Shown: positions 1 to 64,000 of the stretch, one piece after another
Position numbering within the stretch: position 1 is the stretch's first letter
Layout of the letters: every line of letters begins with the position of its first letter
Origin: Dimorphilus gyrociliatus
Lineage: Eukaryota > Animalia > Annelida
NCBI GenBank assembly: GCA_904063045.1
Contig: CAJFCJ010000019.1
Coordinates: 1,168,570-1,232,569, forward strand
Length of the DNA stretch: 64,000 bases
Direction of reading: 5' to 3'
Made by a program: the position numbers and the translations under genes
The notes under the pieces: model-generated
What the model saw: only the letters and a program-made list of their open reading frames with translations
What the model was told of the DNA's origin: nothing
Databases searched by the model: none

Positions 1-22
1 AGAGAGAGAGAGAGAGAGAGAG
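1..22. repeat. (AG)n microsatellite at the window edge
   Basis: Perfect AG dinucleotide run read directly. Confidence 0.95.
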
Positions 23-1095
23 GAACAAATTATAGATTATAAAGTTAACTGAGTGTTCGTTAATTAGATAATTTTACATAATGTGTTTGTAGATTATAGT
101 CTATTGTAAAAATGTCTGTCCTTCCGGTGTCCTCATACAAAGAAAAGGTGTTACCTTTTTTTTTCTCTATTTACCCTCTCGCCCAATTTCTCCCGAACAA
201 CCAAAGTAGACTTAAGTAAACAATAGAATATATGGTCACACTCATACTGTACGCTGCAGGTGTACCCATTCATTTCACATTGATCGCGCCCAAAATTCTT
301 CAAATCTCGTAAATATATATTTATATATAAAATATATAAAGTACATATAGTACATTATGTAATGTATATTATATATATGATATATGTACACACATATATA
401 TATATATATATTATAAGTTTATATATTTGTATAAATTTGCTTGCAGGGTATATATCGAACCGGAAGACGTACTAGCGTATTCATACTGACATAAAGATAT
501 ATAGTATATATACTATATGTATATGTATATATACATATATATAAACTGTATATTGTATATGTAAATGACCTTGCTCTATATGGGTGTGGGCGGCAGAGCT
601 TAAGTTCTAATACATATATGTGATATATAATGAAGGTGTATTCGTGACATCAATTAGATTTGAATAGACGCAAGGTGTTAGTGCGTGCGGTTTCGCAGTA
701 GGGGCGCCATTGTTGTTCAATCATACCGCTCCACGTTCACGCTGTGAACAAACATCGCTTTTTATAGCATAATTGCCTAATTATATACTCTCGGTATACC
801 ACACCAACTCAAAAGCCATTGACAAGATCGACGTATAGGACTTCATCCTCCATACGCACAAAATACACGCCAAATTCATTATAAAGAGTAAATGTATATA
901 CTATGTAGGTTTAAATATTAATGCGAGCATATTTACCATCATACATAAACGTTATGCATACCGGTGAAGTCGTATATAGTTTATAAGATATATATCTATT
1001 TATATAATTTTAAGACGCATATATATTACATATATTCACCCTGAAAATGCGCGTTCTGTGTGTTTTAATATTACATTACGCCCTTCTTCAAATAG

Positions 1096-1253
1096 ACCGA
1101 CGAATATGAAGGAGGATGACTGCTATGAGAAGAATGGCGAGAGATATATACAGTATGTATATACTGAAAAGTAGACGAACACTAATCAAGACTAGACGCA
1201 ATTCGTACAGCGTCTATTTGTTTGCCATCCCCTTGCGTCCAGCGTTGTCATAG
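1096..1253 (+). CDS. Possible last two exons of an unidentified gene entering from the left
   Basis: AG|1096..1152|GT exon plus a 43-nt intron with an ACTAAT branch-like motif gives ...PTNMKEDDCYEKNGERYIQRNSYSVYLFAIPLRPALS*. No family recognised; other exon-like blocks at 260-308 and ~447 could not be joined with confidence. Confidence 0.25.
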
Positions 1254-1463
1254 AGACGCAACGTTCACATGCACAAATGGGAAGTTGGGTGCAAATTGAA
1301 GCGGAATAACAAATATTCTTAATTTTTCTTTTGATGTACAATGATTAGTTAATCCCTTAACGATATATAAGTTAGCTACGTTGTCTTTCCATATACAGTA
1401 TATATATATCTAATATATACTAATGTATGGCTATAATTTTATACAGTTCCTTGTATATGTACG

Positions 1464-1499
<36 letters not shown>

Positions 1500-1548
1500 C
1501 TTTATACTTTTACAATATTTATGTAGATCTTGATAAGGATGTAGAACA

Positions 1549-2225
1549 TCACCGTCTCTATAATGTCCTTATAATAGAAGGAAATATTTACCATATCCTC
1601 AACATCATTCAAATGTATAATCCTTTTGGTTCTGGCAGCTTTTTCCGGTTCGGATGTTTCGACTAGTTTAGCAGTTTTAATTCTCTGTTCAACTGCCTCA
1701 TCTCTTTGCTTTTGGGCTTCGTGGACTTCTTGAACAAGATCTGTAAATGTATAAAAAGAAAGTATATATACATATTAGGTGTGAAATTGTTTTAACAGTA
1801 CACATTTCTCTCAAAATATATAAATGTTCAATGTGTGTGCTTATTAAGCGAAATTCTATAGATTTAAAGCTTGGAAGCGTGTACTGAAAAAATTTGTTGT
1901 TGTAAAACAAAACATTGACAAAACAAACGATAAAGTTAAACAGAAAATATTATGCTATTGACTTTATGCTAGTTTGTTCAAAGTTACCTTTTGCATCTAA
2001 AGCTCGTATTTTAGTAAATATTTGGTTGTAAAACAAAGGCACGTTTTTGTTTTGATATATACTCTATTCTTATCGACTTATGTTTATATACATATGTAGT
2101 ATATGCATTATAAGTTAAATAGTTACCATAAACTAAATATATCTAATTTATATATATAAATTTGATAGATTGACTGGAAGAACGTTCGGTAAAGTGCCTA
2201 CAAGGCCAATATTTTATGTTATATG

Positions 2226-2259
<34 letters not shown>

Positions 2260-3428
2260 TATATTTTATATACAACATATCTGTAATAGTAATTGAATGA
2301 CCTGTCAGTTGCCTTGCTGCTTCCGCTCGAATTTGCTTCTCTTTCGTTTCGCCATCGACTCGTAAACTAATTAGCTCCTTCTCGCAATCGGCTAGCCTTT
2401 TTTGTAGCTATAATTGGAAAGGAGTATAGGATAACCCATACTGAGAACATTGTGTAGGCCTACTACTAACCTGCTCATTTAGATCTCTTCCAATATTTAA
2501 TTCGTAAGTTAAAATACTTATTTGGCGGCGTTGTTCCTTCTCGACGTTAGCCCTTTCCAATAGCTAAAAAAAAGTTTAATTATATTTGTTTTCGCGTACT
2601 TCAACCGTTTTTCCACCGCTCAATCACTTTAGCTAATTTGCATTTTAAAATTTGAACTGAAATTCAAACCGGCTCTAAGCGTTTATCCTCCTCAAGAAGG
2701 GAGTCTTTGATGCGACCGTTCTCGGAGCCTCTATGAGTTTTGGCTTCGTTTGATAAATTCCGACCTAAATTGAACAAGAGCCTTTTTTATATAAATATTT
2801 TATGCGTATACTGTATATGATATATACACTTATATATCTATATGTTTAATAGTCGTTAATAAAAGTACACAACTAACCGGCAGGACTTTCGATTTTCTTG
2901 TCATCACTGTACGACTTATTTCTAAAAAATTTCGATAAAAAGTTTAGAGTTTCATCATCGATAGATGGCAGCACAAACCGAATGTAATCTTTATATTGTT
3001 GAATATTGGTTAGGTTATCCAAAGTATTATCCCGTCTTTTATCACCAAAACTATGATCTCTGCTATCACCGATATTCTTTTGCCTAGACGAAAATAAAAT
3101 TTCCATTATAGTAGGCCAAAAAATTGCTTAGATAGTAATAAAAAAAAAGAGAAAGCCTACTGCAAAAAAAAGAGAGGAGGAAAAAATCAATATTAATTTA
3201 CAGACTGGGGTCATATATTCAATAATATTGATTAGAAGGTACATTTTTAAAAAAATGATAAAAAACTTACTGATCGTGTAATGCATCCCTTAATTCGCCC
3301 ATCCTTAGTTTAGTCGCTTCCATAGCACTTCGAAATTCAATTACTAGTTTTTCGTCATCGCTTGGAAGAGTACGAGAACGTTTCTCTTCATCGGATCTAC
3401 ATACACGCAGACGTTCAGTATCGGCCAT
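1549..3428 (-). CDS. MIPOL1: MIPOL1-like coiled-coil protein, multi-exon, apparently C-terminally short
   Basis: Phase-consistent exons give ...RRQISILTYELNIGRDLNEQLQKRLADCEKEL...AARQLTDLVQEVHEAQKQRDEAVEQRIK, resembling the MIPOL1 segment LVEEVYFAQKERDEAVMSRL. The 3' end is uncertain. Confidence 0.5.
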
Positions 3429-3632
3429 GTTGATGATGTGAAAAAAAAAAAAAAAAAAAAAACGATTTTTTTTTTTCATTTGCCAGTATCTATTTATAAC
3501 CCTTATATGTGTACATATAAGCGTATATATAGGCGCTTTATTGTCAATAATTTTTATTATTTACGCGATACGTAGAACGCATTAATCGGTTGAAAAAAAA
3601 TTGTTATTGTTAATTTATTTTGAATAGTCTAT

Positions 3633-4184
3633 TCAATTCCACCAGGGCAGTCGGAAACTAATTTCAATAACGACCTCATTCAATTCAAAACTTATACCTA
3701 AAGCCTGTAGTAATGTGAAAATTCGCCCTTCCGGAACAATTCTGATATAGTCACCTCTTCCTCTATTCAAAATTTCGACAGGACTATTTAAAGGCTCGAA
3801 AGTTGGCATGTGAATAATGTTGATAAGTATTATATGGAATAGTTCAAAGATAATCCATAGAAAGCAAAGTAATAATATAAGTAATTCAACATTTTTCATA
3901 CCATAGTTACCAATTAAATGAAGGAAATTCCTTAACCAACTCTCATCCATTAAAAAACATAGAGAATACAGAATATAAAAGAAATGTAATATTCCAAGAG
4001 AAATATATAGTCCAACATGGGAAAAACTAGCAAAAAGCTTTGTTAGATGCGTAAAAAATGGTAATTTTGATATAAAATATTCAATTATTGGAGATTCTTG
4101 ACAATTTGTTACTTCTATTATTCGTTGAAGAGTACAATTAATTGAACAATTGTCACCTCCTTCTTGTCTTATTAATACTGTCAT
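3633..4184 (-). CDS. Uncharacterised protein with two predicted TM helices (183-aa ORF, may have an upstream exon)
   Basis: 552-nt open frame in very AT-rich DNA; two hydrophobic stretches (LFASFSHVGLYISLGILHFFYILYSLCFLM; LLILLLCFLWIIFELFHIILINII); AG acceptor just upstream of the ATG. Confidence 0.6.
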   Translation of the reverse strand: MTVLIRQEGGDNCSINCTLQRIIEVTNCQESPIIEYFISKLPFFTHLTKLFASFSHVGLYISLGILHFFYILYSLCFLMDESWLRNFLHLIGNYGMKNVELLILLLCFLWIIFELFHIILINIIHMPTFEPLNSPVEILNRGRGDYIRIVPEGRIFTLLQALGISFELNEVVIEISFRLPWWN

Positions 4185-4270
4185 TCTGTCAATTATTTAC
4201 ATCTTATTCAATACTTTTGTTATATTGTGTTGTTTTATTTTTAAAATATTTCAAATTATATATGCAGTAT

Positions 4271-4305
<35 letters not shown>

Positions 4306-4971
4306 TATTAATAGGATTACTTTATTTTCTCGGTTTTATTACTCCCTAGTTAGTATTAAATGATTATCCGGCTCATTTTCCCTCATTTACATATTGTATG
4401 GTATTCTTTCTCATATCAGATTCATTTCATCGATATTTTGACATTTTCCTCTTTTAAGTCAATCAATGACGTTTAAAGGATTAAATATATGTAAATGTAA
4501 GAAAGAGAGATTGTATTGTTATTCAATTATTTCTTTATAAATCATATACAATTTGTGCTGTATGCGTATAACTTTGTGTTTTATTTTGCATTTTACGCTT
4601 TGTTCATAAATATATGTACAGTTTATGGATTTATATAATTAATTATTTCCATTTCTAAGGAAAATTGTGATAATAATGCAGTAGTTGAGCTATTATCGAT
4701 TTATCAAAAAAAAACTAACTATATCATCTATTTCCACTCTGGGAAACATATTTTTTTAAATATATAATTCAACAATTCTCTTGTATCAACAAATTGAATG
4801 AAAACTAGCATCGCAATTTTTTTGAATTTAGGTTCAGTTAATTGAATTTTCAAAAATCTTTTAAAAAAAATAGGTTTTTTTCATTCTGTCACTCTTCGAA
4901 CTTCTCTCGAAGACTAGAAAAAAAAAAAGCAGTTAAGATTGGTTTATTTTCTTCTGCATGATTTAAATTTT

Positions 4972-5865
4972 TCAATATCTATCTAATCTAGTATACTGAG
5001 AGTGGGAAAGAGCTGATGGCATTGGAGCCGTACCTCTTTGGCCTGTCAAAGTTGGTGTAAAGGCCGATGATGGATTAGTTTGCGTTCTTACAGGATAGCC
5101 GCTTACGATACTTCCAGCGTTAGGCTGTTGTGGAGCAGGTACTGGACCCCTTTGCAACTGCTGTTGCAACTTGTATTTATCGTCGGCAGAAAATCCTGCT
5201 TTGCTATTTGCATGTTCCAATTGCTGTTGTAGACTCTTTGTTGTTGCTAGCAAGTGCTGACTGGAATAGGGCGTTATTGAAGGATATTGATAGGCATGCA
5301 TTGATGGGTAGGCAGGAACAAAAGACCCCGTAGTACTCGTAGCTGCAGTTGTAGCCATTTTTGGAGCGAATGGTGTTTCTTGAGAAAATGCTTTATAAGC
5401 TTTACCGTATACAGGTGAAGACTGATCAGGGGAATGAGGTCTCTTTGATAAAGAAGGCTTATTGAGCATAGTCGGGATAGGTACAGCTGGATAACCAGTC
5501 ACTTGAGGAGCAAGAAGACTATGACTTAAGAGTTGCTCATTTCTTTCCTGTACAATTCGCTTTTTATTCTCATCCTCTTCGCTGATCACCTTTTTCAACT
5601 GACCAAATAGCTGAGTTTTTTCATTCTTCATTTCTGTTAATTTGTTTCTCTTCTCATGAAGCTGCTTTGTGATAGTTTCAAGGGATATTCGCTGTTCCTG
5701 TTCCTTTTTTCTCCTTTCCTCTTCCCTTTGACGCCTTTTCTTCTCCTGTTCCTCTCCTAGTTCCAACTCTTTCTGTTTTCTGCGACGTTCACCCATTATA
5801 TACGTCTTCAAACCTTGATATTGGTGTCGAGTCATTTCGACTCGTTCAATACAAACACTAGGCAT
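4972..5865 (-). CDS. GPS2: G protein pathway suppressor 2 (NCoR/SMRT complex subunit), intronless CDS
   Basis: N-terminal coiled coil ...YIMGERRRKQKE...EQRISLE...EKTQLFGQLKKVISEE matches GPS2 (HIMMERERKRQE...RMSLEE...EKHQLFLQLKKVLHEE); Q/P/S-rich tail. Confidence 0.9.
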   Translation of the reverse strand: MPSVCIERVEMTRHQYQGLKTYIMGERRRKQKELELGEEQEKKRRQREEERRKKEQEQRISLETITKQLHEKRNKLTEMKNEKTQLFGQLKKVISEEDENKKRIVQERNEQLLSHSLLAPQVTGYPAVPIPTMLNKPSLSKRPHSPDQSSPVYGKAYKAFSQETPFAPKMATTAATSTTGSFVPAYPSMHAYQYPSITPYSSQHLLATTKSLQQQLEHANSKAGFSADDKYKLQQQLQRGPVPAPQQPNAGSIVSGYPVRTQTNPSSAFTPTLTGQRGTAPMPSALSHSQYTRLDRY

Positions 5866-6185
5866 GACGTATTTTATGTATATCGCAACAAATAAATCGA
5901 GCTGTCTTCAAGATTCAAGATGGCGGCGCGACGGTTTAGGTTCGCACTAAAATTTTTTCATATCATTTACAATATACAAAATGCAAGTGTAAAATGTCAG
6001 TATTGATTTTTAAGTTTAACAAATAATACTAGAACAATGAAGGCTTTCATGATATTCCCTCCAAGAACTACGCATGCGCAGTAGGTCAGCAGACGAGTAG
6101 ATGACTGATTATTTATGTTTCGAGTAGGGATGAAGTTATTGTGAATTCCCTTAAATTTCGTTAATTTTCGACCTAATCGATAAAC
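5866..6185. promoter_or_regulatory. Bidirectional promoter GPS2/abLIM with YY1 and NRF1-like motifs
   Basis: Head-to-head ATGs 320 nt apart; CAAGATGGCGGC (YY1 consensus) at 5916-5927; ACGCATGCGCA (NRF1-like) at 6070-6080. Confidence 0.6.
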
Positions 6186-8045
6186 ATGGGAAAGAAAAAC
6201 TGCGTAGCGTGTCGAAAAAATTGTAAGTCGGGAGCGATCCGAGTACCAGAAGACCGATATTATCACGAAAAATGTTTCGCCTGTGCCGAATGTAAAACGC
6301 CGCTCTCCATCTCTGAATTTTACTCTCATGATGGCCAATGCTACTGCCAAGCTGATTTTAAACGGTTGTTTGCTGCCAAATGTTCTTTCTGTGGTGAATT
6401 ATTTAATGGAGATGAGGAAAGAGCAATGGCACTTAATAAATACTGGCATCCAACTTGTTTCAAATGCGCTTTATGTAATAGACAAATGAAGGCTGGCGAG
6501 AAAGTGACTTTCGATGGTAAAGTATTCTCATGTTTTCAATGCAAGATACAATCTGGTGGCCCTAAAGTAACGTCAACCCCTTTAAAACCGATGCTTGGGG
6601 ATGTAACACCAGTTGCTGCCAGTCCGATTGGTGGAAAAGAGGTTAACAATATAGTAAAGGACGATTACACATTAATCATGAATGAAGCTACGCAGCTGGA
6701 ACGTGAAGTTCTTCCTCCCGAAGCTGACAATCCCCTAATAGAATCAGAACGAAAAGCTACAAGTGAGGCTCTAGCAAGCAGAAAAATTCAATTTGGAAAA
6801 TTCTACAATCAAAGCTATTTGAAAATTGATGTAAAACCAGTTGAGAAAGGTCCTCCTCAGAATCCAAATATCAGAAATCAATATCAGCACTTTCACAGGC
6901 CTGACAACTTTTCTTACAAAAATGTTAGAAGAGACTTTCAACCAACTAAACAGAATTCTGACTTCCTTCTTAGAATTCAAGATAAAAGAAAACGAGAAGC
7001 ACGACCAGCTATGAACAATGAAGAAGCGATTAAGTTAGCAAAATGTCCAGATGGGGATCCTGCCACTTATGTTGCTCCCATTGAAAGAGTTGACTGGCCC
7101 TGTCCAACTGCTCAAGCGGTTCTGCGCAATTCTGAACCTCGTATAAGATCCAGTAGTACCGGATCAAAATCGACTAGGTCAGCTTTATCAGATGACGAGG
7201 ACACAAAATATAACAAATCACTGGACTCCACTAGAGAGATAGCTTTCTTAAGACGATATGGTCAGTCGTCCAGTGTTGGTAGAGCATTATTGAAGTCTTT
7301 CGAAAAAGAGGAGCGCTTGAAGAAACAGAGAGCAGAAGATGACCCGGAAGAGGAACTCGATCCGGTCAGTGCTTCTAGAACACCATCTGCTAATAAAGAG
7401 CCACCTTTTAGGACACGTTACGAGTCGCATAAATTTGCGTCTCCATCGAGAGATTTAGAATATAGACCGAGATCAAGTTCCTTAGACGAACGACCCAGTG
7501 GTTATGGTAGAGGACGCTATGTGGTTTCATCTAAGTCTCCTCCTAAGCCTGGATATAGTTTAAAATCATCTACTCATCCATCTTCGGCAATGAGCAATGG
7601 AACTAGTAAATTTTCTAGAAGTCTAGAATGGGAAAGAGCATCTCTTTCGGAGTATGATCCAGAAACTGGATTAAGAAGAGTGCCTAGATATCGAATGACT
7701 CCTGGCACTAGTCTAAAATCTTCAGCTTATACAAGCACAAGGCATTCATTGCCGTCTATGTTGAGACCTGACCAGGGACAGGCAAAGGTAACGAAAACAA
7801 AGCAATTGGTCTTATCTCTTTTATTTAACAATTGTATGTTTACGCAGATCTATCCATACGAGCAACTTAAACTAACAAATCATTCTTTGCCACCCGGCGT
7901 CGATCGTCTGAACCTAGAAGAACATTTAAGTAAAGAAGAATTCGAATCTATCTTTCATATTGGTCACGAAGAATTTTATAGACTGGCCGAATGGAAAAGA
8001 AACGATATGAAGATGAGAGTTGATCTGTTCGAATGTCCTACTTGA
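6186..8045 (+). CDS. ABLIM: Actin-binding LIM protein (abLIM/UNC-115 family): 2 LIM domains, anchor region, villin headpiece; one probable 60-nt intron at 7788-7847
   Basis: Two CxxC..HxxC..C..C LIM repeats; C-terminal IYPYEQL...PPGVDRLNLEEHLSKEEFESIF...EFYRLAEWKRNDMK headpiece; LDPVSASRTPS anchor-type motif. Confidence 0.85.
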   Translation: MGKKNCVACRKNCKSGAIRVPEDRYYHEKCFACAECKTPLSISEFYSHDGQCYCQADFKRLFAAKCSFCGELFNGDEERAMALNKYWHPTCFKCALCNRQMKAGEKVTFDGKVFSCFQCKIQSGGPKVTSTPLKPMLGDVTPVAASPIGGKEVNNIVKDDYTLIMNEATQLEREVLPPEADNPLIESERKATSEALASRKIQFGKFYNQSYLKIDVKPVEKGPPQNPNIRNQYQHFHRPDNFSYKNVRRDFQPTKQNSDFLLRIQDKRKREARPAMNNEEAIKLAKCPDGDPATYVAPIERVDWPCPTAQAVLRNSEPRIRSSSTGSKSTRSALSDDEDTKYNKSLDSTREIAFLRRYGQSSSVGRALLKSFEKEERLKKQRAEDDPEEELDPVSASRTPSANKEPPFRTRYESHKFASPSRDLEYRPRSSSLDERPSGYGRGRYVVSSKSPPKPGYSLKSSTHPSSAMSNGTSKFSRSLEWERASLSEYDPETGLRRVPRYRMTPGTSLKSSAYTSTRHSLPSMLRPDQGQAKVTKTKQLVLSLLFNNCMFTQIYPYEQLKLTNHSLPPGVDRLNLEEHLSKEEFESIFHIGHEEFYRLAEWKRNDMKMRVDLFECPT

Positions 8046-8650
8046 ACGTCGGTATCGAGTTGGTTAGACTTTTTAAAAAATCGCGTGTAGTGTTTATGCA
8101 AATGGCAAAAGTTTTTCGCGCTAGAACCGCCATTCTTGTGATGATTGAGAAATCTTACTAGTTTTTAACGCAATATCCCCAGCTTGAACGATCAAGCTTT
8201 TCTTACTTTTTTTTGTTCCTATTTTGTTTTTGGTGCGTGAGTCATATCGGCCTTGTCATATCTCTTAGATAAAATGATTTTCTAATATCTAAACTGAATG
8301 AATTTAGATTTATCCTGCTGGTTATTTAGTAATTTGTAATTTTTGGGTTATATCATAATTAACGTTCTGGTTTTTGTTTAAGGCATCGTCTTTCGCCGCT
8401 ATGATCACGCTCTCTGTATGTATACGTTAAATAAAAATGACCGCCTTTTTTTTATTAAATATAATTGAAACTGCTTATTGTGCTTACAACGCTTTTTGTT
8501 TTCTTTCTTTCCACTAAACAAAATCCTATTCAAAACGGAATTTATCCAAAAAACAGATAAATACACAATTGTTCAGCTTAAAGGAATTTGTAATTTAACA
8601 TCTCTGTAATATGTCAAACCATTCCGGCCTACGTACGCATTTTTCACTGC

Positions 8651-8674
8651 CTCTCTCTCTCTCTCTCTCTCTCT
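8651..8674. repeat. (CT)n microsatellite between convergent abLIM and UPB1 3' ends
   Basis: Read directly. Confidence 0.9.
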
Positions 8675-8868
8675 AAGAATAGATATTTATTTCTATCTAA
8701 GATGTTTATTGTAGTTAGAATCATCTTTGTTAGTAACGATTGACGACTTAAGTATTTTGAAGCAAAGGAAATTCTATATTTTGAACACACCCTCTAAGAT
8801 TTTTTCACGTTTTGTTTTTTTAATTCTATAGATTGTCCTTCTTTTTCTAACACTATATATCAATATTA

Positions 8869-10020
8869 TTATTCTGTGATGATATTTGGTTGAAATTCAT
8901 CTAGCACTGCCTCACCCAAACTATTGGCATACATATCCAATCTCTGAGTCATTCGGAATCCCCATTTATCTCTAACTTGCCTTGAAAGATTTAAATCAAT
9001 CTCGGAAAATATTAATCCGTCTCTAACTCTAGAAAGCCCTGGCGTTCGACTTCCGTCTGGAGCGCTTATATAACTTGAACCGTAAAAGTGTCCAAAATTC
9101 TTGTGCGCCGGTTTACCGTCGCCTGATGTAAATTCATTAGGAAATTGCTCGCTTCCCACTCTATTAATTGCAACAGTGTAATAACTATTAGCTATAGCAG
9201 CGTTTCTTGCTTCTATAGGCCACATTGGTTCGGAGAGGCCACCCACAGTTGCGCTAGGATTGAAAACGATTTCCGCCCCGTTTAAGCCATAAGTAAGCCA
9301 ATTTAAAGGGTGATGTCTACCATAGCAAATGTTTATGGCAACTCTTCCAAATGCAGTTTGAAATACTCGATGACCTGTATCACCTTCCATATAATACGTC
9401 GACTCATTAAAGTCGCCAACTCTTGGTATATGATTTTTTCTCGATTTGCCCATATAATGACCATTATTCGAAATAACAACAGCCGTGTTCCATATAACAT
9501 CGCCATGAGCCTCATCCCTTTCAAGAATTGGCGAAACGATAACCATATTGTATTTCTTTGCGTAATCTTGCAAAAAGCAAGTTGATGGACCATTTTCGGC
9601 AGATTCAGCGAATTCGCACCAGGGATACTTTTCCCTAGTGCAAAAAGCAAATGGCATTGTCCAAGCTTCTTGAAGGCATAGTACATTTACACCGCATTCT
9701 CCCGCAAGATCAATTATTTTGCCAATTTTCCTGTGCAATGCATCCCTTTGATTCACGACAGGTTCATCAGTACCAATAGCTATCGAGTTCTGGATGGCTC
9801 CTACTCTGACAAGTCTAGCAGCTCTACTCTGTTCTTTAGGACAATCAAATTTATAGCCTTCCACGTCAACATTAATCGATTTAGCTTTTTCTTCTACATT
9901 GCTATTCAAGGGTAGTTTAATCGGCGCATTACCGAAAAGTATTCGCTTGACCTCCTTTAACTGATCAGATGGAATATGTTCATCAAGAACATCTTCTAAT
10001 CGATTTATTTCGGCTGCCAT
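8869..10020 (-). CDS. UPB1: Beta-ureidopropionase (nitrilase superfamily), intronless CDS
   Basis: [54 protein letters not shown] and [12 protein letters not shown] (E-K-C catalytic triad); 383 aa. Confidence 0.97.
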
Positions 10021-10065
10021 GTCTGTAACCCTTCGACTATCGACTGTCTGACGATAATAGCAGCA

Positions 10066-10075
10066 ATCACGTGAC
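10066..10075. promoter_or_regulatory. CLEAR-type E-box (ATCACGTGAC) about 45 nt upstream of the UPB1 ATG
   Basis: Motif read directly in the 190-nt gap between the RAB15 stop and the UPB1 start. Confidence 0.45.
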
Positions 10076-10209
10076 TAATATTTTTTTGGCGCTTCTTGTT
10101 CAAAATTTAATGAAATGTAAACAACTTATGCAAAAATACTTAAAATTTCGTTTATTTATTGATTTAACTCGATTTAATGGAACAAAGATGGTTCTTTTTT
10201 TAAATATTA

Positions 10210-11597
10210 CTAATCACAACAAGGTTTCGTTTGGTGCTCATTCGTCAATAACTGACTGACAAATTCAGTGCTACTCTCTCTTCTGTGTAATTGCAGTGCA
10301 TCGTATTCGTGTTTTCTATTACGCAATACCAGCTTAGTCATTGAGATGAAAGCTTCTTCTATATTCTCGCAACTAACATTACTAGTCTCAAAGAAAGGTA
10401 TTGATAATTTTTCGGCAAGCTACAAAAACACAAAAACTAAAGTATGAGACTGTTTCGGCCATTTTTTCAATTATTACGCAATAATTAAAAAAATAGTAAT
10501 AAAATTAAAACCTTTTTGCCTTGGCTTTCGGTTACTGCCCTTTCAAGATCAGTTTTACTACCCAATAAGGTTAAGGCCACGTCTTCGTTAGCGCACTGTA
10601 ACCAAAGTAAAGTAACAATAAAAAATATACACTTGTTTATAGTTTACAATTCAAAAAAGGTGTTAAATTATATATCATATATCTTTTATATGGATGTATG
10701 GTTGTTATTTGTTACATATGCTTGCCTCTCGAACATTCTTAAACCATTTTGCAATGTTTCGAAAGCTTTTTTCGTTGGAAACATCATAGACTAGAAATAT
10801 TCCTTGAGCCCTTCTATAATATTGTTTCGTTAGAGATTCGTAGCGTTCTTGGCCGGCTGTATCCCTAATTAAATTAGCGTATGAGTAAAAGATAAATAAA
10901 GTTTAATTGAGTATCGAGTTAAAACAGCACGTTTTTTTTTCCTCTTTGCGGAAGAAACAGCTGCGGATAAATCGTCTCAGCTGCTTTTTTTGTAATAGAA
11001 AAAAACTAATAATTGATCTAGAATTAAACTATTTAACTAGAAAGGAATTTTTAGTTTGTTATAGGCCTAAATTGATGAGAGAGACAGAGAGAGAGAGAGA
11101 GAGGGGGGGCGAGGAGGAGGAGGAGAAGGGAGAGGGAGGCGGGGAAGTAAAAGTCCATCTTTATTTCTTTCCTCGATAATAACAATAATAATAATGGTAA
11201 TGAAAGAGTGAGAAATTGAATAATTTTAATTGGCCTACTTTTAGATAAATATAGAATAATAATTCCATTTGGATATTAATAAATAAGAATAATAACTAAA
11301 TACTAACCATATCTGCACACGAACTTGCTGACCATCTAAGTCGATGTTTCTCATTTGAAAATCGATTCCTGAACAGAAGGTGTAAAAGTAATAAATCATT
11401 TCATATAAATTATGTTATATATATAATATATATATATATAGGTAATAAAAAAAAGAGTATAATTTTATCAAACCTATAGTCGAATGATAATCCTTTCGAA
11501 AGTTATGATTAGCGAATCGTTGAATCATGCAAGTTTTACCTACTCCTGAATCTCCTACTAAGAGTAATTTAACGACAATATCAAATTGTTTGGCCAT
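10210..11597 (-). CDS. RAB15: Rab GTPase, RAB15-like, 5 exons, ends ...TKPCCD*
   Basis: Spliced: GDSGVGKT / [49 protein letters not shown] ([15 protein letters not shown] is as in RAB15) / [17 protein letters not shown] / [14 protein letters not shown]; C-terminal CC prenylation motif. Confidence 0.8.
11086..11148. repeat. (GA)n plus G-rich polypurine tract in a RAB15 intron
   Basis: Read directly. Confidence 0.8.
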
Positions 11598-12261
11598 AAT
11601 TTAGTTTTTATGATTTTGTCACACTCTCGTTTATTTTTTTTGTTATATATATAATATAGGTTATATATATTAAAGAAAATAAACAAAATATTTAATTGAC
11701 TATTTTATCTGGAATAAATACTAATCGTCTCATTTTGCAGAAGATTTTTTTTTTTTGCTGTAAAAGACGTACGGTATCTATACAAGTGCGTTTGTGACTG
11801 CACGTGTGTATGTATGTATGTATGTATGTGTGTCTGTATGTATTTATGTGTATGTATTTCGAACAATCTATACTGGGATACACACCTTAAATTTACAAAC
11901 GCTGATTGGTTGTTTAATTTGCATATAAGCAAAAAAAAAAAACTGCAAGAGCTTAAATGAGGTAGAGATAGATTGATAAAAAATAGGGATATAGATGTAT
12001 GTAGATAATGGGTGAAAAACTGACAGTTGTATGTCTATGTGGTTGAGATATAGGAAGTGACAGTGAGAGAGATAGAGACTGAGTGAGACAGAGGGAAAAA
12101 GGGAAGAGATAGATAATGCGAGAGGTAGAGAATTCAATTAACGACGTCTGTTTCTATCCATTATTTCTTCGCGTCTCAATCATTTATTTATTTAGTTACA
12201 AATTGCTTAAAATATCCCAGACTATAAAAAAACAAATTGTGATGATGTCTTTAAGTAAAAA

Positions 12262-15200
12262 CTACATTAATCTTTTTCTATTATCTGGAACATATCGACA
12301 TAAAAATGCAGCAGCGATCATTAAGATGGCACTGATGATTGCTGATGCTGAAGATGGCGCCTCACGAAAAGCGTTAACTCCTATAGACGCTCCCAAATGC
12401 TTTGATGCCCAGAGCAATCCAAGACCCGTAGTCCTGATGAGAATAGATGTGTATGATAAGGGCATATAATGCTCATTATGACAGTGCTTATTATAAACTT
12501 ACCGAACTTCAGTCGGAAATGCCTCGACGCCGTGAAGCAGTAGAAGGGTAACGAGAAAGGCTAAAAGAGCTGAGAAAATGCTTTGAACTATAAAAGAAGA
12601 CGCCTCGTTGACGGTGGTAACGAATTGTAAAAGGGAGACGAAAGCCGAGAAGATAAAGACCGCTTCTGTAAACGAATAAACAACGTTTTAGAAGCTTTTT
12701 CTCATGTAAAAGGATTAGACACCGTTTTTCGTCTAACGTTGATATATATAACGCACGCCAGCGTTAGATACTCACGCAGTAACTTCACTCGAAAGCCACT
12801 GTTTAATAAGAGAGTAGCGAAAAACGCCCCAGAAATCGCAACGGCGTTAACGATGACTTGCATAGTTAACGATTCCACTCTATAACTATCACTATGTAGA
12901 AAATCTCCACAATGCATCCTATCCCCAATGAATTTAGCATCTTCAAAGTGGCAATTGTCAAACACTGAAGCAGAATTAAAATCAGTATTTTGAAAATTCA
13001 GTTTCGTGAATGACGATTCAATAAAGTGGAGTTGAACACTTGAGATATCGATAAAAGATGCATTTCTGAATGAACAATTAGTAAATGTTGAAAACATCAT
13101 CTGAATAGATTCAAAACGGCAATTCTCGAATGTTGAATTGATGAAATTGTTATGCGAAATATCGTTTGAAAATCGCTTGTCGAAGTAATTTTCATTCAAA
13201 AATGTCGTATACTCCATCTGATTGAAATGTGATCTGATTGTATTCGATTGGGCTGACGACAGGAGAGCGTGCAAACTGGAAATTAAAGAAAAATATACGA
13301 GAGATAGGCGGATCGAGGCTAAAAGCGGCTTACCCGAGGGAAGAAAGACAGAATATTGCCGTCAATGATAATGTGCTTGACGTATGAGGTTTGTAGATTA
13401 CCGACAAGAACGACGGCCAAAACTGTAATAGAGCAACAATAAAGCAGTTCATCTTAATTGATAAGAATTTAAAGCATTCATATTATATTATATAGGTATG
13501 CAAGTAAATTATAGAAAACTTATTACGTTCTCGAGAGCACTCAATGTCCTGGAGAGGGACCCTGTCGACGAATCTTTGCTTCTTATTGCCGTCTTTCTCG
13601 GATCAGCCTCTTCCAATTCGGGCAGCTGTAGAGGAATAAATTTTCTTTCCTTTCCTGCCTTTCATATATATTCTATCATTGCTCTTTTTAAAGACTTACC
13701 CAAATTATCGATTCTATTTCTTGAATAGCCTGATTTTATAATAGGAAGAGAAGTAATAAGAAAATATATTGTCATTAAAATATGCACTAATTTAGATGAG
13801 GGAAGGGGTGGGAAACTCTTCTCAGAAAGAAAACAAGAGCGAATTGGGTCAAGATATGCAAAAGTATTAAGAAAGTCATTTAAAACGAATTAATATTCAT
13901 TAGAACTTTATTTACCTTGTTCACCTGATTCTCTGATTCTCCACTATTATTCTTTGTAAATAGCATTCTATAAACCTTTTTCGCTTCCATATCTCGTCCA
14001 ATTTGCAATAAGTAACGCGCACTTTCGACGCCGCAACAGAAGAGGAGAAGAGCGCTGCATAAGCACAATATTAGGCAAGCGACGAGGAGCATTTTCCAAG
14101 CGTCTTCAACTTCTCCTGCATATTGACGAACAATTAATAACCATATCCGGGGTTAAAGGGGTGGGACGGATGTGTTTTGTACCGATTGTAAATATTAAGG
14201 TTAGGGAGGATATAAATGTTGAACCAACAAATGCGTTTAATACGTAGAAGCCGACCAAACTATCTCTTTGGTTCTGAGGAGTAAATTCGGCAAGTAGACT
14301 AACGGCTAATGGCGTTATTGCAGACGCCCTAGAAGACGAAAGGTTGAGATATTTATTGTTGATATTTTTAGAACGTTAGAAAGGGTTAAGGTCAAACTTT
14401 ATATACCCGATAGATGAGCAGACAGAGAAGAGGATAAATAGGGTAAAGTTGGATGAGATTGCCGACATTGCTGTGAAGAAAATGTGTATTGCCAGCAGGA
14501 GAAGAAGAGATTGTCTTCTCCCCGTTCGATCTGCCAAAGTACCCGCTGTACAGCAAGACAGTATCATCATTACAGTAGTTGTTGCGCCTGTTGGAGATGA
14601 AAGATATAAAATGATTAATATGTGTGAAAAATAAATATTCGTATTTCTCAGCGCGTACAGTATATTACATATAGGCCTATGGATTAAAATATAGAGCCTA
14701 AATGACGGTACACAGGAAACGGTCTCCCCCGGGTGTTAATGACAGTGCAATCATTCAATTCGAACAGAGTAGGTGGCGCTGCCCACTCGCACTTTGAGAC
14801 GGCGTCACTTCCTAGCCGAACGATGGGTATAAAACGTCATATTGTATACTGCCAACTGCTATTCGGATGGTTCATATTAAACGCAGCGGCTTTTTGGGCG
14901 GTATTCACACCAGCATTTGCCCATATGTTGGATTTAGGAGATGCTCTAATCGAACGAAGAGAAAAGTTTGTTGTCTTTGGCCTATGGGTATTGGCCGAGG
15001 TCATTGTCTTCTTTGTTCTACTCGTTACAGCCACCGTTTTATTATGCGCGTGCCGAGATCTTCCATCATCCGCTCCGTAAGTACATAATTCGATAAGGCT
15101 TGTTTCTTAGGAGAAAAACGGATTTACGAAAAAGAAAATAAAAAAAATAGGATTAAAACAAAAAAAATGCTTCTGCAAAAGGTAGGAACTTAAGCTGTAT

Positions 15201-17626
15201 AAAATATAGTAGCAAATATAAAAAATCTAAAGAAGGAAGGGTTAAAGGAGGAGGAGGAAAAGAGAGTGGAAAACGCCCTTTCATCTATTTTCCGCTTTGA
15301 TTTCGACCGAGACGGCGACTGACCAAGATCTTAATGCAGTTTGAGTTGTTTACCGTAGGCGCGCTTCGATTCTCGCCTATCCGCTTCAGAATCTTGTTCG
15401 TCTTAATACAAACCTATAAAACTCCGCACGCATCTCCTTTAGTATATTCATTCTTTTTGTTCGTTTATATTTATCTTATCCGTGTAGCTGTTATTTTGAG
15501 GTGTTTGGTGCATTTGTTTAGCTTAGACTAAGCTCACTAGACTTTCCTTTAGAACACGGTCGCTTTATTGAGACAAGTTGTATAAAGACTCATTATTATA
15601 ATGAATGCAATAGAAGTAATAAACTTTGGAAAGGACAGTCGATGAGATTTCTTTCCCACATCTTCCTTTGCATTCCGTATTACTCAGCAGGTGTGAAAGT
15701 ACTTAAGGCAATTAGGCACTGGGCTAGTGTATTTCGGCCTTTACAAGATTCTTATGAGGGAGGATATTCTTTTCTCTTTTTTTCGGTGCCCCCCTGACGA
15801 AAGTTCTTAGGCGGAAAACGATGATTGATGGTGGAGGGCGAAGGGAAAAATCTATCGGCTATAATCGGCCGGAGCTTTGCTTTGGGTCGGCTAATGAAAT
15901 AGCTAAGTGAATTAGGCGTCGGCGAGAAATTCGAACCGACGCAACATTTTCTTTCCGTAAAAAGCGTCTCCTCGTCTTTACGCTCCGCCGAGCGAAAAGA
16001 ACGACGAGAGAAAAAGAAAAAAGGGATGATCGGGATGTAAAGTATAAAGAAAATATCAAGAAGAAAAAGAACTAACACACAAAGCGAAAACGAAATACTA
16101 AGAAAATGGGAAGGGGAATAGAAAAAGAACCAAGGAAGAAAGGAAAAGCACTGGAAAGCATTGATCGCCTTTATAGTTTTTTCCATATAACGAGTCAACG
16201 TTCGCCTAGGCCGGCAAATTGCGTTTTTTTCGTAAAGCGAACCGGCCCTGCAAACAAAACGCCCGGATAAAGTAATTTATTTAAGTCGTTCAATGTAGTT
16301 TTCCAAACGACTGCGTCATATATTCGACGCTCTCCTTTTATATATATATATAAATTTTTTCCATATTTTCTCTAGTTTGGCCCATCTCATAGCCGATCCG
16401 TCAATTGCTGCTTTGGCAACAAGCCTTTTTGTGGTTGTCAGAGGCATGCCGAAGGCCACCCAACTACAAAAGTGTACAGCATTAAATGGCAGTAGTAGCA
16501 GTGACATTGCTATTGGCGGAGGGAATTTGGACGCTTGGTGCTCTCTTGTATTACAAGGCGGTCAACGGCCAAGGAATGGTGAAGTTTACTTTTTGGTAAA
16601 AAAAAACCAATTTGCCTTGTCGTATTATCTAACGTATCTGGAAATAAATCGTTCTTTTTTTTTTTACTCCCTAAATAGCGTCACTGGATTACTGTAGTCC
16701 AACTTGCCGTCCTGCTTCCACCAGCCATCCGATTCACTCACTTTCGATGGCGTATGAAGTTCGAGCAATTCGTCGTTACTGCCTTCTGGAATTTATTGCA
16801 CGCCATTGATGCAGCGTCCTTTGCCGAATCGCTCATCCGTTTCGCCTATGTCGATCAAAGTTTGAGCAATGCGGGCAGAGTGGTCTGTTGTATGACTGTT
16901 TTAATTATCTCAATTGGCAGTATCTCAGCTGCCATTCCTCCTATCTACAGAGGTGAGAAGGCCTTCATAGGTTACGTGCAAATTCTATTGGCTTGTGGAG
17001 CTGCCTTACTCGATCTACCACTATTTTCGATACGGTCCTTATATCTTTCCCGTTTACCGCCTGCAAATGGACTGTTTTTCCTTTTTCTTTTTAAAGAGTT
17101 TGTAGGGGTTGTTGCCGGTATTGCTGCTCTCACTTGTACAGGAATAGAAAGGCTAGCGTCGTCTCATAAAACTCCTCCACAGGATGAGTACGAAGCTCTC
17201 ATCGACTGCGAGGAAGAAATGGCCCATGACGGCTTAGAGGATATAGAGGGAGAAGAAGAGGACGATGATGAGGATGATATAGAGGATGACGACTCACTTC
17301 TCGATAAGATTGTAGAAGAGGATTACGTTTAGAAAATACTTACTATACGCCGTCTGCCGAGAATATGTCAGACATAAAGGAAGATGTCCGAGTAGCTCCA
17401 GAGATGAATGAAAAACGTTGGAATGTAGCAGATAGGCTGAGAACGATAAAGCGGTTATCAGGAGACACTGTAATCTCCCGAAACCGGCGGCCAGCATAGC
17501 TTTTTCGTGAACTTCGCTGATAACGTCGCCGTTGCTGCTGGTTTCTTCCCGTCCATTCTCCTTTCCACCATAATCACTTTGTTTACCACGTTCAAATAGC
17601 GCTTCTTCTTCCCGTTCCTCCGCCAT
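12262..17626 (-). CDS. SV2: Synaptic vesicle glycoprotein 2-like MFS protein with pentapeptide-repeat luminal loop; first intron 14588-17343
   Basis: Exons give HEKAMLAAGFGRLQ / GTLADRTGRRQSLL / AEFTPQNQR / WKMLL...VESARYLLQIGR / F-spaced pentapeptide repeats (NFINSTFENCRFESIQMMFSTFTNCSFRNASF) / EAFPTEVRTTGLG / PDNRKRLM* (cf. SV2 PETREQVLM*). Confidence 0.8.
14739..17332 (+). CDS. TMEM26/TMEM121-family multi-pass membrane protein with acidic tail, nested antisense in SV2 intron 1; exons 14739(or 14823)-15076, 16376-16595, 16679-17332
   Basis: Three phase-compatible exons give 375-403 aa; WITVVQLAVLLPPAIRF, HAIDAASFAESL and LLDLPLFSIR...FLFKEF parallel TMEM26 WTLGLHQ..GRW, AADILEF and QDGPFLVVR...FAAKN. 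Confidence 0.65.
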
Positions 17627-18081
17627 TGATATTAATGTTTCTCTCTCTGGCTCACGCAGCTGTTAAGCGACAGATGCGATTGAATCAATTTTTTCTTTGC
17701 CAAGAGCCGGAGAGACGCGTCGTATATTTTATTTACCAATTCCGTCTTCCTTATTTTTGCTTTCACCTCGAACTTGTTAATAGTTATTATTAGAAAAAAA
17801 AGAACGAAATATGAAGAGGATATCAGATTAGGAGGTGGAGAACACGCGATCCCCAATTTGTCGCTACATTCATTATTTATAAAAACGTAAAACTCTCTTA
17901 AAAGCTCGATCTCTGAAACGTCCACGCTGTTGATTTATTTTCAAGCATCTTTATAAGTACTACTCATTTTTTCAAAATAATATCAATGTGAACTGATACA
18001 AAAAATAACAATAAAAAATGATATTTAAATCTATTATTTTTCGTCTTTAAAATTTGCAGAAAAAATTGGACGTTAAATACA

Positions 18082-18699
18082 TTAAACGTCTAAAGTTGAT
18101 TTTACAGTTCTCGACGCAATAGACGTGAAAATGTTGACGAAGAATTTAAGTCCCGTATGACCACCGGGAATATAACTAATAAAGTACCATACTAAAGCAA
18201 GTAGTTGCGATGATGCGAATATTACTGTAAAGATGGTGCTCTTCATCCAGGCTGCACAATAAATTGTCCCTAGCAATGTAATGAAATAGCTTAGAGTAAA
18301 CGGCAGACGTTCGACGGCAATCAAATGTTGGAAATGTTTGCGAGGTCCCCAAAGACAAGAGAAACTGCCTATGATGAATAAACTGCCTAAGGTATAGAGC
18401 AGTGCGAATTTTCTAGCTTTCAACAATAGAAACGGAATATATAAGCTGGCTAGAGAAAGGCAGAAGGTCCCCAGCAGGAAACACAAAATGAAACCAATTG
18501 CTCGTTGCTTTCTAGACAAACTTGGGCAATCTAAATATGAAGGTGAGTTGTAGACTGAAGAATCTTTTTCTGAGCTAAACGCGCTCTTCACATTCGATAC
18601 TAAAGCAGTTCCCCCAACATTAAAGCTCGGTAATGACGATGATTTCTTTGAGGAATCGAAATAATTTTTTAATTTATCTATATTTGACGTTTCTGCCAT
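18082..18699 (-). CDS. SFT2D3: Vesicle transport protein SFT2C
   Basis: SLSRKQRAIGF...KARKFALLYTLGSLF...ERLPFT...WYFISYIPGGHTGLKFF; single exon. Confidence 0.9.
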   Translation of the reverse strand: MAETSNIDKLKNYFDSSKKSSSLPSFNVGGTALVSNVKSAFSSEKDSSVYNSPSYLDCPSLSRKQRAIGFILCFLLGTFCLSLASLYIPFLLLKARKFALLYTLGSLFIIGSFSCLWGPRKHFQHLIAVERLPFTLSYFITLLGTIYCAAWMKSTIFTVIFASSQLLALVWYFISYIPGGHTGLKFFVNIFTSIASRTVKSTLDV

Positions 18700-18885
18700 C
18701 GTTCTATACGAAATAGTACGTTAAGAACTCTGCGGAAACTGGTATTAAAACTTGCACTAAATACGAAAATTGGCAAATGCGGTGGGCAGCAGCAACGACA
18801 GTAAAATAAAAGAAGCAAAAAAAATGTCTGTAGGAAATAAAATATTAAATAATATATCAGTTTATGTTTCTTGAGTAGTATGTGA

Positions 18886-21800
18886 CTATGTTTCAGAAGG
18901 AAGAAGAATCCTTGAGGCGATATCCGAACGGCACAATGGACAAAGTATTAACGGCTTAGAACAAGCCTGACAGCAGCACACATGTCCACAGTTTAAGAAT
19001 ATAATTTGGGCCTAATTGAATAGAGAAAGAAGTAGAATGATGATAATAAAAAAAAAATTATTTCATTAAGACAGATGAAATCTTACCCGAGAATCCAGAC
19101 AAATAGCACATTGTGCCGTCATTCTCGTAACTATTTCTTCTGGTTGTGATGGTAGTGGATCGCTAGAAACTACTTGGTTTAATCGAGGAGCGCTAGGAAG
19201 GGCAGGAATCGTCGAGATAGACGTTGTTTTTTCGCTAGCCTTCTCTTTTACTTTTGATTGATATTGGCGGGAAAATTTAAGAATTGTTCTTCTGACTTCT
19301 TCCGATTCTATACCGATCTGTTTTGTAAAAGGAGAAAGGGAATTTTTTCAAGCAGCAATAACAATTATTTGCTCCATATTTACCCCTCTCAAGTCAGCAT
19401 CACCCATACCAAGTAGGTTGTTGAAATTTCTAACATTGTTCTGTGCTAATAGAGGCACGTATTCGCTTGCTCCACATTCCAATAGGAAATCCATAAGTTG
19501 AGGATCCATTTCTAGTTCTTTATTCAATATTATTTCCGGTTTCCTTTGTAACAATCTGCGAAGTGGTCACAAAGTGATATAGCAGCTCAGCTTTTAGCAT
19601 TTTTAAGTCTACCTTTGATATTGTACAAGCCAATAATTCACTTGATTGTCTTCCTTACTTTCTTCCATTTCGATCAGGCGTTGTCCGAGTTCGTTTTTGC
19701 GCTTATCCCTCTCGGTGATTAGCGACTGAAGGAGGTCTATCATATTCTTGCGTTTCAACTCCAAAGTGTTCTTTTACAAAAGACAAATTAATGCAAAAGC
19801 AGTTAATAATCGAAGTAACCTTAGTAACGTATTATATATGCTTATTCTAATAATATGATTAAAACTTTATAAGAGGAAAATATCTTACTATTATATTATC
19901 CGTTCTCATTTCCTTTTGCTTCATTTCTAACCAGGATAATTCGGAAAGTTCCTTTTCAATGGTTTCAATTTGTTGTGATATACGGTTATATCTCGTATCA
20001 TTTTGCAGTTGTAAAACCCCAAAAAGTCTCTTTTGTACACTTTCCTCCTCTAACAACCCACGAATGAATTTATCTTGATCGTTATCTTTCTCCTCGTAGA
20101 ATCTTTTGAGTTGATTATCAAAGTTTGAAGAACTATACGTGTTAAAAAAAAAAGGGAAATAAGAGTAACTTTCATAAGCATTTCTTTTGTTAAGGGGACA
20201 ATTATAAGAAATTGTATTACTCCTGTAAGTATTCATTGACGGTTGCACTTCTATGCGATACGTTGCTGTCTAATATACTTTTCAATAATGCGTTTTCTCT
20301 AACCATATCAGTCATAGAGTTTAATATTTCATGTCTTCTTATTTTGTCAGATTCCTCATTTTGAACGAGAAACAAACTTTCTTTCTCTATTCTGTGAAAA
20401 GATTAATTAACGTCCTTAGAAAAAATAAAGAGACTAGGATTAAAGATAAGGTCATCACCTATCTTTTTCTAATTCTTCCAGAAGACTTTCTTTTCTTCTA
20501 GACTTCTCTCCCATTTCCATTAGTTGGTTTAAAACGTCATCCGAATGCTTTTCAACTATTTAATTAAAAGTTGTCAACGAATTAATCGTTGTCATGTTTT
20601 TATTTTATAGAATTACCTTCGCCCAAAATTTTGTGCCAATCGGTTCTCTCTTTATCTTTCGTTTCGTGCAACATATTTAGTTTTTCTTCTATTTGATTAT
20701 TTTCCTAATAGTATAAATCTATTTATTATGGAAATGAGTAGAATATTAAAGAGAAAAAAACCTGCAAAACACTACTAAGTAAGTGTCGTCTCTCTGAAGC
20801 AGAACTGGTAAATCGAGAAACATGCAATTCTTGTTCTTCCTTAATTTGTCTTTCCAATTCAATTCTTTGTCGCCTTTTCTCGTCGGCGTCATTGTATTTG
20901 GCTCTAATAATTTGGTCTACCTTGGTTAAGCCATCATTCATAACGTTACTACTCGATTCGCCAACGTGACTATTTTTCAAAATAGGTAATAAAACTGTCG
21001 TAGGTTGTACATATTCTATTGAGCATTCGGCGCATAAAAATTTCATAATAGGTTCAGTTCCACTGGCGCAGATTTCAGGGGGAGGATAGACAAACTTGTC
21101 GGCATTTAACAATAAACTCTCAAGAGTCTTTATATAAGCAACAATCTTAGGTAAACGAGCAATAGACTCATTTTCCCGAATATCCATTAGCCTTAGACTC
21201 ACCAATCCGTCGAGCGAGTCCGGTAACTGCTTTAGTTTGTTTGCTGGAAAGGTTTTATGTGACGATTTAATAAATGCGTGACTGAATTGGAGAATGCTTA
21301 CATTTTAAATTTAGAGTTTGCAGAGAACATAGTTTTCCTATCGATGGTGGTAATTCAATTAGTTGATTATTCTCTAAGTTAAGTATTTGTAGTGAGGTTA
21401 GATAAGATATTTCGTTTGGTAACTTAACCAGCCGATTTTGATGCAAGTCCAAAATCTGTGGAAACAAAATGGGACAAAATGAATCATTGAGAAAATTAAT
21501 AATACAATAGTGGACTTTTATACAATAAGCAATAAAGAATTGGTACAATCCAGATCTAACAAAAGATTGGGATTAATTATTTTTTCACCCACCCTAAGTC
21601 TTTGTAAATCTTTCAATGAACCTCCTCCGTCTAAAGACTTGATAAAATTCGAATGAGCCAGAAGCACCTGAGACGTAATTAGAAGTGATTTTAATTAATT
21701 TATCAGATTATTTCCTTATGCTCAACTTACCTCTTTCTGCAAAACTTTACATAAAGGGTACACCCCGGATGGAACCTGCGGACGTTTTTATGATTATTTC

Positions 21801-22062
21801 ATATAAAAATGTTGAATAAAAAACAAGCATATAAAAACGCAAACATGGTTGATTTCGCAATCGGATATGTCGTAGTTTCCATCGGGATTTTCTCGTGCCT
21901 GATGTAAATAAAATTTGCAATTTAATATAGTTTCAGTCAAAATAATCTTTAATTTATATATAAAAAAGAGTGATTTATATATACATAAACACTTACTAAA
22001 AATAACTTATGTTCTAATTTTCTATTTGATTTTTCATGTTTCTTTTTACCAAACAGCGGCAT
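18886..22062 (-). CDS. LRSAM1: E3 ubiquitin ligase LRSAM1 (LRR, coiled coil, SAM, RING)
   Basis: Start MPLFGKKK...RKLEHKLFL; CKVLQKE; LRRs; [20 protein letters not shown]; SAM-like exon; last exon [31 protein letters not shown]. Confidence 0.92.
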
Positions 22063-22369
22063 ATTGTTTCTTTAGAGCTTATTAAAAAAATATATTATTA
22101 TATCATTTATAAACATTATCCTATAAGAAATTATCGTAAGATAACTGGTTTTGGTTAATATTAACCAAAAGACCAATAGCGACATCTGTTTCCTATTTTG
22201 TTTTTAGTATTAGGTTGGAAATCTTGCACGGGAATTTTTTCAATACGTTAAAGCCACAACCTTAAGGAGTATTGAACTTATATATTGACGTTTGAATACG
22301 ATTTTCTCACTAGAATGGTTGGAGTTAGTATGAGTACACGTGTCAGCTTTCTCGTAAACCGAATAAACT

Positions 22370-24160
22370 ATGCCCTGTATTAGGAAGCGATTCATTGCCC
22401 GATTAAGGAAATACTTTATTTGGATTGCGGCAGCAATTTATATATCAATTCTTCTCTTTATATATCTCACGACAGCGCAGAATGACCAAAGAACGATTCG
22501 TGACACCCAAGAGATTGAGGCTGGAATTAAGAGGCTCAGAAAATTGCAAAGAACTATGTTCATTAACCCAAAAAGACCGGACGACTCTGTCTATAATATA
22601 AACATAACACTAAGCGAACAAATAGCCTTGGATAGGGAAATTCCGGATGTTAGACCGGAAGGATGTTCGTCTATGCGTTACGACATTAGTAAAATGCCGA
22701 AAACAAGCGTCGTTATAATATTTTATAACGAAGCGCTTTCCATGATATTGCGAACGGTTCATTCTGTACTAAACCGAAGTCATAAATCGCTTTTAGAGGA
22801 AGTAATTTTGGTTGATGATGCTAGTACCAATGAAGACTTGAGAACCTATTTACGGCCTTATATAAGCAATTTACCTAAAGTGAAATTATTAACGAACAAA
22901 AAACGATTGGGATTGATTAAAGCAAGATTATTGGGCTTTCATAATGCAGTAGGGGAATTTGTATTTTTTCAAGATGCCCACACAGAAGCTAATGTCCAAT
23001 GGTTAGAGCCTCTCTTGAACGAAATATTAAAAAATCCACGAACCGTTATTCAACCTTACGTCGACGAAATCGATACAAAAACATTAGAGTACAGAGGAAG
23101 CACTGGCAGAGTATCAAGAGGAGGATTCAGCTGGGATCTTCGATATACTTGGACTGATATACCCGATCATGAATGGAACCGCGTCACTAGATTGGCAAAC
23201 GAGGAAAATATTCCTCCTATTTCCTATCCTTTTCGTAGCGCTACTTTAGTTGGCTGCGCTTTTGGTGTTTTAAAGAAATATTTCATTCATCTTGGTACTT
23301 TTGATGAGGATTTTAAGATTTGGGGTGGTGAAAACATCGAATTAGCGTGGAGAACATGGCAATGCCATGGTCAAGTTTTAACTCATCCCTGCTCTAGAGT
23401 AGCTCATACATTTAAACCATTCGCCTATAAATTCGACGGTGACAGAGAAAAAATTGTTCAGAAAAATCTCATTAGAACGGCTGCAACATGGATGGATGAT
23501 TACGCCAAATACTTCTATGCCATCACTTACGCATGGGTTTCAAAGAGAACCTATCTTACAGACGATGAGAAAAAAACTCTACAAAAAAGGAAAGATTTAA
23601 GAAAGAGATTACAATGTAAATCTTTCGAATGGTATTTGGTAAACATTGCTCCCGAAGTAAATATTCCTCCCGCAGACGCAATACATGGTGGAGAGATATT
23701 TAATACTAAAACTGAATCTTGTTGGCATGTTAGGTCCTCTGGATATATCGGAATAACCACTGAATGCTTTTTTCACAGAACTGTACCGGAGAACGAATTT
23801 TTTATGAAACCTTCCAGACACGTATATATTGGTGACAAAGTGCTAAGAGTAGACAAAGGCTCTTGGTTATTATATATTAGCGACAAAGAGCCAAGCAGTG
23901 ATAATGATGAAATATGGTCAATGGAGCACGATGGCTACTATACTGGTAAAATAGTAGTAAATTATAGCCATTTGGGAAAGGCTAGAAAAGCTTGCGCCAC
24001 TCAAGTCACGAATGTACACAAAATACACCAGATGGAACAAATGGTCCAAATGACAGACTGCAGCGACACAGACAGATTTCAAAACTGGCGTTGGACATAT
24101 AAATTCAATTGGAATTATAAATTTGACAAAGATCATGCTCAGCCAGAAAGAGATGAATAA
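22370..24160 (+). CDS. GALNT: Polypeptide N-acetylgalactosaminyltransferase, intronless CDS
   Basis: Type II TM anchor; TSVVIIFYNEALSMILRTVHSV, EVILVDDAS, DAH metal motif, WGGENIEL, PCSRVAH; Cys-containing ricin-like C-terminus. Exact paralog not assigned. Confidence 0.93.
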   Translation: MPCIRKRFIARLRKYFIWIAAAIYISILLFIYLTTAQNDQRTIRDTQEIEAGIKRLRKLQRTMFINPKRPDDSVYNINITLSEQIALDREIPDVRPEGCSSMRYDISKMPKTSVVIIFYNEALSMILRTVHSVLNRSHKSLLEEVILVDDASTNEDLRTYLRPYISNLPKVKLLTNKKRLGLIKARLLGFHNAVGEFVFFQDAHTEANVQWLEPLLNEILKNPRTVIQPYVDEIDTKTLEYRGSTGRVSRGGFSWDLRYTWTDIPDHEWNRVTRLANEENIPPISYPFRSATLVGCAFGVLKKYFIHLGTFDEDFKIWGGENIELAWRTWQCHGQVLTHPCSRVAHTFKPFAYKFDGDREKIVQKNLIRTAATWMDDYAKYFYAITYAWVSKRTYLTDDEKKTLQKRKDLRKRLQCKSFEWYLVNIAPEVNIPPADAIHGGEIFNTKTESCWHVRSSGYIGITTECFFHRTVPENEFFMKPSRHVYIGDKVLRVDKGSWLLYISDKEPSSDNDEIWSMEHDGYYTGKIVVNYSHLGKARKACATQVTNVHKIHQMEQMVQMTDCSDTDRFQNWRWTYKFNWNYKFDKDHAQPERDE

Positions 24161-24542
24161 ATATTGAAAAATCAAGCAAATTGATAAATTATAATTTATT
24201 TTTTATTTTTTTTTACCTTCAAGGACTTTATTCCCCGGTTAGTTGAGAACTGAAAAGAATGTTGTTTTTAGAATTGTTTTTGTAAAAGGCAAGTAAGAGT
24301 TACTCGTCGAACAATGATCGATATAAAAATGAGATAATTGTTTTTTGTCTTAGTCGGTAAAGACACTATAGATAAATATATTATGTATACTATGAAATTG
24401 ATTAAAGATGAATGATGTTTAATTAGAGAGATTAGTTAACTAAAATATTTATTAGCGTTTAGTAGTGGAATAATAAATTAATAAAAATGTTCTAAGCTTA
24501 AGAATAGAAGAAAATAAATGGTAAAAGAATTTCCTATTATTT

Positions 24543-25202
24543 TTAATCAGTCTCTTTTTTAGCAACTACTTCCGAGTCCTGCAAGTCGTTGTTCTTTTGA
24601 TTTTCTTCAACGACAGTCTCACTTGCAGCTGGACCGTTTGATCCATAAGTCTGTTGGATATACTCGGCATAATCGGCATTCTGATTTAGGGAAGTTTGCA
24701 AAGGCAAATCTAGAGGAATTCCTTGCAGCATTCTCAAATATCTAACTTCCTCTTGTAACTGCTCAATAAGATGCCCTTGCTCGTGCTGTCTCGTTTCTAA
24801 ACGTCGAATATATTCTTTTCTCCTCATCCTACTCTGAATAGCTGCAATTCGATTTCTTTGTCGTCTTTGCTCAATTTTGTCACCTACGGTTGGGACGGGT
24901 TTACCATTTTCATCGACTATAGTCGAAGATCCCCTGGGTCTCCCCCTTCGCGATGGAGGAGCTATAGGTTCAATCGACGTTATGGGCGTCGGTTGACAAC
25001 CATAACTGGTTATGGCATGTATAGGCTCAGTGGTGTACTGTTGATGGGGCCATTCCACCCAATTTGAATAACCGGGCTGTTCATAGGTGGTCGGGTAGAT
25101 GTAAGGCCCTTTATCCCCATTTGATATATCGGAAAGTACACCTTCTTGAATGTAAACGGCCGCGTCATTTCGATCAGCCGTCTCTGCCACCGATTGTTCC
25201 AT
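24543..25202 (-). CDS. bZIP transcription factor with an upstream AT-hook
   Basis: RRQRNRIAAIQSRMRRKEYIRRLE basic region (N-x7-R); zipper heptad positions L-Q-L-L; RRGRPRG AT-hook about 20 aa upstream. Confidence 0.8.
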   Translation of the reverse strand: MEQSVAETADRNDAAVYIQEGVLSDISNGDKGPYIYPTTYEQPGYSNWVEWPHQQYTTEPIHAITSYGCQPTPITSIEPIAPPSRRGRPRGSSTIVDENGKPVPTVGDKIEQRRQRNRIAAIQSRMRRKEYIRRLETRQHEQGHLIEQLQEEVRYLRMLQGIPLDLPLQTSLNQNADYAEYIQQTYGSNGPAASETVVEENQKNNDLQDSEVVAKKETD

Positions 25203-26204
25203 AATTCTGTTTTTATCTTAATCATTTCAAGAGAACCTTTAGCTGACTCAACTTAAACTTAATTAATGACGTTGTAACTTACCTAATCGATGACAAAGTG
25301 TTATTTAATATAAGTGACGAATTTTAAACTTTAAAGCATTCGTTGACGCGATTCGACGGGCCTATACGAAGGATTTAGGCCTAGGCCGATTTATTTTAAA
25401 ATCGGCTAATTAGAATCATTACATCTTATCCGTTTGACAAACAAAACTAGTGATTGAAATCTATAATCATGACATTAAAATACATACGGGAAAATTACAT
25501 GTCTCTATCTTATCAAGATGAACACGGTTTTAAGGTGAAGGCGAACGCGAGAACTTCCGTTTCCGTCAGAAATCGATTTTTGGCGCCGAATAAGCCTACC
25601 GATTTAAATGGATCACTCTTTAAGACGCTCCTAGGGGCAAGCTCTTGCTTTTTTGTTAACGAAATACATCAAGGCCAATTTCACCTAACAAAGTGTTCCA
25701 ATTAACTTAACCTATTTCTCTCCATATACAGCATATATATATTTCGTAACATAAGCATCTTTTCAATGATATGATTTAATATCCATAAAATCAAATGGAA
25801 TTCTTAACTTATCTCTACGACTATTAATAATTCGGAAAAAAACTTGCTGATATGACAACGTGACAGCTAGCACCAGCATTTTATTGACGGCTTCTGCCGA
25901 AACTGTATTGAGTTAAAAGGCGACCCAAAGTAAATTAGGCCGTCCGACAGAGACGATAACAAGCGTTGCCTACTCGAAAGCGTCACATTAGCGTTTCTGC
26001 ATTCCGATCGACCATAACTGAGGCATCTTTGTATTTATAAACAGTACAAACAACTTTCACAGTAAGTGCATATTTTTCCCTTATTATTATTTCACTCCAT
26101 TCCTTTGAAAAGGGTGAGTAGAATGCGTATATAATGTCTTTAGCAAATCGATGTAAAATTGGCAAAAAAGGAAATTGCAGATAAAGAAATAAAAGAGACT
26201 AGAG

Positions 26205-26827
26205 ATGAACGAAGTGGAAGAAAGAAGTAACATATATGTGTTTACTGATGATAGTGCAGCCGAAGATATTTGCAAGTATCAAGTAAGTTGAATAAGACAT
26301 TGACATTTAATAAAATGCCCATTTTCTTGGTGTTTCTGGACGTCTCTCTATCATACAAATGTCAAAACCGTCGAATTGGTTTACATGACAAGCGTTAAGA
26401 TTTCATTTCACACTATATCAATAGATTGTTTGTCGACTTTTCATTTTATATTATGAATACAAAACAGGGTCCTACCAAACCGATGAATAAATACAAGAAG
26501 TTAACTAATGATAATATAGAAAACCAAACTATGAATGGGGTAAGTTTAAAAAACAAACAAACAGATACATACATAGATCTATCTACTGTTTTATTTTGCA
26601 TATATTAATAACTTTACTCGGCGTTCTTTATTCTTTAGATTTGCCAATGTACAAACTCAATTAACACAGTAAATGACACTACTACATCGGCAATAACTGG
26701 ATCACGGACAAATCTCGTCAAGAAGGCAATGGAATCAAGCTCTCGAACTGAACGTTTACAATGGTTTGCAATCTTCGTTCTTGTAGTTATTATGATTCTA
26801 ATAATTCTATTATTATTTATATTATAA
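26205..26827 (+). CDS. Small tail-anchored membrane protein, 112 aa, 3 coding exons (26205-26282, 26468-26539, 26639-26827); absent from the ORF track
   Basis: Two GTAAGT donors, all junctions phase 0, no internal stops; 21-aa hydrophobic C-terminus WFAIFVLVVIMILIILLLFIL*. Confidence 0.7.
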
Positions 26828-27553
26828 TTGTATCTAAAAGATATAAAGAGAAGTATTACCAATGCAATATTATTAAATCATATATATATATATTTTCATA
26901 TTTGAATTCAATAAATAGTTCTCCAGAATACAAAAAATAGCAAATTTTTTTCATTCTATTACAATTTAAATATATTTAAATATTCATGTTTTCCTACTTT
27001 ATCGCAAAAATGGAATTCGACGTTAAGAATCTTCTTGGGAAGAATTAGGAGTGGGTGGGAAGAAGCGAAAGGAGAAGGACTTTAGAGGCTTGTAATCCGA
27101 TTATATATTTGAAGTATTCACTCTAAAATCATTCTTTATGTATATACAGAATTTATATATATATCTGAATTACGTATTTGGCTTTATCTCACTCCTTATT
27201 AGAAAGAAACAAGGAGAGAAAGCGTGGGATGCCAATTATGGACTGAAAAAAAATACATATAAAGTGTTGAACTATGACTCTAATTAACATTACATAATTA
27301 AATTTCCCTTAATTTCTAATTTACTCATTTATTTAAGTAATATCAATTATAAGGTTAATAGAATAACAGTTTCTCCTCCGTTTTAATATTACGCTATCAG
27401 TATCTGATATCCTGCAACTAAAAGCTTAGAAAATTTAACCAGTCTAGAGACCAGACTAATAATTGATAAATCGAATAACAAATTTCCTACAACAGTTGTA
27501 TTTCACCAGAATACCAACCTTACCAAACAAATCGCTTTATAAACTTTTATAAA

Positions 27554-29932
27554 ATGGCGACCTCGTGTGAAACAAATACATTGTCATGTTCTGACAATAC
27601 TCAAGGAACAGAAGCAAGTTTAAATCATAATTTTAAGACTGTTATATCGAAAATGATGATGGATTCGATAGAGGTTGAAGCTAAAACAAGAAAAATATCT
27701 TACATTAACCATCTAAAATTTAACCCATATCGAAACAGAAAATAGACAAAAAAGTGAAAGATGATACATTAGAAAAGAGTCTTATCAGCATAGAAAACTT
27801 AGTTCCTAGTGAAATTGATGGTAAAATTAAATTGATAATTTAAAATCAAGATTATAGATAAATCGTTTAAATTTAAAAGGTGAAAATTCTCAAGAAAAGA
27901 AAGATTTGAAGCTAACGGAAGATTTTGCTATATATTTAAAGGTATTTAATAAACACTCCAAAGTACGCTATTTCATAGGAATATCTTTTGAATTTAGGAT
28001 TATCAAAATGATTTTTCTGATAATGCATGGGAAGTTAACAATGCAACTGATTTTGTATTTAAAAGTTTAAGGAGGGTTAGAGAGACACAACATTTCAAAA
28101 ATATGAATTTTAAACATTATATAGCTGATTTGGATGAAGGGTCAATATCTTCTTTAAAATATTAATTTTACTATTTCCACAACATGTTGTTTTTTCCAGA
28201 ATTTTCATGTTTATGACATTATTTAGAATTGTAATTTCAATGCATGAAAAATTTTTGAAAACGATTTCTGACTTGAAGGCGAGGCGTTGGAGATCAGATA
28301 TGTATTCTCACAAATTAAATCAACTGTATGAAGAAATTAAAAGGAACAGAGATAATATGCAAGCAAAACTTAAACCTCTAATTGGAGATTTATTATTTAT
28401 TGTGCAATTTCCGAAACCGTTTCTTAAGGGACAATGTAACGACATAGTACTCAGAATATTAGGAGGCAAAAAAGCAAAAACGCAATTCAAAGTGAAAGAA
28501 TTAGATTGTAAATTAATATTTTTCGGTAACAGCTGGAAAACTGAATGTAGCAGTTCAATGCAACTAAAATATTACATTCTAAATTCATCGACACAAATAA
28601 CAAATCTTTTAGATTCATTAATTGTAGATGACAAATGTATCAAAAGCCAGTTTTCAGTAGAGGTAAAGCATTCTCTATTTAACTCTTTTAACTTAGGAAC
28701 TTTTCTAAAAGTCATATATATCTAAATAGCCTTATGAAGAAGAAATTGGAAACTTTCAATTGGATAAATCATGGTTTCGCTATCATTTAAAGTTTACCGC
28801 AAAGATAAATATATTTGACGAAGATTACGTTATAGAAACCTTCTCTCCAATGACAAACTTTGAAGAGGAAACCTCCGACAGTTTAGGAGCTTTATTTTGG
28901 TATGAAAACTTTTCTCTGGTAAGAATTTTATGATTTAATATTATTTTTCTTTAGTGAAAATTCTATTACTTTTACAGAAAGATTCTTTCAACGGATTATA
29001 CGATGTAAAAGAAACAGTTAAGGAGGATCTATTCTTAGAATGTTTGGCGAAATATTTCTCTGACAGAACTCAGTTAAACTTATTGGAAGATCATTTGCAA
29101 TATCTTAAGTGTCAATTTAATGTGGTAAACCAAAAGATTGATCAAAGGCAATTTTCAAATGTTAGTTCTCTATTCCCATGTCTTTTTCTATAAGAGGTTT
29201 AAATAACTAGGTATGCATACGTCAAAAATTTAAGGTCTGGTACTGGTTTTTGTCTTGTATAAATACAATACAACATCCACAAGTCAAATACTGTTGGGAG
29301 CGGAAGTAGGAAAATATACTATTTCTTTAAAAATTTAATAAATACTTAATTTTTTCAGGTTAATTTACGGATTTATATCAAAGGCGAAGGTTGAAAACTT
29401 ATTGAGATTGAAGAAAGCTTGCAGATCAGCTATTATACGATTTTCTGAGACGTCAATCACAGAGAATCATGCATCAGAATCAGAGTGTGGAAATGCATCT
29501 AATCATCCATGTTGTAATTTAGCACTGGCAGTAGCTTACAAACAGGCTAATAATGGTATTATTTAGCAAATACAATTAAATAAAATATTTAATGTAATTC
29601 ATTTTCAACAGAAGTGAAAATTGAGCACTGTACTGGCCCAGATATTTCATATTTGACAAACACGCCTTTACTCAAATTTGTAGAACTCCTTTTTAAAGAG
29701 AGGAAAGGTGTTGACGATTCAGTACCCTTACTTGTCCCCTTTCCCGATCATCAGCATTTCGATACAGGAGTTGATATAGGAGCGTATGACTCGGACAATG
29801 GTTATTTTATTTTGTCATATCACATATTACATAACTATTAAATTATAGAATTGCTCTTTTATTTATTTAGAGTATGACGATAATCCAAGTGACAGAGGCC
29901 TCAGAAATTTTAAACTTATAGAGCTGTTTTAA
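27554..29932 (+). CDS. STAT: Highly divergent STAT-family protein, 11 exons, about 585 aa (degenerate N-domain, short coiled coil, DBD, linker, SH2)
   Basis: Exons 27554-27673, 27739-27820, 27880-27941, 27998-28140, 28227-28662, 28730-28918, 28978-29160, 29211-29305, 29359-29555, 29612-29800, 29871-29932 join in phase. LFIVQFPKPFLKG...VLRILGGK ~ STAT FIIEKQPPQVLKT...VRLLVGGK; GALFWYENFS ~ ATVLWDNAFA; VWYWF...CWER ~ FWQWF...HWND; IYGFISK...IIRFSET ~ SH2 LGFVNK...LLRFSDS. The 3' end may be alternative. Confidence 0.8.
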
Positions 29933-30490
29933 GACATTTAAGCTGTTCTCTAACCTTTAACAACCAAATAAACAATATTTATGTATTAAAACGACTTTTT
30001 TTCCTTTACTTGGCAGGATTAGGAATAAGACTAGCCTGCAAGTAAATCGACAATCTATTCAATTAATTTTATAATTAATTTTTAATGACGAACGCTAATT
30101 TGATTTACTTTTAGGCCAGAAAGAGATTTATCAACGGAATCCTGAAATGGGTAAAATATAAAATTCTCAAGTCCCAAGACGATTAACAATTTTCGATTTG
30201 AACAAAAAATGTGATGTAATAGAAATAGTATTGAGTGTCGTAAATGCAGTTAAATACTATATAATATAATACTCTTGGCACATCTACAAAAAAATAACAA
30301 TGAGAATGATCGTTTATGAATAAATATAACGTCCTTTAAGCATGTCTTGAGTGTCTGGTCGTGTATTTAGACAACAGGTGGCAGATTTAGTGAAAAATGA
30401 ATAGCCTTTTTTGGGTTGCAATCAGAATTATCGTTTACGAAACTATCCTTGATTATTAAAAGCAGACATATTGAACCTTACTTTTCCTCC

Positions 30491-30504
30491 TGACGTCACG
30501 TGAC
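30491..30504. promoter_or_regulatory. Overlapping CRE (TGACGTCA) and CLEAR/E-box (GTCACGTGAC) upstream of SRSF3
   Basis: TGACGTCACGTGAC read directly just upstream of the non-coding first exon (GTAAGT donor near 30557). Confidence 0.55.
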
Positions 30505-30771
30505 ACTTAGCGTTGTCCGGTAGTGTGGCACGTTTCTTGCACCTAGAAAATTAAAAGTAAGTATTAACCGTGTTTTTATCGTTAAAATCGAATCTAAGTA
30601 AGCTTGAGATACTCTTTATTTAGTTAATTAAGATTCTAATAACAGATTTAATTTATTGAGTTTCTCTAATGGCGCTACTAGCAAGTCAGACATTCCGTAC
30701 CATTATTGATTTTTCACGCTGTACTATGGCGATAAAGAAACAATTTCTTAATATGCTTCCCTTTTTTAGAT

Positions 30772-32020
30772 ATGAGTCGCGGGAATATTCGAGACGCACC
30801 CCTCGATTGCAAGGTATATGTAGGAGATTTGCCGAAGGACGCGACAGAAAGAGAATTAGAAGAAGCCTTCTCCTATTATGGAAAATTACGTAATGTATGG
30901 GTAGCAAGGAATCCGCCAGGTTTTGCCTTCGTCGAATTTGAAGATGCGCGAGACGCTGAGGATGCTGTTCGAGAGCTGGACGGATCGTAAGTAGACAAGT
31001 ATTGAGAAGAAGTTAATTAATCAACTTGACATTTATTTGTTTCTTTAGGAGAATATGCGGGGTAAGAGCAAGGGTAGAACACTCTAATGGTAAAATTAGG
31101 CCAAAACCTTGGCTTAGGGATGGGAGAGGACCTCCTAGAAGAAGATATGATCCTTATTATGACAGAAGAGAATCAAGAAGAAATGATAGGCGGTTAGTAC
31201 GATACTTTTTGATCGATAGGGAAAAAATTTTACACTTATCGTTAAAAGCAAAATTACTTTTAAAACTGTCATTAAAAAAATCGTTAAGAATTAAAAACAA
31301 ATAAACACTGCTATGAATGGCAGAATACTGCAACATCTTCATCCGCCAACTACTTCGTCTGTCCTACACATCTGTGCATAAATTGATTAATCCTACACAT
31401 GTAAATTCTACCCAAAAAGCAGCTTCGCAACCCCTTTCGTACACATTTCGTATACTTACTGTGGTACGTAAGTTTTTTAGATGCCACGTGTTTTTGTCAT
31501 ATATTTTATACTGTGTATTTGTGATTCTAAAAGGAGCTAACTAAAAGCACAGATGTTCTTAGATACTTCGTCATCTACTATTTCTAATGACGAAAACAAT
31601 GGTCTGGTACAACTGGTAGACGGCATAAGCTATATTTGTGACGTTCGACTAGTCCTATAACCTTACAGCGCCGTTCACCTTTAAATTTGTTTGTTAAAGT
31701 CACTTTTAATCACAGTAGATCGCGGTCGTATGAAAGAAGAAGAAGCTATTCGAGGAGCAGAAGTCGTTCCCGTGGTAGAAAAGAAAGGTATTAATCATAT
31801 AAATGATAAATACAGTTTTAGAACTTAATCCATTAAAAGCAGATCAAGATCCGGCTCAAGAAGACGATCATACAGCCGATCTCACTCCCGTGAACGCACC
31901 CGAAGCCCAGAAAGAAGGGAACTTAGACGTAGCCGCTCTCCTAATTATGAAAGAAGTAGATCTCGCTCTCCCGGAGCAGATTATGTTAGGGAGGGGTCTG
32001 AACATAGTGACCAACATTGA
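30772..32020 (+). CDS. SRSF3: SR splicing factor SRSF3/RBP1-like (single RRM plus RS domain, no zinc knuckle)
   Basis: CKVYVGDL...[35 protein letters not shown]; RS exons from 31716; stop at 32018-32020. Confidence 0.88.
31324..31467 (+). other. Candidate poison cassette exon (premature stop) in SRSF3 intron 2
   Basis: CAG acceptor at 31323, GTAAGT donor at 31468, in-frame TAA at 31379-31381; many (A/T)C(A/T)(A/T)C motifs. Confidence 0.55.
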
Positions 32021-32444
32021 GGATCTTTTTTATTTTGTGTTGTATAGATGTTATAAAGGAGTGCGAAAGGCTCAACTTGAACTTTATTTTCCCTTTTCAT
32101 ACTATTCTTTTTGTTTGTGTGATTGAGATACAAAGCATTGCTTAGATTTACCGTATTTGTGAAATAAAATACTTAGCTAGTAATTTTTTTTTGGTAATGT
32201 ATATGTGTAAAGTAGATGGCGTGATTAATCGCAATCTGAATTTTGCCGGTTTTTACATTTTCAAATATAATATCGAAAAGTTTCTGTTTCCATTAACAAA
32301 ATAAATTTTATAAAAATATAAAGTTAATTTATTTAGACATTTTTTTTGAAGTATTGTTAACAAGACAGTGATTGGATTAAGCGGTAATATCAATAGGAAG
32401 ACCTAAATTTCGAGCGATCCTTTAAATTCGTTACTTGAGGGAAC

Positions 32445-35400
32445 ATGTCTCAAAGTGATAAAGAGCTAATTTCTGATGCATTATATGTATGGAACGAAGA
32501 GAAAAGAAAAGTAAATTATGCATCAGTTTTACCAGAACTGATTAATTTAGTTCAAAGCACCGAAGACATTGATTCTTCAGTAGGTTAGAATGTGTTGCCA
32601 AATTTTTTTACTCTTAAGGTTCATAGTTAAACCATTTTCAGAGATTTGCAGCTTGATCATGGACCGATTTTTGGTTTACGTTCCCATAAAAGACTACGAA
32701 ACATACTATAAAAAAATTGGAGAACAGATTCTTAAACTTGTATCCCGTCTGCTGAAGTCATCAGTTTCAAGTGCTAAAGAAGAATTTTCTCAAAGTAATG
32801 GAAAAGTAGAAGAAACTTTACAAAAATTAACGGTATATAGTAATGCCTTTATAAGAATAGTTATTAATATTAATCTATATGCAATCAGTTTTGCTCAGAC
32901 TTGGTTTCCAATCAAATAAGATCAGCGGATGGATTATCTAAAGCCAACGAAAAATGCGAATTTAGTTGTATTCATACGTGTTTGCGAGTAAATCTCGACA
33001 TAATTTTTCAAATTTTTTCCCATTGTAAAGTAAGTTTTCCAATTCGAATAAAAAAATACATATAACCATACTAACGTTCTAAAATAGAACATGAACGACA
33101 TATATGGAACACGAATAAAATATGTCAAAGAAACTTTACAGAAACTGTTTAAAAAGTGCTTTACACTCCTCAATGTTCGTGCCTTATATATATTTTTATT
33201 TACCGATTGATCTTACTATAATTTTTTCTTTTTTCCTCTTAAATAGTTAATTGTGAGTTTAATGGAAAAAATCAGTTTAAATCCATCAACGGAAGGAAAG
33301 TTAATAAACGAGTTGGAGGAAGGTAATTTTAGCTATTTCTTATTCTTCACCTTTAAATTTTTTCAATTAGCACTAAATATATCTTAAAAAACGGTTCAAA
33401 AATATAGATTTACAAGTCTTGTATAAAATCTCTAATACGGGATTAACTATAGATGTCAAAATTTCAATAATTTCCATAAAGCATATATTAAAGTAAGACT
33501 TTCTTTTTATTATTTCTTTTTACTTTTTTAAATTTGATTAATCTTACTTTCAGACTTTCTCAGAATTTAAAATGGCATCTTGGCAATTTCAATGTTGGAA
33601 ATCTATTGAAAGGCATTAGTAATGATTTCTCTTTCCTATTAGGCACGGCAATTTCTGCACAAAATGTAATTATTTTGTTATAACTTAATTTATACTATAT
33701 ATTTTAGATTTTTAAAATGGCTTTCATTTCTATCTAATGTAATTTTAGTTTGCTACTGAAAGTGATGCTGAAAAAATGAAAATGAAGAAAAAAAACTTTG
33801 TTGTGGTCTCATTTTATTCGCAAGTTATTCATAAATTATCAGCCTTATATAATAATCGATTAGTTGATTGCGGAACAAACATTGCTAAATTGATTATCAA
33901 TTACTACAGGTAGGTCTGTTAAACTTGAAAGATATTTCTTGTGGTGATTGTTTACTTTCTTAGCCAAAAGAAGAAAATTGATGAAGATTATGGAGAGTCC
34001 TTTACGAAAGAATTAAAAGATCTTAATGATAATTTTGAGAATTTAATTCAAGTTTTTTTCCCAGTTCAAACGTTTACAGACGAGCTTTGCCTCACTTCAA
34101 ACTTTGATGGTATAAAATATTAAATAGTATATTTATAGCCTTTGCCTTTAATATTTTGTAGCAAAAGAAAGTATTTCGAGATTAAAGGTTTTACTGATCA
34201 TTTCAAAGCATCTTCAGACAACCTCTGGTACTTAATCTAATCGTAAATATTTCAAAAAATTTCAAAACACGCTTTTTATTTTTAGATCAAACGTTGAAGA
34301 TTTGGTTTGATCGTGATAAGAACTCAAGAGGAATTATAGAAACAATATTTTTTCTTTATGCAAATGGCAAGTATTTATTGTATTATTGCATAAAGTGCTT
34401 TATTGAATATTTATCCAAATTGCATTAGATCTGTCCATTGGTTTATTATCAAACCAAATAGATTTTACAGTTGAGATAACCGCTAATCTGCAAGCATTTG
34501 TTGTTTCTTTGAACGAAGAGCATTTTCCATCAGTTGTTAGTACTTGATATTTTACTGTGAAAATAAATTACGGACGAACTAACCTTTATCTATATTTATG
34601 TATATATTTTAGGAACGTGCTCTTCTAAAGGGGTTACTAAACAAGAATATACAGGTTTCTCTCTTATCTTCTAACATTTGGGCGTGTCTTTTTCGGTAAG
34701 TTTTGCTTACTAAGGACAATCAGATGATAATAATTTTTTTACCCCTTTTAGCATAGTCTCCAGCAAAATTCAAAGTGATCATTTGCAACTATGTATAGAT
34801 CTCCTTTCTCATGCACCTATTAATTGTCATTGCCCAAGATTTGTCATTCTTGGTTGTCATTTTACTCGGCTGTTTTCAATTTTATCAAACGATGAACAGG
34901 TTTTAAGAGGATATGCATCAAGCGACATAATTTATTTAAGCGTTTCTTTTAATTCATCTTTTGTCAGGCTGCTTTCATACAAAATCATTCCATTGATAAG
35001 TTTCCGAATCTATGGATATTTTTACCTTTACACCATCTTTCTGAAAATACTTTTATGAAACATTTACAAGATATTTTAGAACGATGCCTGAAATTTTTTG
35101 AGAAGCTAAACGGGAATAATCAATGCAAAATTGATGATATAAAGCAACTTGTACGTCAAGTCCTTCACTTTTTTTACTTTACATAGCCTATCATAGACTT
35201 TAAAGAACTCAGTTAAGCATTTTTTTTTTCAGTTTTGTACAATTAATATCACTGTAAACATACTACAAGAGTGGATGAATACTGAGTATAAGTGTTCTGG
35301 GAATGTTGGAGAAAAATTATCTAAGCTCTGCGAACAAATCGATTTGTTCTGTGGTAAAAATTCTCTCGAATCGTCTTATATCTTAGAGTTATGCTATATC

Positions 35401-36938
35401 AATGCCATACTTCTTTCGGCTCATATACCACATATCTATTGGAAAAATAGATCAATGTTTAACGTAAGTACTACAAATAATTAATTTATTAATTAAAAAT
35501 GAAAGAAAGTGAATTCTTCTTGTCATCTCTTTAGCTGTTATCGAAAACTTTGAAGTCTTGCTCATCGTCATCTTGCCGTGAACCCTCTAAATTAAAGAAT
35601 GTCTTATTAATTCTCTTGATATCGTTACGATACGCTAGCTTTGAAAGTGATTCTCACGTAAGCTTATTTTCTTTTTTGACAGAGATTTAAAAATATGTAG
35701 TGAGATGCCACGAAATAAATTGCAATTATTCTTTTTCAGAAAGAAAAATTAAAAGAAATAATATCAGATTGTTTTTATTTCTTATTTAAGGATTCAGATC
35801 CTCTTGTAAGCACACCTAGTTTGCTTGATTTTTTCAGATTCTCAAGGGTTTTTAAATATGATGATGTCCTTAAAAACTCAGTTCGAAAAGATACTCGAGT
35901 TCAAAGAGAACTCTGCGATAGCTTTAAGAGCGTCAGTATTTTACTGTGCCATAATAATAATAATAAATTTAATCAGCTACATAGGTAATTGAATTGGTTT
36001 ATTCACAGCACGACAATATGAAGAAAGAATTGTCTCCAAAGGCGTTCCAATCTGCCAAAGATGTTCTTGATAACTGTTGTCCAGATAAAACCTATAATCT
36101 ACCGGAATTGAATGATAAGGTATCGTACTAAACTGACATTGGCTAAATTAAAAAATGCCTTCTAAAAAAAGTAATGGCCAAACGATTACTTTGAAAAAGT
36201 CAGGGATGATAGAGAATCACTGTAGGGCAAGAGTAAAGTTTAATTTTTCATTGATTGGTTCCTTGGCAGTTTTAAGCTTAAGGGTTGAAAGTAGCAATTT
36301 GTATGGCTTACTATAGCCTTTAATTGCCTTAAAGTAGACTGAATTTGACTAAAAAAGTCATTATTTTATTATAATTTTATCATTAACACTTTATCCTGAC
36401 TGAGAATTATTCACCGGACGTGATTCTATTATCAGAAACAAGTTAAGGTCAAAAGCCATTGTAATTGAAGTTAGAAAAGTCATTCCTGTTTCTTATCTAT
36501 GGAATTTTTAATAATATTTCAAGGACGTTATAAGTTATTAAATCTTTTGGTAAAAAGACCTAATCTAAAAAAAAATTTGCGAAAAAAAATGCACAAGGGC
36601 TAAAATAGTACATGATTGATAGTATATCTATCCTTCTTTCGAGCACGCACGTCACGATTAAGAACAATCATGCAATCAATCACCCTCAATCCATTCCAGA
36701 TACTCGATCATTATTGGAATAACACTTTGTCATTTCTAGCAAAAAAATACAAAAAAGCATTTATATTCACGAATAGGCAAAGAAAATGAGATTCAATATT
36801 TATGATTCAATCGTGGAAAAATTGGAATTATGTCTTTCTGAACTGCAACGGGCTTCTCTACATTCTCGGGCTGACGATCGAAATTTGAGGAAACTTCGTA
36901 ATTTACATGCTCAACTTGGACAATTTTGTAAGACTTAG
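32445..36938 (+). CDS. FIRRM: FIRRM/C1orf112 (FIGNL1-interacting regulator), many small exons; not every internal exon resolved
   Basis: MSQ...LYVWNEEKRKVNYASVLPELINLVQS ~ MSQ...LSSWPEELCRRELPSVLPRLLSLSQH; QTLKIW...DLS ~ VQTLW...ELS; terminal AKKMR...YDSIVEKLE ~ AKRAR...YRSALHTI. Confidence 0.7.
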
Positions 36939-37091
36939 AACTATTGATTTTCAGAGTCTTGTACCATATGTTCTAAGACAATTTTACTCCATTTATTTTA
37001 CATTAAACAAAAATTATCATCAAGCATTTGAACAGAAAAAAAACTTTGAATTTATTTTTACTTATAATTTTCTAATATCAAATCTGTAGTT

Positions 37092-39085
37092 TTATATTAA
37101 CGGTGGTACATCAGGATCGTCAACAAAAGTTTCGCTATTTTCCCTTTCTATTATTTCTACTTGTTTTGCAGCTTTCGGTATGTCTTTGGCAGAGTTCACA
37201 ATATTCTTATAATCCAAAAGTTTCTTCTCTTCGAACTCTAGAAATTGAGAAGTTTTCGGTTTTTCCTCTTTCTTATTATTTCTTGTATTCTTGTCTTTCT
37301 TTACTTTCGGTTTGACAATTCCATTAACTTTAGGCATAGTTATAAGCAGATGGCCGGTTGTTTGGGACCTCTTGGCAGACGATGAATCAGGCTTGACTTC
37401 TTCGGTTAAAACGAGTTGTAGAACTCGACCTTTCAAAGTAACTTTGACGTAGTTTGGTTGAACATCTACATCACAAAGCGATGTATCCATGTACCTGTAA
37501 AGAATTTGTAATGAATAATTCAATATATAAAAAAGTTTCTCTTTATTGATGTACAAACTTGAAAACGGCTACATCTAATAAAAATTGATTGTTTTCTTCA
37601 TCATCGATTAGTGAAAATTCCACTCTGTGTTGAATATTTAAATGAAATATTTTGTAAGACTATAAATTTATCAGTAACATACTTAGCATCATTAACATTT
37701 AAAATACGTCCATCTTCAGCTGTTAATCTTTTTTCTCGCTTTTCTTCCTGATCATTTTGACTGAATATGTCGATAGAAAAAAATTAAATCATGCTAAAAT
37801 TGAAATTTTAACAATTTACCTTCTCTTTTCATCTCTCTTCTTAACACTTTTCATATGTTCGTGAACTCGAACTCTTGACTCTGGAGTAAAGGGTACTTTT
37901 TCATTCCAAAACTCTTCTTCCTTCTTATGAAATTCCTCGTCGTCTAATTCCTCAATTTGCACTCCTTCATCCTCCTCCTCGTCTTGTCTTGAAAGATGAG
38001 CATTATCAATATCTGTATACCAATCTGTATTAGGCTTCTTCTTCTTATTTTTTTCTTTTTCCTAAAAAAAAAGTAATTAGGTAAAAAAAAACCCTTTTAA
38101 TCAATAGAGCATAATACAAACTCTCTTCTTTTGATAAATTCTTTGTTGCTCTATTATACCACTTTTCGTTTGCTGTAGATTTTGTAAGGCCAAAATTCTT
38201 TCAGATTTTTCGATTGCAATTCCATCTAAGGTCTATAATTATTTGAAAATTTAATATTCTTTGAAATATTTTGCAAAAATATAGGAAAAATTATCTATTA
38301 TACTTTCAATTGTGTTAGTGTTCCAACAACATATTCTCTATATCCGTGATATTCTGTACATGGATTACCGGTTAAGTACCTGAAAATAAGTTAAAGACAA
38401 CTTTTTTTATATGTTTAATTGAATAAATAGTTCTAGTAAGAAATTTACATTTCTTTTAAGTGAATATTTTTCTTTAAACCTTCTATGCTTGTAAGTTCTC
38501 CAATAAAATTCACAGTTAAATCTAATTTTTGTAAATCTTCACAACCTAAATATAAAAATAAAACGAGTAAACCTTAGCTGGATAGAGTTATTAAGATATT
38601 AATAAATTTGTATTTTAACCTTCTAAATTCTCAATTCTTTCAACGTTATTTAAAGCTAAATTTAAATATTGTAATTTCTTTAATCTTCCAACATTTTCTA
38701 AAAAAGAATAGAATATCCTTTTAGAACAATTTCTTAGACACATTCTTTTTTTCTTTTTATTTCGTACTTACCAATTTTTGGAATAAGATTACTTTGAAGA
38801 TACAAAATTTTTAATTCTCTACACCATTTGTCTATATGTTCTATCCTATTTTTTAAAAGTTGATTATTTAAAAATAGAATATTTTATAATCCTTTCAGCT
38901 TACTTTTCTATATCTTGTTGATGTAAAGAGACTTCTTCTAAATTTGACAGGCAACATTCATTATGTTCCGCCCTTTTTCTTATTAAATCTTCCGTAACTG
39001 TAAATTTTATAATTTTGTTTAAAAAACTTGGATTAATCAAGTGTTTTTAATACGATAAATCAGATTTATTCTTACTTTGAACCAT
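37092..39085 (-). CDS. DNAAF11: Dynein axonemal assembly factor 11 (LRRC6/tilB)
   Basis: MVQ|[32 protein letters not shown]; LRRs; [57 protein letters not shown]; ends [11 protein letters not shown]. Confidence 0.93.
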
Positions 39086-39213
39086 GTTAGATACCGCAGT
39101 TAGGCATTTGTTTGGAAAAATTGTTTATCGATCTACCAGTTTACTGTGGGGAACACCTAGGAATTCCGACTTTGAGAAGGTCCCCCTAATATTTTTAATA
39201 ACTGACTGTTCTA

Positions 39214-42200
39214 ATGGCGTTATGTATGCAATTTGTTATAACCTACATAAATTGGGAAGAAAAAAAAGCTGAATCTGAGAAAACTACAGAAGCGCCTGAT
39301 CCTGTTACGCCCGATATTCTAGAGGCAGACGACACAATTCTTGATACTCCAACACAGAATCCTCCAGTTGAGGACTGGATAAATTCATCAGATCCCTCAT
39401 GTCCAGCTACGATCTCAGCCACCCAGTCCATATCGTCATTTAATGGTTCCAGGTGTGCTAGCCATACAAGTTTAGATTGTTCAGAAAAATTATTAGAGCC
39501 TGTTTTAAAGACATCAGTTTCGAAATTGAAATTAGAAGAGGCAATTATTAAAGAAGTGAGCAAGTTAAAGGAAAAAGAAAATGGAGAAATATCTCCAGAC
39601 GATAAATTAAAAACTGTTAAATTTTTTTCATTTCAAGAGAGACTAAGGTATTTATCCTTATCTATTCATGAAATTAAAAATGTGTTTACAATAATAGCTG
39701 AATTTTCAATAAAACAATCGTTTGTACAGAATTATACTTAAAGAAAATGGAATTACTTCCTCCTTCAGAGTAACATCGCATTTGGATCAAGTGCCCTACA
39801 TTCAAGAATCATTTCTAGTACCTGTAATAGGAACTAAAGTAGATGACGTATATTACGAGTTGCAAAATATAGGCTTTGGAAAATTAAGTGGAACAAGTAT
39901 AAGGTTGATAAAATTTCTTTCATTATTCTAATAGCTTTATCGATAACGTCGATTATATTAGTATATTAGATTATAAATAAGAGAGAACAATGAAAGAGAT
40001 TAACATAGGTATTTTTCAGTGTATTTTCCCCCTTTCTGCACGAAAGTTGTTTAAATGATGGAAAAGTTGAAGATAATAATGAAGAAACTGAAAATACTAT
40101 TAATTCAGAAGAATGCGCTCCAACATTTACTGCAGGAGAGCCGGTTGCACCTCTTCAGTAAGTAGGGAAAGGAGGGAAAACTAAGAAAAGAGAATATTAT
40201 ATATACACTGTATATTGTTTTTTTTTCTGTTGAATTAATTAGGTTGGATGAAAAGACAAATGACGAAGAGGGAATACTTTTAAAAGATATGTCTGCTATA
40301 TCACAAAAAGAAACACCTACAGAGCAAAATGAAATTTTAAAAACATCTTCCAATTGTATAATATTCGCCCAAGTAGTTAATGATATGGCCTCCAAAGTCG
40401 CTCTTACTTCAGATTGTATTTGTTTGATTGTTTTAGCAAGGTAATGACCTTTTTTTCTTCAAACCCTTACAATTACTTCTAACGCACTTTTCTTGCAGTA
40501 TAATAGCTGCTATAGGCCTGATAGAGAATAGTAGTGTTGTTCTGGTAGCTAGTATGCTAGTGTCACCTCTTATGGTACTTGAAAATAACATAAATAAACT
40601 TAACTCAAATTGATATATATATATATATATATATATTGTCTTTTTAAGAGTCCAATCCTTGGTGGGACGTTTTGTACTGTAATAGGAAAATGGGATCTCG
40701 TAAAAGAAGCTATATTTAATGCCATACTGCTTTTACTCATTTGTATTTTAACCGGATTTATTTGTGGAGTTCCCACGGCCTTCATTAATCAGAACGGAGT
40801 GAATACAGGTACTGATTCATGGCCATCAGCAGAAATGACTAATAGGGGATTATTACGAGGATTATGGATTGGAGCGTTCATTGCCATACCATCAGGCGTG
40901 GGGGTTGCCGTTTCCAGTCTTAGTGCTAATATAAGCAGCCTGGTTGGAGTTGCTATATCGGCATCATTACTTCCTCCAGCAGTCAATTGTGTTCGTAATG
41001 TTTTACTTAAGAATTTGTTAGCAATTATTCATAAAAAGGATAATTAACTCTTAAAAGAAAAGTTATTTTATTTAAGAGCCTAAATATAATAACAATAAGT
41101 AATTCTAATTTATCTTATTAATAATATAATTCCAATAGGGTATGCTTTGGGCAAGTACCATCGTCTATAATTTTAAGTCTCCGCTTGTGAATGAAACAGG
41201 TAGGGGTAATTAATTTCGATTTAAAAATAATTAACTTTAATTGTTAAAATCTTTTCTAAACTAGATTTGAGATTAACTAATTCCACAGAAATGCTAAATT
41301 CATCAATTTCAAGTCCAACTAATTTGGAATGCAGTTCCTTAATCAATAATAATTATAAAACAACTTACACCTGTAACCTCACGAATGATCTAGCAATATT
41401 GGGAACAATAAGTCTACTTTTGACATTTGTTAACATTATCTGCATCTGTTTATCGGCTGTATTCGTCTTTTTCGTTAGTTTTAATTAGTTCAAAATTTCT
41501 CCCTTATTTATCTATTTCCTATTTTTCAGTTGAAAGGCGTTACCATCTGTAATAGAGATCATCATGTAGCAAAGGAGACTATTTTCAATAAACCAACTAT
41601 AGCAGTAAGTAATTATTAATTGGGATAAGGAGAATTTAATCGCATTTCCCCTTTTTCACAGTTTGCTAGAGAATATAATAAAACAATTAAGAAAGGTAGA
41701 AATTGGGAATTAGAACTTGTTGCAAAGAGTTTAACAGAGAAGAATAAAGTTGCCACATTCGATATTTACGAGGTTATATTTCTTTCATGCGTCTTGAAGA
41801 TTATAACTAATAAGTTAATTTATTTAATATTCTCAAACTGTAGAACTTGCTAAAAAGTGGACACCCAGTGGTAAGTTAATATATAATTTTGACAAGAGGC
41901 ACTTTTTATCTTTCTCCTGTTTAAACAGGCGGCCAACGTTGTAGCATCAAATATTGAATCTGCAGTCCCAACGGATGATATACTTCATCCACAATATTAT
42001 GAAACTCTTGGTTTACACAGCCTATTTGAAGGGCGGCAGCTCCGTCGAATAGTATCTGTTGAACAAAGTGAACACCTTCCAAAAATATCATCGGCAGGTC
42101 GTTTTGTGGTTTTACGACAAGATTCAAAAAATATATCGGACAGTTTAAAATCACAGCCGAAAATTAGTAAAGTTGAGGCAAAAATATTGAATAACTTTTT

Positions 42201-42261
42201 ACCCTCTAAGCAAACAGTAAGTTCATATACAGACAAAGAAACTAGCGAAAGTATTGTATAA
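39214..42261 (+). CDS. DUF389-family multi-pass membrane protein; alternative end possible at 42456
   Basis: IIAAIGLIENSSVVLVASMLVSPLM|SPI and IAIPSGVGVAVS...SSLVGVAISASLLPPAVNC|G are DUF389 hallmarks. Confidence 0.88.
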
Positions 42262-42482
42262 ATATAAGAAATTAAAAGAAAAATAATTAAGTTAAAGCAT
42301 ATTTCTATCCTAAAGAATAAGGAACCCTTCTTTCTAACGTCTCATCAAAATAATTCTATGGCGTAAGTATGGCTTACCTACTGAATGATGTATGAAAGAA
42401 AGAATTATGATTATTACGGCTTTAGATGTAGTATAAATATCTCTCTTTTTCTATAAAAAAAAAAAAAGCAGAGAAAAAGCAT

Positions 42483-42527
42483 GGGGAAAAGGGAAAAGGG
42501 GTGAAAGGGATATAGGTAAGGGTCGGG
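42483..42527 (+). other. G-quadruplex consensus (six G3+ runs) in the probable DUF389 3' UTR
   Basis: GGGGAAAAGGGAAAAGGGGTGAAAGGG followed by two more GGG runs, in very AT-rich DNA. Confidence 0.6.
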
Positions 42528-44228
42528 AGGTAAGGCAAATAGTTATAAACATAGCATAAAGTGCAAATGATCTAAATGCCTTAGATACGTTAATTTTGCT
42601 TATTGGCTGAACTTCAATACTTGTTGGCTTTGTTTAAAAAAAACAAAAAGAATATTAAGCTAATGTACAATGTACATAATGTAGTATTATCTAATAAATA
42701 TAATTGACAATATGAAATGCAGTGTTTATTATTTCGGTGAAATAAAAACGAAAATATAATAAAATAATAAACTACAAAGAAAATTATTGTATTGTTTATT
42801 CAATTGTTATTATTCGGTTTTTGCACATAATTTATATTTCTCATTATACTATTATATAATTAGAAAGAAATACTTAATATATGTATATATATACATAAGA
42901 AATTAATAGATATAGACTCTATATCTCATATACAGTATTTGAGTATACAATCCAATTATTAAAATTTATTATACATTAATCTGCAAAAACGTCAATTTTA
43001 TTTGACGTTTAGTACTTGGAAATAAATTACTAACGATGATATGAGTAAGAAATGCTAGTTATTCTCCCCGATTTAAGAAGATAAAGGGAAGCATGAGAGG
43101 AAGTAATAGGAAAAATAAAGGAAAAACTTTAACCCATTCATACAATTGCATTGGGGCATAATTTGATTAAAAGTTCAGATAATTTAATCTCTATAACACT
43201 TAATACGATAAATCTTGTCGAAAGATAATTATAAACCCTTAAAATAACATTAATAATAGTAAATATCGCTAATATCCAAATAATAAAAGCATAAATATAC
43301 TATGCTCTGACATTATCTATGCTCTGAATTTTATACAGACATATTAGCTTTCTGATCAGATACTGCAGATAAGATATCTCATTGGATAAGGAAACCTTCT
43401 ATCAACTAAAATGACAGTTGCGAAGCAATGCACCAAAGTCTTAAAAATGAAAGAGGGAGAGAAAGAGAGCATGAAAGAGAGAGAGAGAATCTAAATGAGA
43501 AAGAAAAAAAATCTGCCAGAGAAAAGACATAATACAAATAATAATAAGTCATATATTAAGTATTTGAAATTGTCTTACATTGATAAACGTAAGTTTTATT
43601 ATTTATTTCATTATTTAAATTTATTTAAGGATTTCCGTAATTATAATTGGTTTTCTTCCCTTAAAAAGAAGCGTTAAATTTTATTGATTCTTTCCTCCTA
43701 TTTATTAACCTTTTGGTAAAGAATTTATGTTCTTTTTACCAAAGTTAATAATTTTTTCGTTCTTTTGTTATCTAAGAGAAGAAATACTTAGATTTCTTCT
43801 TCTTCTTTTCTTTTCTTTTTTTTTTCGCATAAATATCTCTTTATCTTATACTTTTTGCGTGTTATTCTTACTAAGAAGGAGCTATATCGTTTGTTTTCTT
43901 TATATTTCGTTCTCTTTCTTTATATAAGAGTTTTATCTATAAGAGATGAAACTGCTAAGGGAATACTTTTCGTCGCAATTTAGGAATAAGAACCATCGAT
44001 TTTATAATTCTTCTTTTAAGAGTATTTAAGAGTTGTTTCAATCTTACATTGATATTTTGTGCATTGTTAATGATATTCTGTATATACTTTCGTTAAGTTT
44101 TCTCAATCGGTTATTTAATTTAAAGTAATTTAAAAATTTAAGCCGTGTTCCCTTTTGTATTTGGCGCTCCTAACGTCTAACGTGTAATTGCTGCCGCGTT
44201 ATATTCCGGTTTTTTTTTTTACATTTCT

Positions 44229-44276
44229 CGCGCATGCGCATGAATAAAATTTTCTGAGGGGCCTCTTCCTTTTCCG
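44229..44276 (+). promoter_or_regulatory. Ribosomal-protein promoter: NRF1-like palindrome plus polypyrimidine TCT initiator / 5'TOP
   Basis: CGCGCATGCGCA at 44229-44240; CTCTTCCTTTTCC about 20-33 nt before the RPL10A ATG. Confidence 0.7.
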
Positions 44277-44295
44277 GTTTGATCAATCAGCCAAC

Positions 44296-45410
44296 ATGAG
44301 GTACGTGAAGAAATCTTTTAAAATCTTCGTTTATCTGTGCAATAATTTGTTGAGAGTTGTTCTAAATTGAAGAACAAGTTCTTAAATAACATTCTGCCAG
44401 AAATAATCCAAAAAATCCACATGATTTTCAATTTTTAATGATATATTTTTTGATGACAGCAAGATTAGCAAAGACTCGCTTCTCGAAAGTCTCAACACTG
44501 TATTGAAGAGGTCCCAGGAGAAACCTCGTAAATTCACCGAGACAATTGAACTCCAAATTTCTTTGAAGAACTATGATCCCCAAAAGGATAAGCGTTTTTC
44601 GGGAACCGTCAAGTAATGGAATTTACATTTGTCTTTTACCTCTGAAAGTCAGAGGAAGCTGAAATGTCAGCGGACCTGTACCCAGGGTCTTAAAATAATT
44701 GGGGAGGTCGCAAAACGATTTATCGTTTTGTCACCAAACATTGTAGGCGAAAAATTTGCGTTAATAATTGCGTTAAACTTGTGTAATACGACATTCTTAT
44801 TACTGTTTAAGTAGTATATAGTGAATAACGATTCACAACTAATACATATTTATCGTTTTTAGGCTAAAGCACGTTCCTCGTCCCAAGCTCAACATCTGTG
44901 TATTGGGAGATGCCCAGCATATTGATGAAGCTACTGCTAACAACATCCCAGCCATGGATGTTGACTCATTGAAAAAATTGAATAAAAACAAAAAGTTGGT
45001 TAAGAAGTTGGCCAAGAAATACGATGGTTTCTTAGCATCTGATTCTTTGATCAAGCAGATTCCAAGAATCTTGGGACCCGGATTAAACAAAGCCGGTAAA
45101 TTCCCTACTATGTTGTCCCATAGTGAATCTATGGCTAACAAAGTTGCTGAACAAAAAGCCACTATTCGTTTCCAAATGAAAAAGGTAAGCAACACTAGTT
45201 CTTTAAGAGATAAACAGTTGATGCCATTTTTCTTTCCAGGTTCTTTGCTTGGCAGTCGCTGTCGGCAATGTTTCCATGGCACCAGAAGATTTGTTGTCTA
45301 ATACCAATATGGCCATCAACTTTTTGGTATCTTTGTTGAAGAAAAACTGGCAAAACGTTAGAGCTTTGTACATCAAGTCTACAATGGGTCCCTCTTTACG
45401 TATCTATTAA
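44296..45410 (+). CDS. RPL10A: 60S ribosomal protein L10a (uL1), 4 exons
   Basis: ATG AG|...[25 protein letters not shown]|LKH...[33 protein letters not shown]...QMKK|VLCLAVAVG...[17 protein letters not shown]. Confidence 0.98.
44639..44742 (+). ncRNA. Structured intronic RNA element in RPL10A intron 2 (candidate uL1 autoregulatory element; snoRNA less likely)
   Basis: Four consecutive hairpins (CCTCTGA/TCAGAGG, GCTGA/TCAGC, GACCTG/CAGGGTC, CAAAACGA/TCGTTTTG) followed by a second possible donor GTAGGC at 44743. Confidence 0.5.
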
Positions 45411-46126
45411 AGTCTTGCTGTAATAGTTTGGCCGTATGACTTGGTTCAAATAAAAAGTTATGAGAATTGAATTATTTGAAAAATCTTTTAATTTAGATAC
45501 AATTAGTAATCACAAGTAGAGAGCCTACAGTCCCACATTTACTCATTTACATTGCCTTTTTACTTAAGCATGGAAATATTTTAAAAGTCAGGGCAGCAGG
45601 AAACACTAGGCCGATTACAAATAGTAATGAAAAGCCTCAGAATTACTTTGCAAACTCGTGTAATATCTAAATAGAATCAGCCAATACTATTATAAATTTT
45701 TTAAAAATCGATGTAAAAGAGCAAATGACTAATTTGCACTTTGTGAGAATGCATGCATCTGTCAGAGACTAATTTATTGTACTTATTTTTTTCGTCTTAT
45801 AGAAAATTTAATTATTTATACACGTAGTTTGCTTAAAAACTAGTCTTTTTCTTCAAACTTAGATTTAATAATAGAAGAGGAATGCAAATCTTTATACAAA
45901 AAACTAGCGTATACGTCACAAGCTAGGCCTATTACTAGCCTATTTTCCATTATTAATGTAAATAGAAGATTGTTTATTAAAAATATGAATTGCTTCATGT
46001 AGAAAAAGATAATTTTCAATGTAATTATAACAATTCGAATGTAATTAATATTAGAAATTAACAAAAAATAGAATGATATAAATACTATATTCAGTTTATA
46101 ATAAATAAAAAAAGTAGCAGGCTCAA

Positions 46127-48847
46127 TTAAAGATCATCGCTTTGAAAGCTTTTCTTGATATTAACGTGAGGGTATTGTTTTACCAAGTCCAAATAGATTT
46201 TCCCATTTATCTCTTCGCAAAACGATATATCTAATAACTGCAGATTTTCGCATTTATCTAAAATTCTATAAGAGAAATAAATCGTTTAAGTATATGCAGA
46301 ATAATTGTTGAATAAATAACTAACAGTTTTATTCCTCCTAGTGTAACCTCTGTTGTTCCTAGAATATCAAACTGCTCCAATTGAGGGCAATATTTGGCGA
46401 TAGTTTGTAAATCCAGATCGCTAACAGTTCTATTTGAAATAAAACTCAGATAGAAGATGGGAAAGATTTTTAACTCGATTTCAATAGGATTATTTACCTT
46501 GTTGCCGTTAAAAAGAGCTTTTTCATTTTACGACAATTTTCGGCTAGTTTCCTTAGACATCCACAATTAGATTCTACTTTACTATTGGTATAAGAGGGAA
46601 AAAAACAAAATCCTCTTATAAGCAAACAGATATGAAATTGAAGATTTGCTGGATAAGATAAAAAAAACTAACCACCATCCAATATCTAATTCTTCCAATT
46701 GCTTACATTCCGCCAAAGAGTTAATACTAAGACTTGTTATATCTTTCGCTCTCCATATATCAAGACCCTTTAAGTTTCTAATTATTACAAAAATTCAAAA
46801 CATCTTTTAATTAATTGATGTCGTTTAATAAATAAAAGAAACTTACCGACAGTTATTACTTAACTTGACAACAATATCACCACAATTTCTCAGCGTTGAG
46901 CAGGAACCGATATTTAAATGTTCTAAACTTGAACATTTCCTTTAATTAAAAGTAAAACAAATCAGCAAATTAATTAATTTTGAATAATAAAAAAATAGAG
47001 AGAGAGAGAGAGAGAGGGAAATAGAATACACCTACATTATAAATTGGTATAAAGAGAAATAATCAATATTAGTTCTGTACAAATTCAATTTTTTTAACTT
47101 GTTTAAACGAACCAATGGAGAGAATTCATTTGTATTTATACAACTTGCAATATTTAATTCCTCTAATTTAGGACAGTTGCTACATATAGCATCGAAGCAA
47201 TTATCATTTAAAAATTCACAACCACTTAATCTCAAGACTATTAAGTTCTTTTCCAAATTGAGAAGAAATCTGTTTTTAAAAAGAAAAAAATATCGTAATT
47301 TGGGTATTTGTACATTTTAAATCAACAAGAAAAAAACAGGCCATTATAATAAAATATTGATAATTAAAAATAGATTTCTGTATAAAAAATGATAAATTGA
47401 ATAAAGAGTGTATAGATATTCTTTTTACTTATTGAAAGCGTTGAAGCTAATAAAATTATGGCCGCCACACCAAGACAAATTTATTCGTTCTAATTTCCGA
47501 CACCTGCTTGTTAGGGATTCAAGTGAAGAATCTTTAATCTTTAATAAGCATAATAATTGTGAAATATAAGATGGAATGATAAAAATTATAATTAATACAT
47601 TAGGCCAATAGGGTTGTAAATCCAGTTCTTTATATAATAAACGGTCATAGCAGTGCTGGTGTAGAAGTCTGTAATTTTCCACTTAGTATCTCATAATAAG
47701 AGGGAAAAAAATTGAAATACCGGCATGTAGATGCTAAATTACAAAGTGATGCAGTATCTAAGTAGAGAAGAATAAGTTGTATTACTTCTTCCTGTTGACA
47801 TTTCAAATAGTAATGATTGTTTCTTAAAGTATTTAGACATACCGGTAATGATTCGAAAAAATTTTCTTTTTGCGTCTCCGAGTTACCAAACAAATTGATG
47901 TTCTCATATTTTTTTGACAACGCAGAAACGTCATCATCCTCTCTATCAACAGAGGATCCTTCATCTTCTTCAAAAGATAAGGGAATACCAAGCATTTGCA
48001 CGCAATCAATTTCATTGTAATAATGAAGCTCTGAATGGTTCATTTCGATTCGAATTAAGCTTTAAAATATTCGTAAATATCAGTAAATAAAATCTACTCA
48101 ATAAATTAATTCTAATACAAACTCAGTATAGAATTGAACTTGTTTGCAGTTTGCTTTCAGAATATGACATTTGTTATCATTGTATGACCTTATCGGACCC
48201 GACCACAATAGTAACCAAGAGTGAACTTCATTAGATTTTAAATTCTTTAATTTTGCGCCCCATATTTTGATAACCGAGCCAGGGTGATAAGTTTCGAAAA
48301 TTTTAATTTGTATAGGAATCACTATCCGTTCGAATTTCAATTCTGAGCAAATGTTAGTAGACGGTTTCATTTAATTTATGTAACATTTTAAGAGACATAT
48401 AAGGATAACAGTATACTTTATATATACATATAAATTTATATAAATATATATATAGCTATATGTGTGTGTATGATATTAATATTTATCAATTTGACAAACC
48501 GATGAAATCTTCTCCGTAAAAATTATGGCCTTTATTAATAAACGGTTTTGATGCGGATGGACACTTATTCCACCATGGCCCATATGTTCGCTAATGAAAA
48601 TACAATTTAAGTCATTAAAATATGACAGGGCTGTTTATATTTGTCTAAGAATAAACACTAAAATATCGCTCTATATTTCGAAACGTACCATAACACTTGT
48701 CTGGGTAAAATCCCCATATTTTGGATAAATACTAGTATCACCGCATATATTTGCTACTGTATATGATAAACTATCGTTCCTGCCATATTGAGATGTGAAA
48801 TACGTCACTTTACTAGCATTTTGTTCGCAATAGCAGCTATTTTCCAT
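46127..48847 (-). CDS. FBXL4: F-box/LRR protein 4 (mitophagy suppressor)
   Basis: FTSQYG...SYTVANI...GDFTQT|RTYGPWWNKCPS; ETYHPGSVIKI; F-box LP|EEVIQLILLYLD; LDLQPYW; ends HVNIKKSFQSDDL*. Confidence 0.92.
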
Positions 48848-48850
48848 GGC

Positions 48851-48871
48851 ATCACGTGACTGTCACGTGAT
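48851..48871. promoter_or_regulatory. Perfect inverted pair of CLEAR-type E-boxes in the FBXL4/AP4M1 bidirectional promoter
   Basis: ATCACGTGAC-T-GTCACGTGAT: 10-bp perfect inverted repeat with a 1-nt spacer. Confidence 0.7.
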
Positions 48872-49062
48872 ACGAAAATAATGAATATTTCGTTTACAAA
48901 TTCTATACTTTGAATAAACTCAAAAGTCATTAACTATTATCTCTTCACAAATTGTAACTAAAGAGGTCTTCTGTGGGTAAACATTTTGGAGGTTCTATGT
49001 ATCTTTGTCTCATAAAAAGAAAGCCCATAGATATCGAGCTTTGAAAAAGATACTATATCATT

Positions 49063-51396
49063 ATGGGCGATAATATAAATGAGGATGAATGGGAGAAAAG
49101 CGAATGTATTGTATCCGAATTTTTCATAACAGATAGTCATGGTAGTCCTTTAATATTCAAGGTATCGAAGCCTATTAATAAATGTTATGCATTTATATAT
49201 TGGAGATTTTCACGTGTAACAGAGATATCGTCCAGATATAGAAGAAGATTCCATTAGTATTTTTTCATCTGTTTTACAAGAAAAGAAATGGCAAGATCTA
49301 TTTGCCCCCCAGCTTGCTAAATAATGTTTACAAAAAGTCTTATCCTGCTGGTAGATGTATAATATAGGGAATTTTAGTATTTTCAAATATGATATAGTTT
49401 TATAATAAGGAAAACATAGCATTTTATAAACTTAAGAAACTTTCGGTGAAAATCAAAGTAAATTAGTATGGTTAAACTCTCGTTTAAATGTTTTATTCGA
49501 AAAAGAAAACAAAAAAAAATCCTATTTTATTAATTGAAAGTTATTAGCTTTCCCAGAGAATCAATATTTTGAAAGTCAGGATTTGATATAACGTTTAAGC
49601 TTATGACATTGATTGGTTAATGTCAACATAATAAATTAGCCAATTGTTTAATCAACTGTGGGGTTAATAGTGAAGCAGAGAAGGAACTTCTAGGTTCGGA
49701 TTGCATGGTAAACATTTTGTAAACCTTAATGAAATCCGTGTTATATAATACTACTTTATATCGATTAGGTAAAAAATGGTGTGCATTTGACAAGTTTGGA
49801 AAAGGAAGGAGTATTTTTCGTCTTGGTGTCCAAAAATAATGGCTACGCCTTTATATCTCATTTGCTTCTACAGTTCGTTATCCAATTGATTTTAACTCTT
49901 TGCATAAAAATTATTGAGAAAAATATTATTTATTCAAATAGTATAGCTCATCTGGTAAAAGAATTTTGTGGAAGTGTTTGTGAGGAAGCAGTCAAAGCCA
50001 ATTGGATGTTAATATACGAAATACTAGAAGAAATCATAGTAAGCTCTAAATCGATATGTATATGGAAAAGTAATACTCTTATTTCATAATTCAGGATAGT
50101 GGCTACGTGCAAATAACGAGCGTTGCGAGGTTAAAACCTCTTATTCAAGCTCAACCCATTCTCATTCATCCAAAAACGACTCAGTACGGCTTCGTAAGTA
50201 AAGAAAATATTTACTCTCTATAAAGATAACCAAGCGATCGACCTAATTTTTAGTTCGGTTTGGAAAAAACTACCGATTATAATGCCGAATCAAAACCCGT
50301 GATACAACCAGCCTGGGAGCAGGTACCTAAAAATCCATCACATCAAACATATATCGGATTCAATATTAGATAAAGAGAAAATTAATTACAAAATACAATA
50401 GCTTCAGAGGAAGAATGACGTATACGTGGACGTAATAGAAAAAATGAATTTGGAGATGGAAAGAAATGGCACAGTAAAATCTTCTAACATCCGAGGGTTG
50501 ATCAAAATGAAAGCGTTCATAGAAAAGCAAACAGATATTAAACTGACGTTTCAAACGCCCATAGACGTAGAACAGGAAGGCGATTTACGTCAACTATTTA
50601 GTAAGTTCATGTAATTAAATTGACCACGGACTAAATGCAATTTCTAACCTAGATACAAATCGAATAAGGCTGAGCGAAATTAAAATAAACGATTGTGTAA
50701 GGGAGAACGATTTAGAGAATAAGAGAACGTGTATAGTCAGACCTAAAGAGGGAGAAGTATATAATAAGAATCGCATATTATAAGCTTCGTAAGATTCAGA
50801 GCAAATTTTTCTTATTCCTAGTTTACAATATTGGAGTATAAGCAAGAACGCGAATTCGGGCACATCGTACCAATTCGAGCGTCTCTTACGTGTCGCGAAA
50901 ACGATTCGTCGGCGTACGTTCTCGACGCGACCTTGAGCCTTCGTTTAATTGCCGTCATTAACACGGCACTCGAAGCTATTAACGTGACCGTACGAATAGC
51001 CGTTCCGGCTTTGGTCGAAAATGCTTCTATCTATTCGCCTAAAAATTTACCGAATGGATCTTTTGACTTTGACCGACGGACTAGCATCGTCAAGTGGAAG
51101 GTAAAGAGGATAAAGGCTGGCGAAGAATGTCTATTACCCTTCAAAGTAGGCTTACTTCTTCCCCTTATCGTTTAGTTTATTTTTTAAACGCTTCTTACCC
51201 TCATTGTTTATTTATTCAGCTGCACTATTCGGATGAGCGACCAATAAAAGAGGATATGGGACCCATTTACGTCAACTTTGAATTGTCGGGATTTACCTGC
51301 TCTGGAATTCGAGTAACGAGCATGCAACTTGGATCGGAATCGATTCGCTCTTGGATTCGGCACGTCACTCTCGCAGACGATTACCGAATAATTTAA
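49063..51396 (+). CDS. AP4M1: AP-4 complex subunit mu
   Basis: [17 protein letters not shown] ~ ISQFFILSSKGDPLIYK; [25 protein letters not shown]|DSGYVQ; NDVYVDVIE; [13 protein letters not shown]...[11 protein letters not shown]. Confidence 0.82.
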
Positions 51397-51436
51397 ACGA
51401 ACTTTTATTCATGTACACTTTATAATTATAACGGAC

Positions 51437-51505
51437 ATATATGTATATTCATGTATGTATATAATTATATTTATACTTAAATATGTATACATATACCATA
51501 TACAT

Positions 51506-51552
<47 letters not shown>

Positions 51553-51615
51553 CTCATATATATATATATATATATCCATATATATACATATATACATATA
51601 TACATATATACATAT

Positions 51616-51665
<50 letters not shown>
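51437..51665. repeat. Compound (AT)n/(ATAC)n microsatellite tract between convergent AP4M1 and RGS7 ends
   Basis: Read directly; source of several spurious Y/I-rich ORFs. Confidence 0.95.
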
Positions 51666-51669
<4 letters not shown>

Positions 51670-51818
51670 TGTATATATTTCATGTATATATGAGTAAAAG
51701 TTCAGCAGCAAACGCGGGTATCTGCATGTAATCAGCACGTGGTAGCGGCCATTTCGCGCAATTTTCTTACTTCACTAGCGAAACGGCGTTTTGCACTCTG
51801 TGAAGGAATTTTACAGAG

Positions 51819-54737
51819 TCAAGTTGAACCACCCATACTCAAACTCGGCAGTTTTGGTATGATAGATCGTACAGCGGGCTGCAAGCAAAAAGCACAAAAC
51901 GGAAAAAAAAGTAGAAAAAAGAGTGTTGTGTGCATATAAATATAAAAAGTATAAATATACATTGAAGCTTCGTGCGCGTGCCGTAGATAAAAGTAAAAAC
52001 GAGGGGATTATAGTAAAAAGCTCCGCTCTTTTACACAAGCGCGGATTTTTACCGCAATATAAAAATATTAAAAGTAAAATAAATGGAAAGATAAAATTAT
52101 AAAATTTTTAAGGATAATCATATGAAATCGAAAAGGAAGAGAAAGAAATTTTGTAAATAAAAAGAGAGATGACAATTAGAATAAAAAAATTTTTTTTTAA
52201 AAGTCATTTACAGCAAATTTAGTAATATTTAGATATTTTGGTAAGAGTAGACCTTAATTATATAGTAATATTACACGATTATATGAGATGAAAACGATTC
52301 CTACCTTCTTTTTCGTTCCGCCTACGAATTCCTTATACATATCGGAACGTAAATATCGGCTATAACTGTCACTCTTCATTAGCTTAAATATGTGCTCCTG
52401 TCGAACAAAGATAATTAGGGATTGACCAGGTCAATACGGTTAGAAAGCGATAGGGGGAGAATGATAAAAGAGGATCAGCATACCTCCGCCTCTTCAAAGC
52501 AATAACGATCTTGGGGCGACTGCTGGAGACGTTTCTTCACACCCTCAGAAACGCGGCTGTCGACGTTAATCGGATCGTGGGCGCCTGGAGCTAGAAATTC
52601 CTGATAGATTTGGGCGACGCGAGATTCGACGTTCTTGAGCGCCACGTATTTAAGCTGCTGGCAGGCCTCCCAGAATCTCAGGTTTTCCGTGCTGAATTCG
52701 TTGGCTAGGAAGCGCGTAAAATGTTCCCGCCCTGCGGCGTCCTTGAGCAGTTCATGAATGGAGAAAGCCCACCTGCGTACACGTCGAGCAGATATGTTGG
52801 TTAAGGAAGATTCTTGTTCCCAGAACTCGCAGTTATCCGAAATCCAAGGATTAGAGCATTCCGGTGGGGTTATGAACGAATCGTATTCAACATATTGACC
52901 AAAATAAGAAATATATGATTCGGCAACCTTGGATATCTTAACTCGACGCCTTTCCAACATCATTCTTAGTCGGCTAACTTCGGCTTGCGCTTGTTCGACA
53001 GGATTTGTTAAATCCGATTCAGAAACAGTTGGACTTAAACGGCCTCCTGGTACATTGTAATTGACCTTCATAGGCGTACGACGCCTTGACCGGCAGGTCT
53101 TTTTAATATCAGCCTCGGTTGTATTTACACAACCTGGTGGCGGCCTATGGACGTCCCAAAAAGCCCGTTCCTGGCTATCGAGAACCTTCCTTTCCAACTT
53201 GTCTCGTTTCCTATCCACCTTTGCTTGAGCTTCGGCTTGCATAAAGATGAATTCCCATTTACGCGAGAACATCTTTTGTAATCTCGCCAGGTTTTCCGCC
53301 TCGTAGTCAGCCAGTTCGAGGCGTTGTTTATTCTGCATTGTTCTTTTGCATAAATAGACGGCATAGTCGGTATTTTCCGGCTCTCCGCTTTTAGACGGCC
53401 AAAAGCATGGCGTCTGGAATCTACCGGAAACGGAAAGCATTCGTATATATTTACAGAAGGAAAATATACATTAGACATATTTTTTTCAGTTAGTATAAAA
53501 ATTACCTGTAATAAGCGTTATCGTTCTTCACCGTTAATATGTGATCGTCGATTGGGAAGAGATAACCGTGAGCGGCCATTAAGTGCGCAACGTGTAGAGC
53601 TTCGACTGTAATTAGGCGAGGGGTACGAAATCATACAAGTTTTACAGATTACGAAATTACTATTATTTTCTTACTCGTATCGTCCACTTTTAACTGCCTC
53701 GTCATCCAATTTATCAGATCACATCCAGTGAAGACGCTGGGAATTTTTGACATGAAACTTTTAACTGTCCTTACTGGAATGCCATTATTCTCGTCCTGCA
53801 TCTTCTCAACGATCTCTTCGATCTGTTGATGATGAATAGATATTAGTTGATACAATGTTACAAACAAGCAAATCGAAAATGATTCTCTCTTTCTTTCCCT
53901 CTCTCTCTCCCTCTCTCTGTGATTGTATATATATATATATATATATATACAATCATCTCAAATGCCTTTCCACACATCTGCCAGCATAAACTCTACATTA
54001 AATATTTTACCTTAGCATGGAATATAGATGGAAATTTGTAATGTGTTTGGTACTATCTACTCTGAGACTGCACATATTATTTATATACAAGCAATATAGC
54101 GAATGCTATAAAGCATATATACAGTAGACATATAGGAATATAGGAGTGTGATGAAATCAACGGTAGCCGTCTTCCTATTGTTTTCTTAAACCGGAAACAC
54201 ACCCGCACACACCACGAATATATTCAGTATGTAAACAAGAGACTGTAAACTTAGAAGCGGAAAGGCTACTACGGAGCGTCTCCATTGCTGTCCGAAAGGG
54301 GGGATAAATGAAAAAAAAACGCTCGCCAAAGTAACGAAGCTAATTATTTAGGCCACGTCGAGTCGAATCAGGCGATTAGAATAAAATATGAAAGAGGCAA
54401 GTGTGAATAATAAACGAGTTTTATTGAACAGGCGCAGGCACGTGGATCAGTGAAAATTCTCGGAAGAACAAGCATGAATCGTACAGCCGCCCCAGTCAAT
54501 GCGACCGTCTATCGATCAGTAATTTATAAGCAAGCCAATTTTTTTAATTATCTTTAAATCAAATTATATATTTCATACCTTATGATAAGCCTGACGGTTC
54601 GGGTTATCATCGTACTTTTGAGGCAGTTGATTAGTCGAGCATGTCGCCGTCTTCTTCTCGTTATCCTGTTTATTCGAGCCGTTCGCCGGCTTCGAACGGC
54701 TACACTGTTCATTTCGCTTACTGTAGCGGTGAGCCAT
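51819..54737 (-). CDS. RGS7: R7-family RGS protein (DEP/DHEX, GGL, RGS); last exon alternative
   Basis: [11 protein letters not shown]|[33 protein letters not shown]; [30 protein letters not shown]; SNPWISD (GGL); RVRRWAFS...[10 protein letters not shown]; [18 protein letters not shown]. Confidence 0.93.
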
Positions 54738-55114
54738 TTAGCCTACACATTACGTCATTATCCTATTGTCGCGACGTCCAGCGTCGGCTACCAAGCAACA
54801 TTTTAACCGAATGCTAACCGTCTTCACCGCCATGTTGAATTCGAATATATAACAGCTGAGATGAAGCAAACCGATTTTAACGCCATCTTTCTCATCTCTT
54901 CGTCCCTTTCCCCCCTTTTCCTCCCCCCTCTTTTTCACTCTCAGTGAAAATGTTGAAATACGCTAGATGACACTACCATCGGGACTTTTTCAAATTGTTC
55001 GATCTGAATCATCCCCGGCAAATTTCCCCCCACCTCCGCCAATAGGCCTATTAAACCTGTTGAGAAGGGGCAAATTTTTTTAGTAAACGGCACTTGTTGT
55101 TGAACGACTAAAAC

Positions 55115-56328
55115 ATGACGAATTCTCTATCAAACTCGACTGTAAGTATATCTTTCTGCCTTTTCTCACGAATAAGACTGTTAGAATAGGAGAATATAGG
55201 GTAGGAGGAAAAACAATTTCGCGTGTCCTATTCAACTTATTTACCAAACTCTTGCGAAACATCCGGCTCTATATTTTTTGTCTAAAAAATTTCACCGTAT
55301 TCGTATTTGTTTGAATATTTAAGATTATTCTTGGACTTGTCTGCTGTACGCTTCTCTACGTTCCAACTTTATCGAAATGGTGCGAGGATGGAGAAGCTGA
55401 TATGATGATTATTGTCGATGCCTCTATAAATGGTACAAGTTTCCAAAAGCAGATTGATCTTTTTAAATCAGTTGTTCAGCATTTACCGTTAATTTCATCA
55501 TCTTATAAGGAATGGGGACGAATTCGGATTGGTCTAGTCAGCTACTCGTGCTTTTCCAACGCTATTTTACGTTCTAGACAGGGAACGGACAGTAAGACAT
55601 TAATATTGGCTTTGGATAGGATAAAGGGTGAAACCTCAATTGACAACGATTGCGCGGTAAACGTACAGCATAGCATCGTTAACACAGCCCTCAATGGAAT
55701 GGACTCGTCTAAATTACGTATGCTAGTTTTAACAGTATTAGGGCCAGTGTTGTCGTCGGAGAAGAATAATTGGATATTAGGCGCAAATTTATTTTCAGCC
55801 AGATCAGAAGGAGTAAGAATATTTGTTTTAAGTAACGAGACGACAAAGAATTCTCTTAAAAGTTATTCCTCTAAACCTCATCGCCATTACATGTCAACGA
55901 TTGATAATTTTTCAAGTTTAAAAACGATTTATCACCTATTAACGGTAGAAGTCATATTTACATCGGACTTGATAGATAAACATCACTTACATAACATTGA
56001 AAAGATCAGTCAAAGATTATGTAAGACTCAATGCAGAGCAAAATATATAAAAGATCATCTAAATTCATATTTGAAATCAGAGATTCGACCTTCTTCCGGA
56101 CAAACTATCATCTTTTACATTACAGATCGTATTAGTCATAGCTTGAAAGAAATTGGTAAAATTGTAAAAAAGAGATCAAAAGTAACGCTCGTATGCGTTA
56201 CGTTAAAAGCTCGCATAAAAAGAAAATTAAGACATATTTGTGGCGTTAATCATTTATATTTACCGAATTTACGAGTTGGACATTTTCATAAACACTTAGA
56301 AAGAGAAAAATGCTTGACGCATTATTAA
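55115..56328 (+). CDS. Secreted von Willebrand A-domain protein with degenerate MIDAS, about 343 aa; exons 55115-55141 and 55324-56328
   Basis: Phase-0 splice gives MTNSLSNST|IILGLVCCTLLYVPTLS (signal peptide), then ADMMIIVDAS...RIGLVSYS...VRIFVL VWA strands. Confidence 0.7.
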
Positions 56329-56446
56329 TATTAAGTAAGAAATAATAAGAAAAAACCGACATTTTTTTGTTATTAATTCTCTTTTGTATATATTGTATAT
56401 AAAGAAAATAAATAACTGTTTATATATATTAATATGTTACTTTCAT

Positions 56447-58338
56447 TCACGTGTTAACGGGAGTGTCTTCAGCTATTTGTAGCAGTGTATCAAGTATTTG
56501 CTGTTGTTTTTCCATATATTTTACGTTTGCTTCAATTGCGACTAGTAACATAAAGAATCGATTCAAGGACTTTCTTGACCTGAATTAATTCGTAATTCAT
56601 AATCCGCTTATCGTCGAGCAACAAACACTTACTCTTCATCAACGTCTGGATAGTAGTCGTCAATAGTTTTTCGAATTTTTTCCTCGTCGTCTTGTTCTCC
56701 AGCTGATTATTTTTGTATCAAGCCGGGATTTAGATTTATTGGAAAAAAAAAAGAGAAAAAGGATTAAACGACTTCTAATGTAAACTAGAGTTTACGTTGG
56801 AAATCTGTAGACGAATCGTCGTTGTAGTCTTTTACATCTTCTGAAAGTGTTTCGTCCTTCTGCCAAACGCCTTTAGGTTCCTTACCATTATCTTTTGGAC
56901 TATATAATGATAACTGAAAATTGTCAACAAGTACAGCCACGAAAAGACTAAAAAAAGTGGTCCTTTTGAATAATTCATAGCAATAATAAAAACTTAGTGT
57001 GTATATATACTTTAGAAAAATGAAATATTCTACAACTATGTAAATGAAGAGATATATAATTATATGCCATTTACCTGTTTCAATAGAAATGAGCAATACT
57101 GATTTTAATACTAATTTAATAAAATTAAACGATATTTTCATACTTTTATCCTTTTTAACAATGCTATTTGAAATATTCGACCAATCATCCAAAGTAAGAA
57201 GTTGGAAAAGCGTAAAATGCGCTTTCAATATGTTACCAAAACGCTCTTCGTCGGTATTCGCGTATAACAATCGGCCTATAACTGCAAATATATCTTCAGA
57301 AAACTTGTTAAGGGTATTTCTCTGCTTAATGAATATATTACTAGTGAAAAGAATTGTTATGCAAAGAATCTATATAGAGAGAATGAATCCGTAAAATTAA
57401 GGATACACATAAACAATATAATAATCATTGCAATGGCGCTAATGGATTGAATCGATTGAACTAAAGTAGCCATTACGACTTGTAAATTGGATAAGAATCT
57501 GATGGTCCTCAAAACCCGAACTGCCCTAATGGCTCTGACTGCCCGAAATATCCTTAACAATCGGAATATTGTTGCACCATTAAAATTTGATGTTGACGCA
57601 TAAGCAACCAATAAAATATCAAGCCAATTCGTTAAAACGATAAAAAAATCTATATAAATAAAAATTCATAGTGTAATATAAATATATCTATATCACAAAA
57701 AAATAAATAAGGTATAATAAATTTCATTAAGCGTTCTAACTGGGTTTTTGGTGTTTTTCTTTTTTATTATCGAGCATAATAAATATCTTACCCAACGTAT
57801 TCCATTTTTCCCTAAAGAATCCACACCGCCAAACGTAAACCTTTAGGCATAATTCCCACAAGTAAATCCCTCCGAATACGTGATCAATTCCCTCCAAATA
57901 CCATTTAGCATGTATTTCGAAATCTTCAAAAGTTTGCATAATTAGGATTATTGTATTTAACAGGATAATAACCATGATAAATGAAGAAAATCCGTTAGAT
58001 GTTACTAAATTCAGTATACATGGTCGCCAAGAATTCCAATGAAATAACTCCCTATAAGTTAACTTTTCTTGATTAAATATTGTCGTATTCGACTGGTAAA
58101 AGTTGTTTGTTCTGTGCCAAATTTCTTGATCAGATATTGCATTTTCCTGACTCAGCTTCCCCTCCGGATCAATTTCATTGATTGTTTTATACGATGTTCT
58201 AGAATTTTTCTCTTCTGCGGTTAAAGAATCAACAACAACACCCTTTTTATTCTCCTGATTATTCCCCGCATTAGGTTGTCTATCTAGTCCATCAACAGAT
58301 ACGGATTCATAGTAATCCCATAAACCACGGCCAAACAT
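56447..58338 (-). CDS. CATSPER1: Cation channel sperm-associated protein 1-like (single 6-TM Ca2+ channel subunit)
   Basis: S1-S6; S4 FRLLRIFRAVRAIRAVRVLRTIRFL; pore FTLFQLLTLDDW (TLDDW at 57181-57195 is the CatSper1 signature); S6 YIVVEYFIFL|NLFVAVLVDNFQ; coiled C-terminus. Confidence 0.85.
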
Positions 58339-60001
58339 GATTATCTCCTATCATACAATGGAATAATATATTCATGGAAAAAACACTTATAAATAGAATA
58401 ATTCGAAAAAGAAGAATATTTTTAAAATTCTTAGAATTAAAAAGTCGAAAATTGTCCAAGCTTCTGGACATTGAAAATAAAAACAATAGTAGGCCTATAA
58501 ATTATGGAACAATATTTTATTCTAATAACAGCGAAGAGTGTTCTGTGTAAAAATTTGTTGCAAAAGGATCAAAATTAACACAAACATATAAAATACTCTC
58601 TAAAGTATATAGTATAAGAGAAATAAAGATCGAAGCATTACGTGAAAAGAAAACAATTGATTATTCTTAAGTTTTTATATTGTTTTTCCTTTAGATTTAC
58701 ATCAAAAACTGTAGAATAATTAAATATAGAATGGGGAAAGGAAGATAGATACAGAAAAGGAGAAAGAGACTGGAAAGAAATAGATAAATAAAAAATATTT
58801 TTAATGAACTAATGAATACATGGAAAGCGTTTGTTGTTCTTTTTTTCCTATTCTATATTTCATTCTAATTACGTCGTATTTCTAATGGAATGTGTATTAA
58901 TTTAATCAATTTTTATGTAGACAAAATATAAGTTTATCAAGTTACGTTAAAAACATCAAATCTGCATTTCCCATTAGGATTTACTTTGTTGTAATAATAG
59001 AACAATTGTAATGTGTTCTTTTTTTTTTTTTGCTTTTAGCGAAAAGAAACTATCCTTATCTAAAATAAAATGTAGTAATAATTTAAAAGAACATAATATC
59101 TCTTCAAATAATTCTCAGTTTTTTTTTCTAGTCTATTTCCTTGGCTGTCTGAATTTAAATAGGTGAAAGAGAGAGAGAGAGAGACGAAGGGAGGTAAGAC
59201 TCTTAAAGAATAAGAACATATACTATAAACAATAGAGGACATCTTAGTATTGTTAATTATTATCATTATTTCAACTATTTTTACATCTCGAAGAGAAATT
59301 GTAGAATGTAATAGGAAAAATGTGGAGATTAGTTTAGGTTTTGTATATATTACATTCACTAGAGGACATTACTCTATGATCTGGGAAAAATTTTTTGTTT
59401 TTCGTTCTACGGAATTTATTTATTATATTCTAAAGAAAACATATTCTATTCCATAATTATCTTTTTTTAATATAAATATGATATTTCAGTGTTAATAATA
59501 GATAGGTTCGTTCGGAAATTGATTTTCGGATATCATTATGTTTCTTTCGTAATTTTAGAAGTGAAAAGAAACGCGCGCTATCTCTATTATACGAGCTGAA
59601 GAAAAATAGCTTATAAAAGACAGATGCTCAGAATTAGAGATATTAATGTTGTATGTTCAAAAAAAAGGAGGAAAATATCCAAGTCCTTGTGTATTAGATT
59701 TGACCAAAGTCTACATAGATTAATTAGTTTCTAAAAAGCTGTTTCATGTTTGATTGTAATAGTCGCCATGTTGATTTTGCCTATTTTGCCTAAATCTAGG
59801 CCTAAAGAGCGGCCCTTGTACAGATTGTCAAGTATTCAATTTCCGATTACATTAATAAATCGATAATTAAATTAAGAAAATCTGTCGGTAAATATTATAA
59901 TAATTTCGTAGCAAACTACTAGCTATATTGTCAATCCTATAATTTTAGCAAGATATAGTAATAATTAGAGCGATAAAACAGTTTATTTCATATAAACAGA
60001 A

Positions 60002-61519
60002 ATGTCTGAAGCACTACTTGTTTTAACTAGACCACTTCACGTTCTACGATATAACACAAGGGAAATATTAAAAACTGCAGCGCAATATGCAAGTAGGGCT
60101 GTTTACATTCACGTGACGAATGATGAACTTCACTCTCCTGTCCCACAAAATGACTCCCTGCGAAGATTTTTAGTCTCGATATATGGCGAAAGCTCTAAAT
60201 ATAAATTGGATGTTCGCTTCCTATTACATAATGTAGGAATTTCGCCACCCCAATCAATTACCCTTGGCTATGGGCAGTACGAAACACTTTTGACAGATTC
60301 TAACGAATCACAAACCGTCGCAAAGTATGCCAAAGAGCACATTCTACAAGCAGCGTCGGCTTTAAATGTCATCAAATTAGAACTTAATACCCAAGTTGAA
60401 CCAGAAAAAGAGGAAGTCTTTAAAACGTACGATAATGTTTGCTTAGGCGGAACTTTCGATAGACTTCACGCTGGACATAAAATTCTATTAAGTTATGGTG
60501 CTATGCAAGCGAAAAAGGGTATTATAGTCGGTGTATCGGACGAGTGCTTAACAAAGAAGAAAGTCCTGAAGGAATTAATTGTGCCAATGGAGCGGCGCAT
60601 GGCTGATGTTAACGAATTCTTAAAGGATGTTCGTCCATCTATTAAAAGAGATTTAAGACAATTGTCGGATCCTTTTGGCCCTGCCATTACAGAAAGTGAT
60701 TTGGATGCGATAGTTGTTAGTGATGAAACAAAGACGGGAGGAGATGCTATTAACCAAAAGAGACGTGAGAAGAATTTATCCATTTTAGACATATCAATTG
60801 TAGACTTAGTTAAAGACGAGATACGGGAAGAGGAAAATGAAGAAGAGAAAATTAGCTCTTCATCTTGTCGAAGGAGGCTGTTAGGGACTCTTTTAAAGCC
60901 TCCTGTCAAATCAGAAGGGAAGCCTTACGTTATTGGTCTGACAGGTAGTATGGCGTCTGGTAAGTCTTCTGTTTGTAAAAGGTTGAAAGGTCTTGGAGCT
61001 CATATTGTTGATTGCGACAAGCTTGGGCATAAAGCCTACTTACCAGGGACTGAGACTATCGAGCTCATAAGAAAACGCTTTGGTGACGACGTAATCGCCA
61101 AAGACGGCACTGTAGATAGAAAGCAACTGGGGGCTAAAGTTTTTGCCGATAAGCAATCGCTCGAGGACTTGAATAAGATTGTCTGGCCTGCTATTCAGAA
61201 ACTTGCACAGGAAGAAATTAAAACTTCAGACAAAGATATTGTAGTTCTAGATGCAGCTGTTCTTTTGGAAGCGAATTGGCATGAAAACACTCACGAAGTT
61301 TGGGTTGTCATCATACCGCAAGAAGAAGCAGTCAAGAGGATAGTAGACAGAAATAAAATTACCGAAGAACAAGCAATTATGCGTCTGGAAAAGCAAATGA
61401 GTAACGCTAAGAGAATAGAGCATGCAAATGTTGTCCTCAGTACACTATGGGAACCCAGTGTGACTCAAAGGCAAGTAGAGAAAGCCTGGAGTCTTTTACA
61501 ACAACGATATAATAAGTAA
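60002..61519 (+). CDS. COASY: Bifunctional coenzyme A synthase (PPAT plus dephospho-CoA kinase), intronless CDS
   Basis: LGGTFDRLHAGHKILL (HxGH), DPFGPA, EKISSS, and P-loop GLTGSMASGKS. Confidence 0.97.
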   Translation: MSEALLVLTRPLHVLRYNTREILKTAAQYASRAVYIHVTNDELHSPVPQNDSLRRFLVSIYGESSKYKLDVRFLLHNVGISPPQSITLGYGQYETLLTDSNESQTVAKYAKEHILQAASALNVIKLELNTQVEPEKEEVFKTYDNVCLGGTFDRLHAGHKILLSYGAMQAKKGIIVGVSDECLTKKKVLKELIVPMERRMADVNEFLKDVRPSIKRDLRQLSDPFGPAITESDLDAIVVSDETKTGGDAINQKRREKNLSILDISIVDLVKDEIREEENEEEKISSSSCRRRLLGTLLKPPVKSEGKPYVIGLTGSMASGKSSVCKRLKGLGAHIVDCDKLGHKAYLPGTETIELIRKRFGDDVIAKDGTVDRKQLGAKVFADKQSLEDLNKIVWPAIQKLAQEEIKTSDKDIVVLDAAVLLEANWHENTHEVWVVIIPQEEAVKRIVDRNKITEEQAIMRLEKQMSNAKRIEHANVVLSTLWEPSVTQRQVEKAWSLLQQRYNK

Positions 61520-61695
61520 ATATCTATTTGAAATTGATAACTATTCATTCAAAATTTTTAAATTTGCATTGATGCTAGAAATAATTGATTAATAACATGA
61601 GAAAGACGGACGATCGATATATAATATTCGATTGATAAATACCAAACGACAGTTTGTTTTTTTTTCGTTTAAATATATAAAATAGATACGCTTCC

Positions 61696-64000
61696 TTAAC
61701 CATCTGAAGGTGGATGAGCAGCAGGCAATTTACCATTAAATTCTTTACCGTGAACTTCAGGCTGATAGGTTAATAAGACAACCATTACCCATAAATGTAG
61801 TAGTATCATATAAATAATCACAAACACCCTTGCTATAGGATATCGCCTGAGGAAAACACCAAGTCTTATACTAAAGCGATCTATATTATTAGCAGCTCTT
61901 TTAACTCTTCGGGTAACGTCTCCATCGGCAGGAGATTCTCTCATAAACATTGGTGTCCTCTGTCGAACGTCTTCGTCTTCCATAATATTTATTGTGGCAT
62001 GAGATCTTATATTACTAGCTTGTAATTCCTTATATTGATACTGTAATTATAGTAATTAGATAAAAGTACTTAAAAAGCTTACAAGTTCTCTTTTGTTGTT
62101 ACCTCAAGTCTTTCAAATTGCAGTGATAGCGAGTTTTTTTCAGTACTCAATGCCTCAACCATTGTTTGTTTATGAATTAGACTTTCGGTCAATGCGTGAA
62201 GTCTGTTCTCCAATTCAGCCTCATTTGAATTTGGGGCTGGCCTAGATAAAAGCTGAAAATTGGAAGGAATAGTAATTTTCCATTGGCACAGGAAAGATGT
62301 AAAGAGACCCCTTAATTACCTGCGATCGTAGTTTTTCTACCTCATTCTCTTTTTCTTTTAGTTTTGTTTGTAAAGAAGCTTTCTGCTTTATTAACTCCTC
62401 ACCGGCTAAATCAAGTTGCTGTTTTTGTCGAGAACTCTCATGCTCCAATTCACGGCATTTGCGCTTTTCGCTCTCTAATTCCTCTCGGCAGTGGCTAAGA
62501 TTTTCGTTTACATCTTCAATGTCTGTTGCAAATTGAACTTCAGTATCCTGGAGTTCGGTTCGAAGGGTTTCGATTGTAGCTCTTGTATGTTGTAATTCCT
62601 CTCTTAAGAACTCCTTCTCTTCTGTTAATTCACGGATCTCGCTGGCGGCAATATCCGACTCACCACCATCACCAGATTTTAAACTCTCAATCAATCTCTC
62701 TTTGGATTGTAAAATCCGAGTAGCTTTTTCCTTGTATTCTGTCAATTCTCTTTTTGCATTATCTAAAGAGACTTTAAAATTTTTCAATTGCGAGACGGCA
62801 TCAGATTTTTGAGTTTGTTCTTCTGTAAGGCGCCTTTGAGCAGTGGCTAAAGCTCCCGAGATACTCTGATGTTGATCCTCTAGCTTAGCAATTAAATCAG
62901 TATACTCTCTCTCTTTTTTCTGAAATTCATTCTTTTCACGGTCGGTTGTCCTTTGCACCTCTTCTAAACGATCTTTCACGCTTTCTAAAGCTTGAGATTG
63001 AACACCTGATACGGACGTATGGTCTTGTAAAATTCTGGAGAGCAAAGAGAAGAGTATTTTATAATCAACAAAAAAAAAACAATACTATGAAAAGCTTTTA
63101 TTGTGTCCCTGAGGACGAATTTCTAATGTCCTAAAAACCTTCATTTGACCCTATTGTCTATAGCAAATGTTTTGGCCAAAGCACGTGATCGACACATCTA
63201 CGTGTAAAAGTTAGAATCGAGTCTTAGGAGAAACCATGAAGAGCAAAATTTTGATGGCCACCGAAATTTACAAGCATATCGTAAACAAGCCCTTTTTTGC
63301 AAGGCACGTCGGTTCGTTTACTCACGAAGATTACGGAAATGAACGTCGCCTTATTCAAGTACAAGATGTCAAAATGGAAGTTTTACTCTCAAAAACTGAT
63401 AACCTATTAAAGGAGCATGACTTACATCTGAAAACTGGTTTTCATAAACAGCATAATGATTATATAATCTATCCTCCTCTAAATGAGGAATTTATCAAAG
63501 TTGAGAATTTAATTCTCAACAAAACGTATCAATTTGTCATTACTGGTGTAACATTCATTAAGCACCTTGATACTGACTTCGCTGTAAATATTCACGTTCA
63601 AGCGATAGAAGATACTGAATAGACAACAAGTTTGTTAATTGTGTCAACATATCTTAATACTTGTATGTCTAAATAAAAACGTATTTAAAATAAAAACTAT
63701 TTCTTTAGCGCATCTGTAATATTTTCTTTTTTTGTACAAACCTTGACTTTTCGCCTTGCAGTTCTTCGATTATTTCTTTTTTAGACATTAATGCTTTATC
63801 GTTTTCTTCGAGCCTTACTCTCAGAACAGCTAATTGTGAGTCTTTAGCGTTTAATGCTTCGTTAAAGTCGGTCTCTTTAGATCTTAAATCTCGAAGTGCT
63901 TGGTCGATTTTAGATATTTCGTAATTTTTTTGGTTTATCTGGGATTGCAGTTTTTTTGATTCTAATTGGAAAACATAGAAAAAAATCTTAATTTTGTTCA
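61696..64000 (-). CDS. GOLGA5: Golgin-84, 5' part outside the window
   Basis: AKDSQLAVLRVRLEE...LQGEKSR|ILQD; ELTEYKEKATRILQSKERLIESLK; TM tail IRLGVFLRRYPIARVFVIIYMILLHLWVMVVLLTYQPEVH. Confidence 0.93.
63236..63622 (+). CDS. Uncharacterised 128-aa intronless ORF nested antisense in a GOLGA5 intron (63035-63741)
   Basis: Good start context (ACCATGA), 387-nt open frame in AT-rich DNA, AATAAA at 63672-63677. Confidence 0.65.
   Translation: MKSKILMATEIYKHIVNKPFFARHVGSFTHEDYGNERRLIQVQDVKMEVLLSKTDNLLKEHDLHLKTGFHKQHNDYIIYPPLNEEFIKVENLILNKTYQFVITGVTFIKHLDTDFAVNIHVQAIEDTE

Follow-up and report, generated by a model that had tools for sequence, protein, structure and literature searches.

The 64,000-nucleotide window of Dimorphilus gyrociliatus DNA analyzed here (assembly GCA_904063045.1, contig CAJFCJ010000019.1, positions 1,168,570 to 1,232,569) carries on its forward strand a real and expressed gene of 11 exons, whose features are collected in Table 1. 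The exon model was built by reading the three forward frames between positions 27400 and 30100, and its ten introns, all of the GT..AG type, are 50-70 nt long each. As stated in a preliminary description of this DNA, made from the sequence alone, the 11 exons join in phase, although the resulting protein has 594 aa and not about 585 aa. All ten joints, for which a check by transcript data had been proposed, were found in one contig of 1949 nt from a public run (X1, kept as contigs), which is the sole public run with this stretch and whose kind is unrecorded. The contig aligns to the window with 0 mismatches, and with all ten introns precisely absent it behaves as a transcript, so that the exon structure is confirmed by data independent of the first reading. 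It includes the in-frame stop and, in the 3' UTR, poly(A)-type signals at 29967 (AATAAA), 29985 (ATTAAA) and 30024 (AATAAG), and adaptor letters stand directly before the base that matches 27508. The contig contains no additional internal exon across 27508-30042 by which a missing domain might be restored, and the extra exons restoring a coiled coil that the preliminary description had considered are absent from this transcript. Upstream coding exons were ruled out, as the contig begins at 27508 after the adaptor and an in-frame stop lies just 5' of this position. A pseudogene was likewise ruled out by the intact frame across the 11 exons together with the high depth of the transcript contig.

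Table 1. Features of the STAT-like gene (positions refer to the 64,000-nucleotide window, residues to the spliced model).
Feature	Positions	Strand	Residues	Basis or remark
Transcribed unit	27508..30042	+		One transcript contig; 5' UTR 46 nt, 3' UTR ~110 nt
Coding sequence, 11 exons, 1785 nt	27554..29932	+	594 aa	ATG at 27554 to TAA ending at 29932; GT..AG, in phase
Exons 1 to 11	27554-27673, 27739-27820, 27880-27941, 27998-28140, 28200-28662, 28730-28918, 28978-29160, 29211-29305, 29359-29555, 29612-29800, 29871-29932	+
Amphipathic alpha-helical region, ~175 aa	27617..28374	+	22-194	Taken as STAT coiled-coil counterpart
Beta-type region where STATs have their DNA-binding domain (DBD)	28390..28918	+	200-353	Periodicity, AlphaFold2 (AF2) strands, by-eye motifs
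Acidic loop (SPMTNFEEETSDS) at the position of STAT3 VVVISNICQ	28844..28882	+	329-341	By-eye alignment anchored on WY(E)N
Linker domain, helical, EF-hand-like, ending in W-x-W and W motifs	28978..29303	+	354-445	Pfam STAT_linker, language model
STAT-type SH2 domain	29304..29748	+	446-557	Pfam SH2, language model, STAT3 alignment
GFISK motif	29369..29383	+	450-454
Phosphotyrosine (pTyr)-pocket residues	29381..29455	+	K454, R473, S475, E476, S478	STAT3 alignment
RFSETS motif	29438..29455	+	473-478
Cys/His-rich segment (ITENHASESECGNASNHPCC), directly after the phosphate-binding residues	29456..29515	+	479-498	Inside transcript exon 9
Tail tyrosines, GAYDSDNEYDD	29785..29875	+	Y570 (29785-29787), Y576 (29873-29875)	Span crosses intron 10

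Family membership was examined by Pfam, phmmer, language-model and AF2 searches run on exon pieces, for Pfam on the larger exons and on sub-pieces. The preliminary description had named a STAT_bind or SH2 profile match as the test of its STAT assignment, and at Pfam thresholds none was obtained with the exon pieces or with the 1403-residue product annotated at this locus; no family reached its gathering score on any exon piece, and STAT_bind (PF02864), STAT_alpha (PF01017) and STAT_int (PF02865) gave zero matches on the exon pieces. Below the thresholds, exon 7 matched Pfam STAT_linker (PF21354) with E-values of 0.024 and 0.033 (15.5 bits, cut-off 27) over profile positions 8-57 of 78, at a place between the beta-type region and the SH2 domain. 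Since two unrelated helical families, Lig_C and PROCN, scored like STAT_linker on this exon, the E-value has to be discounted somewhat and is maybe flattered by helical composition. Likewise, when the start of exon 9 was taken as pieces of 32-37 residues that leave out the subsequent insertion, Pfam SH2 (PF00017) was the sole match (E 0.083-0.11), lying in register over profile positions 2-32 of 77. The best value, 13.4 bits (cut-off 21, E 0.083), came from the 37-residue piece, and the whole of exon 9 gave no Pfam match. In the language-model search, the scores of which are lead-level, the 10 best named clusters for exon 9 were all SH2 (top score 0.81), and exon 7 found its best matches among EF-hand families (top score 0.91), which fits the EF-hand motif present in the linker of STATs (PMC4206453).

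Exons 5, 7 and 9 found no STAT among PDB sequences with phmmer, and exon 5, the longest exon (154 aa), had no real relative and no self match when compared by HMMER with 1.84 billion representative proteins. Its single match there, P0001, was rejected as a tandem-repeat artefact consisting of twelve weak repeated matches and Pfam noise, so that exon 5 stands without real relatives among these representatives. For exon 5 the language model returned no match that could be used, a word search with exon 9 gave no candidate with three words in common inside the allowed length range, and two metagenome scans, for which these two exons served as queries, found nothing. Our literature search found no paper on divergent STATs in annelids, nor is STAT mentioned in the D. 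gyrociliatus genome paper and the supplements searched with it.

For the comparison with human STAT3, the PDB 6NJS sequence printed in bioRxiv 10.64898/2026.10.24.761574 served as reference, and one 68-residue stretch of human STAT3, comprising the end of the linker and the first half of the SH2 domain, was aligned with the spliced model. The best local alignment fell at model residues 421-478 with a score of 70 and 18 identical columns out of 58, a score that was reached by 0 of 5000 shuffles of the STAT3 stretch and 0 of 2000 shuffles of the model (extrapolated Gumbel P ~4-6e-6). When the halves were taken alone, the linker end was still placed as expected with P 0.14 and the SH2 part reached ~1e-3, indicating that the strength of the alignment resides in its collinearity and that it is significant only as a whole. 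It contains a STAT-type linker-SH2 junction, with W-x-W, W, GF(I/V)SK including the pocket Lys, and RFS(E/D)(S/T) including the pTyr-binding Arg. Further motif pairs were matched by eye and the distances between them counted by hand: FIVQFPKP stands for STAT3 FVVERQPC at the start of the DBD, LFWYEN for ILWYN at its end, and PLLVPFPD for PLVYLYPD at the end of the SH2 domain. From the start of the DBD to WY(E)N there are 145 residues compared to 158 in STAT3, from WY(E)N to GFISK 103 compared to 108, and from the pocket Lys to the Arg 19 compared to 18. By eye, the STAT3 core motifs FVVERQP, ILWYN and PLVYLYPD thus have counterparts in the same order and at matching distances, although the present protein has about 7 residues fewer in the loop that leads from FVVERQP to the LVIK strand, and its DBD is preceded by only 201 residues, 119 fewer than the 320 of STAT3. 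Weak but concordant, and falling at the predicted places, these tests make a remote STAT ancestry of the sequence likely. Such an ancestry is firmly supported for the linker-SH2 part and only circumstantial for the DNA-binding and coiled-coil parts, where it rests on position, periodicity and by-eye motifs.

Within the SH2 domain, the five pocket residues align with STAT3 K591, R609, S611, E612 and S614 (hand count, 6NJS numbering) and match the Lys of GFISK and the R, S, E and last S of RFSESS in STAT3; the phosphate-binding residues named in the preliminary description are indeed in place. That description did not mention the Cys/His-rich segment that follows them. By our own count, the span from R473 to P556 has 83 residues compared to 66 in STAT3, which amounts to 17 extra residues, and the segment at 479-498 could gate or reshape the phosphate pocket. 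An AF2 model of exon 9 alone, built without an alignment, was all-helical with a pLDDT of 52 and is not credible. In the tail of canonical STATs, the tyrosine that becomes phosphorylated and is bound by the SH2 domain of a partner stands in a context of the Y-(I/L/V)-K type, from which the contexts found here, Y-D-S-D and Y-D-D-N, differ. The two tail tyrosines in acidic surroundings had been recognized earlier and were found again as Y570 and Y576, which lie 13 and 19 residues past PLLVPFPD, whereas the corresponding distance from the P-D motif is 29 residues in STAT3. The protein ends 37 residues past the SH2 domain and stops 18 residues after Y576; in agreement with the preliminary description, and in contrast to STAT3, it has no C-terminal transactivation segment.

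A different picture emerged for the N-terminal part, in which the preliminary description saw a degenerate N-domain and, between this and the DBD, only about 40 aa where canonical STATs have about 180 aa of coiled coil. Our analysis supports neither element of this description. No piece carried an N-domain signal, the N-terminal interaction domain (PF02865) having no Pfam match on exons 1 or 4, and residues 22-194 behave like one amphipathic-helical region, the hydrophobic moment of which peaks at 102 degrees as one block (P 0.0015 compared to shuffles). Pro and Gly occur here only at positions 63, 68, 136, 195 and 198, and these breakers are compatible with four helices. An AF2 model of exon 5 alone, of low confidence (pLDDT 51), shows a helix at 138-192 and then six strands. 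The N-terminal interaction domain is typical of canonical metazoan STATs, but not of every STAT. Since the 119-aa shortfall relative to STAT3 is about the size of this domain, the coiled coil need not have collapsed, and the length available before the DBD leaves no room for an N-domain alongside a coiled coil. The data fit better, and more simply, with a protein that lacks the N-domain but has kept a helical domain of nearly normal size, and the earlier domain parse is probably wrong.

In the region that follows, the periodicity has its maximum at 166 degrees, as is typical of strands, both for residues 200-290 and for residues 291-353. The profile of the STAT DBD, an immunoglobulin-like beta barrel (PF02864), had no Pfam match on any piece of exons 5 and 6, and a Foldseek search of the PDB with the exon-5 model, which is too poor (pLDDT 51) for a judgement of this domain, returned nothing below E 0.6. 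When aligned by eye with hand-counted numbering, ETFSPMTNFEEETSDS, with its three consecutive glutamates, stands where STAT3 has VVVISNICQ, a segment which we take to carry DNA-contact residues; STATs bind sequence-specifically to TTCN3-4GAA sites. The PMTNFEEET motif of the preliminary description is present within residues 330-338. Further upstream, K212 aligns by eye with STAT3 K340, presumably a DNA-contact lysine.

These observations bear on the reading originally proposed for the gene, namely a STAT whose N-domain has degenerated and whose coiled coil has collapsed to ~40 aa, and which is unable to bind DNA and serves as a pTyr-reading decoy, adaptor or dominant negative. The pocket residues conserved in the STAT3 alignment, the acidic SPMTNFEEETSDS loop placed by eye at the SNICQ position and the absence of a transactivation tail are all in line with it, and shortened STAT isoforms are established as dominant negatives. 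However, the architecture it assumes conflicts with the lack of N-domain signal on any piece, with a single helical region at residues 22-194 of about full coiled-coil size, and with a shortfall before the DBD that equals an N-domain; moreover, its loss of DNA binding is derived from a single loop alignment made by eye, and the counterpart of K340 at K212 argues against such a loss. We therefore regard this reading as unlikely.

Even less probable is a protein outside the STAT family, that is a lineage-specific SH2 adaptor, for example one that joins an EF-hand to an SH2 domain as the TKB module of Cbl does, in which the STAT-like motifs arose by chance or convergence. Cbl combines an EF-hand with an SH2 domain, SH2 is the one domain here that is backed by more than one method, STAT_bind, STAT_alpha and STAT_int remained without matches, and exon 5 is an orphan, all of which speaks for such an adaptor. 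In contrast, Cbl_N, Cbl_N2 and Cbl_N3 were absent from all Pfam scans at E up to 10, in which STAT_linker was matched, and there is no RING or other Cbl part. In addition, the STAT3 alignment crosses the linker-SH2 junction including GFISK and RFSE(S/T)S with P ~5e-6, and the order alpha / beta / alpha / SH2 is accompanied by inter-motif distances within 5-13 residues of those in STAT3. Together these points make an adaptor of separate origin very unlikely.

The intronless glycosyltransferase frame upstream of the gene agrees in every letter with contig CAJFCJ010000019.1 of GCA_904063045.1, an assembly that a genome paper lists under Dimorphilus gyrociliatus (PMC10212961). In its annotation, a gene starts exactly at window position 27554 and has a product of 1403 residues, for which RRM_1 and DUF4487 are the only Pfam families recorded, with no SH2. 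This public model fuses the STAT-like gene with downstream genes, which explains why the gene is not findable by name or domain. The coinciding start at 27554 speaks for the annotation, in which these exons would encode the N-terminus of a 1403-aa protein continuing into RRM and DUF4487. Such a fusion is nevertheless highly improbable, given that in the transcript contig the frame is closed by the stop at 29930-29932, that a 3' UTR of ~110 nt containing three poly(A)-type signals then leads to the contig end at 30042, and that the downstream open reading frame at 31026-31304 looks like part of an ordinary SR-type RRM gene. A rare read-through isoform would still be compatible with contig-level data. 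The transcript contig thus argues for a stand-alone gene.

In summary of the alternatives, the locus probably harbors an expressed, fast-evolving, short-type STAT-family gene of D. gyrociliatus, most likely a new and odd member of a known family and not a new pathway. The encoded protein would lack an N-domain and begin with amphipathic helices (~175 aa) that correspond to the coiled coil. A stretch of ~150 aa with beta structure would follow where STATs have the DBD, then an EF-hand-like linker and a STAT-type SH2 domain that keeps its pTyr-pocket residues, and the short tail, acidic and with two tyrosines, would lack a transactivation domain. Gene structure and expression are demonstrated by the present data, as are the alpha / beta / alpha order of the protein and its collinear similarity to STAT3 where the linker ends and the SH2 domain starts. 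As to activity, we infer that the SH2 domain would dock on phosphotyrosine sites, that a tyrosine kinase would phosphorylate Y570 or Y576, and that two phosphorylated copies, or one copy and a different STAT, would then pair by SH2-pTyr contacts.

Shortened STATs of another kind are Drosophila deltaN-STAT92E and the mammalian STAT beta forms, isoforms without N- or C-terminal regulatory parts that can act as dominant negatives or modulate full-length STATs. They resemble the present protein in the missing N-terminal or C-terminal regulatory parts; however, they are isoforms of canonical genes with near-identical cores, whereas the gene described here is separate and highly diverged. Closer in architecture are the short STATs, such as Dictyostelium Dd-STATa-d, those of Acanthamoeba, C. 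elegans STA-1/2 and one STAT of Nematostella, which have a coiled coil, DBD, EF-hand-type linker, SH2 domain and C-terminal tyrosine and no metazoan N-domain (PMC3670263; PMC4206453). Compared to these, the present gene belongs to a bilaterian annelid and has diverged too far to reach Pfam thresholds, while its product has ~17 extra residues beside the phosphate pocket and acidic residues after the tail tyrosines. Because STATs without an N-domain were already described from slime moulds, C. elegans and Nematostella, some of them also without a transactivation domain (PMC3670263), the possibly undescribed branch of JAK/STAT signalling suggested in the preliminary description was an overstatement.

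The acidic loop and the extra segment beside the pocket suggest that recognition of DNA and of pTyr may be altered or weakened, and the protein may consequently act as a modulator rather than as a classical GAS-binding activator. On the basis of these sequence features, it is plausible that the protein depends on pTyr and that its DNA contacts are altered or weak. It is doubtful, on the other hand, whether the gene belongs to a whole cryptic, fast-evolving STAT-derived family of D. gyrociliatus, the members of which would lack canonical DNA binding and would, as pTyr readers, tune or intercept signalling, perhaps in innate immunity, with the Cys/His-rich segment as a new mode of gating. A tblastn search with the spliced model found no paralogue in the 64-kb window, and judged by its neighbours in the window the locus lies outside any immune cluster.

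If a short-type STAT is indeed encoded here, a compact annelid genome expresses a STAT relative that is too diverged for domain libraries and public annotation, and that has retained its pTyr pocket while its tail motif and the loops for DNA contact and phosphate changed. This would bear on the diversification of STATs beyond vertebrates and insects and, as a practical warning, would mean that the number of STATs in spiralian genomes is underestimated. What is claimed here is modest, since short STATs are already known and no new signalling principle is demonstrated. The surroundings of the gene are ordinary: besides the downstream neighbour, which looks like an SR-type RRM gene, the window contains an LRR/RING gene, a small bZIP gene and, 3.4 kb upstream, an intronless open reading frame for a GT2-type glycosyltransferase.

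In the annotation of GCA_904063045.1, a product of 1403 residues starts at the same ATG as the STAT-like gene and extends from position 27554 of the window to beyond 34160 (L001:15185-21791), and the only Pfam families on record for this product are RRM_1 and DUF4487. The annotated product seems to be chimeric, joining the STAT-like gene to two genes located downstream. The Arg/Ser/Asp-rich ORF 3' of the STAT-like gene (see table) resembles an SR-type splicing factor in its tail region and probably belongs to the RRM_1 gene that the annotation fused to the STAT-like gene.

Within the SH2 domain of the STAT-like protein, a Cys/His-rich segment of 20 residues (479-498; window 29456-29515) adjoins the phosphate-binding residues and contains Cys 489, 497 and 498 as well as His 483 and 495. 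The segment could conceivably hold a metal site or serve as a redox switch. P0001, a 647-aa database protein composed of a 53-residue unit that occurs twelve times, was ruled out as a relative of exon 5 since its E-value of 5e-11 resulted solely from the sum of twelve weak matches, illustrating that repeat proteins inflate whole-sequence E-values.

Features neighbouring the STAT-like gene (window coordinates)
Feature	Position	Strand	Remarks
Annotated LRR/RING protein, 720 aa	about 18886-22062 (L001:6517-9693)	-	leucine-rich repeats, C-terminal RING (zf-C3HC4_3)
Intronless glycosyltransferase, 596 aa	22370-24160	+	Glycos_transf_2, Glyco_transf_7C
Single-exon bZIP protein, 219 aa	24546-25202	-	bZIP_2, E 4e-6
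Arg/Ser/Asp-rich ORF	31026-31304	+	3' of STAT-like gene

A distance of 2.3 kb separates the STAT-like gene from the bZIP gene upstream of it, which is encoded on the other strand, and the LRR/RING protein also gave a faint SAM match. The sequence of the glycosyltransferase is identical to the annotated product; its uninterrupted coding region was observed in a genome where the majority of genes carry many short introns.

Follow-up and report, generated by a model that had tools for sequence, protein, structure and literature searches.

The closest described counterpart of the locus analysed here is the feedback loop of ribosomal protein L10a (uL1), in which the protein binds a 39-40-nt element (L10ARE) located between two alternative 5' splice sites (donors) of its own pre-mRNA and switches the choice between them, as published for C. 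elegans and human cells (PMC4937301). The original prediction for this locus, which invoked L10a autoregulation through an element placed between alternative donors, was correct on this point. The L10a-responsive intron was defined by Takei et al. (2016) as the one interrupting the C. elegans Arg53 codon between its second and third bases, and of the ribosomal protein genes subject to unproductive splicing, that of L10a was reported to be the only one whose orthologous introns share a conserved stretch between nematode, fly and vertebrates (PMC4937301). Other loops of a similar kind, in which a protein in surplus targets its own pre-mRNA, giving a product that is degraded, are those of C. elegans rpl-3, rpl-7a, rpl-12 and further genes, human RPL3 and yeast RPL30. 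Proteins of the same family are also autoregulated in bacteria and archaea, through an L1 operator in the transcript of the L11/L1 operon, and both this operator and rRNA helices H77-H78 combine a short duplex with a GA linker and with a hairpin that opens with GG(C/U), a combination likewise seen in the element described below (PMC5689012). The L10ARE differs from the bacterial and archaeal operator in that it acts on splicing and not on translation.

In the window, the 64,000-nt stretch of Dimorphilus gyrociliatus DNA that was analysed, a four-exon RPL10A gene was identified on the + strand at positions 44296-45410. Its exons occupy 44296-44300 (the coding part of exon 1, ATG AG, with the same ATGAG/GT in the orthologous locus of a sister species, L001), 44460-44612 (exon 2, read in frame from 44461, its last two bases forming the start of codon 53), 44863-45184 (exon 3) and 45240-45410 (exon 4, 88% identical to the sister species and ending in a TAA stop at 45408-45410). 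Exon 3 alone was used as the query of a protein search, which retrieved Pfam Ribosomal_L1 relatives with E values down to 1.7e-55. Intron 2 (GTAATG...TTTTTAG) follows the GTVK codons and spans 44613-44862, the coordinates and the length of 250 nt being as originally proposed. Codon 53 is split AA/G after GTV, at 44612/44863, and this phase-2 position, in the codon equivalent to C. elegans Arg53, was common to every locus fetched for comparison. As Takei et al. (PMC4937301) defined the L10a-responsive intron by exactly the same position, the original statement that the alternatively spliced intron of vertebrate RPL10A lies at this position was right. Translation through intron 2 yields ...GTVK followed directly by an in-frame TAA (44614-44616), which confirmed the AAG-TAA stop anticipated upon bypass of the proximal donor. 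Isoforms retaining the 5' part of the intron would therefore be unproductive, and the locus in this respect shares the premature stop of the alternative isoforms that characterizes the L10ARE class.

Within intron 2, positions 44669-44708 (+ strand) were found to be identical to C. elegans at 31 of 40 aligned positions when compared, as the original prediction had proposed, with the published L10a-responsive elements. The C. elegans counterpart begins 46 nt into rpl-1 intron 1 and is taken here, from its sequence, as the L10ARE itself. The segment 44669-44735 is very probably the D. gyrociliatus ortholog of the uL1 regulatory element L10ARE together with an adjoining hairpin, and a role in feedback is proposed for it. 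The gene, the intron position and the core are those of the C. elegans rpl-1 and vertebrate RPL10A systems, as are the location of the element tens of nucleotides past the productive donor and the stop encountered if that donor is skipped. The core occurs only once in the 78-Mb genome, even with up to 2 mismatches allowed. The annelid L10ARE is a previously unreported instance that extends the known RPL10A feedback loop to annelids, although such an instance was to be expected, as the element was already known from nematodes, fly and vertebrates.

Conservation was assessed by comparison with the sister-species locus, which was located on Logan contigs through the exon-3 search and encodes a protein 91% identical to that of D. 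gyrociliatus. The first 136 nt of intron 2 were identical at 128 positions (94%), in contrast to 75 of 123 (61%) in the rest of the intron, 64% upstream of the gene, 62% in intron 1, 82-88% in the exons, 67% in intron 3, 58% downstream and 53% (37/70) at fourfold sites; for these figures the junction of exon 1 with intron 1 had been placed a base too far to the right, with slight effect. Against the background level of conservation, the 5' block of intron 2 gave a binomial P below 1e-11, and the comparison of sequences thus indicates that the element is under strong purifying selection. Both substitutions within the core preserve pairs of its nested fold, one changing G-U to A-U in the helix termed S2 below and the other G-C to G-U in an outer helix, while in the hairpin following the core (P3, the fourth stem) the stem was kept and the loop altered. 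The conserved block, which ends at 44736-44748 in the sister-species alignment, much exceeds the L10ARE, as it takes in the initial 25 nt of the intron and two further hairpins (A and P0). In its length of 136 nt and its two extra hairpins it differs from the C. elegans and vertebrate elements, and P3 is also longer, at 30 nt compared with 13 nt in the known L10ARE.

To place the annelid element in a broader context, the orthologous introns of C. elegans (L068), the sea star Acanthaster (L069), insect L007, termite and two further loci (L009 and L028) were fetched, the termite introns being derived from termite-gut metagenome contigs and evidently representing host termite DNA. A single core architecture was seen in the annelids, the nematode, the insects, the sea star, L009 and L028, consisting of GGACC/GGUCY, a 5-bp helix, a GA linker and a hairpin. 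Read from its 5' end, the core comprises the first strand of S1 (GGACC, invariant), a loop, L1, of four bases of which only the final A is constant, the first strand of S2 (CYCAR), the second strand of S1 (GGUCY, in which only the last base varies), an A-rich and variable loop, L3, of 7-10 nt, the second strand of S2 (YUGRG), the linker (GA in six of eight lineages, CA in L007 and UA in L028) and the P3 hairpin, whose position is fixed while its stems differ. In the window these pieces correspond to S1 at 44672-44676 (GGACC) and 44686-44690 (GGUCU), S2 at 44681-44685 (CCCAG) and 44699-44703 (UUGGG), the linker at 44704-44705 and P3 at 44706-44735, the last combining the fourth stem of the original prediction with a basal GGU/ACC. 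Across 16 aligned sequences, made up of 10 RPL10A-intron cores and six cores from the short interspersed elements (SINEs) described below, 16 columns were invariant.

The two strands of S2, which close a conserved 13-nt loop, were found to covary. Pairs were formed in 97.5% of the S1 and S2 cells of the alignment (A2), as opposed to 10-62% when the partners were slid, and the covariation score was higher than that of all 500 shuffles. At one position of S2, nine sequences have a C-G pair and six a U-A pair, and the closing pair is G-C, G-U or A-U. Since SINE copies belonging to a single family account for five of the six U-A rows, there are few independent events, namely those of L007 and of the SINE lineage together with several one-sided changes, including one in the termites. 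S1 never varies (it is invariant in 16 of 16 sequences), and covariation is consequently uninformative for or against its pairing. In eight of nine sequences a hairpin of the P3 type opens with the base that directly follows the GA; the stems are unrelated, and their basal bases are GGC/GCC, GGU/ACC or GAU/GUC depending on the sequence. The examination of relatives for covariation, suggested in the original prediction, thus provided support from both S2 and the hairpin that follows the GA. Upstream of the core, a CAGGGAGY motif with a hairpin was present in four lineages; a candidate pairing between the upstream CAGG and CCUG in the core was rejected, being broken in C. elegans and the sea star. 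The covariation-backed model of S2, GA and P3 and the upstream GGGAG motif are what is new with respect to the 2016 paper.

Some of the individual loci showed features of their own. Acanthaster contains two tandem copies of the element (L069:3757-3806 and L069:3832-3876), each with its own P3 hairpin. In L009 (2920-2960) the element begins only 15 nt into a 103-nt intron whose productive 5' splice site would lie within a hairpin of 4 bp (CCGU/ACGG). An RPL10A-like copy of the octocoral Xenia (L067:3860-4000) has an intron of about 105 nt at the same codon position in which the element was absent, which indicates that the L10ARE system is not universal in animals. The upstream exon of this Xenia copy has an apparent frameshift and may reflect a pseudogene or an assembly error.

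The packing of four stems downstream of the normal donor, as originally described, was reproduced by folding, the stems lying at 44639-44655, 44658-44671, 44672-44709 and 44706-44735 of the + strand. Intron 2 as a whole folds with z = -3.5 and its conserved part (44636-44748) with z = -4.0, none of 200 shuffles of the latter being as stable. The first of the predicted stems, hairpin A (7 bp with a 3-nt loop), is identical in the sister species, and no clear counterpart of it was seen in the other phyla. The second, hairpin P0 (5 bp), abuts the core on its 5' side, and by eye a hairpin of different sequence could be recognized at the same place in termite, insect L007 and C. elegans. The minimum-free-energy and centroid structures of 44636-44748 differ in their treatment of S1, at nearly equal energies: S1 and S2 together would form an H-type pseudoknot, while the rival pairing encloses S2 in a nested outer helix, formed by 44673-44677 and 44705-44709.

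Towards the 3' end of the intron, the GTGAAT/ATTCAC hairpin that had been described as abutting the branch point is present at 44821-44836, beside the branch-point-like ACTAAT (44838-44843), but its sequence is not conserved. An unrelated 6-bp hairpin is found in the sister species (L001 ~2920-2941) shortly before a branch-point-like CTAAY, and the occurrence of a 6-bp hairpin before the putative branch point in both annelids may represent either structural conservation or chance in AT-rich sequence. The intron also contains an exact 12-nt direct repeat (44718-44729 and 44848-44859), of which copy 1 forms the fourth stem's 3' arm and copy 2 covers the polypyrimidine tract, so that the 5' arm of the fourth stem could pair with either place. 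Ten bases of this repeat recur next to the L1 stalk of the 28S rRNA encoded by the genome itself. The repeat was rejected as a conserved feature, since the sister species keeps neither copy.

The candidate distal donor of the original prediction, GTAGGC, is indeed present at 44743, near the 3' end of the conserved block, but reads ATAGGC in the sister species and is thus not conserved. Other candidates on the + strand (44760-44816) are GTTAAT at 44760, GTTAAA at 44772, GTGTAA/GTAATA at 44781/44783 and GTAGTA at 44811, the GTs of which are aligned in the sister species. Sequence comparison revealed no strong consensus donor 3' of the element in either annelid, only weak GT sites, and this lack of a strong nearby distal donor distinguishes the annelid locus from the C. 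elegans and vertebrate systems, as does the fact that regulation is here predicted from sequence. In C. elegans, termite, insect L007 and the sea star, a good GT donor is located 27-75 nt beyond P3. Furthermore, the NCBI isoform X2 proteins of sea star, sea urchin, sea cucumber and the brachiopod Lingula begin with an intron-derived peptide and join the main form at the next exon, and the sea star X2 peptide was mapped together with its GTAAGA donor, at L069:3919, 43 nt 3' of the element. An RPL10A isoform using a distal donor in D. gyrociliatus is, however, an unproven candidate. Two GCGTTA/GCGTAA boxes were observed 3' of the conserved block in both annelids (44755-44775 of the window and L001 ~2858-2885). 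One box, ATTGCGTTA, is complementary at eight of nine positions to bases 2-10 of the intron, and by virtue of this complementarity it could mask the productive donor or be a weak donor itself.

By analogy with the experiments in C. elegans and human cells, from which binding of uL1, the switch of splice site and decay are all extrapolated to the annelid, the following sequence of events is proposed. Free uL1 in excess of that used in ribosome assembly would bind this structured part of its own pre-mRNA, and use of the productive donor (44613) would become less favoured. Splicing would move to a weaker downstream donor, or intron 2 would be retained, and retention would expose the same AAG-TAA stop as use of a distal donor. 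The resulting message, carrying the stop at 44614-44616, would be subject to nonsense-mediated decay, leading to the production of less uL1.

A pattern drawn from the cores of three phyla was also scanned over metagenome contigs, for which about four chance matches were expected, a rough figure derived from the size of the collection. The scan returned 57 loci, comprising 14 RPL10A introns (of which L022 is on the same contig as L009), five chance matches in bacterial coding sequence and 38 copies of repeats headed by a tRNA. The latter, about 38 tRNA-derived SINE loci among L010-L066, lie on invertebrate-associated contigs (e.g., L035:2084-2400, L038:739-880 and L057:1700-1950) and fall into two subfamilies with about 150 nt of body in common. 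The body further on shows an apparent resemblance to the Deu/Nin-DC superfamily. In these copies an L10ARE core of about 37 nt, including a compensated S2 and the GA, directly follows the tRNA-like head, and 10 of the 12 SINE bases outside the search pattern are those of the annelid. Past the GA, similarity between SINE and element was not significant, the best P value being 0.011 among 20 tests. The central domains of SINE superfamilies (V/Vhc, Deu, Nin-DC, Inv and Meta) are likewise short modules that are shared across phyla and have a predicted stem-loop (PMC4758252, PMC4824008), and the function of conserved central domains has been stated as unknown (PMC4824008). The element in the window differs from them in being a single-copy intronic sequence and not a SINE. 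A literature search found no paper linking L10a to SINE domains, and searching with strings of the SINE sequence returned nothing relevant.

The presence of the ~37-nt core at the head of a SINE body raised the alternative that the core in the intron was left behind by an old SINE insertion and has no function today. This is considered very improbable, as the 94% identity of the block stands against a neutral 53-67%, the element occupies the same intron in several phyla, no tRNA head was found at 44300-45000, only one copy exists in the genome and the similarity to the SINEs stops at the GA. Introns of ribosomal protein genes are frequent hosts of snoRNAs, and the hairpins could therefore belong to a small RNA gene within intron 2, whether a snoRNA, a mirtron or another type; two CUGA motifs and one ACA do occur in this intron. 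The original prediction had named a snoRNA as the alternative to be scanned for. A search of the whole window against Rfam at gathering scores gave no match, however, and relaxing the threshold to E values up to 10 produced two chance-level matches (E 1 and 3) located in the unconserved 3' half. The intron lacks a C box, the sister species has AAA in place of the ACA at 44738, ARAGORN detected no tRNA-like gene at 44300-45000, and the conserved part is the L10ARE ortholog. The snoRNA alternative was accordingly rejected, and a small RNA gene of any kind is regarded as almost certainly not the source of the conserved structure.

A third alternative concerns the ligand. The conserved structure might act on the splicing or stability of RPL10A RNA through another factor, or through RNA folding alone, with uL1 not being bound at all. 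The annelid block is far larger than the L10ARE, extending to hairpin A, hairpin P0 and the 25 nt with which the intron begins, the two alternative folds are nearly equal in energy, and binding of uL1 in this annelid is a prediction, all of which would be compatible with such a scheme. The core, on the other hand, is what the annelid has in common with the species for which binding by L10a and switching dependent on it have been demonstrated, and uL1 is itself highly conserved. An action independent of uL1 is therefore held to be improbable, and feedback by uL1 through the L10ARE ortholog is the preferred reading.

Within the uL1 feedback reading, and as a refinement that does not exclude it, the element may imitate the rRNA binding site of uL1, a possibility that is put forward tentatively and is rather doubted. 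Structurally, the core L1 site has a short duplex, P1 (H77), joined by the linker J1-2 to the base of hairpin P2 (H78), together with a strand J2-1, and domain I of L1 contacts P1, J1-2 and the base of P2 (PMC5689012, which summarizes the operator and rRNA site work of Nikulin 2003 and Nevskaya 2005). In the model considered here, S2 would represent helix 77, the GA the linker between H77 and H78, and P3 helix 78, in a circularly permuted form in which a loop caps the far end of S2 and the junction has its second strand open. The 28S L1 stalk of the genome itself indeed contains AUAAGUGGGAG. This 28S has GUGG-GA-GCC(UUCG)GGC followed by CCAC after 12 nt, to which UUGGG-GA-GGU...ACC of the intron and YUGGG-GA-GGC...GCC of other phyla may be compared. 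The succession of helix, GA and hairpin would correspond to the surface of P1, J1-2 and the base of P2 that is contacted by domain I (PMC5689012), and the duplex, linker and P2-like hairpin of a uL1 site can be recognized in S2, GA and P3. The CAGGGAGY motif and hairpin found upstream in four lineages also have GGGAGC in common with the rRNA junction.

Several observations weigh against imitation of the rRNA. Takei et al. found the sequence and predicted structure of the L10ARE to be unrelated to the L1 stalk (PMC4937301), although the stretch that they considered was only 39 nt long and cut P3 in half. A J2-1 strand that runs, in nested topology, from P2 to the 3' strand of P1 was not found in the element: the partner strand of S2 lies on the 5' side, which leaves J2-1 unclosed, and P3 is followed by a free tail. 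Two lineages have CA or UA as the linker, and the likeness is drawn from sequence and predicted fold and not from three-dimensional structure. Thus, relative to H77-H78 of rRNA, the element has a permuted topology and an open second junction strand, and its similarity in sequence is at chance level. Upon local alignment of the element with the genome's own stalk, the best match was an unconserved 10-mer that was equalled in 31 of 2000 shuffles; this 10-nt match, to the flank of the stalk, was rejected because it falls in the unconserved stretch of the 12-nt repeat. The segment that had been picked out for its resemblance to the 28S L1 stalk scored below even this chance-level 10-mer, and its GGGGAGG run is mostly one strand of the covarying helix and not an rRNA-like string that is conserved, an insect having UUGAGCAGG instead. 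The claim of mimicry hence failed at the level of sequence likeness and survives as a structural hypothesis of helix, GA and hairpin, which reopens the question of whether eukaryotic uL1 recognizes its pre-mRNA in the way that it does rRNA.

Combining the structural model with the SINE data leads to a further and more speculative proposal, which we consider unlikely as a whole yet worth stating. According to this proposal, the functional unit would be larger than the published 39 nt, its covarying helix, GA and hairpin would form a permuted mimic of H77-GA-H78, and its core would have been captured or donated by an ancient tRNA-derived SINE whose RNAs bind uL1. If true, the SINE central domain would gain a concrete ligand in uL1, as Alu has in SRP9/14, and because the core is shared, the function of the central domain could be addressed by a single binding assay.

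Outside the intron, the promoter and 5' leader of the gene (44228-44295) are conserved with the sister species. The conserved promoter region contains an NRF1-like palindrome, GCGCATGCGC, at 44230-44239, and a pyrimidine-rich, TOP-like tract at 44260-44295 reaches the RPL10A start codon.
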